Positions 1 to 64,000 of a stretch of DNA of 64,000 bases are shown here, one piece after another (the stretch's first letter is position 1; the number at the start of each line of letters is the position of its first letter). The translations under genes were made by a program, and so were the position numbers. Location: NCBI RefSeq assembly GCF_006345805.1, contig NC_043000.1, positions 137,764,001 through 137,828,000 of the forward strand, read 5' to 3'. This stretch comes from Octopus sinensis (lineage: Eukaryota). Below the pieces are notes generated by a model. It was not told the origin of the DNA. It made no database searches and saw nothing but the letters and a program-made list of their open reading frames with translations.

Positions 1-140
1 GTATATATATATATATATGTATATATATGTGTGTGTGTATATATATGTGTGTGTGTTTGTATATATATATATTGTGTATATATATGTGTGTGTGTTTGTA
101 TATATATATGTGTATATATATGTGTGTGTGTGTGTATATA

Positions 141-192
<52 letters not shown>

Positions 193-212
193 AATATATG
201 TGTATATATGTA
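1..212. repeat. (TA)n/(TG)n compound microsatellite
   Basis: Alternating TA/TG dinucleotides; explains ORFs 27..230 and 31..213. Confidence 0.95.
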
Positions 213-461
213 AAGAATAAAAAGTTTTGAATGGTACAACAATGCACTATAATACGGACAATGGACTATATACCTGTTGTAATTTAGTCATCCATAGTCT
301 GATATGATATTCTGGAATAGTATTCCTTCTTCAGATATTCTTAGATGGAATCGCAGCAATAATCGGTTTTCCAACGGCTTGTGTATATAAATATTAAGAT
401 GATACATGGGTGATAACTGAGAAATGAGAATATGAAAAGTGTGTTACTCACTCTACACTGA

Positions 462-1696
462 CTAACACCACTCGCCACCTCTGAGTCCTGAGTACTCTTT
501 ATTCTTTAGTCTTTCCTTTAATGTTTTCCCCATCGCTGAATGACAACACTCTCTCCTCCATGTACTCGTAACCTTTTTTTTTACCGGGGGAGGGTCTTGT
601 AAATTTTGTAATATCTGTTGTTTCTTCTTTTTCCTATGGGGAGAGGGGCTGGGTGGGTTTGGTGTCTGTATGGGGAGGGTGTGTCTGAGTGGTCGTGTGT
701 GAGATGGAGTTGGTCTGGGGTCCCACATTACACTGACTGTTCTTCGTCTTCTTTCGCTTTTTCCTTTTATTCTCTGTCACTGTGCATTCATCCTCCTTGT
801 TCCTTCTATCTATCTGTACTTCTTCCTTTTTCTCCTCCGTTTCCACCACCGCTTCTTCTGTCGTTTTCCTCTGTAGAGGACAGTGCGCTCTAAAGTGGCC
901 TTTTTGGGCAAATTTAAAGCCTCGCGGAAATCTGCCTTCTACCCATACTCTCAAAACAATTTCTCTCAACGTCACCGTCTCCGCCAAATTTTCCAGCTGC
1001 TTCGCCTCCGCTTGTACGATGAATTCCAATGCTTTCCCTCTACATCCTCCTTCCGCCATCTCTGTGGCTTGGAGGACAGCCACCTCCTCCTCACTACCAA
1101 CGTGGGTGGTTGCCGCAACCCAAGCCATTTCTATATCGGATGGTATTCCTTCTACTCTCACCTTAGAAGTCTTTCTTCCAAGGTACGAGGGTAGAAGTAC
1201 CACTTCCTCCGTTTTTACAGTTGCACGCACCAGCCTCTTTGCCTCCTCCGCTGTACTAAACTGGACAATCACCGTCCCATATCTATTTCCTTTCGTTATG
1301 TATGTCATTTCCTTCGAAAGGTTTTTCAGTGCTTTTTCTATATTTCGGTATCCATCTGTTCCACTGAGTACACCTTGTAAGTAATGGTCTTCTTTTCCAT
1401 ATTTTCCACAACCCTTTACGGGGTAATAACTTCACGTCACTGCCCACCTTCTGGGTCATCTTAATCAGCTCCTTCAATCCGGCTAGGTTCACACCCCTTT
1501 TCTTTACCTCTGCAGACTCAGCAAAACACTTTACTCTTTTCAAATGCTCGTCTATTCTATTTACCGCCTTAACGAGCTCCTCCTCTGTTGAGGACAGCTC
1601 ATACTCGCTGAGATCTGAATACATTTTTTCTACCGATATAACACCCACTGACAAACCGCTACCAATCAGCACAAATAATTCCGTCAGTCTTGTCAA
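462..1696 (-). mobile_element. Decayed gag-like ORF1 of a non-LTR retrotransposon (L1/Tx1-like), no ORF2 present
   Basis: Overlapping frameshifted ORFs 1283..1696, 634..1308 and 462..728. Degenerate zinc knuckle RGFKFAQKGHFRAHCP (CX2CX4HX4C with the first two Cys lost), RRM-like N-terminal part and K/E-rich C-terminus. Confidence 0.7.
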
Positions 1697-1812
1697 AAAT
1701 CAACATTGTGAATAAACCGACGCATGCGCAGTAATAAGCTACTTACCACACAGCCACGCGTGCGGAGCAATCATCATGTGTGTGTGTGTGTGTGCGTATA
1801 TATATATCTTTC

Positions 1813-1871
<59 letters not shown>

Positions 1872-1900
1872 TTCGAGACGTAATATATAGTAATATTTAT

Positions 1901-1942
<42 letters not shown>

Positions 1943-2878
1943 ATAACAAGTTCATAACAATAAAATCCAGTGGGAACTTTAGTGTGTGCTACTTGCAGAA
2001 AAACTGAACTTTTAGCGAAAGTATTTTAACGGAATTTAAGAGATAGCACCTAATGCGACATAAATACCAAAATGGCTGGCATTGACAGATAATGTCTGAT
2101 ATGTAAAGATAAAGCTATATTAATGTAGGAAAAACTACTGGGTAAGTGTATGTGACATTCTATTGTGATCAATTCGTGGAACGATTACCACTTGAGATAA
2201 AAATATAAGAATTTACGAAGGAGTGAAATGCGTGTCAATGGTTTGAGAGATCTCTAAAGGGATACTCTTCTCAAAATCCCTTTAACGTGTAGGTCTAACA
2301 GACTAGAGAAAATTACGTGGCAGAGGAGAAAAAATATACGGATGTCAAGAAAAATCAGTTGCTCAGCAGAAGGCAACTTAATGCTGGCGACGCAACACAA
2401 CATAATCTCTACGACAAATGATGAGCAAAAAGTAACTTCGAAATTATACGTAGACATACTGAGTACTTCATTATGTAATTAATGTCGCCAATAGCAACTC
2501 AGAAGCTATGTTTCATAAAACCGGAAAAGACACGGCAAATTTAAGATATGAAAATAATCTAATAATAGAACTGAGAAGATTGACAAAACATTACAGAAGT
2601 TTAGCCAACAGAAGACGCATAACAAAATATATAGACACGCAAGGCTCTCACGGTCTGTCTGTTTGTCTCTCGGTCGCTTACTCTCTCTAACCACCCACAT
2701 AGGCGTACGCTGTGTGTGTATGTGCGCAGGAGTATGTAAATTCATAACATACAGTTGCACATGCACGTAGACTCATTAATTCCTACATCTATCTATCTAT
2801 CTATCAATCTATCTATCTATCTATCTTTCTATCTGTCTATCTATGCAAATAAATGTGTTAGCATCTGACATTATTGAC

Positions 2879-3112
2879 TGAGGTTACCGTGGTCTTTTCC
2901 GTAGGCTTTTTCCACTGATAAACCTTATCTGTTTCCCCTTTAAACTTTACATCATGACATTTCTGTGATACACGATCCCTATTGATCGTTTTTTTTACGA
3001 TCCCTTTTGATTGAAAACCTACTCCCACCTATTTTTCTCCCCGAAAAGTAAAGCTCTACATTGTAATTTGTCCCCTATGTGTTCAGTCCTGTGTGGCTAA
3101 TAAAGAAACATA
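2879..3112 (+). mobile_element. Probable LINE 3' UTR fragment ending in a SINE-B-like tail
   Basis: Ends TTGTCCCCTATGTGTTCAGTCCTGTGTGGCTAATAAAGAAA, resembling the SINE-B 3' end but attached to unrelated upstream sequence. Confidence 0.5.
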
Positions 3113-3144
3113 TCTATCTCTCGCTGTATACATCGTTTATCTAA

Positions 3145-3488
3145 TACTTGTTTCAGTCATTTGACTGCGGTCATGCTGGGGCACCGCCTTCAAGCGTTTT
3201 AGTCGAGCAAGTCGAAAACAATTCTTTAAGCCTAGAACTTATTTTATTGGGCTCGTTTTGGTGAACGCTAGGTTACAGGGAAGTAAACACACCAACACCT
3301 TGTAGTCAAGCGATGGTGGCGGACAAATGCAGACAACAGACAGACAGATACACACACATGCACGCACACACACAAAAACACACACACACGACGGTCTTCT
3401 TTCAGCTTCCCTCTACCATATCCACTCACAAGCCTTTGGTCGACCCCAAGCTATAGTAGAAGACATTTGCTCACGATGCCACGCAGTG
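3145..3488 (-). mobile_element. tRNA-SINE family A, head missing
   Basis: Matches the body and tail of full copies (e.g. 52676-53085); internal (CA)n. Confidence 0.85.
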
Positions 3489-3700
3489 TCAAAGTAACAG
3501 GAACGCTAGTACCGGTGTATTGCTGCGCAAGTAACTATTTCTAAGGAGACAGGGGTAAAACTAAGGTAGATAAGTTATTTCTTATCAAACATACCTAGTC
3601 CAGGAACTTTTTCATACCACATCGTATATAGATATATATATAAGAGAAAAAGAGAGAGACAGAGAGGAGAAAGAAAGAGAGAGACAGAGAGGAGAAAGAA

Positions 3701-3734
<34 letters not shown>

Positions 3735-3904
3735 GTTGTGATGATCATATAGACCAGTTGATATGGGCTTATAATTTCGTTAGTCCATCACGTATATATT
3801 ATCTAAATTGCAATGAAAGAGCTCCGTGGAAATTGCCATTTTAATAAAAATGTCTACATAAAATCACTAAGCCACACACAAACAAAACTTACATATATGT
3901 GTGA

Positions 3905-3949
<45 letters not shown>

Positions 3950-3998
3950 TGTGTAAGAGAGACCGTGATTGATGTTCGTGTATGCGTGTATGTGTGCT

Positions 3999-4053
<55 letters not shown>

Positions 4054-4161
4054 ACATATAAGGGATTGCCATAATAGGACATCCGACTCACTAGAAAGAG
4101 CAGTTAAACTCCAAGCCACTAATAGTTGTAATTCTGAAACAGAAAGAGAAATAAAAACGTT

Positions 4162-4207
<46 letters not shown>

Positions 4208-4238
4208 ACACATACATGTTTCTGTGTGTGCATACGTA

Positions 4239-4271
<33 letters not shown>

Positions 4272-4609
4272 GCAGATACATAATTATCATTATTGTTATT
4301 TTTGTTGTTGTTGTTGTTGTTGTTGTGTAAGAATGTAGTGTGAATTAGTGTGAGCAAGTGAATTTGAATGTCTGTAACAAATACACGTTGAAAATTACAT
4401 AGAAACTCACGAGTAAAACTGAATTTCAGATGAAAAAAAAACGTAAAATCCAGTTTGAAGAAAAAAATTCAAAATACACATTAATAAAACATTCAACTGA
4501 AAATCAAGGAAGAGTGATTACGTTAAAAAATGAAATAATACCTCTACTGCAAAAGAGAAAAAAAATCATTATTAATATTTCACTTCACGAAATTATCTTT
4601 TTCGAGAAT

Positions 4610-4755
4610 TTATTGCTTTTTCAGTGATAATTTATTCATTTGACGTTTTTGTTTTAGATTTCTACTTGACATTTTTTCGTTTATTTCTGCCACATTTTTT
4701 TCACTGATAGCTTCAGTGATTTCCAGCCTTTTTATCTTCACCTGATATGTTGCAT
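4610..4755 (-). CDS. Candidate terminal coding exon (DATYQVKIKRLEITEAISEK...LSLKKQ*)
   Basis: Acceptor TTCATTCTGTATCTTAG, then 47 open codons to TAA; charged, tail-like composition. No homology evidence. Confidence 0.35.
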
Positions 4756-5308
4756 CTAAGATACAGAATGAATAACTTTGCCAAGGCTAAGTTTGTAATA
4801 TAAAATAAAATATCATCAACGAAGGATAACTATTCCGCTTTTGTTCGCTAGTTGTTTCCACGCGTTATTCAATGGACGTTTCTCATGCATAATCATACAC
4901 GAAATATGCGGATAGATAAAAAAAAAAGAGATCAAACAAATATGAACAACGAAGAGACAAATGAAGAATATATGAAGAAACCAAAAAGTATCAATAAAAT
5001 ACTGAACGGTCTATGAAAAAAACAAAAACAAAAAAAAGAATGAGTTACTTTATTTCTAAAATGATCTTAGCACCATCTTATAATATTGAGCTATGAACCT
5101 TTAAATCTATTTTGAGACAAATCAATATGATATATAGATTTTAAACACCTTCGTGAAATTCTTTACAGGCAATCACAGCGCGTGTTACAAAATTTTGATA
5201 TATCATTTGATAGAAATCATGTGATGCAAGGCGCTTTATTCTACACATATACATGTGTACGTACGTAATTACGTAATACATACGTACGTACATATATACA
5301 TACATTAG

Positions 5309-5342
<34 letters not shown>

Positions 5343-5579
5343 ATATACATCAGGCACAGATATACACATTCAATATTCATATAACACAAACGCACATAAA
5401 ACTTCATTCCATCAGCAAAAAGGAACGATATAGTTAAATTTTTTAATGTATTTCAAGGCAAAACATCAATTTCTATCAAATTAATGTGTTATATATAACT
5501 ATGGAAATGTAGAATGAATATAACAGAAGGATTTCTTTTTACATGCAAGAAATATCTAATTTTCCCATTAGCAACGTTA

Positions 5580-5822
5580 CTAGAGATTATTCTCAGTATT
5601 TTCGTTATGTATTTCTTCCATAGTATAACCTTCACAAATGTACAGCCGAACAAAACGGAGAAATACATTGACCGTTGAATATAAATGGACATTAATTTTT
5701 TCGCCTCCAGTAACTGAGAGCAAGCAGCCCATTTTTCCATACACTGATATCAGTGAAGAGCAAGTGCTGCTAGTTAAAAGCGTTGTAGTCAAACGTTGTG
5801 TGAAATCGATTGGTGACATCGG
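5580..5822 (-). CDS. Candidate coding exon (PMSPIDFTQRLTTTLL...)
   Basis: Acceptor GATCCATTTCAG, 80 open codons, GC higher than flanks; donor or true frame ambiguous. Confidence 0.3.
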   Translation of the reverse strand, partial: PMSPIDFTQRLTTTLLTSSTCSSLISVYGKMGCLLSVTGGEKINVHLYSTVNVFLRFVRLYICEGYTMEEIHNENTENNL

Positions 5823-5969
5823 CTGAAATGGATCTACTATACAGTATACTTTGGTTAACATACTCACTCTATCCACAAGTATATAATTGCATATTTTTTC
5901 TGACTCATGGATTCTTAGACAACCACACAGACACACAGCCACCCACATATATATCTATATGTATGTATA

Positions 5970-6016
<47 letters not shown>

Positions 6017-6022
<6 letters not shown>

Positions 6023-6290
6023 GTGTATATTTAGGGCTAAAAACCACTAGGTGGATAGCCATATGCTCGAAGAAGATCACATACGATCTAACTACAAAGA
6101 AAGAATGTTCTCCAGAGAAAATTCAGCGAACACCAGGACATTGGCGAGCAAGGCAGATGAAAATTATATAAAAATCAAGAATTAATCGTATGTTTTGGTT
6201 TTCGCTGAATTTTCTCCGGAGAACATTCTTTCTTCTTCTCGCATATGGCTATCCACCTAGTGGTTTTTAACTCTAAATATAAACATGTAT
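6017..6290. mobile_element. Foldback/MITE-like element with about 95-115-bp imperfect terminal inverted repeats
   Basis: Left arm ATACATGTGTATATTTAGGGCTAAAAACCACTAGGTGGATAGCCATATGC... is the reverse complement of the right arm ...GCATATGGCTATCCACCTAGTGGTTTTTAACTCTAAATATAAACATGTAT. Confidence 0.8.
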
Positions 6291-6472
6291 TGAGATTTTT
6301 TTCTGATTTTTCAGATTCTTATATACTAGGCTACTGGTTTTAAATTGATATTAATTAAATTAATATTCAATTTACATCCTTCATTATTTAAATATATATA
6401 TATAAGAATTTGTTGCGTAATGAGATAAAAAACCAGGGCTGTGTAGATATTAGAACATTTATAGATAGGAGG

Positions 6473-6522
6473 TCTTGCAGCTGTTTCCAGGATATTTATT
6501 AATTGTATCTCGTCATCGGAGA
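6473..6522 (-). ncRNA. Degenerate type I hammerhead ribozyme motif (Penelope-like pLTR relic)
   Basis: Minus strand TCT-CCGATGA-CGAGATA-loop-TATCCTG-GAAAC-AGCT-GCA-AGA: core, 6/7-pair stem II, palindromic stem III and 3-bp stem I, with U4C and U16.1C changes. Confidence 0.55.
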
Positions 6523-7632
6523 TGGTGTGAGAGGATGGTTAAGTCATAGTTTAGATGTGATACAAAATAGAGAGTGAGGTGGAGGAAAAATAGATGCAAG
6601 ATATGTATGGATATTGAAGTTGTAAATCCATTTTTAGGCAGAATGGTACATATGTAAAATTCCAATACCCTATGATTAAAGTCCAAAAGTCCAATAGAGT
6701 TTAAAATGGGTCCTTCCAAACACACACACATACACACACACACATATACTCTCACACACACACACACACACATACACACACATATATATATTACTCTACC
6801 TTAGACACAGTCTTTATACTATAGTCTCAACTTCATTGCAGTTCAAAAAGTTTATATTTTATTTCATAGCATATAACATTCTCCACACTACCCTCTTGTT
6901 CTGTTATTTGAAGTTATGCCATTATCTCTCTCCATATATTTCATTTTGCATATAATCCTTTACCATTGCAAAGATTTCTAACAAACTGTAACATATGTAT
7001 GCAGCTGCCTCTTGTCTACATTAAAGATCGGAATTTATCATATAAATCAACTTGAGAATTTTATACAGAATTTCTTTAAATTAGGTGCCTTTCTCTTCGA
7101 ATGTCTCTAAGTTTTATATCTTACACCCAGGTAAAATTTCGAAAAATTATTGCGTACAGCATTAAGCTCATCGCTATTTTACCTCATTGTTTACATGCCT
7201 TCTATTCTCCTTCATGATTTATTTCTCTGTGATATCTTTTATTTTTTAAGTATACACATACGAACGCACACACGCACCAACATACACATGTATACAAATG
7301 TATATACAAGCATATTCATGTATCTATGTTTCTACATAATTCGTGCGTGAAGGCTAGTGTATGGTATACGTGTGTGTGTGTGTTGAATATCGGAAAAATT
7401 GAAAACGTTGTGTAGATAAGAATATAAAAGGAACTAGGAATGAAAAGGTTTATATCTGAGAAAAAAAGAGCAGGATGTGCATGTGTTTCAGTGTGACACA
7501 AACTGCAAAATTAAGTTTGACAGTATCACAGAGAGAAGCGTAGAGAAAGTACTTAGGTTATTAGCCATCGACTAAGTTTTTCTATTATTATGTGACAACA
7601 TGCAAAATTTTAATGACGTATTTCGTGAACAA

Positions 7633-7851
7633 TAAATAAAAATAAATGCGCCATTTTTAAAGCCTAGCCAGGCTCATGGGCCCGGTTTCCAGGTTTCTAT
7701 GGCGTATGTGTTCCCAGCTGGACGGGACGTCACTCCATCGCAGCGTTACTCATTTTGCCAGCTGAGTGGACTGGAGCAACGTGAAATGAAGTGTTTTGCT
7801 CAAGAACACAATGCGTCGCCCGGTCCAGGAATCGAAACCACAATCTTACGA
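7633..7851 (-). mobile_element. 5'-truncated tRNA-SINE family D (CORE/V-like central domain)
   Basis: B-box remnant GGTTTCGATTCC, central TTCTTGAGCAAAACACTTCATTTCACGTTGCTCCAGTCCACTCAGCTG, and 14-bp TSD TATTTCGTGAACAA at 7619-7632 and 7852-7865. Confidence 0.85.
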
Positions 7852-8464
7852 TATTTCGTGAACAACAGGAAAGAAAAAAGGCAAATTCACTTCTATTATC
7901 ATAATGTATTACATTCATAATCTTATTTTGCTGTTAGTTATATTTTAGATAAATTTGGCAAAATATTCAAGAACAGCGCATAACATTGGTTTGTAGTTAG
8001 CAGAAGCAGATAGGGGCTTCATGTACAATGCTTATATTTTTACTGTTTCCCTAATTATTTCCCCTATTATTTCGAAGTAGATCATTTTTTATGTTTTCAG
8101 AAAATGCATATATAATACAGCAAGATAAAGTTATCTGAGCCGGGCGTCTGTTTAAATACCACGATTCACATCTCGTTAATACTTTCTACATTATGGTCTG
8201 TAATGTAATAATTTATTTAGTATAGGTTTAAGAGTGAAGAAGAATCTTACAGTATTTAGCGATGTCTGTTTACGTTCTGATTTGGAATCCTGCTATAGAA
8301 GACGTTGTCATTTATTCCTTTCATACCATTAAAGTAAATACTAGTGATATTTTCCAGAACTATAGTCTACATATTCTTTTTAAATATTCATATATAGTGT
8401 GCTGTACTTTGAAATAATTATTCATCATTTGGAACTATAAAGTGCAAAAGCTATTATAGTAAAA

Positions 8465-9284
8465 ATGAAAAATATTTCACTGTGAGTATATATTTGCTTT
8501 ATACTATTAATCACTCAGTGGCCTTTCTCTTTTTATGTGGGTTATATGTCATCATTTGCAGGTATTTAGAATTGAATCTGTAAAACAAGAGTCAATCCCT
8601 TCAACTTAAGTTACTTATGTAATATGGTTTCAAAGAAAATCCAGTAGCTAATAAGAATACCATCCGTTAGGAAAGTGATGAAAGTATGTTTCTTGAACCA
8701 GGTGCCTGAACTGAATAGATGTACAACTTTTAATTAAATATTTAAAACATGATGTAAACTATTATTACACGGGGATCTTATAAACTTATTTTACTTATAT
8801 ACTAATGTCAATCAACTTTTAAGTGATAAGTCTTTAATCACTAACTTTCTAATATTTTTCTTTTGTTCAGACTTGTATTACACAGCTCGAAATGCTTTGG
8901 GATAAAACTGAATGTATTTTCTATACATCATCAATAATTTAGTTATTTTTCTTATGCATTCTGGTTTACATATATATCAGCTTGTAAAACAAGAAGAAAT
9001 ATGAAAATGGGAGGGTTTACAGGAAATACAACAAATGTTTGTATCCTACGTTGCTATGACGATCACTGCAGCTTTTATTTTCGCTCATCGTCATACATTT
9101 GTGTTTGGTAGTATTGAGGAAGTTACAAAAACCGTAATGTAAAGGTTGATTTATGGCTCCTATTTTAAATAAGTATGACTTATGCCGAATGAAATCTATA
9201 TTTCTCCTTAATTTTCTTTTCTGTCTTAGTGATTTGTTCCTGTTCCTGAAAAAGACACGAAGACAGACACATTGTTCATGTTAA
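8465..9284 (+). CDS. Tentative 5-exon gene for a 94-aa secreted Cys-rich peptide (exons 8465-8481, 8519-8561, 8871-8913, 8981-9107, 9230-9284)
   Basis: GTGAGT donor at 8482, CACTAAC branch plus pyrimidine tract before the acceptor at 8870, further acceptors at 8980 and 9229, GTAAGA donor at 9301. The frame stays open across four junctions but needs an implausibly short 37-nt first intron. Confidence 0.3.
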
Positions 9285-10316
9285 ACAAATAGTTGATTTT
9301 GTAAGATATGTTTTCCTACCAAGAAGCCGATATAGTGATATGAATAATCAGAGAGAAACTAAATCAAGTAGAATACGATATGTATAATGGAAAAAGAAAA
9401 TCGCACGGCCTTCTGTTATTTCCTCACGCGATAACTATATCGATTTAGAAGAAAAATCACTAAATCGGGAACTTCGTTATCTAAATAATATCACAGATAC
9501 TGACATATCAGTGAATTGCGTGGAAACATTAATTGCATCTCGGTGCAGGCTGCATATAAATGCCATCACATTTGTGACTTATTTTACTTTCCTATCTTTT
9601 TTTATTTGTTAAAAATTCAACAATATGTATGAAAATTAATCTGGAGCAGTGATAACTCACAATTCATGACAATAAACTCTTCAGGCATATATCAAATGTT
9701 CTAGTAGTCCTTTCAGTTCTTCTAGCTGGATATAATTCTGTACATACCGACTATTACTGATAGGTTATCGCTGTCGACCTCTTTAATGTGCGAGGTTAAG
9801 TCGACTCTGCCAGAATTCTAAACTATTCGGACAGTATTTAACTTCGCTAATTCGATGTGACCACCATTTAAAATTGCATTTTGGAACAACTAGAGAAATA
9901 AATGTTAAGTACATGAATGCAACTTGTATTCACTCAACAGATTTTCTTCGTATATTAAATACTGTTCAGAGATTTTCATCCACTCTCTTTTGATAAGAAG
10001 ACGATATCTACCTAGCTTTGTGAAGTCCAGCTTCATTCACCTGCAACCTCGTTAACTCAGCTCAAATTGAGTTTCAGAGGTAACATCAGAAACATATTCC
10101 AATGGGCTATCTTCCTTCTACAGCAAACAACATAATTTCTGACCAAGCCTACAATATATTTTGCATTTCACTTTACCATTCACCGGGAGGATCGTTTTAA
10201 ATGCTAAGCTTTACTATCACCGAGTATTCTCTTTGGGAACACACATTGCATTTCAATGACCTGTATTTCTTTTTAGAGTAAAACAATACTAGACGTTCAA
10301 ATAATTACTAACTTAC

Positions 10317-10380
10317 AACAAAGCTTGAGTGAAGCCCACCATAATGTACTGTTACTACATGTTGAATATTGCTGATGTTG
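10317..10380 (-). CDS. Candidate 64-nt exon (NISNIQHVVTVHYGGLHSSFV or QHQQYSTCSNSTLWWASLKLC)
   Basis: Acceptor GCGCTTGTGTAG, perfect GTAAGT donor, two frames open. Confidence 0.3.
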
Positions 10381-10479
10381 CTACACAAGCGCACACACAG
10401 ATTTACACAAATACACCCCTACCACACTATATCGCAGAGCGAATCAGTCACGCAACTATCTTAGAAGAAGTCGCACGTA

Positions 10480-10800
10480 AAACAGACTAATCACTGTCGT
10501 ACAGATGTGCTGTCTCCTCTTACTGCATTTTCCTCAGTTACAGCATTGTTCATTGCTCACGAGTCTGGTTGATTTTGTAGCAACTATACTCGGGCACACC
10601 CGACACGACTCACACATCTTCCATTCTCTCGACATCCACAGTTTCTCCAATCTTTCAGATTTTTCCCTAATAATTACACCACGTTCTTCGTTCCTACAAT
10701 TTCGACCCTGTGGAACAATTTGCAGTGCATATTTACCCCTGTAGTTGTTGATTTACAACAATTGAAAAAGAAGATTAATGATATCGAGCTCAATGATCTT
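10480..10800 (+). mobile_element. Decayed LINE (CR1/L2/Jockey-type) ORF2 C-terminal fragment
   Basis: Frameshifted translation contains FFVPTISTLWNNL...DLQQLKKKIN, the typical FFxRxxxLWNxLP end motif. Confidence 0.6.
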
Positions 10801-11161
10801 GGAGATTCTCTAAGGAAAAGACTTGGTCTATTCTATCAGATCAATCTAAAGAAAAGTGATGAAATGAATAAAATATCACAGAATATTTAGAAATGTGTTG
10901 TTTGCATTAGCACAACGTCGTTCAGATTTCCATCACAAAAATACGAAATGGGGAAAAGGAAGACAAAAAGAGATGAGCAACGGAGAAAGAGATAAAATGA
11001 TATTGCTACAAAATAGAATTGTTAGCTTCTAGTCTCCTTATGCATTATGCTGCGAAAAGACACCATCACAAAACAGAACCTGCCCTAAGTACCTGGTTGA
11101 AATGAAACGATATCAAAGAAAAATATTACTACTACTACTACTACTAATAATAATAATAATA

Positions 11162-11380
11162 ATCCTTTCTACTATAGGCACAAGGCCTGAAATTTGTGGG
11201 GAGGAGACTAGTCGATTACATCGACCCCCCAGTGTTTCCCGGGTACTTATTTCATCGACCCTGAAAGGAAGAAAGGCAAAATGGACCACGGCAGAATTTG
11301 AACTCTGAACGTCAAAGCGGATGAAATGCCGATAGACATCTCACCCGGCGTGCTAACGATTTTGCCAGCTCTCTGCCTTA
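11162..11380 (-). mobile_element. tRNA-SINE family B, alternative-tail subfamily
   Basis: A box TGGCAAAATCG, B box GAGTTCAAATTC, same body as family B with a different 3' tail. Confidence 0.85.
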
Positions 11381-13031
11381 AATAACAACAGCAACAATAA
11401 TGATCATAATATACTTAAAGAAGAGCTACAACAAATATTCTGCTTAATACCACAAGTTTGCTTGTCCTTAACCGGTTGAGTATGCCCGAAATATCCATAA
11501 CCTGAATACAAAGGAGGACATACATATACATATATACATATATACATACATATAAACATACATATATATCTCTAGAATTGTCTCAGTTATAACAAATGAG
11601 AATGCTTCTCCAATAACAACAATATAGAGGGAGAAAAATAATAAAGAATATTACTGATCAACATTCCATATATAATACACAGAATTTTCAGTATAATAGA
11701 AACATAAAACCCTGCACTTTCCCAAAGCTCAGAACGCAATGCAAGTTTGTGCCATGAAAGCAGTTAAAAAATAAGGACAATGAAACAATAACAATATTTA
11801 TTTATATATAAATAAATATTCAGTGCCTGTGACCGAAGGGGAGATAATTACTCCGAAATGCGGTATCTCATAGTCTGGAAAGAGGGCGCTGCGAACTGAT
11901 CTAGGTATATTTACACCATTGTCAACAGTGAACAATTTTCTCCTTAACAAAATTTAACCGTGAATGGCTTGTTTAAAAGTCCAAATGTGCCAGAAGCATA
12001 TTTAAACTTGGAGTAGCATACCATTTATGCACATCACTGCTTAACGCTCCTACTTCATAATTTATTTATATCTGTTGTAAATGATGCTTTTTAACTTTTA
12101 TTAAAGTCAATATAAAAAGTTATCCCTTGTGATATGATTATGTATTGACGTGGCTATATAATTACTACGCAGAAACACATGATTGTAAAACGGAAACTTC
12201 TGCATAAAAATGATTGTCGACAAAATACACCAAGTACATATAACTATGGAAGAATATTTACACAGACTGGATAATGAATTTATAAAATATGAATCTATGC
12301 TAGAAATTAACCAACATACTTAGGAATTAGTGTGAGAGCGAATACTTTAAATATACATTGTCAATGAGAAGTTTCTCAACATATTGAATACTTCCATTTT
12401 AGCGATGCAATAAAAGCCAACTCTTTCTCTCAGTGACTTATAACAACAAATTTTGTGTTAATACAAAAATACGAAAAAAAAGGACTTTACTTTTTTTTAT
12501 ACAAGCCGCTGTCATTGTAACACACATAGGCAAAACAAACAGCACGTGGAGATTCTATAAAATATTTAATGGAGATTATGATATATTTTAAATGTTTTAG
12601 GAAAAGTTATCATATCATTATATTACATTCTAAGCTTTGGAAGAAGTGCATTACTTCTGCTGTGCCAATGAATGGTGACAGCAAATGCATTTAAGATGAA
12701 TTTAATAGTAGATGCGGAAATACCGGTGAGCTGGGATTAAAACTGAATTTATAGAACCACAAAACATTTATTACTGAAAATCTAAAACTATTTCGTAGTT
12801 GAATTGTTAAATATGAAATGCGCGCACGCACGCACATACACACACACTCACATCATATCTGTATGTTCCTGCGTATCTGTGTTTAATAGAGAAGGAGAGG
12901 GAGGGAATGAGCGAACATGCTACAAGGTGGGAATATACACATACATTTCCATTTGACACCATAGATATACTTTCGGCGAAGCTTAACTTTATATGCATTG
13001 ACTATATATATATATAATATATATATATATA

Positions 13032-13329
13032 TCTTTATATATAAAAGTGAAGTTGTGTGTCTGTCTCCTACGATTTAGATTCCTAACTACTCCCACATTT
13101 TGCGGTGCAGTTTAACCAAAACCGGGTATCTTATAGTCGTGATTCATATCGAGCCTTTCTGGGTTTTAGCGCGCGTCTACGATGAGTCAACGAATTTAAA
13201 AAATATTTACCATCATTTTTTTTCCATTTTTAATGCATTTTTTGCTATATTGTTTGGCTATAACTCTCTAAAAATGCTTATATAGTTATTTCCCTTACAA
13301 ACCCGAGCAACGCCGGGTGATACTGCTAG
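13032..13329 (+). mobile_element. Non-autonomous Helitron-like element
   Basis: A|TC 5' end, subterminal hairpin CCCG-AGCAACGC-CGGG, 3' CTAG|T, no TSD. Confidence 0.8.
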
Positions 13330-13390
<61 letters not shown>

Positions 13391-14629
13391 GCGGTATGCA
13401 CACACACACACACACACACATATATATACATATTTACATATATATACATATAACCTATGTGTGTGTATCTTCATACGTGTGTAAGCGTGTATATGTGAGT
13501 GTATGGGTTTGTGTGTGCGTGCGTTTCTTTTCACAAAAGAATTAAACATTTATCCTCCATAGTTTTGATAATTGATTCAATCGAGTGAAATAGAGATATT
13601 TTCTCTTTTTTCGAACGCCATTCAACTTTTATTATATTTTTGTCCAGGCAGCGTATACAAAAAAAAAAATATTGTCACGTGCAAAAAAAAAAAATATGGA
13701 AAAAGACATAAACTTTAAAAACAAAGCAATCATAAATATATAATAAACAAATCTCAACTGTATTCGGAATAATATTAAGCATACTGCACGTAGAAACACA
13801 AATAAGAAATCCACACCAATAATGTGTAAATAAAAATACGAAAACAAATGGAAAATGTAAAAATACTATTGAAATGCCTTTATTTGTAACTATTTTTTGT
13901 TCTATAATTTAAAGTGGTGAGCGATACAGCTTCCCTGATATGGTTGATTTTTACGAAGCTTCCACAAGGGAAACTAAATGTACGGAATACAAAAATTAAA
14001 TATATATATATATATGTATAAACAAAGAAGCACTTTGCATTCAGCCTGATGATAAAAGAATTATTGAGAGTGAATTTGCGGAATGGAGACTGATAAAATC
14101 GTCATTTTAGAGAGGAATAAATAACTTTCTCTCTTCGTTTATGAATGCAAAAATTCAAGGTGGCATGTATGAGCCTTTGTTTCATTGGTGCAACGTCACA
14201 TTTCTGTAGGAGCATGGCACGACAGCAAAAAATCATGTTTATTCATATATTAAAACTATCTCTCACTACTTTTCTCCTCCTCCTCTCTCTCTCTTTCTAT
14301 CTATATATTTAGATAATATTACAGCATAATATAGTTTGTAAGTGGTTACAGAAGTATAAAAGTAAAGTGCCGAATACGAAGTGGAGAATGAATTTTTTTT
14401 TTCCTCCTAATACAGTGGATGACCATTCTTATTTTTCCACGTGATTAGAATGATGGATCTCAAAAGATAACTGTCATACGAATATCACCCATATTAAGTA
14501 TTCACTACATCGTAAAAAACCATATCGTGGCATATGGTATCAAACAAATATTATATGTTATTATACTATCATACTACGCCAAGTCTAGAGAACTTTTACT
14601 CTTGGTGCTTATGACCTTAAGCTTTGAGA

Positions 14630-14634
14630 ATTTG

Positions 14635-14690
<56 letters not shown>

Positions 14691-14923
14691 TTATATATAT
14701 ATGTGTGTGTGTGTGTGTACATAAAAACATAGATATACATAATTCATACATATATATACATATGTATATACATACATATATATATACATATACATATATA
14801 CATATACATATATATATATATACACATGCATATGTATATATACATATACATATACATATATATATACACATAGATACATATACACACACACATATACATA
14901 TATATACACATAGATACATATAT

Positions 14924-14956
<33 letters not shown>

Positions 14957-15000
14957 CATGCATACACACATACATACATACCTACATACATACATGAAGT
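14630..15000. repeat. TA/CA/TACA-rich compound microsatellite
   Basis: Low-complexity tract; source of several spurious ORFs. Confidence 0.9.
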
Positions 15001-16419
15001 TAAATTTTCTTATATAGTGTGTTTTTAAGTATACTTCGTAATATATGGACTATATTAAGAAGTGCTCATTGCGAGATAAATCCTTGTATGATTTCCCTTA
15101 TCCTCTCTCTCTCTCTCACACACACACCCTGTCACTTCTATTCTAGCCTTTCTACTTATTTTTTCTCTCTCTTTCCCTCTTATATTCCTAGCCTTTCCTC
15201 TTCCCCTTCTTCCACTTTCCCCTTCTTTTCTCTGTCGTACCTTCTCCCTGCTATCTTTCTCCTCTGCCTGCTGCTGTCACGTAACCAGCGACCAGTTCCT
15301 CTTTTTCTTCCTCTCTTAGACTTGTCCCTTAGCTGACCAATCGCAAATTCTCTCTCTCCCTTCTCCATCCTTCAAAATATTTTCGAAACGTTACCCACCC
15401 TTCCCGTCTTCTTGGCCCCAATGCCGTATTTTGTTCGACTGTTTGTCCTCGTCCATTGCCCTAAATTACACTGTGTCGTTTTGCTTGCTTTGTTTCATTT
15501 GTGACATACAACTAACCATATTAAAATCTCACGAAATGCTACTCATGGAATGTTGTTGAAATGGAAACTAATCAATATCCTCACAGTTCCATAAATTTAC
15601 TGAAGACCTACATTGTCCAGATTATGTATGAAATATATAAAGAACATTTAGTGCAAGTATTAAGATGTTACCAGTCTGGGATTGAAACAACCATCGAAGA
15701 TGAAAGCATATTCACAGATTTACACATAGATTAATAAGGTCAAATCTGGAATTCAATAAACTTGTTATAGTTCACACCATGTTTATCTTGTAGATATATA
15801 TATATATATATTGTGTAGGTAACACACTATTGTTATATTTGTTAAAATGTCAGTCTTCAAGATTGTCAAATAGAGTGGGGTTTCCTGTTTTCGGGTTGAG
15901 AATGGTAATAAGCTGCTATTTTATATTTTCTTGTTTCTTTCTCATCAGAGATATGTGTTCATAGAGAGCATCTCATCACCTCACTGTCTAGAAGAGACTA
16001 ATGATAGCTACGAAATATCATATAAAATAAATTGAAACCTTAACAATTGGAAGATCATGGTCATTCTATCTTACGGAAAAATAAGATTCAAGGTTATAGT
16101 GTTAAAAAAGATTATCAATTCCAGAACTTCGGACAACCTCAGAAGGGACTAATGGAGAACATAAATATTAAAAGCTTTTAATAAAAGGCAGCTGCTACAT
16201 ATTTATTTACAGATAACTATTGATATGCTACACTTAGTATTTGTATCAGTTCATCAGAGTTTATAAATGCATTTTCATCAATAGGTGTTTTGTAAACCTG
16301 CTTTCTAACTATCTGAATTACGGGGATGCCATAGTACCTCTTCGCATGCAGACACACATTCACACACCTGCACTCAAACACACATACGTATATATGTGTA
16401 TATGCATATATGTATATAT

Positions 16420-16966
16420 GTCACGCTGGTGAGACCCATATTGGAGTATGGGATGCAAGCCTCTTCTCCTTATCTCCTCAAAGACATACAGCATCTCGAA
16501 AGAGTCCAGAAGCTGGCTACCCGCATGGTTCTTCGTCTCAAAAATGTGTCCTACGAAGACAGGCTGAGGACGCTCGACCTTTATTCTCTTGAAAAACGCC
16601 GCCGCCGTGGTGATCTCATTCTCGCCCAGAACATCATAAGCGGAAAGTGTAACCTCTCGAAAGAGTTGTTCTTCACTCCTGCTCCAGAGCGTCGGCTGCG
16701 GGGTCATTCCGAAAAGCTCTACCTGCAAGGATTTCATCTCAATCGAAGGAGAGGAGCTTTCTCCGTCCGGGTTGCGGATCCGTGGAACAAGCTGCCAGAC
16801 GAGATGGTGAAGATGCCGACGACCGCTTTGTCAAAGTCACCCTTGACCTCAAGTGGCCTGAACTCTTTACATGAACACCACCCTGTACGTAACTCCATGT
16901 CCCCCTACATGGCCTTGCTATTTGCTTTTGAGCCAAATTAACTAACTAACTAACTAACTAACTAAC
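16420..16966 (+). mobile_element. 5'-truncated CR1-clade LINE, 3' end with (TAAC)n tail
   Basis: RPILEY...LERVQKLATRM...SYEDRL...SLEKRRRRGDLI...RGH..KL...FSVRVADPWNKLP; tail at 16938-16966. Confidence 0.92.
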
Positions 16967-17822
16967 ATGTGTATGCATGTTCATATGTATATATGAAGAC
17001 ACACACACATATATCGGGAGTTGCTCTGTGTCTAGACGTTTTTGTACGTTGGATTTGTATATTTTCTATTTTCAAATGCATATGCCCAGATGTCAAATGT
17101 TAGTGTATTTAAAAAGGCAATAGTTCTTGTCTTTCTTTGTGGAAAAGTGTGAAGGATATCGCAAGGTTTTGATATAAAATGATACTGATGAAGTGACGGC
17201 TATAAATGACGCTAGAAGCAATGTTCCCATTTATTAATGGGCTATGTACTTTTAAACATTGTTGTTTCTAAAAAGAAAATAAAAAACAGAAAGTACATAG
17301 GAAGAAAGGTAGAACAATCAGCATTGTGTATAAGAACGTTTCTTTTCCTTCTTTTACATTCGAAGCTAAAATCGTGTCTATGCTAACATTGCCTGTCGCT
17401 TTTCTACGATTGGAAAAATAGGTATCAGCAATACAGTGCTGTTAATTGAATCTACTTAACCTCTTAACCTAAAAGGAAATTATTTTTACAAGTATTAATG
17501 AGGTGGCAGGCAAAATAGAAGCATTATTTTCAGTACTGTTTTACTTCATCTTTCAATAATTTGTACTGTTTGAAAATACGATCCAGTAATACATTGTATA
17601 TATTGTTTCTTTTTTCTAAGATAGAGTTACAGACTGCTGATAATTGTTAATTATTAATTGCTAGGAAGGACACAGTATTTCTTTTTGCATCATATTACAC
17701 TACCAAGTATAGTAAAGGTTTGCAAGTCAATTTTGTGCCTACATTTGTATTAGCAGTGTGATGATCTCATTTTAAAGTTTATTTCTACAGATTTGCAATA
17801 GAGTTGCAATAGTGTTAGTCAA

Positions 17823-18586
17823 GTTAAGTTAATTTTTTGGCTCAAAAACCAAAAAGCAAGGCCATGTAGGGGGACATGGAGTTATGTACAGGGAGGGTGA
17901 TCATGCAAAGAGTTCAGGCCATTTCTGGTCAAGAGAGACTTTGAACCGAGCGGTCGTCGGCATCTTCACTATCTCGTCCGGCAGCTTATTCCACGGATCC
18001 GCAACCCGGACGGAGAAAGCCCCTCTCCTTCGATTGAGATGAAATCGTCGCAGATAGAGCTTTTCGGAGTAACCCCGCAGCCGACGCTCAGGAGCAGGAG
18101 TGAAGAACAGCTCTTTCGAGAGGTTACACTTTCCGCTTATGATGTTGTGAGCAAGAATGAGATCACCACGGCGTCGTCGTTTTTCTAGAGAATAAAGAAC
18201 GAGCGTCTTCAGCCTTTCTTCATAAGACAAATCCTTGAGACCAAGAATCATGCGGGTAGCCAGCTTCTGGACTCTTTCGAGATGATGTATGTCTTTGAGG
18301 AGATAAGGAGAAGAGGCTAGAATCCTGTACTCCAATACGGGTCTCACCTGCGTGACATGGAGCGGTAGGAATATGGCTGGTGTGAGCATTCTGAATGACC
18401 GCCGAATCAAAAACAGAACTCCGCGTGCTTTGTTGGCAGCACGGACGCACTGGGCCGAAGGCGAAAAGGAAGAATCCACCAAGATACCCAGGTCCTTTAC
18501 CTGGTCGGTCCTATCTAGCAGCAGACGACCCGGCTCGAAATCAAGTTGAGTTGCAGGAGAAGAGCCAACAGGCAGATGACAGCACT
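17823..18586 (-). mobile_element. 5'-truncated CR1-clade LINE, same family as 16420-16966, opposite orientation
   Basis: ORF 17901..18482 (KDLGILVDS...RPVLEY...RGDLI...WNKLP), with the same 3' UTR and TTAAC tail. Confidence 0.92.
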
Positions 18587-18803
18587 AAGAGGTTTCATAT
18601 AGGAATAGGTTTATGCAAACAATAAGGCCGAAGATAGAGAAAACAAGAGAAATAGGAAAAAGAAAAATAGAAAAAAATATCCTGAATCGCATTGTTTACT
18701 TAAGCATAGTCGTATATGAAACGCTGCAATTTTCAGTGCTAGCTCTGAATTGTATCGAAAATCTGGAGAGATAAACTGAAAATTACAACATATAAGTCGC
18801 AAA

Positions 18804-18850
18804 GTGTCGCTGAAGAGGTTACGGATGTGTGGCGAAAGATTTCTGGACAA
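18804..18850 (+). other. Hammerhead-like relic of a Penelope-type repeat
   Basis: CTGAAGA-G-GTTAC-loop-GTGGC-GAAAG-ATTTC; stem II pairs with two G-U wobbles, stems I and III are imperfect. Confidence 0.35.
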
Positions 18851-19745
18851 GGGACATGAGCTGAAATAAGAAGAGTAGTAAACGAGAAGAAGAAGGAATA
18901 TATACTGCGTGTGTTTATTCTGCGAAAAAAAAAAGCAATGACCATCCCGAAATACAACACTATAGATATAGATGTTTGCAAATAAATGATAATAGGTAGC
19001 AGCTTAGGTTTTCTGTTTCAATTGATCGAAAGGTGTGCATAAAACCTTTGGCTTTTTTATTCAAACGAACTTGGAATTGATTGATAAATGCCCTGCCACC
19101 TTGACAGAGAAAATTGTTTGAGTTTAGCAGTCAGATAACTATGATACAGTGTGGTAAAGAAGAAGCAGAAAGCAAGGAAGGGAGAAGTAAAATGGTACAG
19201 GAATGTCTATTCCTAAGGGTTAGGTTCTAATATTCATTAAGTGCTGAACTACACAGTATCTTCTTTACGAGTTGTGCATACATAATAAGCTGTATATTTG
19301 AAACTGTACGTATAAACGATATCATATAACCTTAGAAGATAAGAAGTATCAAAGACTAGAGAATAACGAAAAAATTGTCCAGTTTGAAGTGCTTTGTTCA
19401 CATTTGAGGATTATAGTGAGGTTGAGCAGCTTCTCAACTTCAGTAAGTGGTCAGTTACATCCTATTATAGGTTAATCTTTAATTTAAAGGGAAGAGAACT
19501 CGTTTGAGAAGAAAAGTAAGTATCTGACATTTGTAGTGGGTTGATAATTAGTTGGAATAAAAGAAAGCTTCCAAGTGTTGATTGGATACTCCTACATGTG
19601 AACTAAGCGTCAAAGAATGTTCGTTGCTAGAGGTGAAAAGAATGGAAAAGAAATATATCAATTTTAGAGAGGAGAGTGTGCTGGAAAAATGCAGTTTATA
19701 AACTTTCTTATAAAATGAACTTATACGACAGATGATTATACTTAC

Positions 19746-19820
19746 ATTCTCTAATTGGGCAGGGTCGAAGTCTCAAGAGGGTAATTAAGTACCTACTCAT
19801 ATCTAATGGACTAAGAGTAG
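19746..19820 (-). CDS. Candidate 75-nt phase 1-1 exon (ATLSPLDMSRYLITLLRLRPCPIRE)
   Basis: CTAAC branch, TACAG acceptor, GTAAGT donor, open frame. Confidence 0.3.
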
Positions 19821-20461
19821 CTGTATATTGGTTAGAAGGCTGTTCTGGCATTAAGGCATAAGTTGGAAGTCTGATATATTTACTAAGCACATACATGTAC
19901 GCGCGCAAATGCACACACACACACGATCACACACACACAAACACACACGCATCACATCACATACATATATACATGCACTCAAACATATACATACAGATTA
20001 TTTCAAATTGTTTAATAGTTTTAAGAAAGTTAATATATTTGAAAGTAAGAATGAGAAAATTGAAGCATAAATTTTAACCATTTCGTAGGCGAATGGGCAT
20101 TAAGATTAACGAGCACCATTGAGTTTAAGGAAGACAAACTTCATTCTTTCTTCAATTGTATAAATTGTGGTATTGAAAAGAACGAGAGGAAGTGAAAAAT
20201 TTAAGGCCCAATGAAAACATTTATTTTCTTTGCATTGTTAAAGGCTTCTGATATATATTTCCTGTGTTAAAAACATTTTTTCTAAAATATATGATTTAGT
20301 GCAGATAACGCATGCATTGATAGATGCACATACATACGTGCACACACGCGCGCGCATGAACACACACACTGCGCACGCAGTGTGCATATATATATCTATG
20401 CATGCATAGGTATATATATCTATGCAAGCATGCACACGCTATTTATCTATCTGTATATCTG

Positions 20462-20512
<51 letters not shown>

Positions 20513-21080
20513 GTGTGTGTGCGTGTGTGTGTGAGTGTGTGTATGATTCTGATTGAGCAAAAAGAATTTTAATGAAAGCGGGCGGAAGGAAATTATGTGA
20601 GGAAAAAACATTTCTAAATTCATTCTTACTTATAATTTTTTTATGCAAACATTATCTAAAAGACTCTTCAAAATTTATATATTTCCCGTAATCATACTGC
20701 ATAAGCGGAAATATTCAACCATTTTGTTTTGCTATCGTACATAATCTTGCATTTCCTTCGATTTTTGTTTGTTTGTTCTTAAAATATAGAATTCGACTTC
20801 GGTTAGGTTATCTATAAAGCAATTCTTTCACAGACCAATAAATAACAGTATAATACTTCAAGTAAAACAGCATTATAAGTTTTAGTAGTAGTTCTACTAA
20901 CAATTTTATGGTGGCGGACGTGACATCGCAGTGCTTCTAGGAGATAATTTTGTTATTATTAATCCTTTTACATTTGATAGCGATGACAGAACTTAATTAT
21001 AAGCACAGCTATTGTCACTGTTAAATCTACCATATAAGGCGTTTTGCCTTATTTTTCTTTTGGCAACGCCCTTCCTTTAG

Positions 21081-21111
<31 letters not shown>

Positions 21112-21587
21112 CACACACACACACATACACACACACAAACATACACACACATACACACACACATACACACACACACACACACACAAGCACACAGAGTACT
21201 CATTAAAAAATTATGACCAAAAATTTGGTAATAAAATGTGATTGTAAGTGCCCTCATACACACATGCGCACACATACATTCGCTAATAAATTACATTATA
21301 AAACTTTGGCCCATTAGCCCGTTACGGGATCGCATGATATGCATACTGTGTTTTTCATTCGGAAACAGTGCCCCGAGACCTTCAAAATGGTGAATTTTTA
21401 CCAAATGAATGAATGACCCTTTTGATATTATTTTCGCTCGCTTTGCTTTATTTACTTCTAAACTTTCTCTTTCGTTACAACTTCCAGCTAATTTGTTTGG
21501 TTCTTTCCGGAAACGTATTGATTTATTGTAGAGGCAGACATATATCTAAGCAATGCAACAACAGCAACAACAACAGTAATGAGATTA

Positions 21588-21625
<38 letters not shown>

Positions 21626-22454
21626 GTTATCCTTATTATATTCAGTATAAAGAGCTTTAATAGAAGGGGGTATCATGCACAGAGTAAATAAGATAAGGAA
21701 GCTAGGGGGCGCCTTTCCTTATTACAGAAAACAAATCAATTACTAAATTGAATTTAGTGACAGATTATAACTCTTGTTGAAGGAAAATTGGGAATTTCAG
21801 ATATTAAAAATATCCAAGCGTTTAGCAATATAAATAACAGCAACGAACTTGAACTTGACCGATTCCTTAACGAAATGCATTCAGCTAGTAGTCATGCGAA
21901 ATGACGCCAAAGTAGTTGATAAGAAGAGTTTATAAAACATTGGTTGATAAAAACGATAACCTTGCTGCAAGCAATTTGATTCTGGTACAGATAACATTTT
22001 TGATAGCCTCGTGAATGCATCTATTAAAGGATCAATTGAATGGGAAATTAACCTTTCATGATATAAACAAAATAATAAGGTTTACATATTTAGTAACAAA
22101 GCTGATTGTTTCAAAACTCAGTGTATCACTGACACGTATCAAACTCCGACAAGTGAGTTTCTATGTGATCACTTGATCTAGAAGAAATACCAGCTAAATT
22201 TTCCTTGATACCAACTAAATCGCTTGATCTACAACTAAATGCCATCCTAAAAAATAAAAAAAATAGACTGTGGAAATCGGATTCCTCTAAGAAGCTAAGG
22301 CGTAGACGCATCCACTGTCCGTCTTGGAACGAGGAACTTAGCCTTTATCCTGCATATACGGTACAGCGGATGACAAAAGTTAACATGCTGGATGTGCAGT
22401 CAGAAATAAAGATTTGGTTTCTAGTAGGATGCTGGGTTTTAAGGAAATTAGACA

Positions 22455-22703
22455 TGCATACATATATACATATATATATATACATATATATACATACATA
22501 TATACATTTACATACATATATATACATATATACATATATATACATATATACATATATCCATATAAATACATACATATATATATATATATATATACATATA
22601 TATACATATATATATATCCATAAAACATATAGATATATACATATATATACATATATACATATATATATATATATACAACATATATATATATATATATATA
22701 CAC

Positions 22704-22755
<52 letters not shown>

Positions 22756-23400
22756 ATATATACTATATATATATACCTATATATATATATAATACATATT
22801 ATATATAATCTATATATATTGATATATACTATATATATATATACATATATATATATATAACAATATATCTATATATACACTACATATATATATACATATA
22901 TAACATATATACATACTATATATATGCATACATATATAAATATATACATACATATTATATATACCTACATACTATATATATACATACATATATAGATATA
23001 TATACATACATATATATATGTACATACATATATATATATGTACATACATATATATATATATACATACTATATATATATATTATACATACATATATATATA
23101 TATACATACATATATATATATGTACAACATCTTTTCATACATGTATATTATATATATATACATACATATATATATATATACATACATATATATATATGTA
23201 CATCTCTTTTCATACATATATATATATGTACATACATATAATATATATATACATACATATATATATATATATATATACATACATAATATATATATATACA
23301 TACATACATATATATACATATATACATACATATACATATATATACATATATACATATACTATATATACAATATATATATATATATATATCATATATATAT
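22455..23400. repeat. About 950-bp TA/TACA cryptic microsatellite field
   Basis: Almost only TA/CA units; continues at 24172-24400 beyond the LINE insertion. Confidence 0.95.
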
Positions 23401-24171
23401 AAACTCTCGCGGCGTCCAACAACATCAGAGACTTGGGATTATTGTGGACAACACCATAAGCTGGGCCACCCATATAAACACCAAAGTTGACATGGCCCGC
23501 AGAATGTGTTCCTGGATTCTCAGAACTTTTCAGTCGAGAGATATCCACACCATTATCCTTCTCTTCTCCACTTTTGCCCGTACCCACCTTGAATACTGTT
23601 GTCCACTGTGGGTCTCCCCACACAATACAAGTATCATAAAAGTTGAAGCACTCAAAGGGCAATCACAAAAAAGATAGATGGCATGACAGGCCTCGACTAT
23701 TGGGGTCGACTAGAAAAGCTAAAACTCTATTCTCTCAACGTCGTCGTGAGCGCTACATCATCTGCATGATGTGGAAAATATTCCATCAGCATTGCCCAAA
23801 TGATTTTGGCATCACCTTTAAGGTACATCCAGGCTTGGGCCCCGTGCCATCCGCCCAAAACAAAATCGCACTCTCATCTCAAACAACAATACGGCACAAT
23901 TATTTCACCTCAATTGGCCCCGCTCTCTTTAACATTACACCAAAACACATTAAAACAGAAACTGACCCTATAGGTTCAAGAGTCTTTGGACAGATTCCTC
24001 AAGAAATCCCGGATAAACCCCCTACACCCGGATATGTCTCTGTAAACAATAACTCTCTACTTGAGTGGGCCATAGTGCCCAAATTCTGACTTGAAAGACT
24101 TCACCAGGTGGTGCTATTAAGTTAGACATGCCTGGCCATGAACAAACAAAAAAATTAACAAATTAACAAAC
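23401..24171 (+). mobile_element. 5'-truncated, frameshifted CR1/L2-group LINE, a different family from the 16-18 kb pair
   Basis: [16 protein letters not shown]...WILRTF...[11 protein letters not shown], then RRRERY...GPALFNI..; short 3' UTR and TTAACAAA tail. Confidence 0.88.
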
Positions 24172-24952
24172 ATACATATATATACATATTACATATATAT
24201 AAATTTACATATATACATTATACATACATTCATATATATACTATATATACATATATATCCCTATATATACATATATATATACATATATATACATGAATAT
24301 ATATATGAATATATATTATATATATATATAATATATATATTATATATATATCTATATATATATATATATATATACGTGTGTGTGTGTGTGTGAGTGAGTT
24401 TAGAGGGATATATTATCTGGACAGATACTGTTGTAGCTCTTAGTTATTCCAGGTTGTCGGGGGCTGTTGTCAAACTGATATCAGGTTGTGATGTGCTGTG
24501 GGATTCTATATATAACAGATTTGGTGGGTTTGGGGTTTATTAATAAGTGTGGAAATGAAGTAGTGTTGATGAGCAAGAACTGAAAGAAGATAAGGAATGG
24601 TAAAAATATGATAATTGACTGATTAGTTGACTTTGTTGAATAGTATAATGGTCAGATGTTTTTGAAATTCTCTTATGGCTGGATCAACTATCATAATTTC
24701 AGAAAGAGAAGCTTCAGTAATATTCTACGTTAAAAATGAGTTTACGTGTGTGTCTGAAGGTGGGGGTGTTAAGGAGGTGTAAGGTACATATCTTTTGATA
24801 AAAAGGGCATGATAGGAGGGAGAAAAATATAAGGGTGGTTTTGGAATATTTGTTCACAGAAATGTATTGTTTTATATTGGTTTGGGTGTGGAACCTGGAT
24901 AGATCATGCTAGCTCACATATTTACTTCCCTACATATAAACAAACAAAACGT

Positions 24953-24999
<47 letters not shown>

Positions 25000-25005
25000 T
25001 ATATA

Positions 25006-25190
25006 TCACCTTGATTACCTTGACCTACCAGTCCGTCGGGCGTCCCTTTGACACCGCTGGTCACAACACGCTGTCCACACCTCTCTGGATCGCGGAATCT
25101 CGGTGAGAAAGCACATCAGTAGCGAGGTCATCAAAGAGAAAGCCGGCGTGAGGAACGTCATCGCAGAATATACACGCAGCAAGAAAGAAT
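25006..25190. mobile_element. RTE-like LINE 3' end with an inverted upstream segment
   Basis: 25006-25095 reads on minus as a 3' end with a (TCAAGG)-type tail; 25095-25190 reads on plus as RKHISSEVIKEKAGVRNVI, an RTE C-terminal motif. Confidence 0.5.
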
Positions 25191-25199
25191 ATATATATG

Positions 25200-25253
<54 letters not shown>

Positions 25254-25320
25254 AATATATATATATATATAATATATATTATATATATAATACACACACA
25301 CACACATGCACATATACATA

Positions 25321-25719
25321 TACTCTTTTACTCTTTTACTTTTTCAGTCATTTGACTGCGGCCATGCTGGAGCACCGCCTTTGGTCGAGCAAATCGACCC
25401 CGGGACTTATTATTTGTAAGCCCAGTACTTATTCTATCGGCCTCTTTTGCCGAACCGCTAAGTGAAGGGGACGTAAACACACCAGCATCGGTTATCAAGC
25501 AATGCTAGGGGGACAAACACAGACACACATACATACATATATATATACATATATACGACAGGCTTCTTTCCGTTTCCGTTTACCAAATCCACTCACAAGG
25601 CATTGGTCGGCCCGGGGCTATAGCAGAAGACACTTGCCCAAGATGCCACGCAGTGGGACTGAACACGGAACCATGTGGTTGGTTAGCAAGCTACTTACCA
25701 CACAGCCACTCCTGCGCCT
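25321..25719 (-). mobile_element. Full-length tRNA-SINE family A (CORE-like)
   Basis: A box TGGCTGTGTGG, B box GGTTCAGTCCC, CORE-like CTTGGGCAAGTG, internal microsatellite, (GTAAAAGA)n tail. Confidence 0.92.
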
Positions 25720-25992
25720 ATATACATATACACATACATATATACACATGTATCCGCACATATACCCATATATACATACACAAACATACAATTACATACA
25801 TATGCATGTACATATATATATATGTGTGAAAGAATGAGATTAATGGAAGCAACACGATCGATGCTGTCAGCCGTTTTCCCTCCCGCCCAGTTCCTAGCTT
25901 TCAGTCTGTGTTGATATGGTTCGTAGATAAATATTTATTGTCGGTATGTATTCATAAACATAAAAGATAAACATATTTAGTAATGAACTTAC

Positions 25993-26058
25993 TACAACTA
26001 TATAGCATTCATACATGTGCTCTGGCTCCAGTATATAAGTGAGCGAAAACCTGTGTCT
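25993..26058 (-). CDS. Candidate 66-nt phase 0-0 exon (RHRFSLTYILEPEHMYECYIVV)
   Basis: GTAAGT donor, weak acceptor; loose resemblance to Ig E-F strands. Confidence 0.2.
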
Positions 26059-26482
26059 CTGAGACTGTGTGTGTATGCGTAAGGATGCTATGCGTGTATG
26101 CAATCACTGACACACATGCATACGTATGTATGTAGCTGTCTAAGTTTATGTATCAGTGAATGTGTGAATATTTTTTTTTATTCTAGAGAAATAAGAAAGC
26201 CAAACTTGAATGAAACGGACAGACACTCGTAAAAATAGAAATACGATGTGTCAAAGCATGAAAACAACGGTCTCACAGGCCGCCCGTACACGCACATACT
26301 TATCCCTCCTCACAGACATACACACATACAAACGTCCCTGGCATATACACCTTCATTCAGGCATACACTCATTCACAGTCGTACACACAAGCCTGAAAAT
26401 GTATAAATACAAGGCAGATTTGGAGATAATGGCTTATCATTGATGAAGTTCTGAATGCCGATGAAAAAAATCCGACAAAGTA

Positions 26483-26513
<31 letters not shown>

Positions 26514-26552
26514 GATTAATGAGGCAATTGATTAGTTAACTGTTTAATTGAT

Positions 26553-26775
26553 TAACTAGTTGACTAATGATGTTTTCTAATTTTGGCACAAAGCAACAAA
26601 TTTTGAGGGAAGGAGATGGGTGGATTATATTGAACCTTGTATTTGAGTGGTATCTTATTTTATCGATTCTTTGGAGGTTGAAAGGTAAACTGGTCCTTGC
26701 AGAATTTGAACTTAGAACGTTATGAATCAGAAAAAAAATCTGCGGTAATTTTTCTGGCGCGCTATCGTTTTTTCC
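26553..26775 (-). mobile_element. Old decayed SINE-B (alternative tail)
   Basis: Recognisable GCAGAATTTGAACTTAGAAC B-box region and tail. Confidence 0.6.
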
Positions 26776-27451
26776 AGCTTTCGCAGTATTTTTATCGGTC
26801 AACAAACATTTACATAATTATTTATACATATATACCTGTATGTATGTCTCGCATGCTGCAGGGAGCTTGTCTCCCTTGTTAGTCATAGAGGAAAAGATAA
26901 ATTCATTTCAACTCGGATTTAATACTTGGGGAGTGAACTGCAGTCGGAGTTCTCTTCCAAGTGTTACAAAATACGAAAAGTGGTTGGAGACAGGGATTGA
27001 CCTGTTGGAAGGAACAGTGTACAAAAAGTAGACAATGAGGCCACTTGTAAGTGGGGCGAGTGATTTCATTTACATTTTTCATATTCATATTGTCATACAT
27101 TCTAATATACATTTTCGTTTTATATTTTATATATTTTATGTCCTACAAGTTTTATCGTTTTGTCCCCTCTATGTTGGCCCTTTATGGGCAATAAAGAATG
27201 TCTTGTTTCCTATGTTAGTCATTATATATATAATATTATATATATATAAATAAAAAATATGCATACATACAAACATATATGTACGTACCTACATCTTACA
27301 TGTATATATACATGCATATAAGTAATATACGTGAGTACAGGACACCACAACAAGACGTAGAAACGGGGAAAAAAAAAAATTTACAACAAGAAAACAAGTA
27401 CAGGACATGCTACACAAGGAAAAATCCACCGTCATCAGCTGTTTCGAAGGC

Positions 27452-27503
<52 letters not shown>

Positions 27504-27624
27504 AATAGGGTAAATATTTCTATAATGGTTTTTAAAAAAAGACCACAATTATTTACTGGTAGAATTCGGTATGTAAATATAGCGATTACCGGCAGAACTT
27601 CTGTACAGTTCAGTATATATATTG

Positions 27625-27962
27625 TATATAAGAAAAAGGGACAGGCAACAGGTTGCTTGACCGCATACCGAAAAAAGTAGAAATAGCAGTCAAAAATGCT
27701 TATTTCTAATTCCCACAAATGGGGCTCCAGGCACGACAAACCTTGTAATTCACATATGCAAAACAGAAGGAATAGATATTCGAAAACGAAGTCTGGTGGT
27801 TATTCGTTTTCGAATATCTATTCCTTCTGTTTGGCATATGTGAATTACAAGGTTTGTCGTGCCTGGAGCCCCATTTGTGGGAATTAGAAATAAGCATTTT
27901 TGACTGCTATTTCTACTTTTTTCGGTATGCGGTCAAGCAACCTGTTGCCTGTCACTTTTTCT

Positions 27963-27968
<6 letters not shown>
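27625..27968. repeat. 344-bp near-perfect palindrome (166-bp arms, 12-nt spacer)
   Basis: Arm 27625-27790 versus 27803-27968, two mismatches by eye; flanked by TA runs. Confidence 0.95.
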
Positions 27969-28025
<57 letters not shown>

Positions 28026-28685
28026 GTGCGCGTGTGTGTATTGTAGTCACAAGCAGCAGCAACAGTTAGATCAGCTGAAATATGTTTGGGGCATATTTAA
28101 CCTATAAAATGGTGCAGTGATTTCAAGGATCATCTCAAGCCATCTTCTAGTGGAAGCAGTCAATGCATTTTGGTTTCTTGGCTATTAACTGCATTGTTCT
28201 TGATATCTGCTTACTTGAAACAATGTTCGCGTGTCTCCTTCAATATTTTCTCGTAATGGAGGCTGGCATCTCACGGAATCATTTCATGTCATGATACTGG
28301 GTTTCTATAGGGAAGCGAAGTTATTTCAGAATTGTCTCTCTTGCTGTACACTGTGTTGATGATAGACAAGAAGCTAGAAATGCATTCATTGCTTCCCGCT
28401 GAAGGCATTTTGAAACGATTGTTTCTGTTTCACGTATACGATCACGTAGAATGTATCAGCTTAATTTAACACGCGCATTTGTATGTATGAATATATACAT
28501 GTTTGTGTGTGTATGTAAAAGAACCCGAAAGGAATTCGAACCTAATTCATCCATATTAACATTCTCATGGTATAGGAGCTTTCTTGATGCAATCCTGATC
28601 AGATCTGCTTGTCTCCGATGCTACCTTTAATAATTTCCTTCACATTTGTTGCAGACGCGTACCGTTAGTTCCTATATAACAGTTA

Positions 28686-29072
28686 TCTCTCTCTATATAA
28701 ACGGCAGTTTGTCTGTGCGTGTTTCTGTGTGTCTGTTTGCTTGTACCCTCACTCTGACCACGGCTTTCAACCGATTCTGATGAAACTTGACACACACATA
28801 GCTCAATATCATAATTCAAAACTAACGCAGCGAAAATTTTGAAAAGTTCCCCCAGTTCTGAAAAAAATCGATAAATTCGACATGGGGTCGAGAATAAAAA
28901 AAAAACAAACCACAGACTGTCTAGGGGACGCAACTCAACCTTTTTTTACTCTCAAAAAAAATTTACCATCATTTTTCTTCCATTGTTTTGCTATTTTTTG
29001 GCTATAACTCTCTAAAAATGTTTTATAGTTATTTCCCTTACAAACCTGAGCAACGCCGGGCGATACTGCTAG
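28686..29072 (+). mobile_element. Non-autonomous Helitron-like element
   Basis: A|TC start, 3' about 130 bp shared with 13032-13329, hairpin and CTAG|T end. Confidence 0.8.
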
Positions 29073-29232
29073 TGTAAACATATATGCAATAATTGTCATT
29101 ACTCCGTGGTACAAAATTTAACGTGATTCAATTTTCTGGGTTTTTTTTCTATGAGCATCTTTCAGTTTTCTGTGTTTGGCTTTATTGAAGGAGTACACGT
29201 AGAAGCAGGTATATATACATGTGTGTGTGTGT

Positions 29233-29657
29233 TCTTTTATTATTTTATTTGTTTCAGTCATCTGACTGTGGCCATGCTGGAGCACCACGTTAAGTGGTTT
29301 TAGTCAAACAAATCGACCTCAGGACTTATTCTTTGTAAAACTAGTATTTATTCTATCGATCACTTTTGCCGAACCGCTAGATTACGGGGGACAAAAACAC
29401 ACCATCATCGGCTGTCAAGCGATGGCCTAGAGGGGGATCAACATAGACACAAACACACAAATACATATACATATACATATATTTATCTATATAAGACGGG
29501 CTTCTTTCAGTTTCCGGCTACTAAATTCCCTCAGAAGGCTTCGGTCGGCGCGAGGCTATGATAAAAGACACTTGCCCACGGTGCCACGCAGTGGGGCAGC
29601 ACCTGGAATCATATGATTAGAAAGCAAGCACCTTACTGCACAGCCACGCCTGCGCCT
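29233..29657 (-). mobile_element. tRNA-SINE family A, older copy
   Basis: Full head-to-tail similarity to 25321-25719 with more substitutions. Confidence 0.88.
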
Positions 29658-29696
29658 ATAAATACTTACATAGGACCCCACCACACACACATATAC

Positions 29697-29911
29697 GCTT
29701 TACTCTTTACTCTTTTACTTGTTTCAGTCATTTGACTACGGCCATGCTGGAGCACCGCCTTTAGTCGAGCAAATCGACCCCGGGACTTATTCTTTGTAAG
29801 CCCAGTACTTATTCTATCGGTCTCTTTTTGCCGAACCGCTAAGTGACGGGGACGTAAACACACCAGCATCGGTTGTCAAGCAATGCTAGGGGGACAAACA
29901 CAGACACACAA

Positions 29912-29950
<39 letters not shown>

Positions 29951-30116
29951 TACGACAGGCTTCTTTCAGTTTCCGTCTACCAAATCCACTCACAAGGCAT
30001 TGGTCGGCCCGGGGCTATAGCAGAAGACACTTGCCCAAGATGCCACGCAGTGGGACTGGACCCGGAACCATGTGGCTGGTTGGCAAGCTACTTACCACAC
30101 AGCCACTCCTGCGCCT
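29697..30116 (-). mobile_element. Full-length tRNA-SINE family A, young copy
   Basis: Near-identical to 25321-25719 and 52676-53085. Confidence 0.92.
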
Positions 30117-30121
30117 ATATA

Positions 30122-30675
30122 TCTACTATAGATTTGTGAAAACGGCGGACGTTGCCCCGCAAGCAGTGGTGCAGGAAAAAGTGATAGTAAATGTAATCAG
30201 ATCGACCTGAAAATTTGCACACCTATGTCAAAAGTGCTGGGGAGTTTTCATGGTAACTTTGAGTTTGCTCGATTGAAAGGCGTGGCCTCTAGGGCAAAAT
30301 TCCTCATATTTCAAAGGTGGCCCGAGTAGACCCGAATGAAGGTGTTTTAAGCTCTGTATGGCCGACTGTTTAGGAGGTTCGCTGCGCAAATATTAACTGT
30401 CCGATACAATCTTACTGAGTGGCATCTTGAGCAGCCTCTACTTTTTGCTTTTTCCAAGTAGAAGAAATTCAGTTTTTGGTGATTTCGTATGACAGTGACA
30501 AATTTGAAATACACATTCATCAGGCTTTTGCTGTTTACTGCAAACATTTTCTCCGTTACTATCTTTCCTCGAGTTTGTGAAATATTTATGGTCAAGCTTT
30601 ATTTATCAAACATGACCCGGCTCAATTTTTTTATCATTCTAACTCAAGACGGTAACAGTAAGAGGGAAGTACTAG
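30122..30675 (+). mobile_element. Possible non-autonomous Helitron-like element
   Basis: A|TCTACTATA start and CTAG|T end; subterminal hairpin not clear. Confidence 0.45.
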
Positions 30676-31740
30676 TTTATTAGATGTAGTGTTTTTCAAT
30701 TCAGATCCAAATGCTTTTGAGTTAGGCCTGCATTTCATCCTTTCAATTTCCTTAGAATAACTACTCGCGATGTACTTATTATACCGATTAAATTTGTATC
30801 CTAAAATAGTAAAGCCATATAATAGTCATATGCCAAAATTAGAAGTCATTGTTTTACTGAATAGGCAGCTCAAATTAATATTTGATATAACTCCAATATC
30901 AAGTGCTTTGTACAAGCTTCACACATTCGAACGGCCACATTACAAAATCTTTAATTACTCTTAAAGTATAACGACAGACACCACAGTCAACTTAGCCAGC
31001 ATCCTGTCCAACAAGTACTGCAATCATAAATATATGCTTTATATTTTATCTTAAATGCTTTTGTTCGTGCACTTCATTCTCTGGTCACTGGTCATACATG
31101 AATGAATGCAGTGTATTCTGCATGTTATGCTCATGTCTTTAATGTTCCATAATAATGTTGTGTGGCTTTGTGAAGTAAATTTCGAAGTTCATATAAAGAG
31201 GAAATAACCGACGTATTAAACGAAAAAAAAATAATAGCAGAAACTTCTAAGCAATTATTTAAAATAAACAATCTAATCGTTCCTATACAATATAAGATCG
31301 ATTAGTCCTTCGCTTTATAAATCTAATAGGAATTGAGTTGGGATATAAAAGCTGCCACTAATTTGGGCTAGTCTATAAAATATAATCGAATCATTAATTA
31401 TTATAAAATTATATAATTCTGAAAAGCCTACTTAATTAAAATACCCTATCGAATAACTTGCGGCTAATAACCCTCAAGAGAAAAATCGATTAGGTGATGG
31501 CAAAAAATACAACAACAACAACAGCAACGACATCAATAATAATAATAATAATAATAATTACAATAATAATAATCCCTTTACTGAAATGAAATCGCATTTC
31601 TAGAGATAAAACAGTAGCCTTAAGCAAATTAAGTTCATGCAAACAAGCGATAATAAAACCCGTATAAATAATCAAAGATGATTTCAATTGAACAAATTGG
31701 AAGGCAACAATACCGTTAATTATTTACAACAGAAACATAC

Positions 31741-31953
31741 AAAACATCTGCTCTTCACATCAATAAAGCATTCAGTGGAGTATGACCTCGTTGTCTCTTC
31801 ACGAAAATTACTATTCGATGGCAACCACTTGAATATTCCTACTAGCAAGTTAGCCGGGTTTCTTCTTAACTTCGTCCGTTTTGAATTCTGCTCTTGTGTA
31901 GTAGCTTCTTCAACACTCCGGCCTTGATGCACTGCTATTTGCTGTGACTGGTC
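31741..31953 (-). CDS. Candidate 213-nt phase 0-0 exon (DQSQQIAVHQG...SYSTECFIDVKSRCF)
   Basis: CTACCTTTAG acceptor, GTATGT donor, 71 open codons, raised GC, phase-compatible with the upstream exon. Confidence 0.5.
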
Positions 31954-31995
31954 CTAAAGGTAGTGCTAAACCTACTGCAGTCGTAAAAACATCAT

Positions 31996-31997
<2 letters not shown>

Positions 31998-32031
<34 letters not shown>

Positions 32032-32100
32032 AAGAAGAAGAAGAAGTAGTAGTAGTAGTAGTAGAAGAAGTAGTAGTAGTAGTAGTAGTAGAAGAAGAAG

Positions 32101-32169
<69 letters not shown>

Positions 32170-32225
32170 GAGTATTAGTAGTAGTAGTAGTAGGAGGAGG
32201 AGGAGGTGCAGGAGGAGGAGGGAGA
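31998..32225. repeat. (AGT)n/(AGA)n/(AGG)n compound trinucleotide repeat
   Basis: Direct; gives the poly-V/E and poly-T/S ORFs. Confidence 0.95.
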
Positions 32226-32505
32226 GGGAGAGACGGGGCTAAGAGGAGGAACAGTAAACTGTTCTGTGCCAAAAATAAGCGTGAAAAAGTTGGAAAAAAT
32301 GCTCTCGCTAGCCTAGATATTTTTTCTTCACGTTTTCCGTGTAAGCGAGATAATGATTTCAGATGAGACAAAATGCAAAATTTGAAAACAAAAGGTACTT
32401 TATTTACAGGGAGGATGTACGCTGTACCGAAACGATCCCACAGCTAATAACCGAAACATGCTGACAAAAATTAACATTATACCGCAATACTGAACGTGTA
32501 CTTAC

Positions 32506-32587
32506 TGGGCCTGTGATGTAAAATAACCAAAAATCCTCACTTAGTTTTGAAGAACATTCAAGTTCAATGTTTGTCATTGGCAACATG
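32506..32587 (-). CDS. Candidate exon (MLPMTNIELECSSKLSEDFWLFYITGP); alternative acceptor would start at 32591
   Basis: Tandem acceptors TTCAG|TTAG|, perfect GTAAGT donor, ends in phase 0. Confidence 0.5.
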
Positions 32588-32608
32588 CTAACTGAACTAA
32601 AGTAATAT

Positions 32609-32997
32609 TGGTGGGGGCACTCCTTCGGTTATGACGATGAGGGTTCCGGTTGATCCGAATCAACGGAACAGCCTGCTCATGAAATTAACGTGTAAGGGGC
32701 TGAGCACTCCACAGACACGTGCACCCTTAACGTAGTTCTCGGGAATATTCAGCGTGACACAGAGAGTGACAAGGCCGGTCACTTGAAATACAGGTACAAC
32801 AGAAACAGGAAGTAAGAGTGAGAGAAAGTTGTGGTGAAAGAGTACAGCAGGGATCACCACCATCCCTGCCGGAGACTCGTGGAGCTTTTAGGTGTTTTCG
32901 CTCAATAAACACTCACAACGCCCGGTCTGGGAATCAAAACCACGATCCTATGACCGCGAGTCCGCTGATCTAACCACTGGGCCATTGCGCCTCCATT
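32609..32997 (-). mobile_element. Full-length tRNA-SINE family C
   Basis: A box TGGCCCAGTGG, B box; 12-bp TSD CTAAAGTAATAT at 32597-32608 and 32998-33009. Confidence 0.93.
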
Positions 32998-33464
32998 CTA
33001 AAGTAATATAGACTAAAGTAGGCTAGAATTCGTGACTCTACTGATACTGGTATCTGGTGTAGGTACATGACTAGCAAATATAAGAGAATAATGTTAGTCA
33101 CTGCCTATGAATCCACTACACGAATGGTTTAGTGACCCTGAAGGTGGGGTGTGAGTTAAAGCTTACCTCGGCTAGATTAAAATCAGAATATAAAGAACTG
33201 GAATAAATACTGAAAGCCACTAGGAATAAGTTTTGCTATACATTATCAAGTAGGCCATGTTAGGATTACATTCCCCCATTCGGGATATATGAAAAGATCA
33301 GTTCGTTCAGGACTGAGTCAGATTTGCGCAACAGAAGAAAAGAATGAGTAACCAGTCTCAAATAAAGTTTGCACTAAAAATATAAGATGCACGCAAATAC
33401 TACTAGTCATTTAGACTAAAATTCAACTTTTACTGCCATGCCAATGAATGAGCCTTTGCGTTAC

Positions 33465-33502
33465 TGCGTCTTGATCTCCAGAAACATAACTGCTAAATGT
33501 AC
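33465..33502 (-). CDS. Candidate exon (VHLAVMFLEIKT); alternative donor would end at 33434
   Basis: Strong acceptor GATGTTTAATTTCAG; donor GTAACG (or GTAAAA). Confidence 0.45.
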
Positions 33503-33639
33503 CTGAAATTAAACATCAGTGCCTTAGAAATTAGCTCGGTGCATACTATAGCACAAAAACGGCGTGATAGTCGCAATAGAAGTATTATTGAGTGAATGTA
33601 TACTTGACAAATTAGACATAAGTTCTGAAAGTAACTCAC

Positions 33640-33647
33640 AGCAAGGA
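33640..33647 (-). CDS. Candidate 8-nt microexon TCCTTGCT
   Basis: Acceptor AATTTTCCTTTAG directly followed, 8 nt later, by a GTGAGT donor. Confidence 0.4.
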
Positions 33648-33720
33648 CTAAAGGAAAATTGTCATTTTTATTTAGTTTTGCGATGCAGTTGTAAGTAATA
33701 ACATTCAGAGAAGTACTTAC

Positions 33721-33733
33721 TTGCACGGTTCAT
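33721..33733 (-). CDS. Candidate first coding exon (ATG AAC CGT GCA A)
   Basis: ATG 13 nt before a GTAAGT donor; 73-nt intron to the microexon. Confidence 0.4.
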
Positions 33734-34569
33734 AAATTTTATTGAAATTTAGCGGAATTACCGTATATAAATAGTCTTTTTTTTTTTACACTAAAACATT
33801 TGTTATTGTGAGTTATTGCTATTATATTCACTGCAGGCTAACAATATCGATCATTGACAAAATTAGGTTGGTACACTATTCTCTAAGTGAGAGTCGATTT
33901 ACGTATTTATGTTTAACGCCTGTGAGCGGCTCTGCAATATATATTCGTATAACAGATTTGATTTTCTTCGGTCACTTGGGATTCAAATGTTGCAACTATT
34001 TCATTTATGTAGTCAATTTCTGAGTAATTCAAATAAGAAATTGAATACATAAAATACACCCTTACACACATAAAATCACAGAGACAAACACACAAATGTC
34101 TATGTAATGTGTGTGTGTTTGTGTGTGTGTGTGTGTATGCTTGTGTGTGTGTGTGTGTATGTGTAGTACTCAACAGAGTGACATCAGAAAGATAGAAATA
34201 ATTTATATATTAGAAAGCTTTTCTGTATGTTTTAGAAAAATGTTAGCACATTAATCACATTCTTTATATGCGGTTCATGTGCAATAAGAGGAGCTTTCTG
34301 TCGGACCGTTCCACAGAGTGTTGACCACTCTTCAAGGAAGATATAGCCGATTTCCTTACCAATCAAAAGCAAAAATCATCTGTTATATAAAGCAGGTGTA
34401 AATTAGATTTGCCCAACTGTGTATAGTCTAATTTGCTTATTTGAACTTATGACAGCTAGCATTTATTTAGATTTTATATACAACACAGCGTAAATCAAAT
34501 GAACTATATATAAATTAGATTGTGTTTATTTAATGAAGAGCTGCTTATGATTGCTTTATAGAACAGAAT

Positions 34570-35370
34570 GCAATCAGGCCTGATGGAATTCCCTCTGAAG
34601 TTATCAAGACATGCAATCTGGATGAACTAATACTGGATTTTGCGAATAAGCTCTTGATGAGCCGGGGAAGTCCAGATCAATGGTCCGGGATTTACTTGAG
34701 TCAGAAAACCTCAGCAATGAAATCTAACCACAAAGGAATTGCACTGTCCAATATTTCACTCCAAGCCATCAACAGAAGGATCCTCAACAAGACTCAATAC
34801 GTGCTTCATAGCCGTTTGTGACCAAATCAAAATGGATTCAAACCAGGGAGTTCTACATCTCAGATCTTTGCCCTGAGGTGTATCATAGAAGGAGTTAAAT
34901 CAAGACAGCTATCTGCCATTATAACCTTCATGGGCTTTAGCAGAGCTCCTGACAACATCCACCGTGAGAAAATATTAAAGATCCTTCGAGCATATGGCAT
35001 TCCAGAAGAACCAGTTATTGCCATTGCAAAGATTTAAGAGAAGACCAGAGCTCGTGTGATGTCCTCTAACGGAGAAATGGAGTTCTTTCATATACCGCCT
35101 GGGGTCCTACAAGGAGACACGCTAGCACCTTACATGTTTGTAATTGTATTGGATTATGCAATGCAGCAGGCTATCAACAAATACGAGGACCTTGGTTTCA
35201 TAATTGATCGGCAAAAACTGCGGACAGTATCAGCAGTAACCATCACATATCTGGTCTTTGCAGATGAATAGAAATTCCAGCTGCCAAATGTCAAGAGAAA
35301 CGGATATGTCTTTCAACCAATCAAACAATATTTGCTTCGAGCGGTTCCAAATTGAATGTTGCTAAATACT
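34570..35370 (+). mobile_element. Decayed RTE-clade LINE reverse-transcriptase fragment
   Basis: GPDGIP...NQNGFKPGSST...GVLQGDTLAPYMFVIVLDY...LVFADE...YFKY, with stops and frameshifts. Confidence 0.9.
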
Positions 35371-35379
35371 TCAAGTATA

Positions 35380-35428
<49 letters not shown>

Positions 35429-35492
35429 GTATCACTTCTCTTTCCCTGTCTCTCACTCCATTTCCCTCTCTCTCTCTCTCTCTCTCTTTCTG

Positions 35493-35523
<31 letters not shown>

Positions 35524-35544
35524 TTGTAAATAAATACATACGTA

Positions 35545-36095
35545 TACACACACACACACACACACATATTTAATTTGCCAACGTGTGCATTTTCACTTTT
35601 AATCATTACTACATATGCAAATATATGTGTGTATATATACATATATATATGTAGTTATACATGTAGATATGTAGTATGTATTTATATGTATGTGCATCGA
35701 TACATGCGTACATGCATTTTACATATATATTTACGAATATATACATATATATTCGTGTTTGTCTATTATGTTCGTCAATATATGCAGTTTCTAATTATAC
35801 GTACGCGCGCACACAGTCACACACACACACACACATATTTAATTTGCCAACGTGTGCATTTTCACTTTTAATCATTACTACATATGCAAATATATGTGTG
35901 TATATATACATATATATATGTAGTTATACATGTAGATATGTAGTATGTATTTATATGTATGTGCATCGATACATGCGTACATGCATTTTACATATATATT
36001 TACGAATATATACATATATATTCGTGTTTGTCTATTATGTTCGTCAATATATGCAGTTTCTAATTATACGTACGCGCGCACACAGTCACACACAC
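35545..36095. repeat. Direct tandem duplication, 269-bp period, apparently identical units
   Basis: Identical ORFs start at 35676 and 35945; boundaries lie in (CA)n runs. Confidence 0.92.
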
Positions 36096-37346
36096 ACACA
36101 CATACACACATATATATGCGATATGTTTGTTTACAGATATGTGTGTTTGCAAGAGATAATAGAAAATTGCTTTTAAATATATTTATTATTACATTTGCCT
36201 ATGCAGTTCAATGTTTTTGTGCCTCCGGATATATGAAGAGAAATATATATATACATAATTGTAGAGGTATGCTTGCATCAATGTAACCTTGCCTGAATTC
36301 GTATTTTGCTCAATTATACAAGCACATAGACAAAGACATATACTTAACATATATACGGCAATTCATATATGTATCTTTTACATTAAGAATGCGTAAGTGT
36401 TTGAGTATTAAAGTAAGAATCACAAATCAGAAAATTCTGAAAATATATTTATGACTCACACACTCACGTATGTATTTATCACTTCATTGGGATGTTACTT
36501 GAAGCTGCACAATTTAATGGGCGTGAGCTATCCGATATTTGAATATTTTTCTCTTATTGACGACTTGTTTTTTTGTTTCTCTTACATAGAAAAGCTAATG
36601 AACTGAATAAGCTAATGAACTATGGCAAAGTCGCCTAGAAATTCTAATTTGAAAGCACTAGTTGTTTACAAAGAATTGCTGTCTTCGAATATATTCTTCG
36701 ATGCTTTGTTTAGATTAAATTTGGCGAGCATGTAATATATCAATCACATTTATTTATGCGCATCTATCACGAAAATCAAATGTGTACAATTCATTTATTT
36801 TTATCAATTGATGATTCTAAAGTGCGTGCTTTTTTTAAGGTAAGCTTCTACTATTTCATGGAGTAGAATGTATGTCATTTTCCTTTACATCTTTTTGTCT
36901 TTAAGTATGTTTATTCCATTGAGTATTAAGTGACTGATTTGAAATTTACTGTTCTTGTTGCAACTATTTTTGCCTATTTTTCGTCCCTAGTTAACATTGA
37001 TTGAGCAGATCTTTGAATAAATGTGTCCAAGCCATCACAAATCTATCATATTTTCAGTCTATTGCGCCTTATATCATTCGTTGTGTTGTTTCTTATATAA
37101 GACTTTATTTCAAGCAGGTATAGCAACCATATAGACGTCCCATCATTTGTTTCTTGTGAAGCTATTGCGTGGAAGTAGAACACCCTATTGGTTGGCTCCT
37201 AATGGACTGTGCTGCAATATATATGGACATATGTAGAGAGCTTTCAGTAGTGTAAAGCAGAGTAAGGCGGAGATTCGTGTATTGTCGAAGGTTATTAGCA
37301 GTATATGGATTAGAACGATTTGCAAGGGCATTATTATTATCCCGTT

Positions 37347-37582
37347 GTATCTATTTCTTTACTACCCACAAGGGGCTAAACATAGAGGGGACAAAGAAGG
37401 ACAGACAAACGGATTAAATCGATTATATCGACCCCAGAGCGTAACTGGTACCTATTTAGTCGACCCCGAAAGGATGAAAGGCAAAGTCGACTTCGGCAGA
37501 ATTTGAACTCAGAACGTAGCGACAGACGAAATACAGCTAAGCATTTCGCCCGGCGTGCTAATGTTTCTGCCACCTCGCCGCC
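37347..37582 (-). mobile_element. Full-length tRNA-SINE family B
   Basis: 13-bp TSD TTATTATCCCGTT at 37334-37346 and 37583-37595. Confidence 0.93.
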
Positions 37583-37767
37583 TTATTATCCCGTTATATC
37601 GTACTTCGAACGTGCGATACGAGGGAAACTGAAAAAGCACAAGACAGATAGCATTCATGACATTTTTCAGAGTCTCCGAAACTGGAGTTAGGAAAGGGAC
37701 AATGCATCACAAACCAGCAGACCTACTCTCTATTTGACACTAAGTAATGACAGAAGAAATTTTACTT

Positions 37768-38120
37768 TCATGGAATATTGTTATTTGTATTATTAATACC
37801 ATTTCTATTCGTTTCCAAATACAAAAGCAATGATAAATGCAATGATCTAGCAAATATAACTTGCTTGTAATTGACGTGTCGACTGCGAGATTGAGCAAGT
37901 GGATCGAATAAACATTGGATAGATACGGCCTCAGTCTTCAGGCTGGAGAGATAAAACTTCCATTTCAGATCGTAATGCAGGGAAATTTTAAGGTAGAGTA
38001 GGCAGAAGAGCAAAGTAAGCAGTAGTGGAGGAACAATGTTTATGCTACGATTACCAGTTGCATATTCTGTGTAACGATATCTGCTAATATCATGATGTAA
38101 CTCTTGATACCCAGAAACAG
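37768..38120 (-). CDS. Candidate exon with a hydrophobic segment (…NRSINIVPPLLLTLLFCLLYLK…)
   Basis: Stop-free frame of more than 115 codons; only a weak acceptor (CCGACAG). Confidence 0.25.
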
Positions 38121-38505
38121 CTGTCGGACATGTAACACCATACCTGCTCCCTTTAATTTGGTATCTTTATACTCTGTGGAAGTTTGCTTTGTTAATGTAT
38201 AAATATCTATATAGTTATACTTGAATGATTACTGTCTGAAAATCTTTCCAGTCTTTGTTGTCTCTCTATTTGCATGTATGCATATTTATATTTTGTATAT
38301 GAAACCCAAGCAGTAGTACTTGTTTATATGTGTTCATTTGTGCTCATCTTGATTCCCCTTACACTCATTTTTTTTACCTCGTGGGATTGAACCTCGGTAA
38401 AGGTTTAGGAGTTTAAGTTCAAATCTTTTGAGCGGTTCTGTGTTTTCTATATTCAGAATCTCTACATATATCATCTGTGTTTACACACACACACACACAC
38501 ATAAA

Positions 38506-38532
<27 letters not shown>

Positions 38533-38590
<58 letters not shown>

Positions 38591-38604
38591 ATGAGAGAGA
38601 GAGA
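38533..38604. repeat. Perfect 72-bp microsatellite palindrome
   Basis: (TC)6-ATTATATATAAATA-(TA)10-TATTTATATATAAT-(GA)6. Confidence 0.9.
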
Positions 38605-38719
38605 TAAGTAGGTGAATGAATTATCCTAGTATTGATAATTAGGTTAACCGATACCTGGGTAGCAAATTCACGTCAGAAAACACGGTTGAAGCTACATATT
38701 CATTTTAAATATATATATA

Positions 38720-38775
<56 letters not shown>

Positions 38776-40335
38776 GTCTCATTTCATATATATGACACCT
38801 AATTTTCCTCAAGGTGTTTGGATACCTAACTGTGAAATGAGAGAGAGAGACAAGAAGTAATCCAATCACACAAATGTTGAAGCAAAGTTTATTTAGTGTG
38901 CATACATTGAAAAATTTAAGATATTCCAGCTAACTTAAATACCCGTTTTGTTACCTATGGTCACTGAAACATTTTAGCCAAAGTAATCATGTTCATTTAT
39001 GGTTAATGTGTATAGCAATGACAAAAACACAAAGAAGCACACGCACACACACACAAACGCAGACGCATACGCACACACACACACACACACAACACACACA
39101 CACACACACACATACACACGTACACACAAACAAATAGAAAAGAGAAATCAGTGATTCATTTCTGCTGAATCTCCTTAAGTGTAGTGGACTTTAAATACCT
39201 TCGAAGAAATATATTGTATAGGCACAGAAATTCGAATGGCTTATAGAATGCATTTTCATTTGAAAGTCATTTGATTGCAGGCTCAGATAACTACACCACC
39301 GTAGTGATTCTATAATAATAATAGTGATTCTATTATAATATAGTGATTCTGTAAATGATACTGTTACTATTGTTATACTCTTGTCGTCTTGAAATTAAGA
39401 AATTACTGTGTCGTCTTTCAATAAATTTTGATGAATGATTAAGATATTTCAACCTCTTGAAATTCAATGTATTCTCAATATTAAAATTAATTTAAGCCTG
39501 CATATCGTTAGGTGTGCAAGTTTATTGTTTATTAAGAATGAGACAATAAAATATTGAAAAGTGTACTTTGTAGATGGAACATATTTGAGGGTAAAGCAGC
39601 AGGATACGTTAAGTCAATAATGCCTTATAAAATAATAGTCGATAACGAACCAATCAGCGTTAGTGAATCCTGAAGATAGTTAGGATTTTCTTCCTTCTTG
39701 ATTTCTATCATTATGTTTATATATTTTATTAAATTTTCATGTCAGCGTGCTCTGTATCATAATCCTTAGATAATAGTGAAGCTGCAGAATGATAAAATAT
39801 AAATGAATACTTCTTAGGTGGTGAATATATATAAACCAAAATAATTAACTTGAACGAAAAAAATAATTCGTTAACGTTATAGGCATATAAAAGATTTACC
39901 ACAGCATGGTTTACATATTTTGGTATTACACAATGATGCTATAGAAATTTTTAGAAAGTACCTAGGCATCTGATCCCACTTATTTAATCTCTTCCCCGCT
40001 AATAAATATTAAGAAAATCTCATATAAATTAACGTTTTAATAGAAACAACATCGAGTTTAGCTGAATAATGAAGGTTTACAAGTGCAATGTGCCTTATGG
40101 AGTTGACGGGTGGGATAATTAAATTTGTTCATCCTTTATTGCTTTTCAAATTTCAATTACATACATATACGGACATAATGCATACGTACATCCACATAAA
40201 CGTACATTTATGCACACATCTCACCCCCACTCGTTAAATATTGTATATATATATACATATATATCCATATATAAAATATCTACATCTATATAATATATAT
40301 ATGTATATATGTATGCATATATACCTATATATAAT

Positions 40336-40418
<83 letters not shown>

Positions 40419-40517
40419 CAACATACATATGAATATAGAGAGTTATATATGCACACATACATATATACATACAAACATGCATATATACAATTTTATTTAA
40501 ATTGCGTTCCAGGAATA

Positions 40518-40675
40518 GCTTTGTGTTAAGAAGCTTGCTTCCTAACTAGATGGTTCCGAGTACAGTCCCACTGCATGGCACCTTGGGCAAGTGTCTGCTA
40601 CTGTAGCCTCGAGCCGACCAAAGTACTGTGAGTAGATTTGGTAGACGGAGTCTGAAAGAAGAAACCCGTCGTATA
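40518..40675 (+). mobile_element. SINE-A 5' half, decayed
   Basis: CACCTTGGGCAAGTGTC...GATTTGGTAGACGGA followed by a microsatellite. Confidence 0.8.
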
Positions 40676-40693
40676 TATATATATAATATATAT

Positions 40694-40736
<43 letters not shown>

Positions 40737-41240
40737 ATGTATGTATGTTTGTATACACCACACAGCACAGCCAGAGAGAGGGAGAGAGAGAGAGAAGCAC
40801 GATGTAAATGTATGGCTAGTAGTGAGGGTCCACTGAATAGTGAATGAGACACTGAGGTTGTTGTCTTCAATGAAGGACACAGAAATATGTTGGGATAAGT
40901 GAGGGCTTCCTTAAGCTAGACTGAATAATCAGAAATACAATTTTCGAATGCAAGTGAAGCACAAATTTACAATATCAGCTAGCTATATATGACTACAGAA
41001 AAAGAAAATAACGCCGCGCGAAATCAAATGGAAATTGCAGAAATAGTTTGAGCCATATCTAAATGGAAATAAATGTTGCAAGCATAGATTGATTGACAAA
41101 AGAATCACTCTAAAATTCTCACACGACACGGGTGCCTTCCTGAACACAAAAGCGAAACAATTCGTTTGTGTCCGCATAAGAGAAAATTCGTTTTGCAACA
41201 CGGTCGTCTTCATTTTGGGACGAGAGAAGTAGTTACATAC

Positions 41241-41350
41241 GCACAGCTGACCCATTGCAGCCACTAGTAATATCGTCCAATGGGAGACGGCTACACTTTC
41301 CACACCACCGAAAAATGTTATAATTTTTTCATTGTTCCATATTTTTTCAT
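41241..41350 (-). CDS. Candidate 110-nt exon (DEKIWNNEKIITFFGGVESVAVSHWTILLVAAMGQLC)
   Basis: Strong acceptor GTGTTTCGCTCTCAG, GTATGT donor, open frame, hydrophobic end. Confidence 0.35.
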
Positions 41351-42174
41351 CTGAGAGCGAAACACGACTGTATATTTATCTACAGCATAAAGGAGGCTAT
41401 GCTACTGGCAAGCATATTTGAAGGGTCGTCAGCATTCCAAAGTTCAATAACCGATTAATAGGTGATACGAAACTCTCGATATATTTATTATCGGTTAGAT
41501 ATCATAACCAGGTATATACTGTTTGACATTATAAAATTATATATATATATATATACACACACAAACATACACTCACATACACACTCACTCATGTGTATGT
41601 ATAGATATATATACATGCTTAATGTCTTCTATACTGATGACTACATTCTGCTTTGGGTCCTTAATGTTGAGAAGATGTTAAGCTGTGTGATTTAATGGAG
41701 ATTTGGCAAGTATTTGTAGGATTTCCATTATTCATGTAGAGACGTTTACAGTCACGTATACGAACATACACACAGACGTACCAACACGCTGGTGTAAGAT
41801 TTACTTTTCTTCTATAGTCAAACAACCAGTTAATAGACAAGGTTATGTATCTTTGACAGTACAGATTTTGCGAAGATCTGCCAAGGAGAGAAATATAGAA
41901 ACACAGTCTGTATTAGATAAGTATCTATTCAGCCCTATGGTAGAGGATTTCTGCATCCTTCCCCCACTGCGTCAAGGAAGGTCAGCGTCTGCTTTCGGAT
42001 CGTGTATGTTATTAGATGTCAATAATTTTCTTATCTAAGACGGTGAGCTGGCAGAATCGTAATCACACTGAGCAAAATGCTTAGCGACTTTACCTTTCAT
42101 CCCTTCGGGGTCAATAAAATAAGTATCAGTTGATTACTGGGTTCATTGTAATCGACGTACTAATTTCTCTGATG

Positions 42175-42810
42175 TTGCTGGCCATGTGCTAAAAGTTGTA
42201 ATTTTCTTGTCTTTCTGTCTATGCGTTGGAGTTCCGTAAAATTCCAGTTAATGGTATTGAAACTGTACTGGACGACGGGAATTATCAGGATCTTCATTGT
42301 TTTGATGCGATTTTTATAGCTTAGTTTAGTCGTCGGTATATGTATTGCTCTCTTCAAATATTCCTTTCTTAGTCTTTCCTTCATAATGGCATGTCTTATG
42401 ACATCTCCTTCGATTATACCCAAATATTTATACGTTTCTAGGTCAAGTTGCATGATGGTAGTGTCCGATTTTGCTTTAGCTCACTTATCGCAGCAAAAAT
42501 CTATCTTCGTGACATTCCTAAATCCTTTAACAGTTGTTAGCCGCCCATCTAGATCTTGATCATCCCTTGCAAACATCGTCCATGTAAAAATGTTTGTTTA
42601 TTGTTAAAAATTTTGTGTCCCTATCCGTTCTTGTTGAATTCATTTGAGAGAGGGATCAGTGAATGAGTACTAAGACAAATTGCTCATAAATAGAATGATT
42701 TTAGAAATTTGTCACCGTAAAAACATATACCTGAGTACGGCGTGAATAGACTGCAGGAAAGCATTTGATAGTGCCCCACATAAATGGATACTCAAAGCCC
42801 TCCACGTTCT
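42175..42810. mobile_element. R4/Dong-like LINE RT relic with an internal inversion
   Basis: Minus 42665->42175: LIPLS...FYMDD...YKYLGI...KERLRKEY...IDRKTRKL. Plus 42665->42810: LLINRMI...IDCRKAFDSAPHKWI. Confidence 0.75.
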
Positions 42811-43214
42811 TACAAATTAGCACAGCCAAATGGAACACACGTCACTTTCTAAACCATAGTATAGGATGAGCCGATCCAACAGCATCACCATCAAACACGC
42901 CATCTTTCAATGTACATGATAGCACTTCCAATCAGTTAAGATCAGAAGCCACGAGAGCCACTGCCTGGCACTGCATCAGGGCATAACTACATCAGGGAAT
43001 GTTGTTATTATTGTTGTTGTTGTTGTTGTTGTTATTATTATTATTATTGTATTGATTCTAAATTGATCTTATTTTCTAGCATTTATGTGTGTAGAGTGTT
43101 CCTGCATGTAACTTTAGATATTTATATGATTTCAATTAGATATCATGTCTTTCTGATGATCTTCTGATATCAAGCCTTTCTGACGATCTTCCGTGACAGA
43201 ATCCTAAATATGTC

Positions 43215-43560
43215 AGATAAAATGCTTAGCGATATTTCGTCCGTTTTTTAACGTTCTGAATTCAAATTCCACCGAAGTCGACCTTGCCTTTCATCCTTTC
43301 GTGGTCAATAAAATAAATAGCAGTTGATCATTGGGGGTCGATGCAACCGACTTAACCCCTCTCCCGAGATTGCTGGATTTGTACCGAAGTGTGAAGACAT
43401 TATTATTAAGCCAGTGAGCGACCAGAATCGTCAGCACGGCGGACGAAATGCTTAGAGCCATTTCGCCAATCTTACGTTCTGAGTTAAAATTCCGCCGAGG
43501 TCGACTTTGCGTACCCCCTCCTCCACGAGATTGATAAAATAAGTAGCAATTAAATACGAA
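43215..43560 (+). mobile_element. Two adjacent decayed SINE-B (alternative-tail) copies
   Basis: Repeated AAATGCTTAG...TTCTGA(A/G)TT(C/A)AAATTCC...GTCGAC blocks. Confidence 0.75.
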
Positions 43561-43780
43561 ATTGCTTGCGATTAAACGAAGTTGAGGTAGTATTTGCTCT
43601 CCGACCTTGTAAACCCCTTCACGATTTACAACTACCCATACAGACCCATAGGTTGGTATATTGTCACCTGAGTGATGCAAAGGCGTTATCTTTCAGGAGT
43701 AGTAGTGTATCACCAAAACATGGCAGATGCAGTGACACATTGTCACAGCAGATGCGCACATGCTGCTGCAGTAGCTGCTG

Positions 43781-43813
<33 letters not shown>

Positions 43814-43817
43814 TTTC

Positions 43818-44229
43818 CTCTTATATTTTACTTATTTCAGTCATTTGACTGCGTCAATGCTGGAGCACCACCTTTTAGTCGAGCAAATCGCCCCCAGGAC
43901 TTATTCTTTGGAAGCCTAGTACTTATTCAATCGGTCTGTTTTGCCGAACCGCTAAGTCACGGGGTCTTAAACACACCATCATCGGTTGGCAAGCGATGTC
44001 GGGGGGATAAACACAGACACACAAACATACACACACACATATATATATATACATATACATATATATGAAGGGCTTCTTTCAGTTTCCGTCTACCAAATCA
44101 CTCACAAGGCTTTGGTCGGCCCGAGGCTATAGTAGATGACACTTTGCCCAAGGTCTCATGCAGTGGGACTGAACACGGATCCATGTTGCTGGTAAGCAAG
44201 CTACTTAACACACAGCCACTCCCGCACCT
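43818..44229 (-). mobile_element. Full-length tRNA-SINE family A
   Basis: Head-to-tail match to the other A copies. Confidence 0.9.
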
Positions 44230-44380
44230 AGACCTCATTATCATAGTTTTAAAAAAACATGTTCGGTCGGGTAAAATAATTTTGCACGCTTGAAAAAACG
44301 ACAGGCATCTTGAATGAGAAACAACCGATTACATCTATAATCGCACCCAGACTGTTTCTTTCTTACTCGTATACACTCAT

Positions 44381-44404
44381 GTACTAGCTACGGCGGTACA
44401 TATT

Positions 44405-44435
<31 letters not shown>

Positions 44436-44487
44436 GTGGCCTCTGCGCAAGGATGACGCGCAAATTCGTGAAGCGTTCCATATTTCT
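44381..44487 (+). pseudogene. U6: Full-length U6 snRNA retro-copy (5' part of a U6-SINE chimera)
   Basis: 107 nt with 10 differences from human U6 as recalled; ACAGAGA box and AGC triad intact; 5' stem-loop retained; 3' end TATTTCT lacks a T-run terminator; no recognisable TATA at -30. Confidence 0.93.
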
Positions 44488-44722
44488 AAAGGCGGTGAGC
44501 TGGCAGAAACGTCAGCACGCCGGGCGAAATGCCTAGCTGTATTTCGTCTGTCGTTACGTTCTGAGTTCAAATTCCGCCTAGGTCGACTTTGCCTTTCATC
44601 CTTTCGGGGTCGATAAATTAAGCACCAGTTACGCACTGGGGTCGATGTAATCGACTTAATCCCTTTGTCTGTCCTTGTTTGTCCCTTCTATGTTTAGCCC
44701 CTTGTGGGTAGTAAAGAAATAG
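44488..44722 (+). mobile_element. Full-length tRNA-SINE family B fused to U6
   Basis: Starts AAAGGCGGTGAGCTGGCAG, ends GTAGTAAAGAAATAG. TSD GTATACACTCAT(G) at 44369-44380 and 44723-44734 encloses U6 plus SINE. Confidence 0.93.
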
Positions 44723-44986
44723 GTATACACTCATGCGCGCGCGCGTGTATGCGTGTGTGCGTGTGTGCGTGTGTGCACAGATGGAGGAAAGAAAAACGAG
44801 GAGGAGAAGGGTTATTCATTCTGGGAAATTTTCAAAGGCCAAGTAATATATCTAAATTACTGTTAACTTTAATCAAAATCGACGATATTGCGTGAGAAGG
44901 TAAAATAATATTGTGTAAAGTAATTTAAATGAAATAATATTGTTTACATAATGAAGAATCATTCAGTTTACTGTTAGAAGATGTGT

Positions 44987-45378
44987 GGAGGCGCAACGGC
45001 CCAGTGGTTAGGGCAGCGGACTCGCGGTCATAGGATCGCGGTTTCGATTCCCAGACCGGGCGTTGTGAGTGTTTATTGAGCGAAAACACCTAAAAGATCC
45101 ACGAGGCTCCGGTAGAGGATGGTGGTGATCCCTGCCGTACTCTTTCACCACAACTTTCTCTCACTCTTACTTCCTGTTTCTGTTGTACCTGTATTTCAAA
45201 GGGCCGGCCTTGTCACTCTCTGTGTCACGCTGAATATCCCCGAGAACTACGTTAAAGGTGTACGTGTCTGTGGAGTGCTCAGCCACTTACACGTTAATTT
45301 CACGAGCAGGCTGTTCCGTTGATTCGGATCAACCGGAACCTTCATCGTCGTTACCGACGGAGTGCTTCCATCATCATC
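44987..45378 (+). mobile_element. Full-length tRNA-SINE family C
   Basis: A box CGGCCCAGTGG, B box GGTTTCGATTCC, (CAT)n tail, 11-bp TSD AGAAGATGTGT at 44976-44986 and 45379-45389. Confidence 0.93.
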
Positions 45379-45607
45379 AGAAGATGTGTAAATATTAAAG
45401 TCAGTCCGTCTATTTGTCTGTCTGGAAAAGAATGAAGAGACGAGACGTACATAACAAAGCTAAATGATCTTAGTTGTTATCCTATTTATATTAATGACAA
45501 AAGGAGCTATTGCCTCACCACGCGCACATACACATATACACAAATACACACACGCGCACACACCCACCAACAAACACACGCACAAACACACACACACACA
45601 CATATAT

Positions 45608-45923
45608 ACTCTTCTACTCTTTTACTCTTTTACTTGTTTCAGTCATTTGACTGCGGCCATGCTGGAGCACCGCCTTTAATCGAGCAACTCGACCCCGGGA
45701 CTTATTCTTTGTAAGCCCAGTACTTATTCTATCGGTCTCTTTTGCCGAACCGCTAAGTGACGGGAACATAAACACACCAGCATCGGTTGTCAAGCAATGC
45801 TAGGGGGACAAACACAAACATACACGCGCACACACATATACATATATATACATATATACGACGGGCTTCTTTCAGTTTCCGTCTAGCAAATCCACTCACA
45901 AGGCTTTGGTCAGCCCGAGGCTA
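45608..45923 (-). mobile_element. 5'-truncated SINE-A
   Basis: Tail and body match; head absent. Confidence 0.88.
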
Positions 45924-46118
45924 ATATATAAATATATTTTGGAACATTCTTTAAAAAACCTATCATATGAAAGAAACAGGAACATTTCCAACCTACTTCT
46001 TCCTTAGCCGTATTCCAAGGATTGCTTCTTTGTAAAGGATCAACAACAGCGGTCAACATATTAAGTGGACAGTTCTAAATTTACTCCTTGTGCGAATATC
46101 AAGAAATATTTGTTTTAT

Positions 46119-46381
46119 ACTCTTTTACTCTCTTTTACTTTTGTACTTGTTTCAGTCATTTGACTGTGGCCATGCTGGAGCACCGCTTTTAGTCGAGCAA
46201 ATCGACCCCCAACACTTATTCTTTGGAAGCCTAGGACTTATTCTAGCGGTCACTTTTGCCGAACCGCTAAGTTACGGGGACGTAAACAAACAAGCATCGG
46301 TTTCAAGCGATGTTGGGGGACAAACACAGACACACAAACATATACACACACACGTACATACATGCAAACATGCATGCATAC

Positions 46382-46443
<62 letters not shown>

Positions 46444-46614
46444 GCATATATACGACGGGCTTCTTTCAGTTTCCGGTTACCAGATCCACTCACGAGGCTT
46501 TGGTCGACCCGAGGCTATAGTAGAAGACACTTGCCCAAGGTGCCACGCAGTGGGACTGAACCCGGAACCATGTGGTTTGTAAGCAACTACTTACCACACA
46601 GCCATTCCTACACC
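46119..46614 (-). mobile_element. Full-length SINE-A with an expanded internal (CA)n/(TA)n
   Basis: Head-to-tail match. Confidence 0.9.
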
Positions 46615-47052
46615 TATTCACATTCTTTAATAATTGTTGATTTCTTTGTTCGAAAGTAACGAGAAATTATGCTTATATGCCTTACATAAACATGTTAATG
46701 TATTCGTGAATTGGAACGAGAACTTCTACTTGAATGTGGCATCTACTCTATTGATCTAATTAGCGAATGAGTTCGAAGGAATACATTGTTATTCGGTCCT
46801 CGTGATGAGAGACTGAAGTAAAAGAAATGATTTATCGCTATAGAAATTTCTGTAATTTTTCGCCAGAGATAAGGTGGCCAGCTGTCACGATTTAGCAGCT
46901 AAAATGTCTTTCTGTCTCGCGTCCTAAAGGAAAAAGGAAACATATACGAGATGATTTAACCCTAGATGATCCTCACAAAGACAATGTTGTCACTGGTAAA
47001 ATTCATTTGATCCTCGTTCTCTATCAGGTTGATCTCGGTCTAAAGAAATAAA

Positions 47053-47469
47053 TAAGGCGGTGAGCTGGCAGAATCGTTAGCACGCTGGGCGAAATGCTTA
47101 GTGGTATTTTGTCTGCCGTTACGTTCTGAGTTCAAATTCCGCCGAAGTCGACTTTGCCTTTCATCCTTTCGGGGTCGATAAATTAAGTACCAGTTACGCA
47201 CTGGGGTCAACGTAATCGACTTAATCCGTTTGTCTGTCCTTGTTTGTCCCCTCTATGTTTAGCCCTTATGGGCAATAAAGAAATACGTATTTTGTCTGCC
47301 GTTACGTTCTTAGTTCAAATTCCGCCGAGGTCGACTTTGCCTTTCATCCTTTCGGGGTCGATAAATTAAGTACCATTTACGCACTGGGGTCAACGTAATC
47401 GACTTAATCCGTTTGTCTGTCCTTGTTTGTCCTCTATATGTTTAGCCCCTTGTGGGTAGTAAAGAAAAA
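47053..47469 (+). mobile_element. SINE-B head-to-tail dimer (full unit plus headless unit)
   Basis: Second unit restarts at GTATTTTGTCTGCC (about 47287); 16-bp TSD GGTCTAAAGAAATAAA at 47037-47052 and 47470-47485. Confidence 0.9.
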
Positions 47470-49879
47470 GGTCTAAAGAAATAAAGCAAAAATTATAACG
47501 TCCCATAGTAATACGTTCGTGTACTATGTGGATCGTTGTGATTTTAAATCATAGAGTAATAATTTAAAGTATGAGCCTGCTGAACCAGTTTCGATTACAT
47601 AATAATGAAGAAAAATGAACAGCATGAAATGCTCTCAAACGTTAACAGTCATTCATCAGGTTATTATCATCGATTTCACTAATATAGTGGAATATTGAAC
47701 GCTTGTATTGGGTGTACATGATAATATTTCGATTTAACTGCATGGTATCTTCTTGTCCAACTATTTATAATTTAACAATAAGTTAAGTAAAAGCACTGGA
47801 TCTCTCCTACTATTCAAGAGTGTGTACTTATAGACTCATTAAATAAATGTACATGATAACGTAGATATGTTTGTGATACGCAGCTCTTAGATCAAACAGA
47901 GGCCTCCATTTGAGGAGAGATCATAATTTGACCTTCAAATTTGACCTGCGAATTGACAAAGAATTGAAATAATATTCCCAAGAACCTCGTGGCTTATCGG
48001 TGAAAGCAATGAAGATTAGTACCATTTAAAATTGACTAATTATCTGAGGTGATGACAATGACTTCAGTTAATCCTTTTTGTTTAATTTTGTGTAATTATA
48101 AGCGGAAATCAATAGAAATCGTTAGGCGGTAAATTAAAACTTTGATCAGGCTATATTCATTAACCACTTCAATTAGAGATAACTTTCAATGAACACTTTT
48201 AGTTTTCATTAATTCTATTCACTTGATTAAAATAGACTATGCTTAGAATTCTATTACTTCAGAGAGTACATTAAAACCTGACCTGGGAGTTTCACCAAAC
48301 TAAGGGATTATTGCTTTCATTATCAGTTTATCGTTTTGTGCAGACAAATCCACTGGCCCTGTTCTAATACATATTATACATTTCAGATTATACACGTTTG
48401 TTTTCAGGTAACTTATCTCAGGTTGATATCTGGTTAATGATAACTTAGAATTGACAATAGACAATGTTCTACAGAATATGTATATTATTTGAACATATAC
48501 TTAGACTTTAGTAATATCACTAGAATTCGGATATTTATTTCCAGGAATAAAATCCAGAATCCATGGAAATGCGTGCGGATCGGAGGTATCATCGTTAATT
48601 ATTAAGTCCAATAGAGTGTTTAGTTTCTAACAAGGCGAGAAAATCTATACTTTCGAACATTATTTAACGAAACTATCAATGAAGTTGTGTGCCAAGTATC
48701 AGATTTTATCACTCCTCATTCCCTGGGATTTAAGTAGGCACAGATTTGCTGAAATCTCTGATCTTATATCTTTGTGATTTTATCAGAAATATCTTTACAG
48801 CCAAAATATAGTAGTTTGTAGACACCGAGTGTAAGGATACTTAGTTATATGTCTATGTAATAAGGAATTCGTTCCAAATGTAATAGCATACATTTAATAA
48901 TTTAATGTAGTAATACGGTTAATTGAGTCAGAATAGAAAGTTAGAAATTTCACTAATGCTAATCAGTTACTGTGTACTTTTAGAATCAGCAAAGTTCCAT
49001 ACAGCTAATACTTTCATGAAAACCGCTCAAGTATTCAGCAAGAGGCATCATGTCTTTATATCCAATCTGAAAACATTCATATTAATCTGAACAAGAACGA
49101 TTCTACTGCACACATTTGACTCACCTGTGGTCGGAAACTTCTAATTAGTTGTTCGTTTCACTTTCTAGCTCAGAAACTATTCGCAACGACAGATGAGTGT
49201 TCAACTTCTCAGCTGTAATGATGTGTTACAGCTCTTCAAATATTTTAATGAGATTGATATAGTTCAGAAGCACTGAAGGTTTACTGTTAATAGTAAGCTA
49301 CTTCGACAAGTTAATACCGAAATAACCTACCCTTAACAGGCTGAATTTCTCAAATATTATTTCGACTGCAACAGAAAATCCAACTGTAACTATTTGATAT
49401 CTATTACGCTTAAAAAGAAAAAAAAAGATTTGCGTACATTACATAGCATAGTATTATTAATGAAACTATTTTAATACTGCATAATATGACACCTTTCAAG
49501 AATGCTAAGGTACTAAAAGTATAATTGAACATGAGCATTCTCATGCAAGGTGGGTAATTTCATAAATGATATATCAGAGGAATTAATGTGCATGTGTATT
49601 CCAAGTTAAGTTGATAATAAAATAACAAAGCCTCATAAAAATATACTTGTAACATTGTTTCACTTCCATAAATTTTACATATATAACGAATATTTATTCT
49701 AGCCCAACCTTTTTTTCTGTTTTAAAGTCAACATAAATTTAACGAGTGTAAAAAATAATTTTTTTTCACTCGATACAACAGTCAACGGAATTTTCCTTTA
49801 CAATAAAGCAATAAATAAAATCCAGGTGTATTTATTGGGACTTACCTATTCACTCGTTTACTAATACCTGTTAATATGA

Positions 49880-50270
49880 TTTGTTTAAATCGTTAGCACA
49901 CTGGATGAAATGTTTAGTGGCATTTCGTCCGTCTTTACGTTCTGAGTTTACATTCAGCTGGAGTCGACGGGTCGATTAAAAAAGTACCAGTTGAACAGTG
50001 GGTTCGATTTAATCGACTTAGCACCTCTCCCAAAGTTGCTGTTCTTGTACCAAAGTCTGAAACCAATATTATTTATTTGGTCAAGGCGGCGAGCACTAAT
50101 TCGTCCGTCTTTACCTTCCGAGTTCGAATTCCGCCGAAGTCGACTTTGTATTTCATCATTTCATGGTCGATGAAATAAGAAGCAGTTGAGTACTGCGGGC
50201 TATGTAATTGACTTATCCCACCCCCCGAAGTTGCTGGCCTTGTGCCAAAATTTGAAATCAATATTATTTA
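49880..50270 (+). mobile_element. Two adjacent decayed SINE-B (alternative-tail) copies
   Basis: Each has a B-box region and a CCAAA..TGAAA(C/T)CAATATT tail. Confidence 0.75.
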
Positions 50271-50611
50271 TTTGTAAATTGACTACCAAATATAAAGGGT
50301 CTAGTTGTTTGCAGAATGCAATGAACTAAATAATAAACAGCTCTGTGCTGTCATAGATAACAAATTATATGTGAAATAACGAGTACAGATCTTTGGAATA
50401 TTTCGCAGATGACTGATTCAAGTGTCGATAAAAACAAAGTTTAGGACAATGGCATAACAGATGCAAGTAGATATAAGACTACATTTGTGCAAACTTGCAT
50501 ACAATCCCCTGGTTGAATATGATCAACATTTCAATCATTCTTGGGATATTAATAAAGATTTCATTTACAAACTTTCGGACTTTGACCTTTAAATATTTTC
50601 GGTTACTTCTT

Positions 50612-50644
<33 letters not shown>

Positions 50645-51021
50645 TACACACACACATACACAAACGCACACACATACTCACACAACACACGCACACGCAC
50701 ACATCTGCAAGTGAAAAAATATTTGAGTTTGCATATTCCAAACGAATAGAAAGAAGCAATTAAATCCATCGCATAATTCCATTGAACATCAATGTTTAAA
50801 ATTTTATAATAAACATTTTGATCATGGTTATAGAAGAACTATGTAATTTTATCAGTAAGTAACATATATCTTTGATGCACCAACAATATTAATTTTTTTG
50901 ACGGAACATCCCATATTCATTAATTATTAAGGAAAGTTGACAAGAACAATTGTAAAAGTAAAGAATTTATGTTTTAAAAAGAATGAAAGAACCAAAAATT
51001 TATTAGTGTTTCTTTTTAAAA

Positions 51022-52285
51022 TCTCGCTATATAAAAGGTGTGTGTGTGTGTGTATGTGCGTATGTGTTTTATCTGTGTGTGTGTGTGTGGTGCGTATTCT
51101 CCTTATGGAGTCGGAAACTGAGTTACCGATTTTGACGTATAAGGCACCAAAATATTCAGTAATCTTTCGTCTACCAAATGAAGTATGTTTTTTTTTTATT
51201 TTGACAACACTTTTTTTACTACATACTAAACCTCGAAAACGAGGTCGGCTTGCACAATTTTGAGATTATTTTCAGGTAATATTTGCATTTGCTTCTAATT
51301 TACGTTGCCAATTTTTATGTTTTCGGTGTAAAGAAATGCAGTAGTGTGCAAGGCGTGTTATGAATGCATTTATGATGTACAAACACGTATTTGTTAACAG
51401 AAACCGAATAAATAACATGCTTTTTTGGAACAATTATTGGCATATTTTACCCCAGTAATGGCCTTTGTGCTACAACTAAACAGCCACTGTAAACGTTTTC
51501 AGTATTCCCTAATTAAACAATGTCTTTGATGTATTGTGATACCATTTTTTTTGCACAAATCCCTATTTTTCAACAGATATTTGACTAATGAACCGTGTTT
51601 CTGGCATAATTGTGATCACTTCTGGCATTACTACAAGAAAACATTTTTCCATGTAGATTTTTTTCGTAGCAAACGACTCAGGAATCCTGAACTTGCATTT
51701 TCAGGTTTAAATTCAATAAAATGCTCCGAAGAATTAAGAATAGTAAGAGCTTATATTCGTTCAAGTGTGGTAAAGACGTGAAGCAATGACTAAAAGCTTT
51801 CGAGCTCTTTTGCCTTTAAGATTTTCCACTTTATTCAACCCAATTTATGCAAAGTTGCTTATCGTTATAAGTATATATTTATGTCTATTATTTATTCTAT
51901 GATCCACAACGTTTGTAAAGATTTTGCTACAATCTTCCTACTTTTCAATGTTTGAGCGTGTACTATAACGTGGGTGTCGCGATGGAAAACAAATGTCTGA
52001 CTTGATAACCTCAGTGAAGACAACAATAGCACCGCGCATCGATGCGAAAGCATATTAAGGTCACATGCACACATGAGTTCGCCCAAGGTAAGTGTCCCAT
52101 CATTCGTCCGGATGCACACAGTGTTCACTGATTGGTACAATTTCAAATCAGTTTTTCTTTATCAGAGACATGTACTGTAATACCAGTTGGTCCTGGTGTT
52201 ATTGTTATCAACAACCTGCGTAACGCCGCAGTGCATTTTGTGTGGTGCGTACCTTCCGCTTGAATTCGAAAATTGAGTATGTATA

Positions 52286-52343
<58 letters not shown>

Positions 52344-52466
52344 CATATACATATACATACTCAATTTATATATATACAGTACATATACATATACATACTC
52401 AATATATATATAGTACAATGTGGCTGTAGGTCATAACATCTGGACAACGCCGGGATGCATTGCTAG
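51022..52466 (+). mobile_element. Probable 1.45-kb non-autonomous Helitron-like element
   Basis: A|TCTCGCTATATAAAAGG start followed by (TG)n; 3' end CTGGACAACGCCGGGATGCATTG-CTAG|T resembles the ends at 13329 and 29072. Confidence 0.55.
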
Positions 52467-52675
52467 TATTGTAATAAAGATTCCTTTCTCCTTTGTGTAA
52501 TTAGTCCGAGAAGAAAAATATAATAAGAAACCATTCATTCAGGTTGACTTGATTATTTAGTAAATGCTTTAAAGGGTTTCATGCTTGTTTCATATTACCT
52601 CAGCATATATATGATAATAAGTGAATGAATTGTAAAAAGCTTTTGATCTTAATATCCTTTTAGCTTTCATGACAT

Positions 52676-53085
52676 AGGCGCAGGAGTGGCTGTGTGGTAA
52701 GTAGCTTGCTAACCAACCACATGGTTCCGGGTTCAGTCCCACTGCGTGGCATCTTGGGCAAGTGTCTTCTGCTATAGCCCCGGGCCGACCAATGCCTTGT
52801 GAGTGGATTTGGTAGACGGAAACTGAAAGAAGCCTGTCGTATATATGTATATATGTATATATATATATGTATGTGTGTGTGTTTGTGTGTCTGTGTTTGT
52901 CCCCACCCCAGCATTGTTTGACAATCGATGCCGGTGTGTTTACGTCCCCGTCACCTAGCGGTTCGGCAAAAGAGACCGATTGAATAAGTACTGGGCTTAC
53001 AAAAAATAAGTCCCGGGGTCGAGTTGTTCGACTAAAGGTGGTGCTCCAGCATGGCCGCAGTCAAATGACTGAAACAAATAAAAAA
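52676..53085 (+). mobile_element. Full-length tRNA-SINE family A, young copy
   Basis: AGGCGCAGGAGTGGCTGTGTGG head through TGACTGAAAC tail. Confidence 0.93.
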
Positions 53086-53617
53086 AAATATTCAATACGT
53101 GGGAAGGCGTCCTAGTATGAATCTATTTTTTTAAATATGATAAATTGTGAGATAGTAAACTTTCTTCTCGCTATATTCATTAACTACTGTACTTAGATAT
53201 GGTATTTATCTCTAGGTCGGAAAAACCGTTATCGCATTAAATTCAAACTCATGGGATTCGACATACATTAAAATACAGAGTACAGTATCTTACATTTAGC
53301 AAATATATATGTCTACAAAATAAAGTAAAGTGAACATCCTACATTTAATATTCATCTTTAATATATTACATTTTAGAGCTTTTCAAATTATTATTAGTAT
53401 ACGTTTACCATAATTAAAAAATTAGTAGCATTGAAGTATTTTAATGATATTTGCATACTTCTACATAATTTATTTTCGACTTCTTTCCATGTAGATCTGC
53501 ATCTATTTACAACAGTCATTAACTGGAGTTTATATTTGAAGCTTTCGCACTTTAACATGTAGCCATATACATCACCGTCAATTCAAGCCTGTGTGTATGT
53601 TCTTATATATATATATG

Positions 53618-53850
53618 TATTTCTTTACTATCCACAAGGGGCTAAACATAGAGGGGACAAGCAAGGACAGACAAACGGATTAAGTCGATTACATCGACCC
53701 CAGTGCGTAACCGGTACTTAATTTAACGACCCCGAAAGGATGAAAGGCAAAGTCGACCTCGGCGGAATTTGAACTCAGAACGTAACCGCAGACGAAATAC
53801 GGCTACGCATTTCGCCCGGTGTGCTAACGTTTCTGCCAGCTTGCCGCCTT
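53618..53850 (-). mobile_element. Full-length SINE-B
   Basis: Near-consensus copy inserted in a TA run. Confidence 0.92.
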
Positions 53851-53860
53851 ATATATATAC

Positions 53861-53929
<69 letters not shown>

Positions 53930-54025
53930 TGTATGTATGTATGTATGTATGTATGTATGTATGTATGTATGTATGTATGTATGTATGTATGTATGTATGT
54001 ATGTATGTATGTATGTATGTATGTA

Positions 54026-54116
<91 letters not shown>
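53851..54116. repeat. (TA)n-(TATG)n-(TG)n graded compound microsatellite
   Basis: Direct. Confidence 0.95.
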
Positions 54117-54119
<3 letters not shown>

Positions 54120-55837
54120 GAATACATTTCCGCAACATTGATATAAATGGATTTAACTTCATTCCTATTGCCTGAAACAAATATATCCTCAATGTTCGAC
54201 AACAAGAAAATGTTGATGGAAGAATATTTCCTCACCATGACTTCTTTGCAAAGGACATATAGTTCCGTGGGAGTTAACATAATAAATGCAGTAAATCTAC
54301 AGAATCAGCTAAAATGAAAAGGGAGAACGTATTTATGTAAATATGTCGTAAACCAAGTGCAATATTTTGTTAAATAGCATAATATCGACATATTATTGAC
54401 GTAAACTCGAATGATTTCTGCTTCAGATCATTATTTTGCTCATACATCTATAATGCATTTGAAATGCATGAATGTCGTGTAATATAATTTATCAGCATTT
54501 AAACTCTAAAGCATTGTGTCTCTGTAAGTCAGCTGTATAATTCGTAATTTGTCAGCAGTATAATTCAAGATACTTATAAACTGATATATTCTTTTCATTA
54601 TTGTTTGCTCAAACATTACGTTGTCACTATTAGTTTTGAAAGATCATTGAATTAATTCCAAAATTGTTAGGTCAAACAAAATCTAAATGATTTAGAATTC
54701 GATTAGAGAAGAGTTATAATTATATTTGAATTTCTTTTAAATGTCAATAAACTTACCTGAGATATAATAATCAAATTTATATCTTCAAACTTATAATGTT
54801 CGACTTTATCTCCAATATGAAGAACAACTACTTTATTGAATGTTAGATAGTAGTAAACAACATTTTCAAAACGAAGAAATTACTTTATTGTGAATCTTTT
54901 AGGTAATATTTTTGAATAACATAATTTAAGTAAAATTCATATATATATATTTAATGATTATCTATAGTAGTTTGACATTCAAAATAAAACCACACAACAT
55001 TCGTGCCGTTAGCGCAAATCGAAAAAGCAAAGTGATGAAAGTAAATGGTAGAATAACAGTTTATGTTGTTATTTCTCCACTTAATGTAACTTTGTTGGGT
55101 TGATCTGTTTAGAAAGTACGCATCGTATAAGCAAGGAAATGAAAAGTCTTGTGCTTATTGTTGAAACAAAATTTTCAAATTTAAATAGTATATTTGCTAT
55201 ACAGGAAATATTCATTAAACTTAGTACCGAATCAATTATCCAAGAACAATAGATTCAACGAATACTTCTAGATTTTAAATAAACTAGTAATTCTGGCATT
55301 TTAGATTAGTTTCCATAAAGAAATAATGTACTTGTATTTGCCCAGCGTAACAAAGATTTACTGCAATGATTATCTTGAATAATTGCTTTATTTATATCGG
55401 AATAGACACCTTTATAGTATGATTTAGAGAAAATGTAAGTCATTTTGAAACAATAATATAAGAAGTATTGCATAACATGTTTGGTTATTGAGATAAACTT
55501 TTGTGTTCTTATGACAAGAAGAATGAAGTCCATATCTGCAAATACTGAGTACGTGAAAATAACTACGTACAAAGCTCACTGCTTTTGTTCCACAGAAAGT
55601 GAAATATTTGCTATTTCTGTTTGGGCTAGAGCAAAAATAATTTAAGGAAATGACTTGAGATGAACATAAAAATGTTAGAACCTTTTTGGAAACTCCTGTG
55701 TTTGTAGAAAACAAAATTATAATATCCAAATAAAAGTGAATATCTTCGGATCAATAACTGATAGCTAAATATGAAATTTTAGAAAATGCAGTGCAATGTG
55801 GAGAAACATATTTTAAAATGGTAAGATCATCATATAT

Positions 55838-56245
55838 CCTAAATATTGGTTTCAAATTTCGGCGCAAGGCCAGCATTTTTGGGGGAGAGGATAAGTCAAT
55901 TACATCAACCACAATGCTCAACAGGCACGTATATTATCATCTCCGAAAGAATGAAAGGCAAAGTTGACCAAGGGGGAATTTCAACTCAGAATATATACAC
56001 GAACGAAATACTTATTTCTTTACTATCCACAATGGGGCTAAACACAGAGGGGACAAACAAGGACAGACAAACGGATTAAGTCGATTACATCGACCCCAGT
56101 GCGTAACTGGTTCTTAATTTATCGACCCCGAAAGGATGAAAGGCAAAGTCGACCTCGGCGGAATTTGAACTCAGAACGTAACGGCAGACGAAATACAGCA
56201 ACGCATTTCGCCGGCGTGCTAACGATTCTGCCAGCTCGTCGCACT
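55838..56245 (-). mobile_element. SINE-B (56245->56013) joined to a headless older alternative-tail SINE-B (56012->55838)
   Basis: Minus-strand junction ...GTAAAGAAATAA|GTATTTCGTTC... Confidence 0.85.
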
Positions 56246-58204
56246 TCTATGTAATAAATATCAATAAATGTTAGTTACAATATGCCTTCTGTAGATGAAA
56301 ATTTGAAGATTGTATCACTAAAAGTATTTAATTCACATGAAGTTCTGTATTTAGTATTTTTTCATATAATGTCTCCAATTGCTGTTTATTGTTTGAAGAT
56401 ATGGAGAAAATATAGAGTAGATCAACAAACTAAAATATTAGGTTCTCAATAAAACTTGTTTGTATTTTCCATTCCGAATGTAGCAGCGCACATAGGTCTC
56501 TTTAAATTCTCACGCCTTAGAAATTGTATTTTAGTCTATTTCTATGTTCTGTAATATCATTAGAATATTAATTATTTCATCTCAAAGATTTCTGCCTCCT
56601 ACCACTTTACTATTTGAACATAAGAAATCTGGTGAATTATTTCTCAAGTACTGTTTTCTTTTCCATAACACCAATATTAAAAAAATAATTACGACCAGAG
56701 TAAGTGTGGTTGAATAATTACACATTTACCATTTAGCTGGCAAAGGGCAACATTCAGAAAATATTGAAATACATGTAGTTGGACGTTCACATGGAGAACA
56801 CGAGGAAAAATAGGGAATTTCAGATTAGTGTAGTTTAGTATTTAGTGTGGGATTTACGGGTTGTGACAAAGTATGAATGAAAAGCGAAGGTAAATTGGGT
56901 GTTGTGAAAGCTTGATCCATCTCATCAAGCAGATTGCTATTTCAGCAGCAATAGCTACAGTTGAAGTTACGAGCAAAGTATTCTGTGCTTGTAGTAGGAA
57001 ATGCGTGCGGGATAAACATAAATCAACCGGGTTGCCCTCATCATAGCTTAGCAAGATAGCGTTGTGTAGGTAATATCTCATGTACATTAGGATTTTCTCT
57101 ATAACTCATAATTTAGTGTTGTAGAAGATTGCCTGTTTATTTTCTGTTCAGGGATAGATTTTAGAATACAGTTTTAGACTGGTTATATCCAGAAATTGCT
57201 AATCAAGTATCACCAGAAATTGTAAGTTCTAATATTCGTGGAGATAGAGTGTTAGTTAGTTATGTATTGTTTAAATAGCTATTTACATATGACACACCTA
57301 GAGTAAACTTGATGAAGAGGTTACATTTCAATCTGACATATATTCACAGTGGGGGTGTTATACTTTAGCTCAAGGAATCAATAGCGTTTGTCATTTAGAA
57401 ACTGATATTTCGTGTTGACGCCTTGCTTGTAGCCAAAATTTACTTTTTCCCTTTATGTGAGTCTTTATTGAATCAAAGAAATAGCAATTTTAGATTATCT
57501 TTCTTGTAAAGTTAACTAGATTGCTAAAAGAAAGAAAATGGAGAAATTATTTTGGATAGTTTTATTCTCTATCGTATATCCTTTCTAATCTCGATGAAAC
57601 ATCATTTCGGGAATAGTTTTTTCATAATTTAAAAGTAAGATAATCTTGGGTAAGGTTAAGAACGGAACTTTAAAAGAATGAATACGTATACCCTAACATG
57701 AATGAATTGGATAATGTTGATGTTCTCGCGAAATATTAAGATGTCCCACAAAATTAATTTTAGTTTTGCTTTTAACACATTAAAGGAAGAACACACATAA
57801 TGAACACATGCAATATTAAGTGCAATCATAGAAACGAAGAGTGCGACGAAGATGTAGGAATTTACCCTGTTGTCAACAAACATTTCATTTCTGAAAAAAA
57901 AATGTGTTCATTGAATGAAACTAAAAATTATTTTGTAAGCAACGACGGAGGGAAGTTTTCTTTAATAATACAATGAATAAATGAAAATACACTAAAGTAT
58001 CTACAATTGTAGCTATAGACGCTTATGAGTCAACGTTGTAATCTTTCCTTGGAACATGGAACTGACGTCACAGAATAAACATCATACGCGTGCACACACA
58101 CACGTACACGCACACACACGCACACATGCATATATATATTTATGTATCGTACGGAGAATGAGTGCTAAACACCACAGTGGAGGATAACTAATTTTTATTT
58201 TATT

Positions 58205-58370
58205 TATTTATTTTTTTATTTAGTTTCAGCTCACAAGCTGTGGCCATGCTGGGGCACCGCCATTTGGTGTTGCTACATGATTTTACTTCACGAATACTTT
58301 TTAGCAAATGCCATCTGGTGCATGAGAGAGTTCGATGCAGCTGCCCTCATCTGCATCTCCTGCCGTGAAA
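58205..58370 (-). mobile_element. Probable LINE 3' remnant ending in a SINE-A-like terminus
   Basis: Minus strand ...GGCGGTGCCCCAGCATGGCCACAGCTTGTGAGCTGAAACT with non-SINE sequence upstream. Confidence 0.45.
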
Positions 58371-58814
58371 TATTCTTTATTTGTAGATTAAAATGGCATT
58401 GAATACTTCCACGTGGAAGAGGTCACCACAATTATTCAATTTGTGAACCGCTTAGAAACATTGATAATTGTCTCCATTTTGAATGAGAATATATACGGTT
58501 ATGCAAACCTGCATGGGATTTTAATATAAATACAAGGATCAAAGAAGATAACTCATCGGAATAACTTTACATTTCTTTTTTATCGGTCTTGGAGATTTGC
58601 AAGAATTTGCGTTGAACATACATTAATTCCTTACTTATCTTATTCGAGAACGTTCATGCACATCCATACACACACACTCGCACATTTATGCATCCTCCAT
58701 TTTGTGTTGATGTTTGAGTGTGCGCGTATTATGATTTGAAACGTTTTACAGGTTTTGAACACAAAACGTCTTCCTGGAGTTTAAGTTCATAAAGACAAAC
58801 AATAATTTCATTTA

Positions 58815-58890
<76 letters not shown>

Positions 58891-59423
58891 TGTGTGTGTG
58901 TACCGTAGTTTGCCAGCAAGATCAGGGTTTATTTCCTGCAGAAGAATATGTAAAACCCAAAGAACTGTAAAAGAATGCATAAAGTAGATAGCTAAGGCAC
59001 CTGAAACCAGTTCAAGTTGGCTGTGGCTCATTACAGACAGCAAATAGAACCAGTCCTTGATGCATCAGACAGAGCAGAAGGAAGTAAAAACATTGCGACT
59101 CCAAGATAATTTCAAAAGAGTTTTTCCATCGCTACAGATTTATTAGAAAAAGTGGTTCCATTATATATAAGTTTCTTCGTCGGGTAGAGTATCGCCGTTG
59201 TTTACTTCACCACTTTGCCTATATATTTATATACATACGCATCTTTGTATGTATGTATGTATGCATGTATGTATGTACGTATTTATGTATGGATGTATGT
59301 AAATATGAATGTATATATGCATGTACGTGAGTTTACGCGTGTATACACACATACACACACACATATATATTTCTTTACTTTTACCGAGAATACTGTAGAA
59401 AACGACTAGAGTTTATCGAACTG

Positions 59424-59456
59424 CTCCATGGAGGCTAAACAGGCCGAAACGTCGAG
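59424..59456 (+). other. Hammerhead-like relic (Penelope-type)
   Basis: ...ATGGA-GGC-TAAACAG-GCC-GAAACGTCG: stem II and GAAAC are intact, the CUGANGA box is corrupted. Confidence 0.3.
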
Positions 59457-60283
59457 ATCATTGTGAGCATTATCCTTGTTAAGTAATAATATCTACTCTA
59501 AAATAAGTACTGAATACTCCAACTTAGCGAATTTTTTTATTTTATTTATTCATTTATTATTATTTTTTTTTTTTTTTTGATACCACGATGTTAGGTGGTG
59601 AGCCAGCAGAATCGATAAAATGCCGGATAAAAACACCACCCTCATTTTGTTTGTCTTGACGTGTTGAGTTCAAATTCCACCGACTTTGCAATTCTTCCTT
59701 TTGAAGTCGAAACGTTTATAAACTCAACATAAAAGCAAGCATTTATGTATAAATTAGAAACGTGAAATTGCATGAAGCTAGAATTGAAAATGAAAACCAA
59801 AAAAAAAAAAAAAAATTCTAGACAAGCAATTGAGATACATTGAAATCGGTTAGCATCAAAAGTAAACTTCCTAAACTACGCTTTGTATCGAATATTTTGC
59901 TTTCTATAATGTTAAACGGAAATCTCGAAACGCCTGTCAAAAGGCAGAAAGTGAGAAGCGAAAATTCTCTAATTTCATTCATCCGGTTTTATTTCTAAGA
60001 AGTTCCGAAGTAATTATGCATTCAAATATGAATTTTCCTTTGGAAAACATTATCTTTACATACTAAAATGTAATAGTAGATAGATTTTCTGATTTCTACC
60101 GACAACACTGTGTTTATTTGACTTTCACCTTCTTTATTTTTTCCTAAAGACATATCATTTACGCTATTTACGTTTGCTTTTCAAACTAACACATACACGC
60201 ATAAATGCATACATTCCTCTCTCTCTATATGTGTAAATGCATGCATGTATGTATGTATGTATGTATGTATGTGTGAATGTATG

Positions 60284-60299
<16 letters not shown>

Positions 60300-60328
<29 letters not shown>

Positions 60329-60423
60329 TTAGATATAAGTAAGTGTATGTATATACATATATATTTAAACTTATTTATATGTACATATATGTAAGGATAC
60401 ATGAGTGCAAACACACACACACA

Positions 60424-60464
<41 letters not shown>

Positions 60465-60575
60465 TTAGATATAAGTAAGTGTATGTATATACATATATAT
60501 TTAAACTTATTTATATGTACATATATGTAAGGATACATGAGTGCAAACACACACACACATATATGTATATATATA
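60300..60575. repeat. Tandem duplication, about 136-bp period, bounded by (TA)n
   Basis: CCTTAGATATAAGTAAGTG... at 60327 and 60463. Confidence 0.9.
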
Positions 60576-60689
60576 TATATATGTGTATGTATATACATAT
60601 ATATACATATATAGGTGTATATATACGCGTATATATATACATATATTTACATGTACATACATACATATATATATATACATGTATATATA

Positions 60690-60771
60690 AATAGATAGAT
60701 AGATAGGTAGGTAGGTAGATAGATAAATAGATAGGTAGGTAGGTAGATAGATAAATAGATAGGTAGGTAGG

Positions 60772-60840
<69 letters not shown>

Positions 60841-60862
60841 GGATGGATGGATGGATAGATAG
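60690..60862. repeat. (GATA)n/(GGTA)n/(GGAT)n tetranucleotide repeat
   Basis: Direct. Confidence 0.95.
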
Positions 60863-63800
60863 ACATTCGTACTCTAATGTTTGTGGTTCGATTACAATTA
60901 TGTACTAACGTTTGAAAATCTAGAACAAAAGACTTCAACCCTATCATTAATCCTCTGATTTCTCTTTGCTAAACAGCAGAATTTACTTTTCACTCTCAAA
61001 CGATGGTGTGGGGTGGGGATGGGGGGTTCTGTTTTAATTCTCGCCACGTTAATGCTGCATATGTAAATCTTCGACGATTTTGAAAGTTGGCAGTTTACAA
61101 CGTTCAATCTTAATGCTTCCTTATATATTTCTGTTTAGTCTTAATATGTTTTTTCGTTATTTTTTCATTCTATTTTGTATTTCCTGCTATAATACTTTCG
61201 TTCATAGGTATTAATTTCTTATCGATAGCAACGCACAGTTAGTGTGAGGCTACATCTGAAGAAACTCGTGTTTTTATTATTTTTCTCTTACTCTTTAATG
61301 TTCCGGCATTATATCTACTTTTGTACGCTTTACCTTCGTATTGGTATTACTTCTTAGAGAAATTCATTGTTAAAGAAATAATAACGCTACCGGTTCTCTG
61401 GGGTCTTACACTTGCAATGTAATATTAATATCATCATTATTTTCATCATTGCTATTATCTAGATATTTGTTTAAGATGGGCATTTAAATTCTAGTTGTCG
61501 GAAGAAAGAAGTTGTGGATATACAAACTGAAAAGAAAAGAAAAATTAAGAAGATAAATAAAGAACAATATAATAGAAAGATAAAAAAGAACACAATAAAC
61601 AGTAACATCAATTTAACAATTGGTGTGAATTCTAGAAAAATAAGTGGATGACTTTGTCTAGGTGAACTTCAGTTTTTGTTTTTGTGATTGTTGTAGTTGC
61701 ATACCGTTCATGGGAGGAAAAGAAAAATTATAGATGAAAACAAGTTAGACAAACATTACCTGAAAGAACATTCTTGATTATTCCTTTCGCCATGCGAGTG
61801 TATCATGTTTGGTTTTCATAGGAATTCTAAACATGTAACAACAGCCTTAGAATCTTAATTTATGCTAATCAGTGTCAGATGGGCATTTTAGAATTTACGA
61901 TCTGCAAGAGAATAGAACTAAATAAAAATAATAACAAAATGTTAAAGAAAATAAAAATGCTAACGTAAAACGATGAGAGAAAAGTAAGGACGTAATTAAT
62001 GAAGAAAAGAAAGAAGGGGTGCAAAGAGAGAAAGGAAATGGGTTTACAAAGTTAAAGTAAAACAAATATAAATAATAATATGAATTAATAAAAGAGACAA
62101 CATTAAAGGTAAGAAGAACGGCCCATTGGGATTCTGTATAGGAGGCAAAAGCAACCTAATAGTGAATAGCGGAAAGTTGCAAACGCTAGACGACTAGTAA
62201 TAAGGTTAAAGCTATCATTAATAACATTAATCACAACTGAGACAGCTGAGATTCGGCCTGCTGTGTATTTTGTCTATTATTTACATCTTCGGTGGGCAGA
62301 AGCTAAGGTACTTAATGCTAGTGTGCTACTATTAACAAGGGAAAACAAAAGAAAACTGTAAATTTGATTAAATGATTTTCTCTCTCTGAATCTCTGAAAT
62401 GGCGGGCTTAATTTCATTCACGAATACAACCTTGTGTAAGAAAGGTTGTTATCACAGAGTTGAGTACCGAAGAGAATAATTAGGTTCCTGGGTATTAATT
62501 CAAGTGATGTTACGTTTGCGTTTAAACGCCCATACGAACGCACACACATTTATTGTGAAGGGGAAAGAGAAAAAGAGTGAGTGAGTGAGAGAGAGAAAAA
62601 GAGCACAGGCTGTAGCTAGACAGCTATGCTATAAATATACTTTTGTGTAAATGTATGTATGTACAGTTTGCTGCTTATCTGTATGCAGTTAATTGACGAT
62701 GTGCCTTTATGTATGAGTATAAGGCCCAATTATATACAGCTATTGAGTAATTTTTATTCGATGTCTGATTATATTGTCTTTAAAAATATATAGAAAATAG
62801 CAAAACACTGCTTGTGTATCGGAATAAAATGTTTATATATATATTTAAGTGTGTGCGTGAAACTCTACGCCATCTATGTTTCTATAAATCTGTATGTGTG
62901 TGTGTGTAGTTGTGTATGTAGCACTGAAGTTTTACTCTGCATGTGAACTTTCGTTTACATAGATATACATAATGTGTGCTTTGCAATTTAAAACAATACA
63001 TTACGGTATGTCTGAGTAGCCAAAATTGTGGATACAGACAATTTATATTTTCGTCGATGTAAATTTGTGGGTGCATGTGTGTGTGCACGTGTTTGTGTGT
63101 GTGTGTTTGTGTTTGAGTTTGTGTTGTGTGTGTCTGTGTCTACAAACGTCCCATTTGCTTGTGTAATGCCTTATATATTTTATATGGTTGGTGTTGACAC
63201 GATTTCGAGCATAATCAATTTCTCATTGGAAATGTTTTGGTAGTGTTTCTGCCATATGCCCTTAGATGACTACCTTGTAATTATTTTGTGTTACATGTTC
63301 ATGACAAACGGATTACCCAGTCTGTCAAGCAACATTGGAACAGCCGTTTCAACCCGCCGCCTTTTTCAAAAATGGACTTTCAGTGTCAGCGTATAAGACC
63401 ATACTATGGGATATAAGAGACTTTGCTGGAACTATGCATGCAATCAATTTATGTCGGTCTTCGTATAAATGATATTTCATGGCGGAGAGGTACAGATTTT
63501 AAATCTGTAATGTAACCAGCAAAGACTATGCAGTATAGATTATCCATGGGGTAGTCATCTAAGGGCATATGGCAGAAATACTATCAAAACATGCAAAACA
63601 TCAAATTTTACAGTTTTCGGACAATATATTTCATTGGTGGATATTTCGAATTTTCTGAAATTAAAGAATATGTATTTCCTAATTATATTCCACCATTAGC
63701 TTTTTTTTATACGCGAAATAATAGTAATCAGCTTGGAGTCCTGAATATAGGCCTGATACGCTTCATGCGAAATATTTCGACTATTTTGATGTGTTGTGAC

Positions 63801-64000
63801 TATGGGGTCAATCACTCAAAAGAGAATAACTGAGATGTAAAGATTCAGGCTTTGTGTTATTTCGTTGTACATCTATCTTCAAAAATATACACATATTAAA
63901 ACAAGGGACTAAATACAATCTTCACTTTTTGTTCAGGGATCATTTTCCAGAGATGAGATCCTACTGGATCTGAGAAATATATAATTGTATTCCACGACAC

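What the first reader, a model, noticed from the sequence alone, without database searches (positions are those of the whole stretch)
44369..44734. Full-length U6 snRNA fused to a full-length tRNA-SINE inside one target-site duplication
Seen: a complete 107-nt U6 (44381-44487) runs straight into an intact SINE-B head, and one TSD GTATACACTCAT(G) brackets both parts. This is best explained by a single co-integration rather than a SINE landing behind a U6 gene. Known: U6/L1 chimeric pseudogenes in mammals arise by template switching or by RtcB ligation at the U6 2',3'-cyclic-phosphate end, and snRNA-headed SINEU families (U1/U2) exist in crocodilians. I know of no U6-SINE chimera described in cephalopods. 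Inference: either a one-off ligation or template-switch product made by a non-L1 LINE machinery, or a member of an amplified U6-headed SINE family. The lost T-run (TATTTCT) would allow Pol III read-through, and the SINE supplies internal A/B boxes.
Basis: partly seen in the sequence, partly recalled or inferred. Interest (0 to 1): 0.82.

Follow-up and report, generated by a model that had tools for sequence, protein, structure and literature searches.

The report
U6 snRNA–SINE chimeric retrocopy in octopus
A complete copy of the spliceosomal U6 RNA and a complete octopus SINE were pasted into the genome together in one retrotransposition event. This kind of by-product of LINE reverse transcription is already known from platypus and lizard, so it is real and tidy but ordinary apart from its host.

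Summary
Rfam finds a full-length U6 at 44381-44487 (99.9 bits; gathering score 44). It abuts a full-length copy (44488-44722) of a SINE that has at least five other near-full copies in the window. An exact 13-bp direct repeat, GTATACACTCATG (44369-44381 and 44723-44735), brackets the pair. Neither part has a duplication of its own, so this was one integration event.

The SINE copies end in ...GTAGTAAAGAAATA(G) with no poly(A) and carry 13-19 bp target-site duplications. The enzyme was therefore a tail-specific, non-L1-type LINE machinery.

The junction joins the mature U6 3' end (a 5-nt U-tract, now TTTCT) to the normal 5' end of the SINE. I favour an end-to-end template jump of the reverse transcriptase. 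RNA ligation or a read-through transcript remain possible.

I found no support for an amplified U6-headed SINE family. The window holds one copy, the U6 has no promoter upstream, and the SINE's internal promoter would start transcription downstream of U6.

U6 chimeras with SINEs moved by non-L1 LINEs are already published (platypus Mon-1, Anolis AnolisSINE2; Doucet et al. 2015). This is a new member of a known kind, possibly the first noted in a mollusc.

The tools held almost no octopus DNA, so genome-wide copy number and the orthologous empty site could not be tested.

The parts
44369..44381 (+). 5' copy of the target-site duplication GTATACACTCATG (the last G is shared with U6 nucleotide 1)
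   Evidence: Exact 13-mer repeated at 44723-44735. Chance about 2e-8 per register.
44381..44487 (+). Full-length U6 snRNA retrocopy, 107 nt, with a 3' U-tract that now reads TTTCT. It has no upstream U6 promoter.
   Evidence: Rfam RF00026, 99.9 bits, model 1-105. Gap-free and the same length as human U6, with 10 differences, 5 of them in the 5' stem-loop and including a compensated pair. The TSD abuts nucleotide 1; the only TATA-like motif is at -45/-40.
44488..44722 (+). Full-length SINE ('SINE-B'). The A at 44488 is either the first SINE nucleotide (the O. vulgaris copy also starts AAAGGCG) or one untemplated nucleotide. It ends in the family's own tail ...GTAGTAAAGAAATAG with no poly(A).
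   Evidence: End-to-end alignment with 5 other copies. 7 differences in 232 positions from the local consensus. O. vulgaris copy L001 10142-10375. No run of four or more T between 44300 and 44829.
44723..44735 (+). 3' copy of the target-site duplication GTATACACTCATG, followed by a (CG)n(TG)n microsatellite

Best explanation
This is a one-off bipartite retro-pseudogene. During target-primed reverse transcription at a nick 5' of GTATAC, the reverse transcriptase of the LINE that mobilises this SINE family copied a full-length SINE RNA from its specific 3' tail to its 5' end. This LINE is tail-specific, uses no poly(A), and is therefore of non-L1 type. The enzyme then continued without dissociating on the 3' end of a mature U6 snRNA (an end-to-end template jump) and copied U6 to its first nucleotide. 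Second-strand synthesis produced the 12-13 bp TSD.

Shown: full-length U6, full-length SINE, one TSD, no TSD for either part alone, the same TSD length class and target motif as solo SINE copies, and no poly(A).

Inferred: the order of events, and the choice of template switching over ligation.

The product is dead on arrival. U6 lost its external promoter, and the SINE's internal promoter would transcribe only the SINE part.
For: U6 and SINE are both complete and in the same orientation, and one exact 13-bp TSD brackets them.

No direct repeat flanks U6 alone or the SINE alone. The U6 3' end GTTCCATATTTCT does not match the 3' flank, and the 5' TSD does not match the SINE head.

Solo copies of the same SINE have TSDs of 15-19 bp, where they can be read, that also begin GTATA/ATATA/GTCTA.

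The same window holds a SINE-SINE chimera inside one 15-bp TSD (47038-47485). This machinery therefore makes bipartite insertions.

The junction lies at the mature U6 3' end (5-nt U-tract) and at the native SINE 5' end, plus or minus 1 nt. That is what an end-to-end jump predicts.

U6/SINE chimeras made by L2-type machinery are documented in platypus and Anolis (PMC4476161).

RtcB ligation needs a 5'-OH and is strongly reduced by a 5'-triphosphate (PMC6789731).

The SINE part is 3.0% from the local consensus. The U6 core differs from the pan-eukaryotic U6 at 5 of 88 positions, 4 of them transitions. These figures are compatible with both parts having one age.
Against: Template switching and prior RNA ligation leave the same DNA product, and nothing here separates them directly.

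The true octopus U6 gene sequence and the partner LINE were not available, so the equal age of the two parts and the LINE clade are unproven.

The orthologous empty site and the genome-wide copy number could not be examined. One window cannot exclude further copies.
Confidence: 0.8

Rival explanations
1. RNA ligation before reverse transcription. Mature U6 ending in a 2',3'-cyclic phosphate was joined by an RtcB-type ligase to a SINE RNA, and the chimeric RNA was then retrotransposed through the SINE tail.
For: This mechanism is demonstrated for human U6/L1 and for U6 joined to other RNAs (PMC6789731). U6 is complete to its U-tract, as in ligation products.
Against: RtcB needs a 5'-OH acceptor, and a 5'-triphosphate strongly reduces ligation. 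The SINE part begins at the same nucleotide (plus or minus 1) as independent full-length copies, which is the native Pol III 5' end and is expected to carry a triphosphate.
Confidence: 0.15
2. Read-through transcript (5' transduction). A genuine U6 gene elsewhere acquired this SINE right at its terminator. Pol III started from the U6 external promoter, read through the weakened T-run into the SINE, and that RNA was retrotransposed.
For: The U-tract reads TTTCT and there is no run of four or more T until 44829. A transcript could therefore run through U6 and the SINE.
Against: It requires a SINE to have landed exactly at the last nucleotide of mature U6. That source insertion would have left its own TSD between U6 and the SINE, and none is seen: there is 0-1 nt between them. 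The T-to-C change can equally be a later substitution, since the other three single-base differences between positions 25 and 107 are also transitions.
Confidence: 0.06
3. Member of an amplified U6-headed SINE family, analogous to the SINEU families with U1/U2 heads.
For: The SINE body carries B-box-like sequence, and small-RNA heads have been added to SINEs before (PMC4494074). A genome-wide count could not be done.
Against: The window has one U6 against at least six SINE-B copies. No internal promoter has been reported for snRNA genes. A type-2 promoter in the SINE starts transcription downstream of U6, so daughter copies would lose the head. This last point rests on established Pol III biology and is an inference here. 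No ORF spanning U6 and SINE was found in the 5.8 G and 1.84 G protein libraries, but that test was weak.
Confidence: 0.04
4. Two independent events: a SINE inserted next to a pre-existing U6 gene or pseudogene, or the reverse, and the flanking repeat is coincidental.
For: SINEs are very dense here, and nested or adjacent insertions are common in the window.
Against: An exact, non-simple 13-mer lies precisely at both outer boundaries (about 2e-8 per register). There is no inner duplication around either part and no U6 promoter upstream.
Confidence: 0.02

Closest known systems
U6/SINE and U6/non-L1-LINE chimeric pseudogenes of platypus (U6-Mon-1, U6-L2) and Anolis (U6-AnolisSINE2, U6-L2, U6-RTE); 'Group IV' snRNA copies of Doucet et al. 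2015 (PMC4476161)
   Same: U6 lies in sense orientation at the 5' side, fused at its 3' end to a SINE mobilised by a tail-specific non-L1 LINE. The whole unit sits inside one TSD and has no poly(A).
   Different: The host is a cephalopod mollusc and the SINE family is different. Here both U6 and the SINE are full length, whereas platypus U6 parts are mostly 5'-truncated. The TSD is long (12-13 bp), whereas platypus L2 events give 1-9 bp. The partner LINE is unidentified.
Mammalian U6/L1 chimeric pseudogenes (Buzdin 2002/2003; Moldovan et al. 2019, PMC6789731)
   Same: A full-length U6 ending in its U-tract is joined to a retrotransposon sequence within a single TSD.
   Different: The 3' partner there is a variably 5'-truncated L1 with a poly(A) tail made by L1 ORF2p, and RtcB ligation to 5'-OH fragments is shown. 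Here the partner is a complete SINE with a native 5' end and no poly(A).
SINEU families (U1/U2-headed SINEs of crocodilians; Kojima 2015, PMC4494074)
   Same: An snRNA-derived sequence sits at the 5' end of a SINE body.
   Different: SINEU elements are amplified families with shared head-body junctions. Here only a single copy is known, the head is U6 (Pol III, external promoter), and nothing suggests it propagates.
SINE-SINE chimera in the same window (47038-47485)
   Same: Two retroposon RNAs were copied in tandem inside one 15-bp TSD by the same tail-specific machinery.
   Different: Both parts are SINEs and the 3' part is 5'-truncated at a hairpin loop. It may instead be a dimeric subfamily.

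Membership tests
U6 spliceosomal snRNA (Rfam RF00026) | Sequence and structure match to the covariance model above the gathering score, over the full length | tested here: met
   99.9 bits against 44, model positions 1-105, all five 5' stem pairs standard.
U6 spliceosomal snRNA (functional gene) | External type-3 Pol III promoter (PSE and a TATA box near -30) and a T-run terminator | tested here: not met
   The TSD abuts nucleotide 1. The only TATA-like hexamer is at -45/-40, and the terminator reads TTTCT. It is a retrocopy, not a gene.
Chimeric U6-retrotransposon pseudogene (Doucet 2015 Group IV) | U6 in sense orientation, joined at its 3' end to a LINE or SINE sequence | tested here: met
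   U6 ends at 44487 and the SINE starts at 44488/9 on the same strand.
Chimeric U6-retrotransposon pseudogene (Doucet 2015 Group IV) | One TSD flanks the whole chimera and neither part has its own | tested here: met
   13-bp exact repeat at 44369-44381 and 44723-44735, with no inner repeats.
Chimeric U6-retrotransposon pseudogene (Doucet 2015 Group IV) | The empty orthologous or allelic site has a single copy of the TSD | not testable with these tools
   No octopus genome collection was on hand. Metagenome contigs lacks even the SINE core.
tRNA-derived SINE (SINE2) | A 5' head recognisable as a tRNA with A and B boxes | tested here: inconclusive
   ARAGORN finds no tRNA, and there is no Rfam tRNA hit at E<=10. 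A B-box-like GAGTTCAAATTCC and an acceptor-like pairing are present, and the head folds into a stable structure, z = -4.9.
SINE (any) | Short, non-coding, many dispersed copies with defined ends and TSDs | tested here: met
   At least 6 copies in the window and one in O. vulgaris, with common ends and TSDs of 13-19 bp.
SINE (any) | 3' tail shared with a partner LINE | tested here: inconclusive
   The 42-nt tail alone recurs at 3067-3108 and 27159-27198 behind unrelated sequence. No reverse-transcriptase ORF could be tied to it.
snRNA-headed SINE family (SINEU-like) | Multiple copies sharing the same head-body junction with different TSDs | tested here: not met
   One copy in 64 kb and none in the protein-library proxies. 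The genome-wide test was not possible.

The most novel reading that the evidence does not exclude
The locus could be one copy of a propagating U6-headed SINE lineage. Alternatively it could be one of many recurrent U6-SINE chimeras that mark an unusually jump-prone cephalopod LINE reverse transcriptase. A propagating lineage would be the first SINE with a U6 head, and the first snRNA-headed SINE outside crocodilians.
Probability: 0.05. Interest if true: 0.65.

Novelty: new member of a known kind. Interest (0 to 1): 0.3.

Why it matters
It shows that joining U6 snRNA to a retroposon template also operates with a tail-specific LINE machinery in a lophotrochozoan. Until now this was documented in mammals, platypus and a lizard. 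That supports the view that such joining is a general property of non-LTR reverse transcription and a route by which SINEs acquire new heads. In practice, U6 chimeras could serve as dated markers of LINE and SINE activity in octopus genomes, where SINEs are abundant. On its own, a single dead copy has no functional consequence.

Tried and rejected
(1) Other U6-SINE copies through proteins. The junction is open in the + frame (44341-44613, 91 aa). I searched it in the 5.8 G-protein library and in the 1.84 G representatives. The listed hits were almost all U6-only ORFs of many eukaryotes, plus SINE-only ORFs from Octopus vulgaris and O. bimaculoides. None spanned both parts. The window's own ORF is not in the library either, so this test has almost no sensitivity.

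(2) Metagenome contigs. The junction pattern gave 0 hits. A control with a 32-mer, invariant in six of the seven aligned window copies, also gave 0 hits. The collection has no octopus DNA, so the negative result means nothing.

(3) Orthologous empty site. I looked for a host exon in the window to reach sister-species loci through the look-up of encoding contigs. ORF lists show only repeat-derived, LINE-like or low-complexity frames, so I abandoned this route.

(4) Partner LINE. Pfam found nothing on seven LINE-like ORFs. The two tail-only matches share no upstream sequence with each other. The clade is undetermined.

(5) tRNA origin of the SINE head. ARAGORN and Rfam were both negative.

(6) The sub-threshold miRNA-family hits next to the 3' TSD (mir-3149, mir-297 and others) are artefacts of the (CG)n(TG)n microsatellite.

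(7) A literature search for U6 chimeras in molluscs or cephalopods found none in the held library.

Full report
**What is in the sequence.** Reading 44100-45000 and scanning the whole window with Rfam gives a single match above threshold. It is U6 spliceosomal RNA (RF00026) at 44381-44487 on the + strand, 99.9 bits against a gathering score of 44. It covers model positions 1-105 and is not truncated. A permissive re-scan of 44300-44800 and of the whole window adds only sub-threshold miRNA-family hits on microsatellites. There is no second U6, no other snRNA and no tRNA. The U6 copy is 107 nt long. The two differ at 10 positions. Five lie in the lineage-variable 5' stem-loop and include a compensated pair (G3A with C17U). 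Five lie in the conserved body at positions 24, 56, 62, 78 and 106, and four of these are transitions. ORF translations of U6 genes from many eukaryotes independently show the conserved body as ...KDDTQIREAFHIF, against ...KDDAQIREAFHIS here. That confirms two of the changes as departures from the general U6. The last change turns the terminal T-run into TTTCT.

**The SINE part.** BLASTN of 44488-44722 against the window finds near-full-length copies at 91-94% identity. They lie at 37351-37584(-), 47054-47285(+), 53618-53850(-) and 56013-56237(-), with a 5'-truncated copy at 47287-47470 and several older relatives. Their flanks and the alignment show common ends. The copies start (A)AAGGCGG and end ...TTTAGCCCCTTGTGGGTAGTAAAGAAATA(G), with no poly(A) and no simple-repeat tail. 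The chimera's SINE therefore starts within one nucleotide of the native 5' end. The A at 44488 is either an untemplated nucleotide or part of the element. A copy fetched from Octopus vulgaris chromosome OX597819.1 also starts AAAGGCG. The chimera's SINE ends exactly at the native 3' end and differs from the local consensus at 7 of 232 positions. Two protein-library hits that are really SINE translations come from O. vulgaris and O. bimaculoides, so this is an Octopus SINE. Its tRNA origin is not confirmed by tools. ARAGORN finds nothing and Rfam gives no tRNA hit at E<=10. Only a B-box-like GAGTTCAAATTCC and an acceptor-like pairing are visible, and the head folds stably (z = -4.9).

**The duplication.** GTATACACTCATG occurs exactly at 44369-44381 and 44723-44735. 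These positions are immediately before U6 nucleotide 1, sharing its G, and immediately after the last SINE nucleotide. From base composition, the probability of this 13-mer at one fixed register is 2e-8. In a scan of 1.9 million boundary-anchored tests across the window, only 8 non-simple exact 13-mers appeared, and four of them belong to another genuine TSD. The looser test gave 0.44%, but that figure is inflated by the window's microsatellites. Neither part has a duplication of its own. The sequence before the SINE (the U6 3' end) does not recur after it, and the sequence before U6 does not recur after U6. Solo copies of this SINE have TSDs of similar size: 15 bp at 37351, and 19 bp with two mismatches in O. 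vulgaris. A 15-bp TSD brackets the SINE pair at 47038-47485. All these TSDs begin GTATA, ATATA or GTCTA, as this one does.

**How it most likely arose.** The missing poly(A) and the precise family-specific 3' end point to a tail-recognising, non-L1-type LINE. Its identity could not be established. Pfam found nothing on the LINE-like ORFs. The two other places that carry only the 42-nt tail (3067-3108 and 27159-27198) share nothing upstream. The junction joins the mature 3' end of U6 (a five-nucleotide U-tract) to the native 5' end of the SINE RNA. That is what an end-to-end template jump of the reverse transcriptase would produce after it runs off the SINE template. Such jumps are the classical explanation for U6 chimeras (PMC4476161).

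The alternative shown for human U6/L1 is RtcB ligation of U6 carrying a 2',3'-cyclic phosphate to an RNA with a 5'-OH. It is strongly reduced when the acceptor has a 5'-triphosphate (PMC6789731). A SINE part that starts at the native transcript 5' end is expected to have exactly that triphosphate, so I rank ligation second.

A read-through transcript from a U6 gene with a SINE at its terminator is possible in principle. There is no run of four or more T from 44300 to 44829. But this scenario needs a prior insertion exactly at the last U6 nucleotide, with no trace of its own TSD.

The same window contains a second bipartite insertion. A full SINE plus a SINE starting at consensus position ~51 sit inside one 15-bp TSD at 47038-47485. 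This shows that the machinery does produce chimeras.

**Family or one-off.** Nothing supports an amplified U6-headed family. The window has one U6 against at least six copies of the SINE. The U6 copy has no promoter, because the TSD abuts nucleotide 1 and the only TATA-like hexamer sits at -45/-40. No internal promoter has been reported for snRNA genes (PMC4494074). From established Pol III biology, a type-2 promoter in the SINE would start transcription at the SINE 5' end, so daughter copies would lose the U6.

My attempts to count copies elsewhere failed for lack of octopus DNA in the collections. The junction ORF found no U6+SINE-spanning protein in the 5.8 G library or among the 1.84 G representatives, but the window's own ORF is absent there too. 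The metagenome collection lacks even the SINE core. No host exon could be found in the window to reach orthologous loci.

**Comparison with what is known.** Doucet et al. 2015 (PMC4476161) describe U6 chimeras flanked by TSDs with L2 and the SINE Mon-1 in platypus. In Anolis they describe them with L1-, L2- and RTE-like LINEs, plus six with AnolisSINE2. They conclude that the phenomenon is general to non-LTR retrotransposons. The present locus meets the defining features that could be tested: sense U6 joined at its 3' end to a SINE, and one TSD around both. It differs in host phylum and in SINE family. Both parts are full length here, and the TSD is longer.

SINEU families (PMC4494074) resemble it only in having an snRNA at the head, and their defining amplification is not met. 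A search of the held literature found no report of U6 chimeras in molluscs or cephalopods. That is weak evidence of absence.

**Verdict.** It is a new member of a known kind rather than a new kind. The family and read-through ideas are unsupported. Interest is modest (0.3). It would rise only if genome-wide searches showed many copies sharing this junction.

Noticed in passing
window 47038-47485 (+): A full-length SINE-B (47054-47285), one C, and a 5'-truncated SINE-B (47287-47470, starting GTATTT at consensus position ~51) sit inside one 15-bp TSD, GTCTAAAGAAATAAA (47038-47052 and 47471-47485). This is either a SINE-SINE chimera or a dimeric subfamily.
   Followed up: partly
window 55892-56237 (-): A full SINE-B is followed by one A and then an older, related SINE that starts at the same internal position (GTATTTCG). 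In the predicted fold of the SINE head, that position is the 3' edge of the apical hairpin loop. This suggests a recurrent RNA break point or a preferred target site.
   Followed up: partly
window 11158-11379(-), 43220-43404(+), 43408-43510(+), 49888-50070(+), 50084-50265(+): An older relative of SINE-B has the same head and body but a different tail (...GAAACCAATATTATT, (ATT)n). It often lies in tandem or is truncated. This suggests a tail swap between two LINE partners.
   Followed up: partly
window 43900-44230 (-); also 3221-3488, 25406-25720, 29325-29658, 29786-30117, 45701-45923, 46396-46616, 52675-53010: A second abundant SINE of about 330 bp has a tRNA-like head, an ACCTTGGGCAAAGTG motif reminiscent of CORE-SINEs (a resemblance from memory, not tested) and an internal TA/TG microsatellite. 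One copy ends 140 bp upstream of the chimera.
   Followed up: partly
window 3067-3108 and 27159-27198 (+): The last ~42 nt of the SINE-B tail occur alone behind unrelated sequence. They may be very short 3' ends of the partner LINE, or other elements sharing the tail.
   Followed up: partly
window 16396-16941(+), 17901-18482(-), 23018-24089(+), 634-1696(-): ORF fragments resemble the C-terminal region of CR1/L2-type LINE ORF2 (...LEYG...LERVQKLATRM...SLEKRRRRGDLI), and there is a gag-like ORF. Pfam gave no hit. The CR1/L2 resemblance is from memory.
   Followed up: partly
window 44736-44779 (+): A (CG)n(TG)n microsatellite starts right after the 3' TSD. It produces sub-threshold Rfam hits to mir-3149, mir-297 and others. 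About a hundred such hits occur on microsatellites across the window, and all are artefacts.
   Followed up: yes
L001 10142-10375 (Octopus vulgaris OX597819.1): An annotated 'hypothetical predicted protein' (P0003) of O. vulgaris is an ORF whose C-terminal two-thirds translates a SINE-B copy. An O. bimaculoides 'EF-hand' protein (P0083) likewise ends in SINE-B translation. These look like annotation artefacts or exonised SINEs.
   Followed up: no
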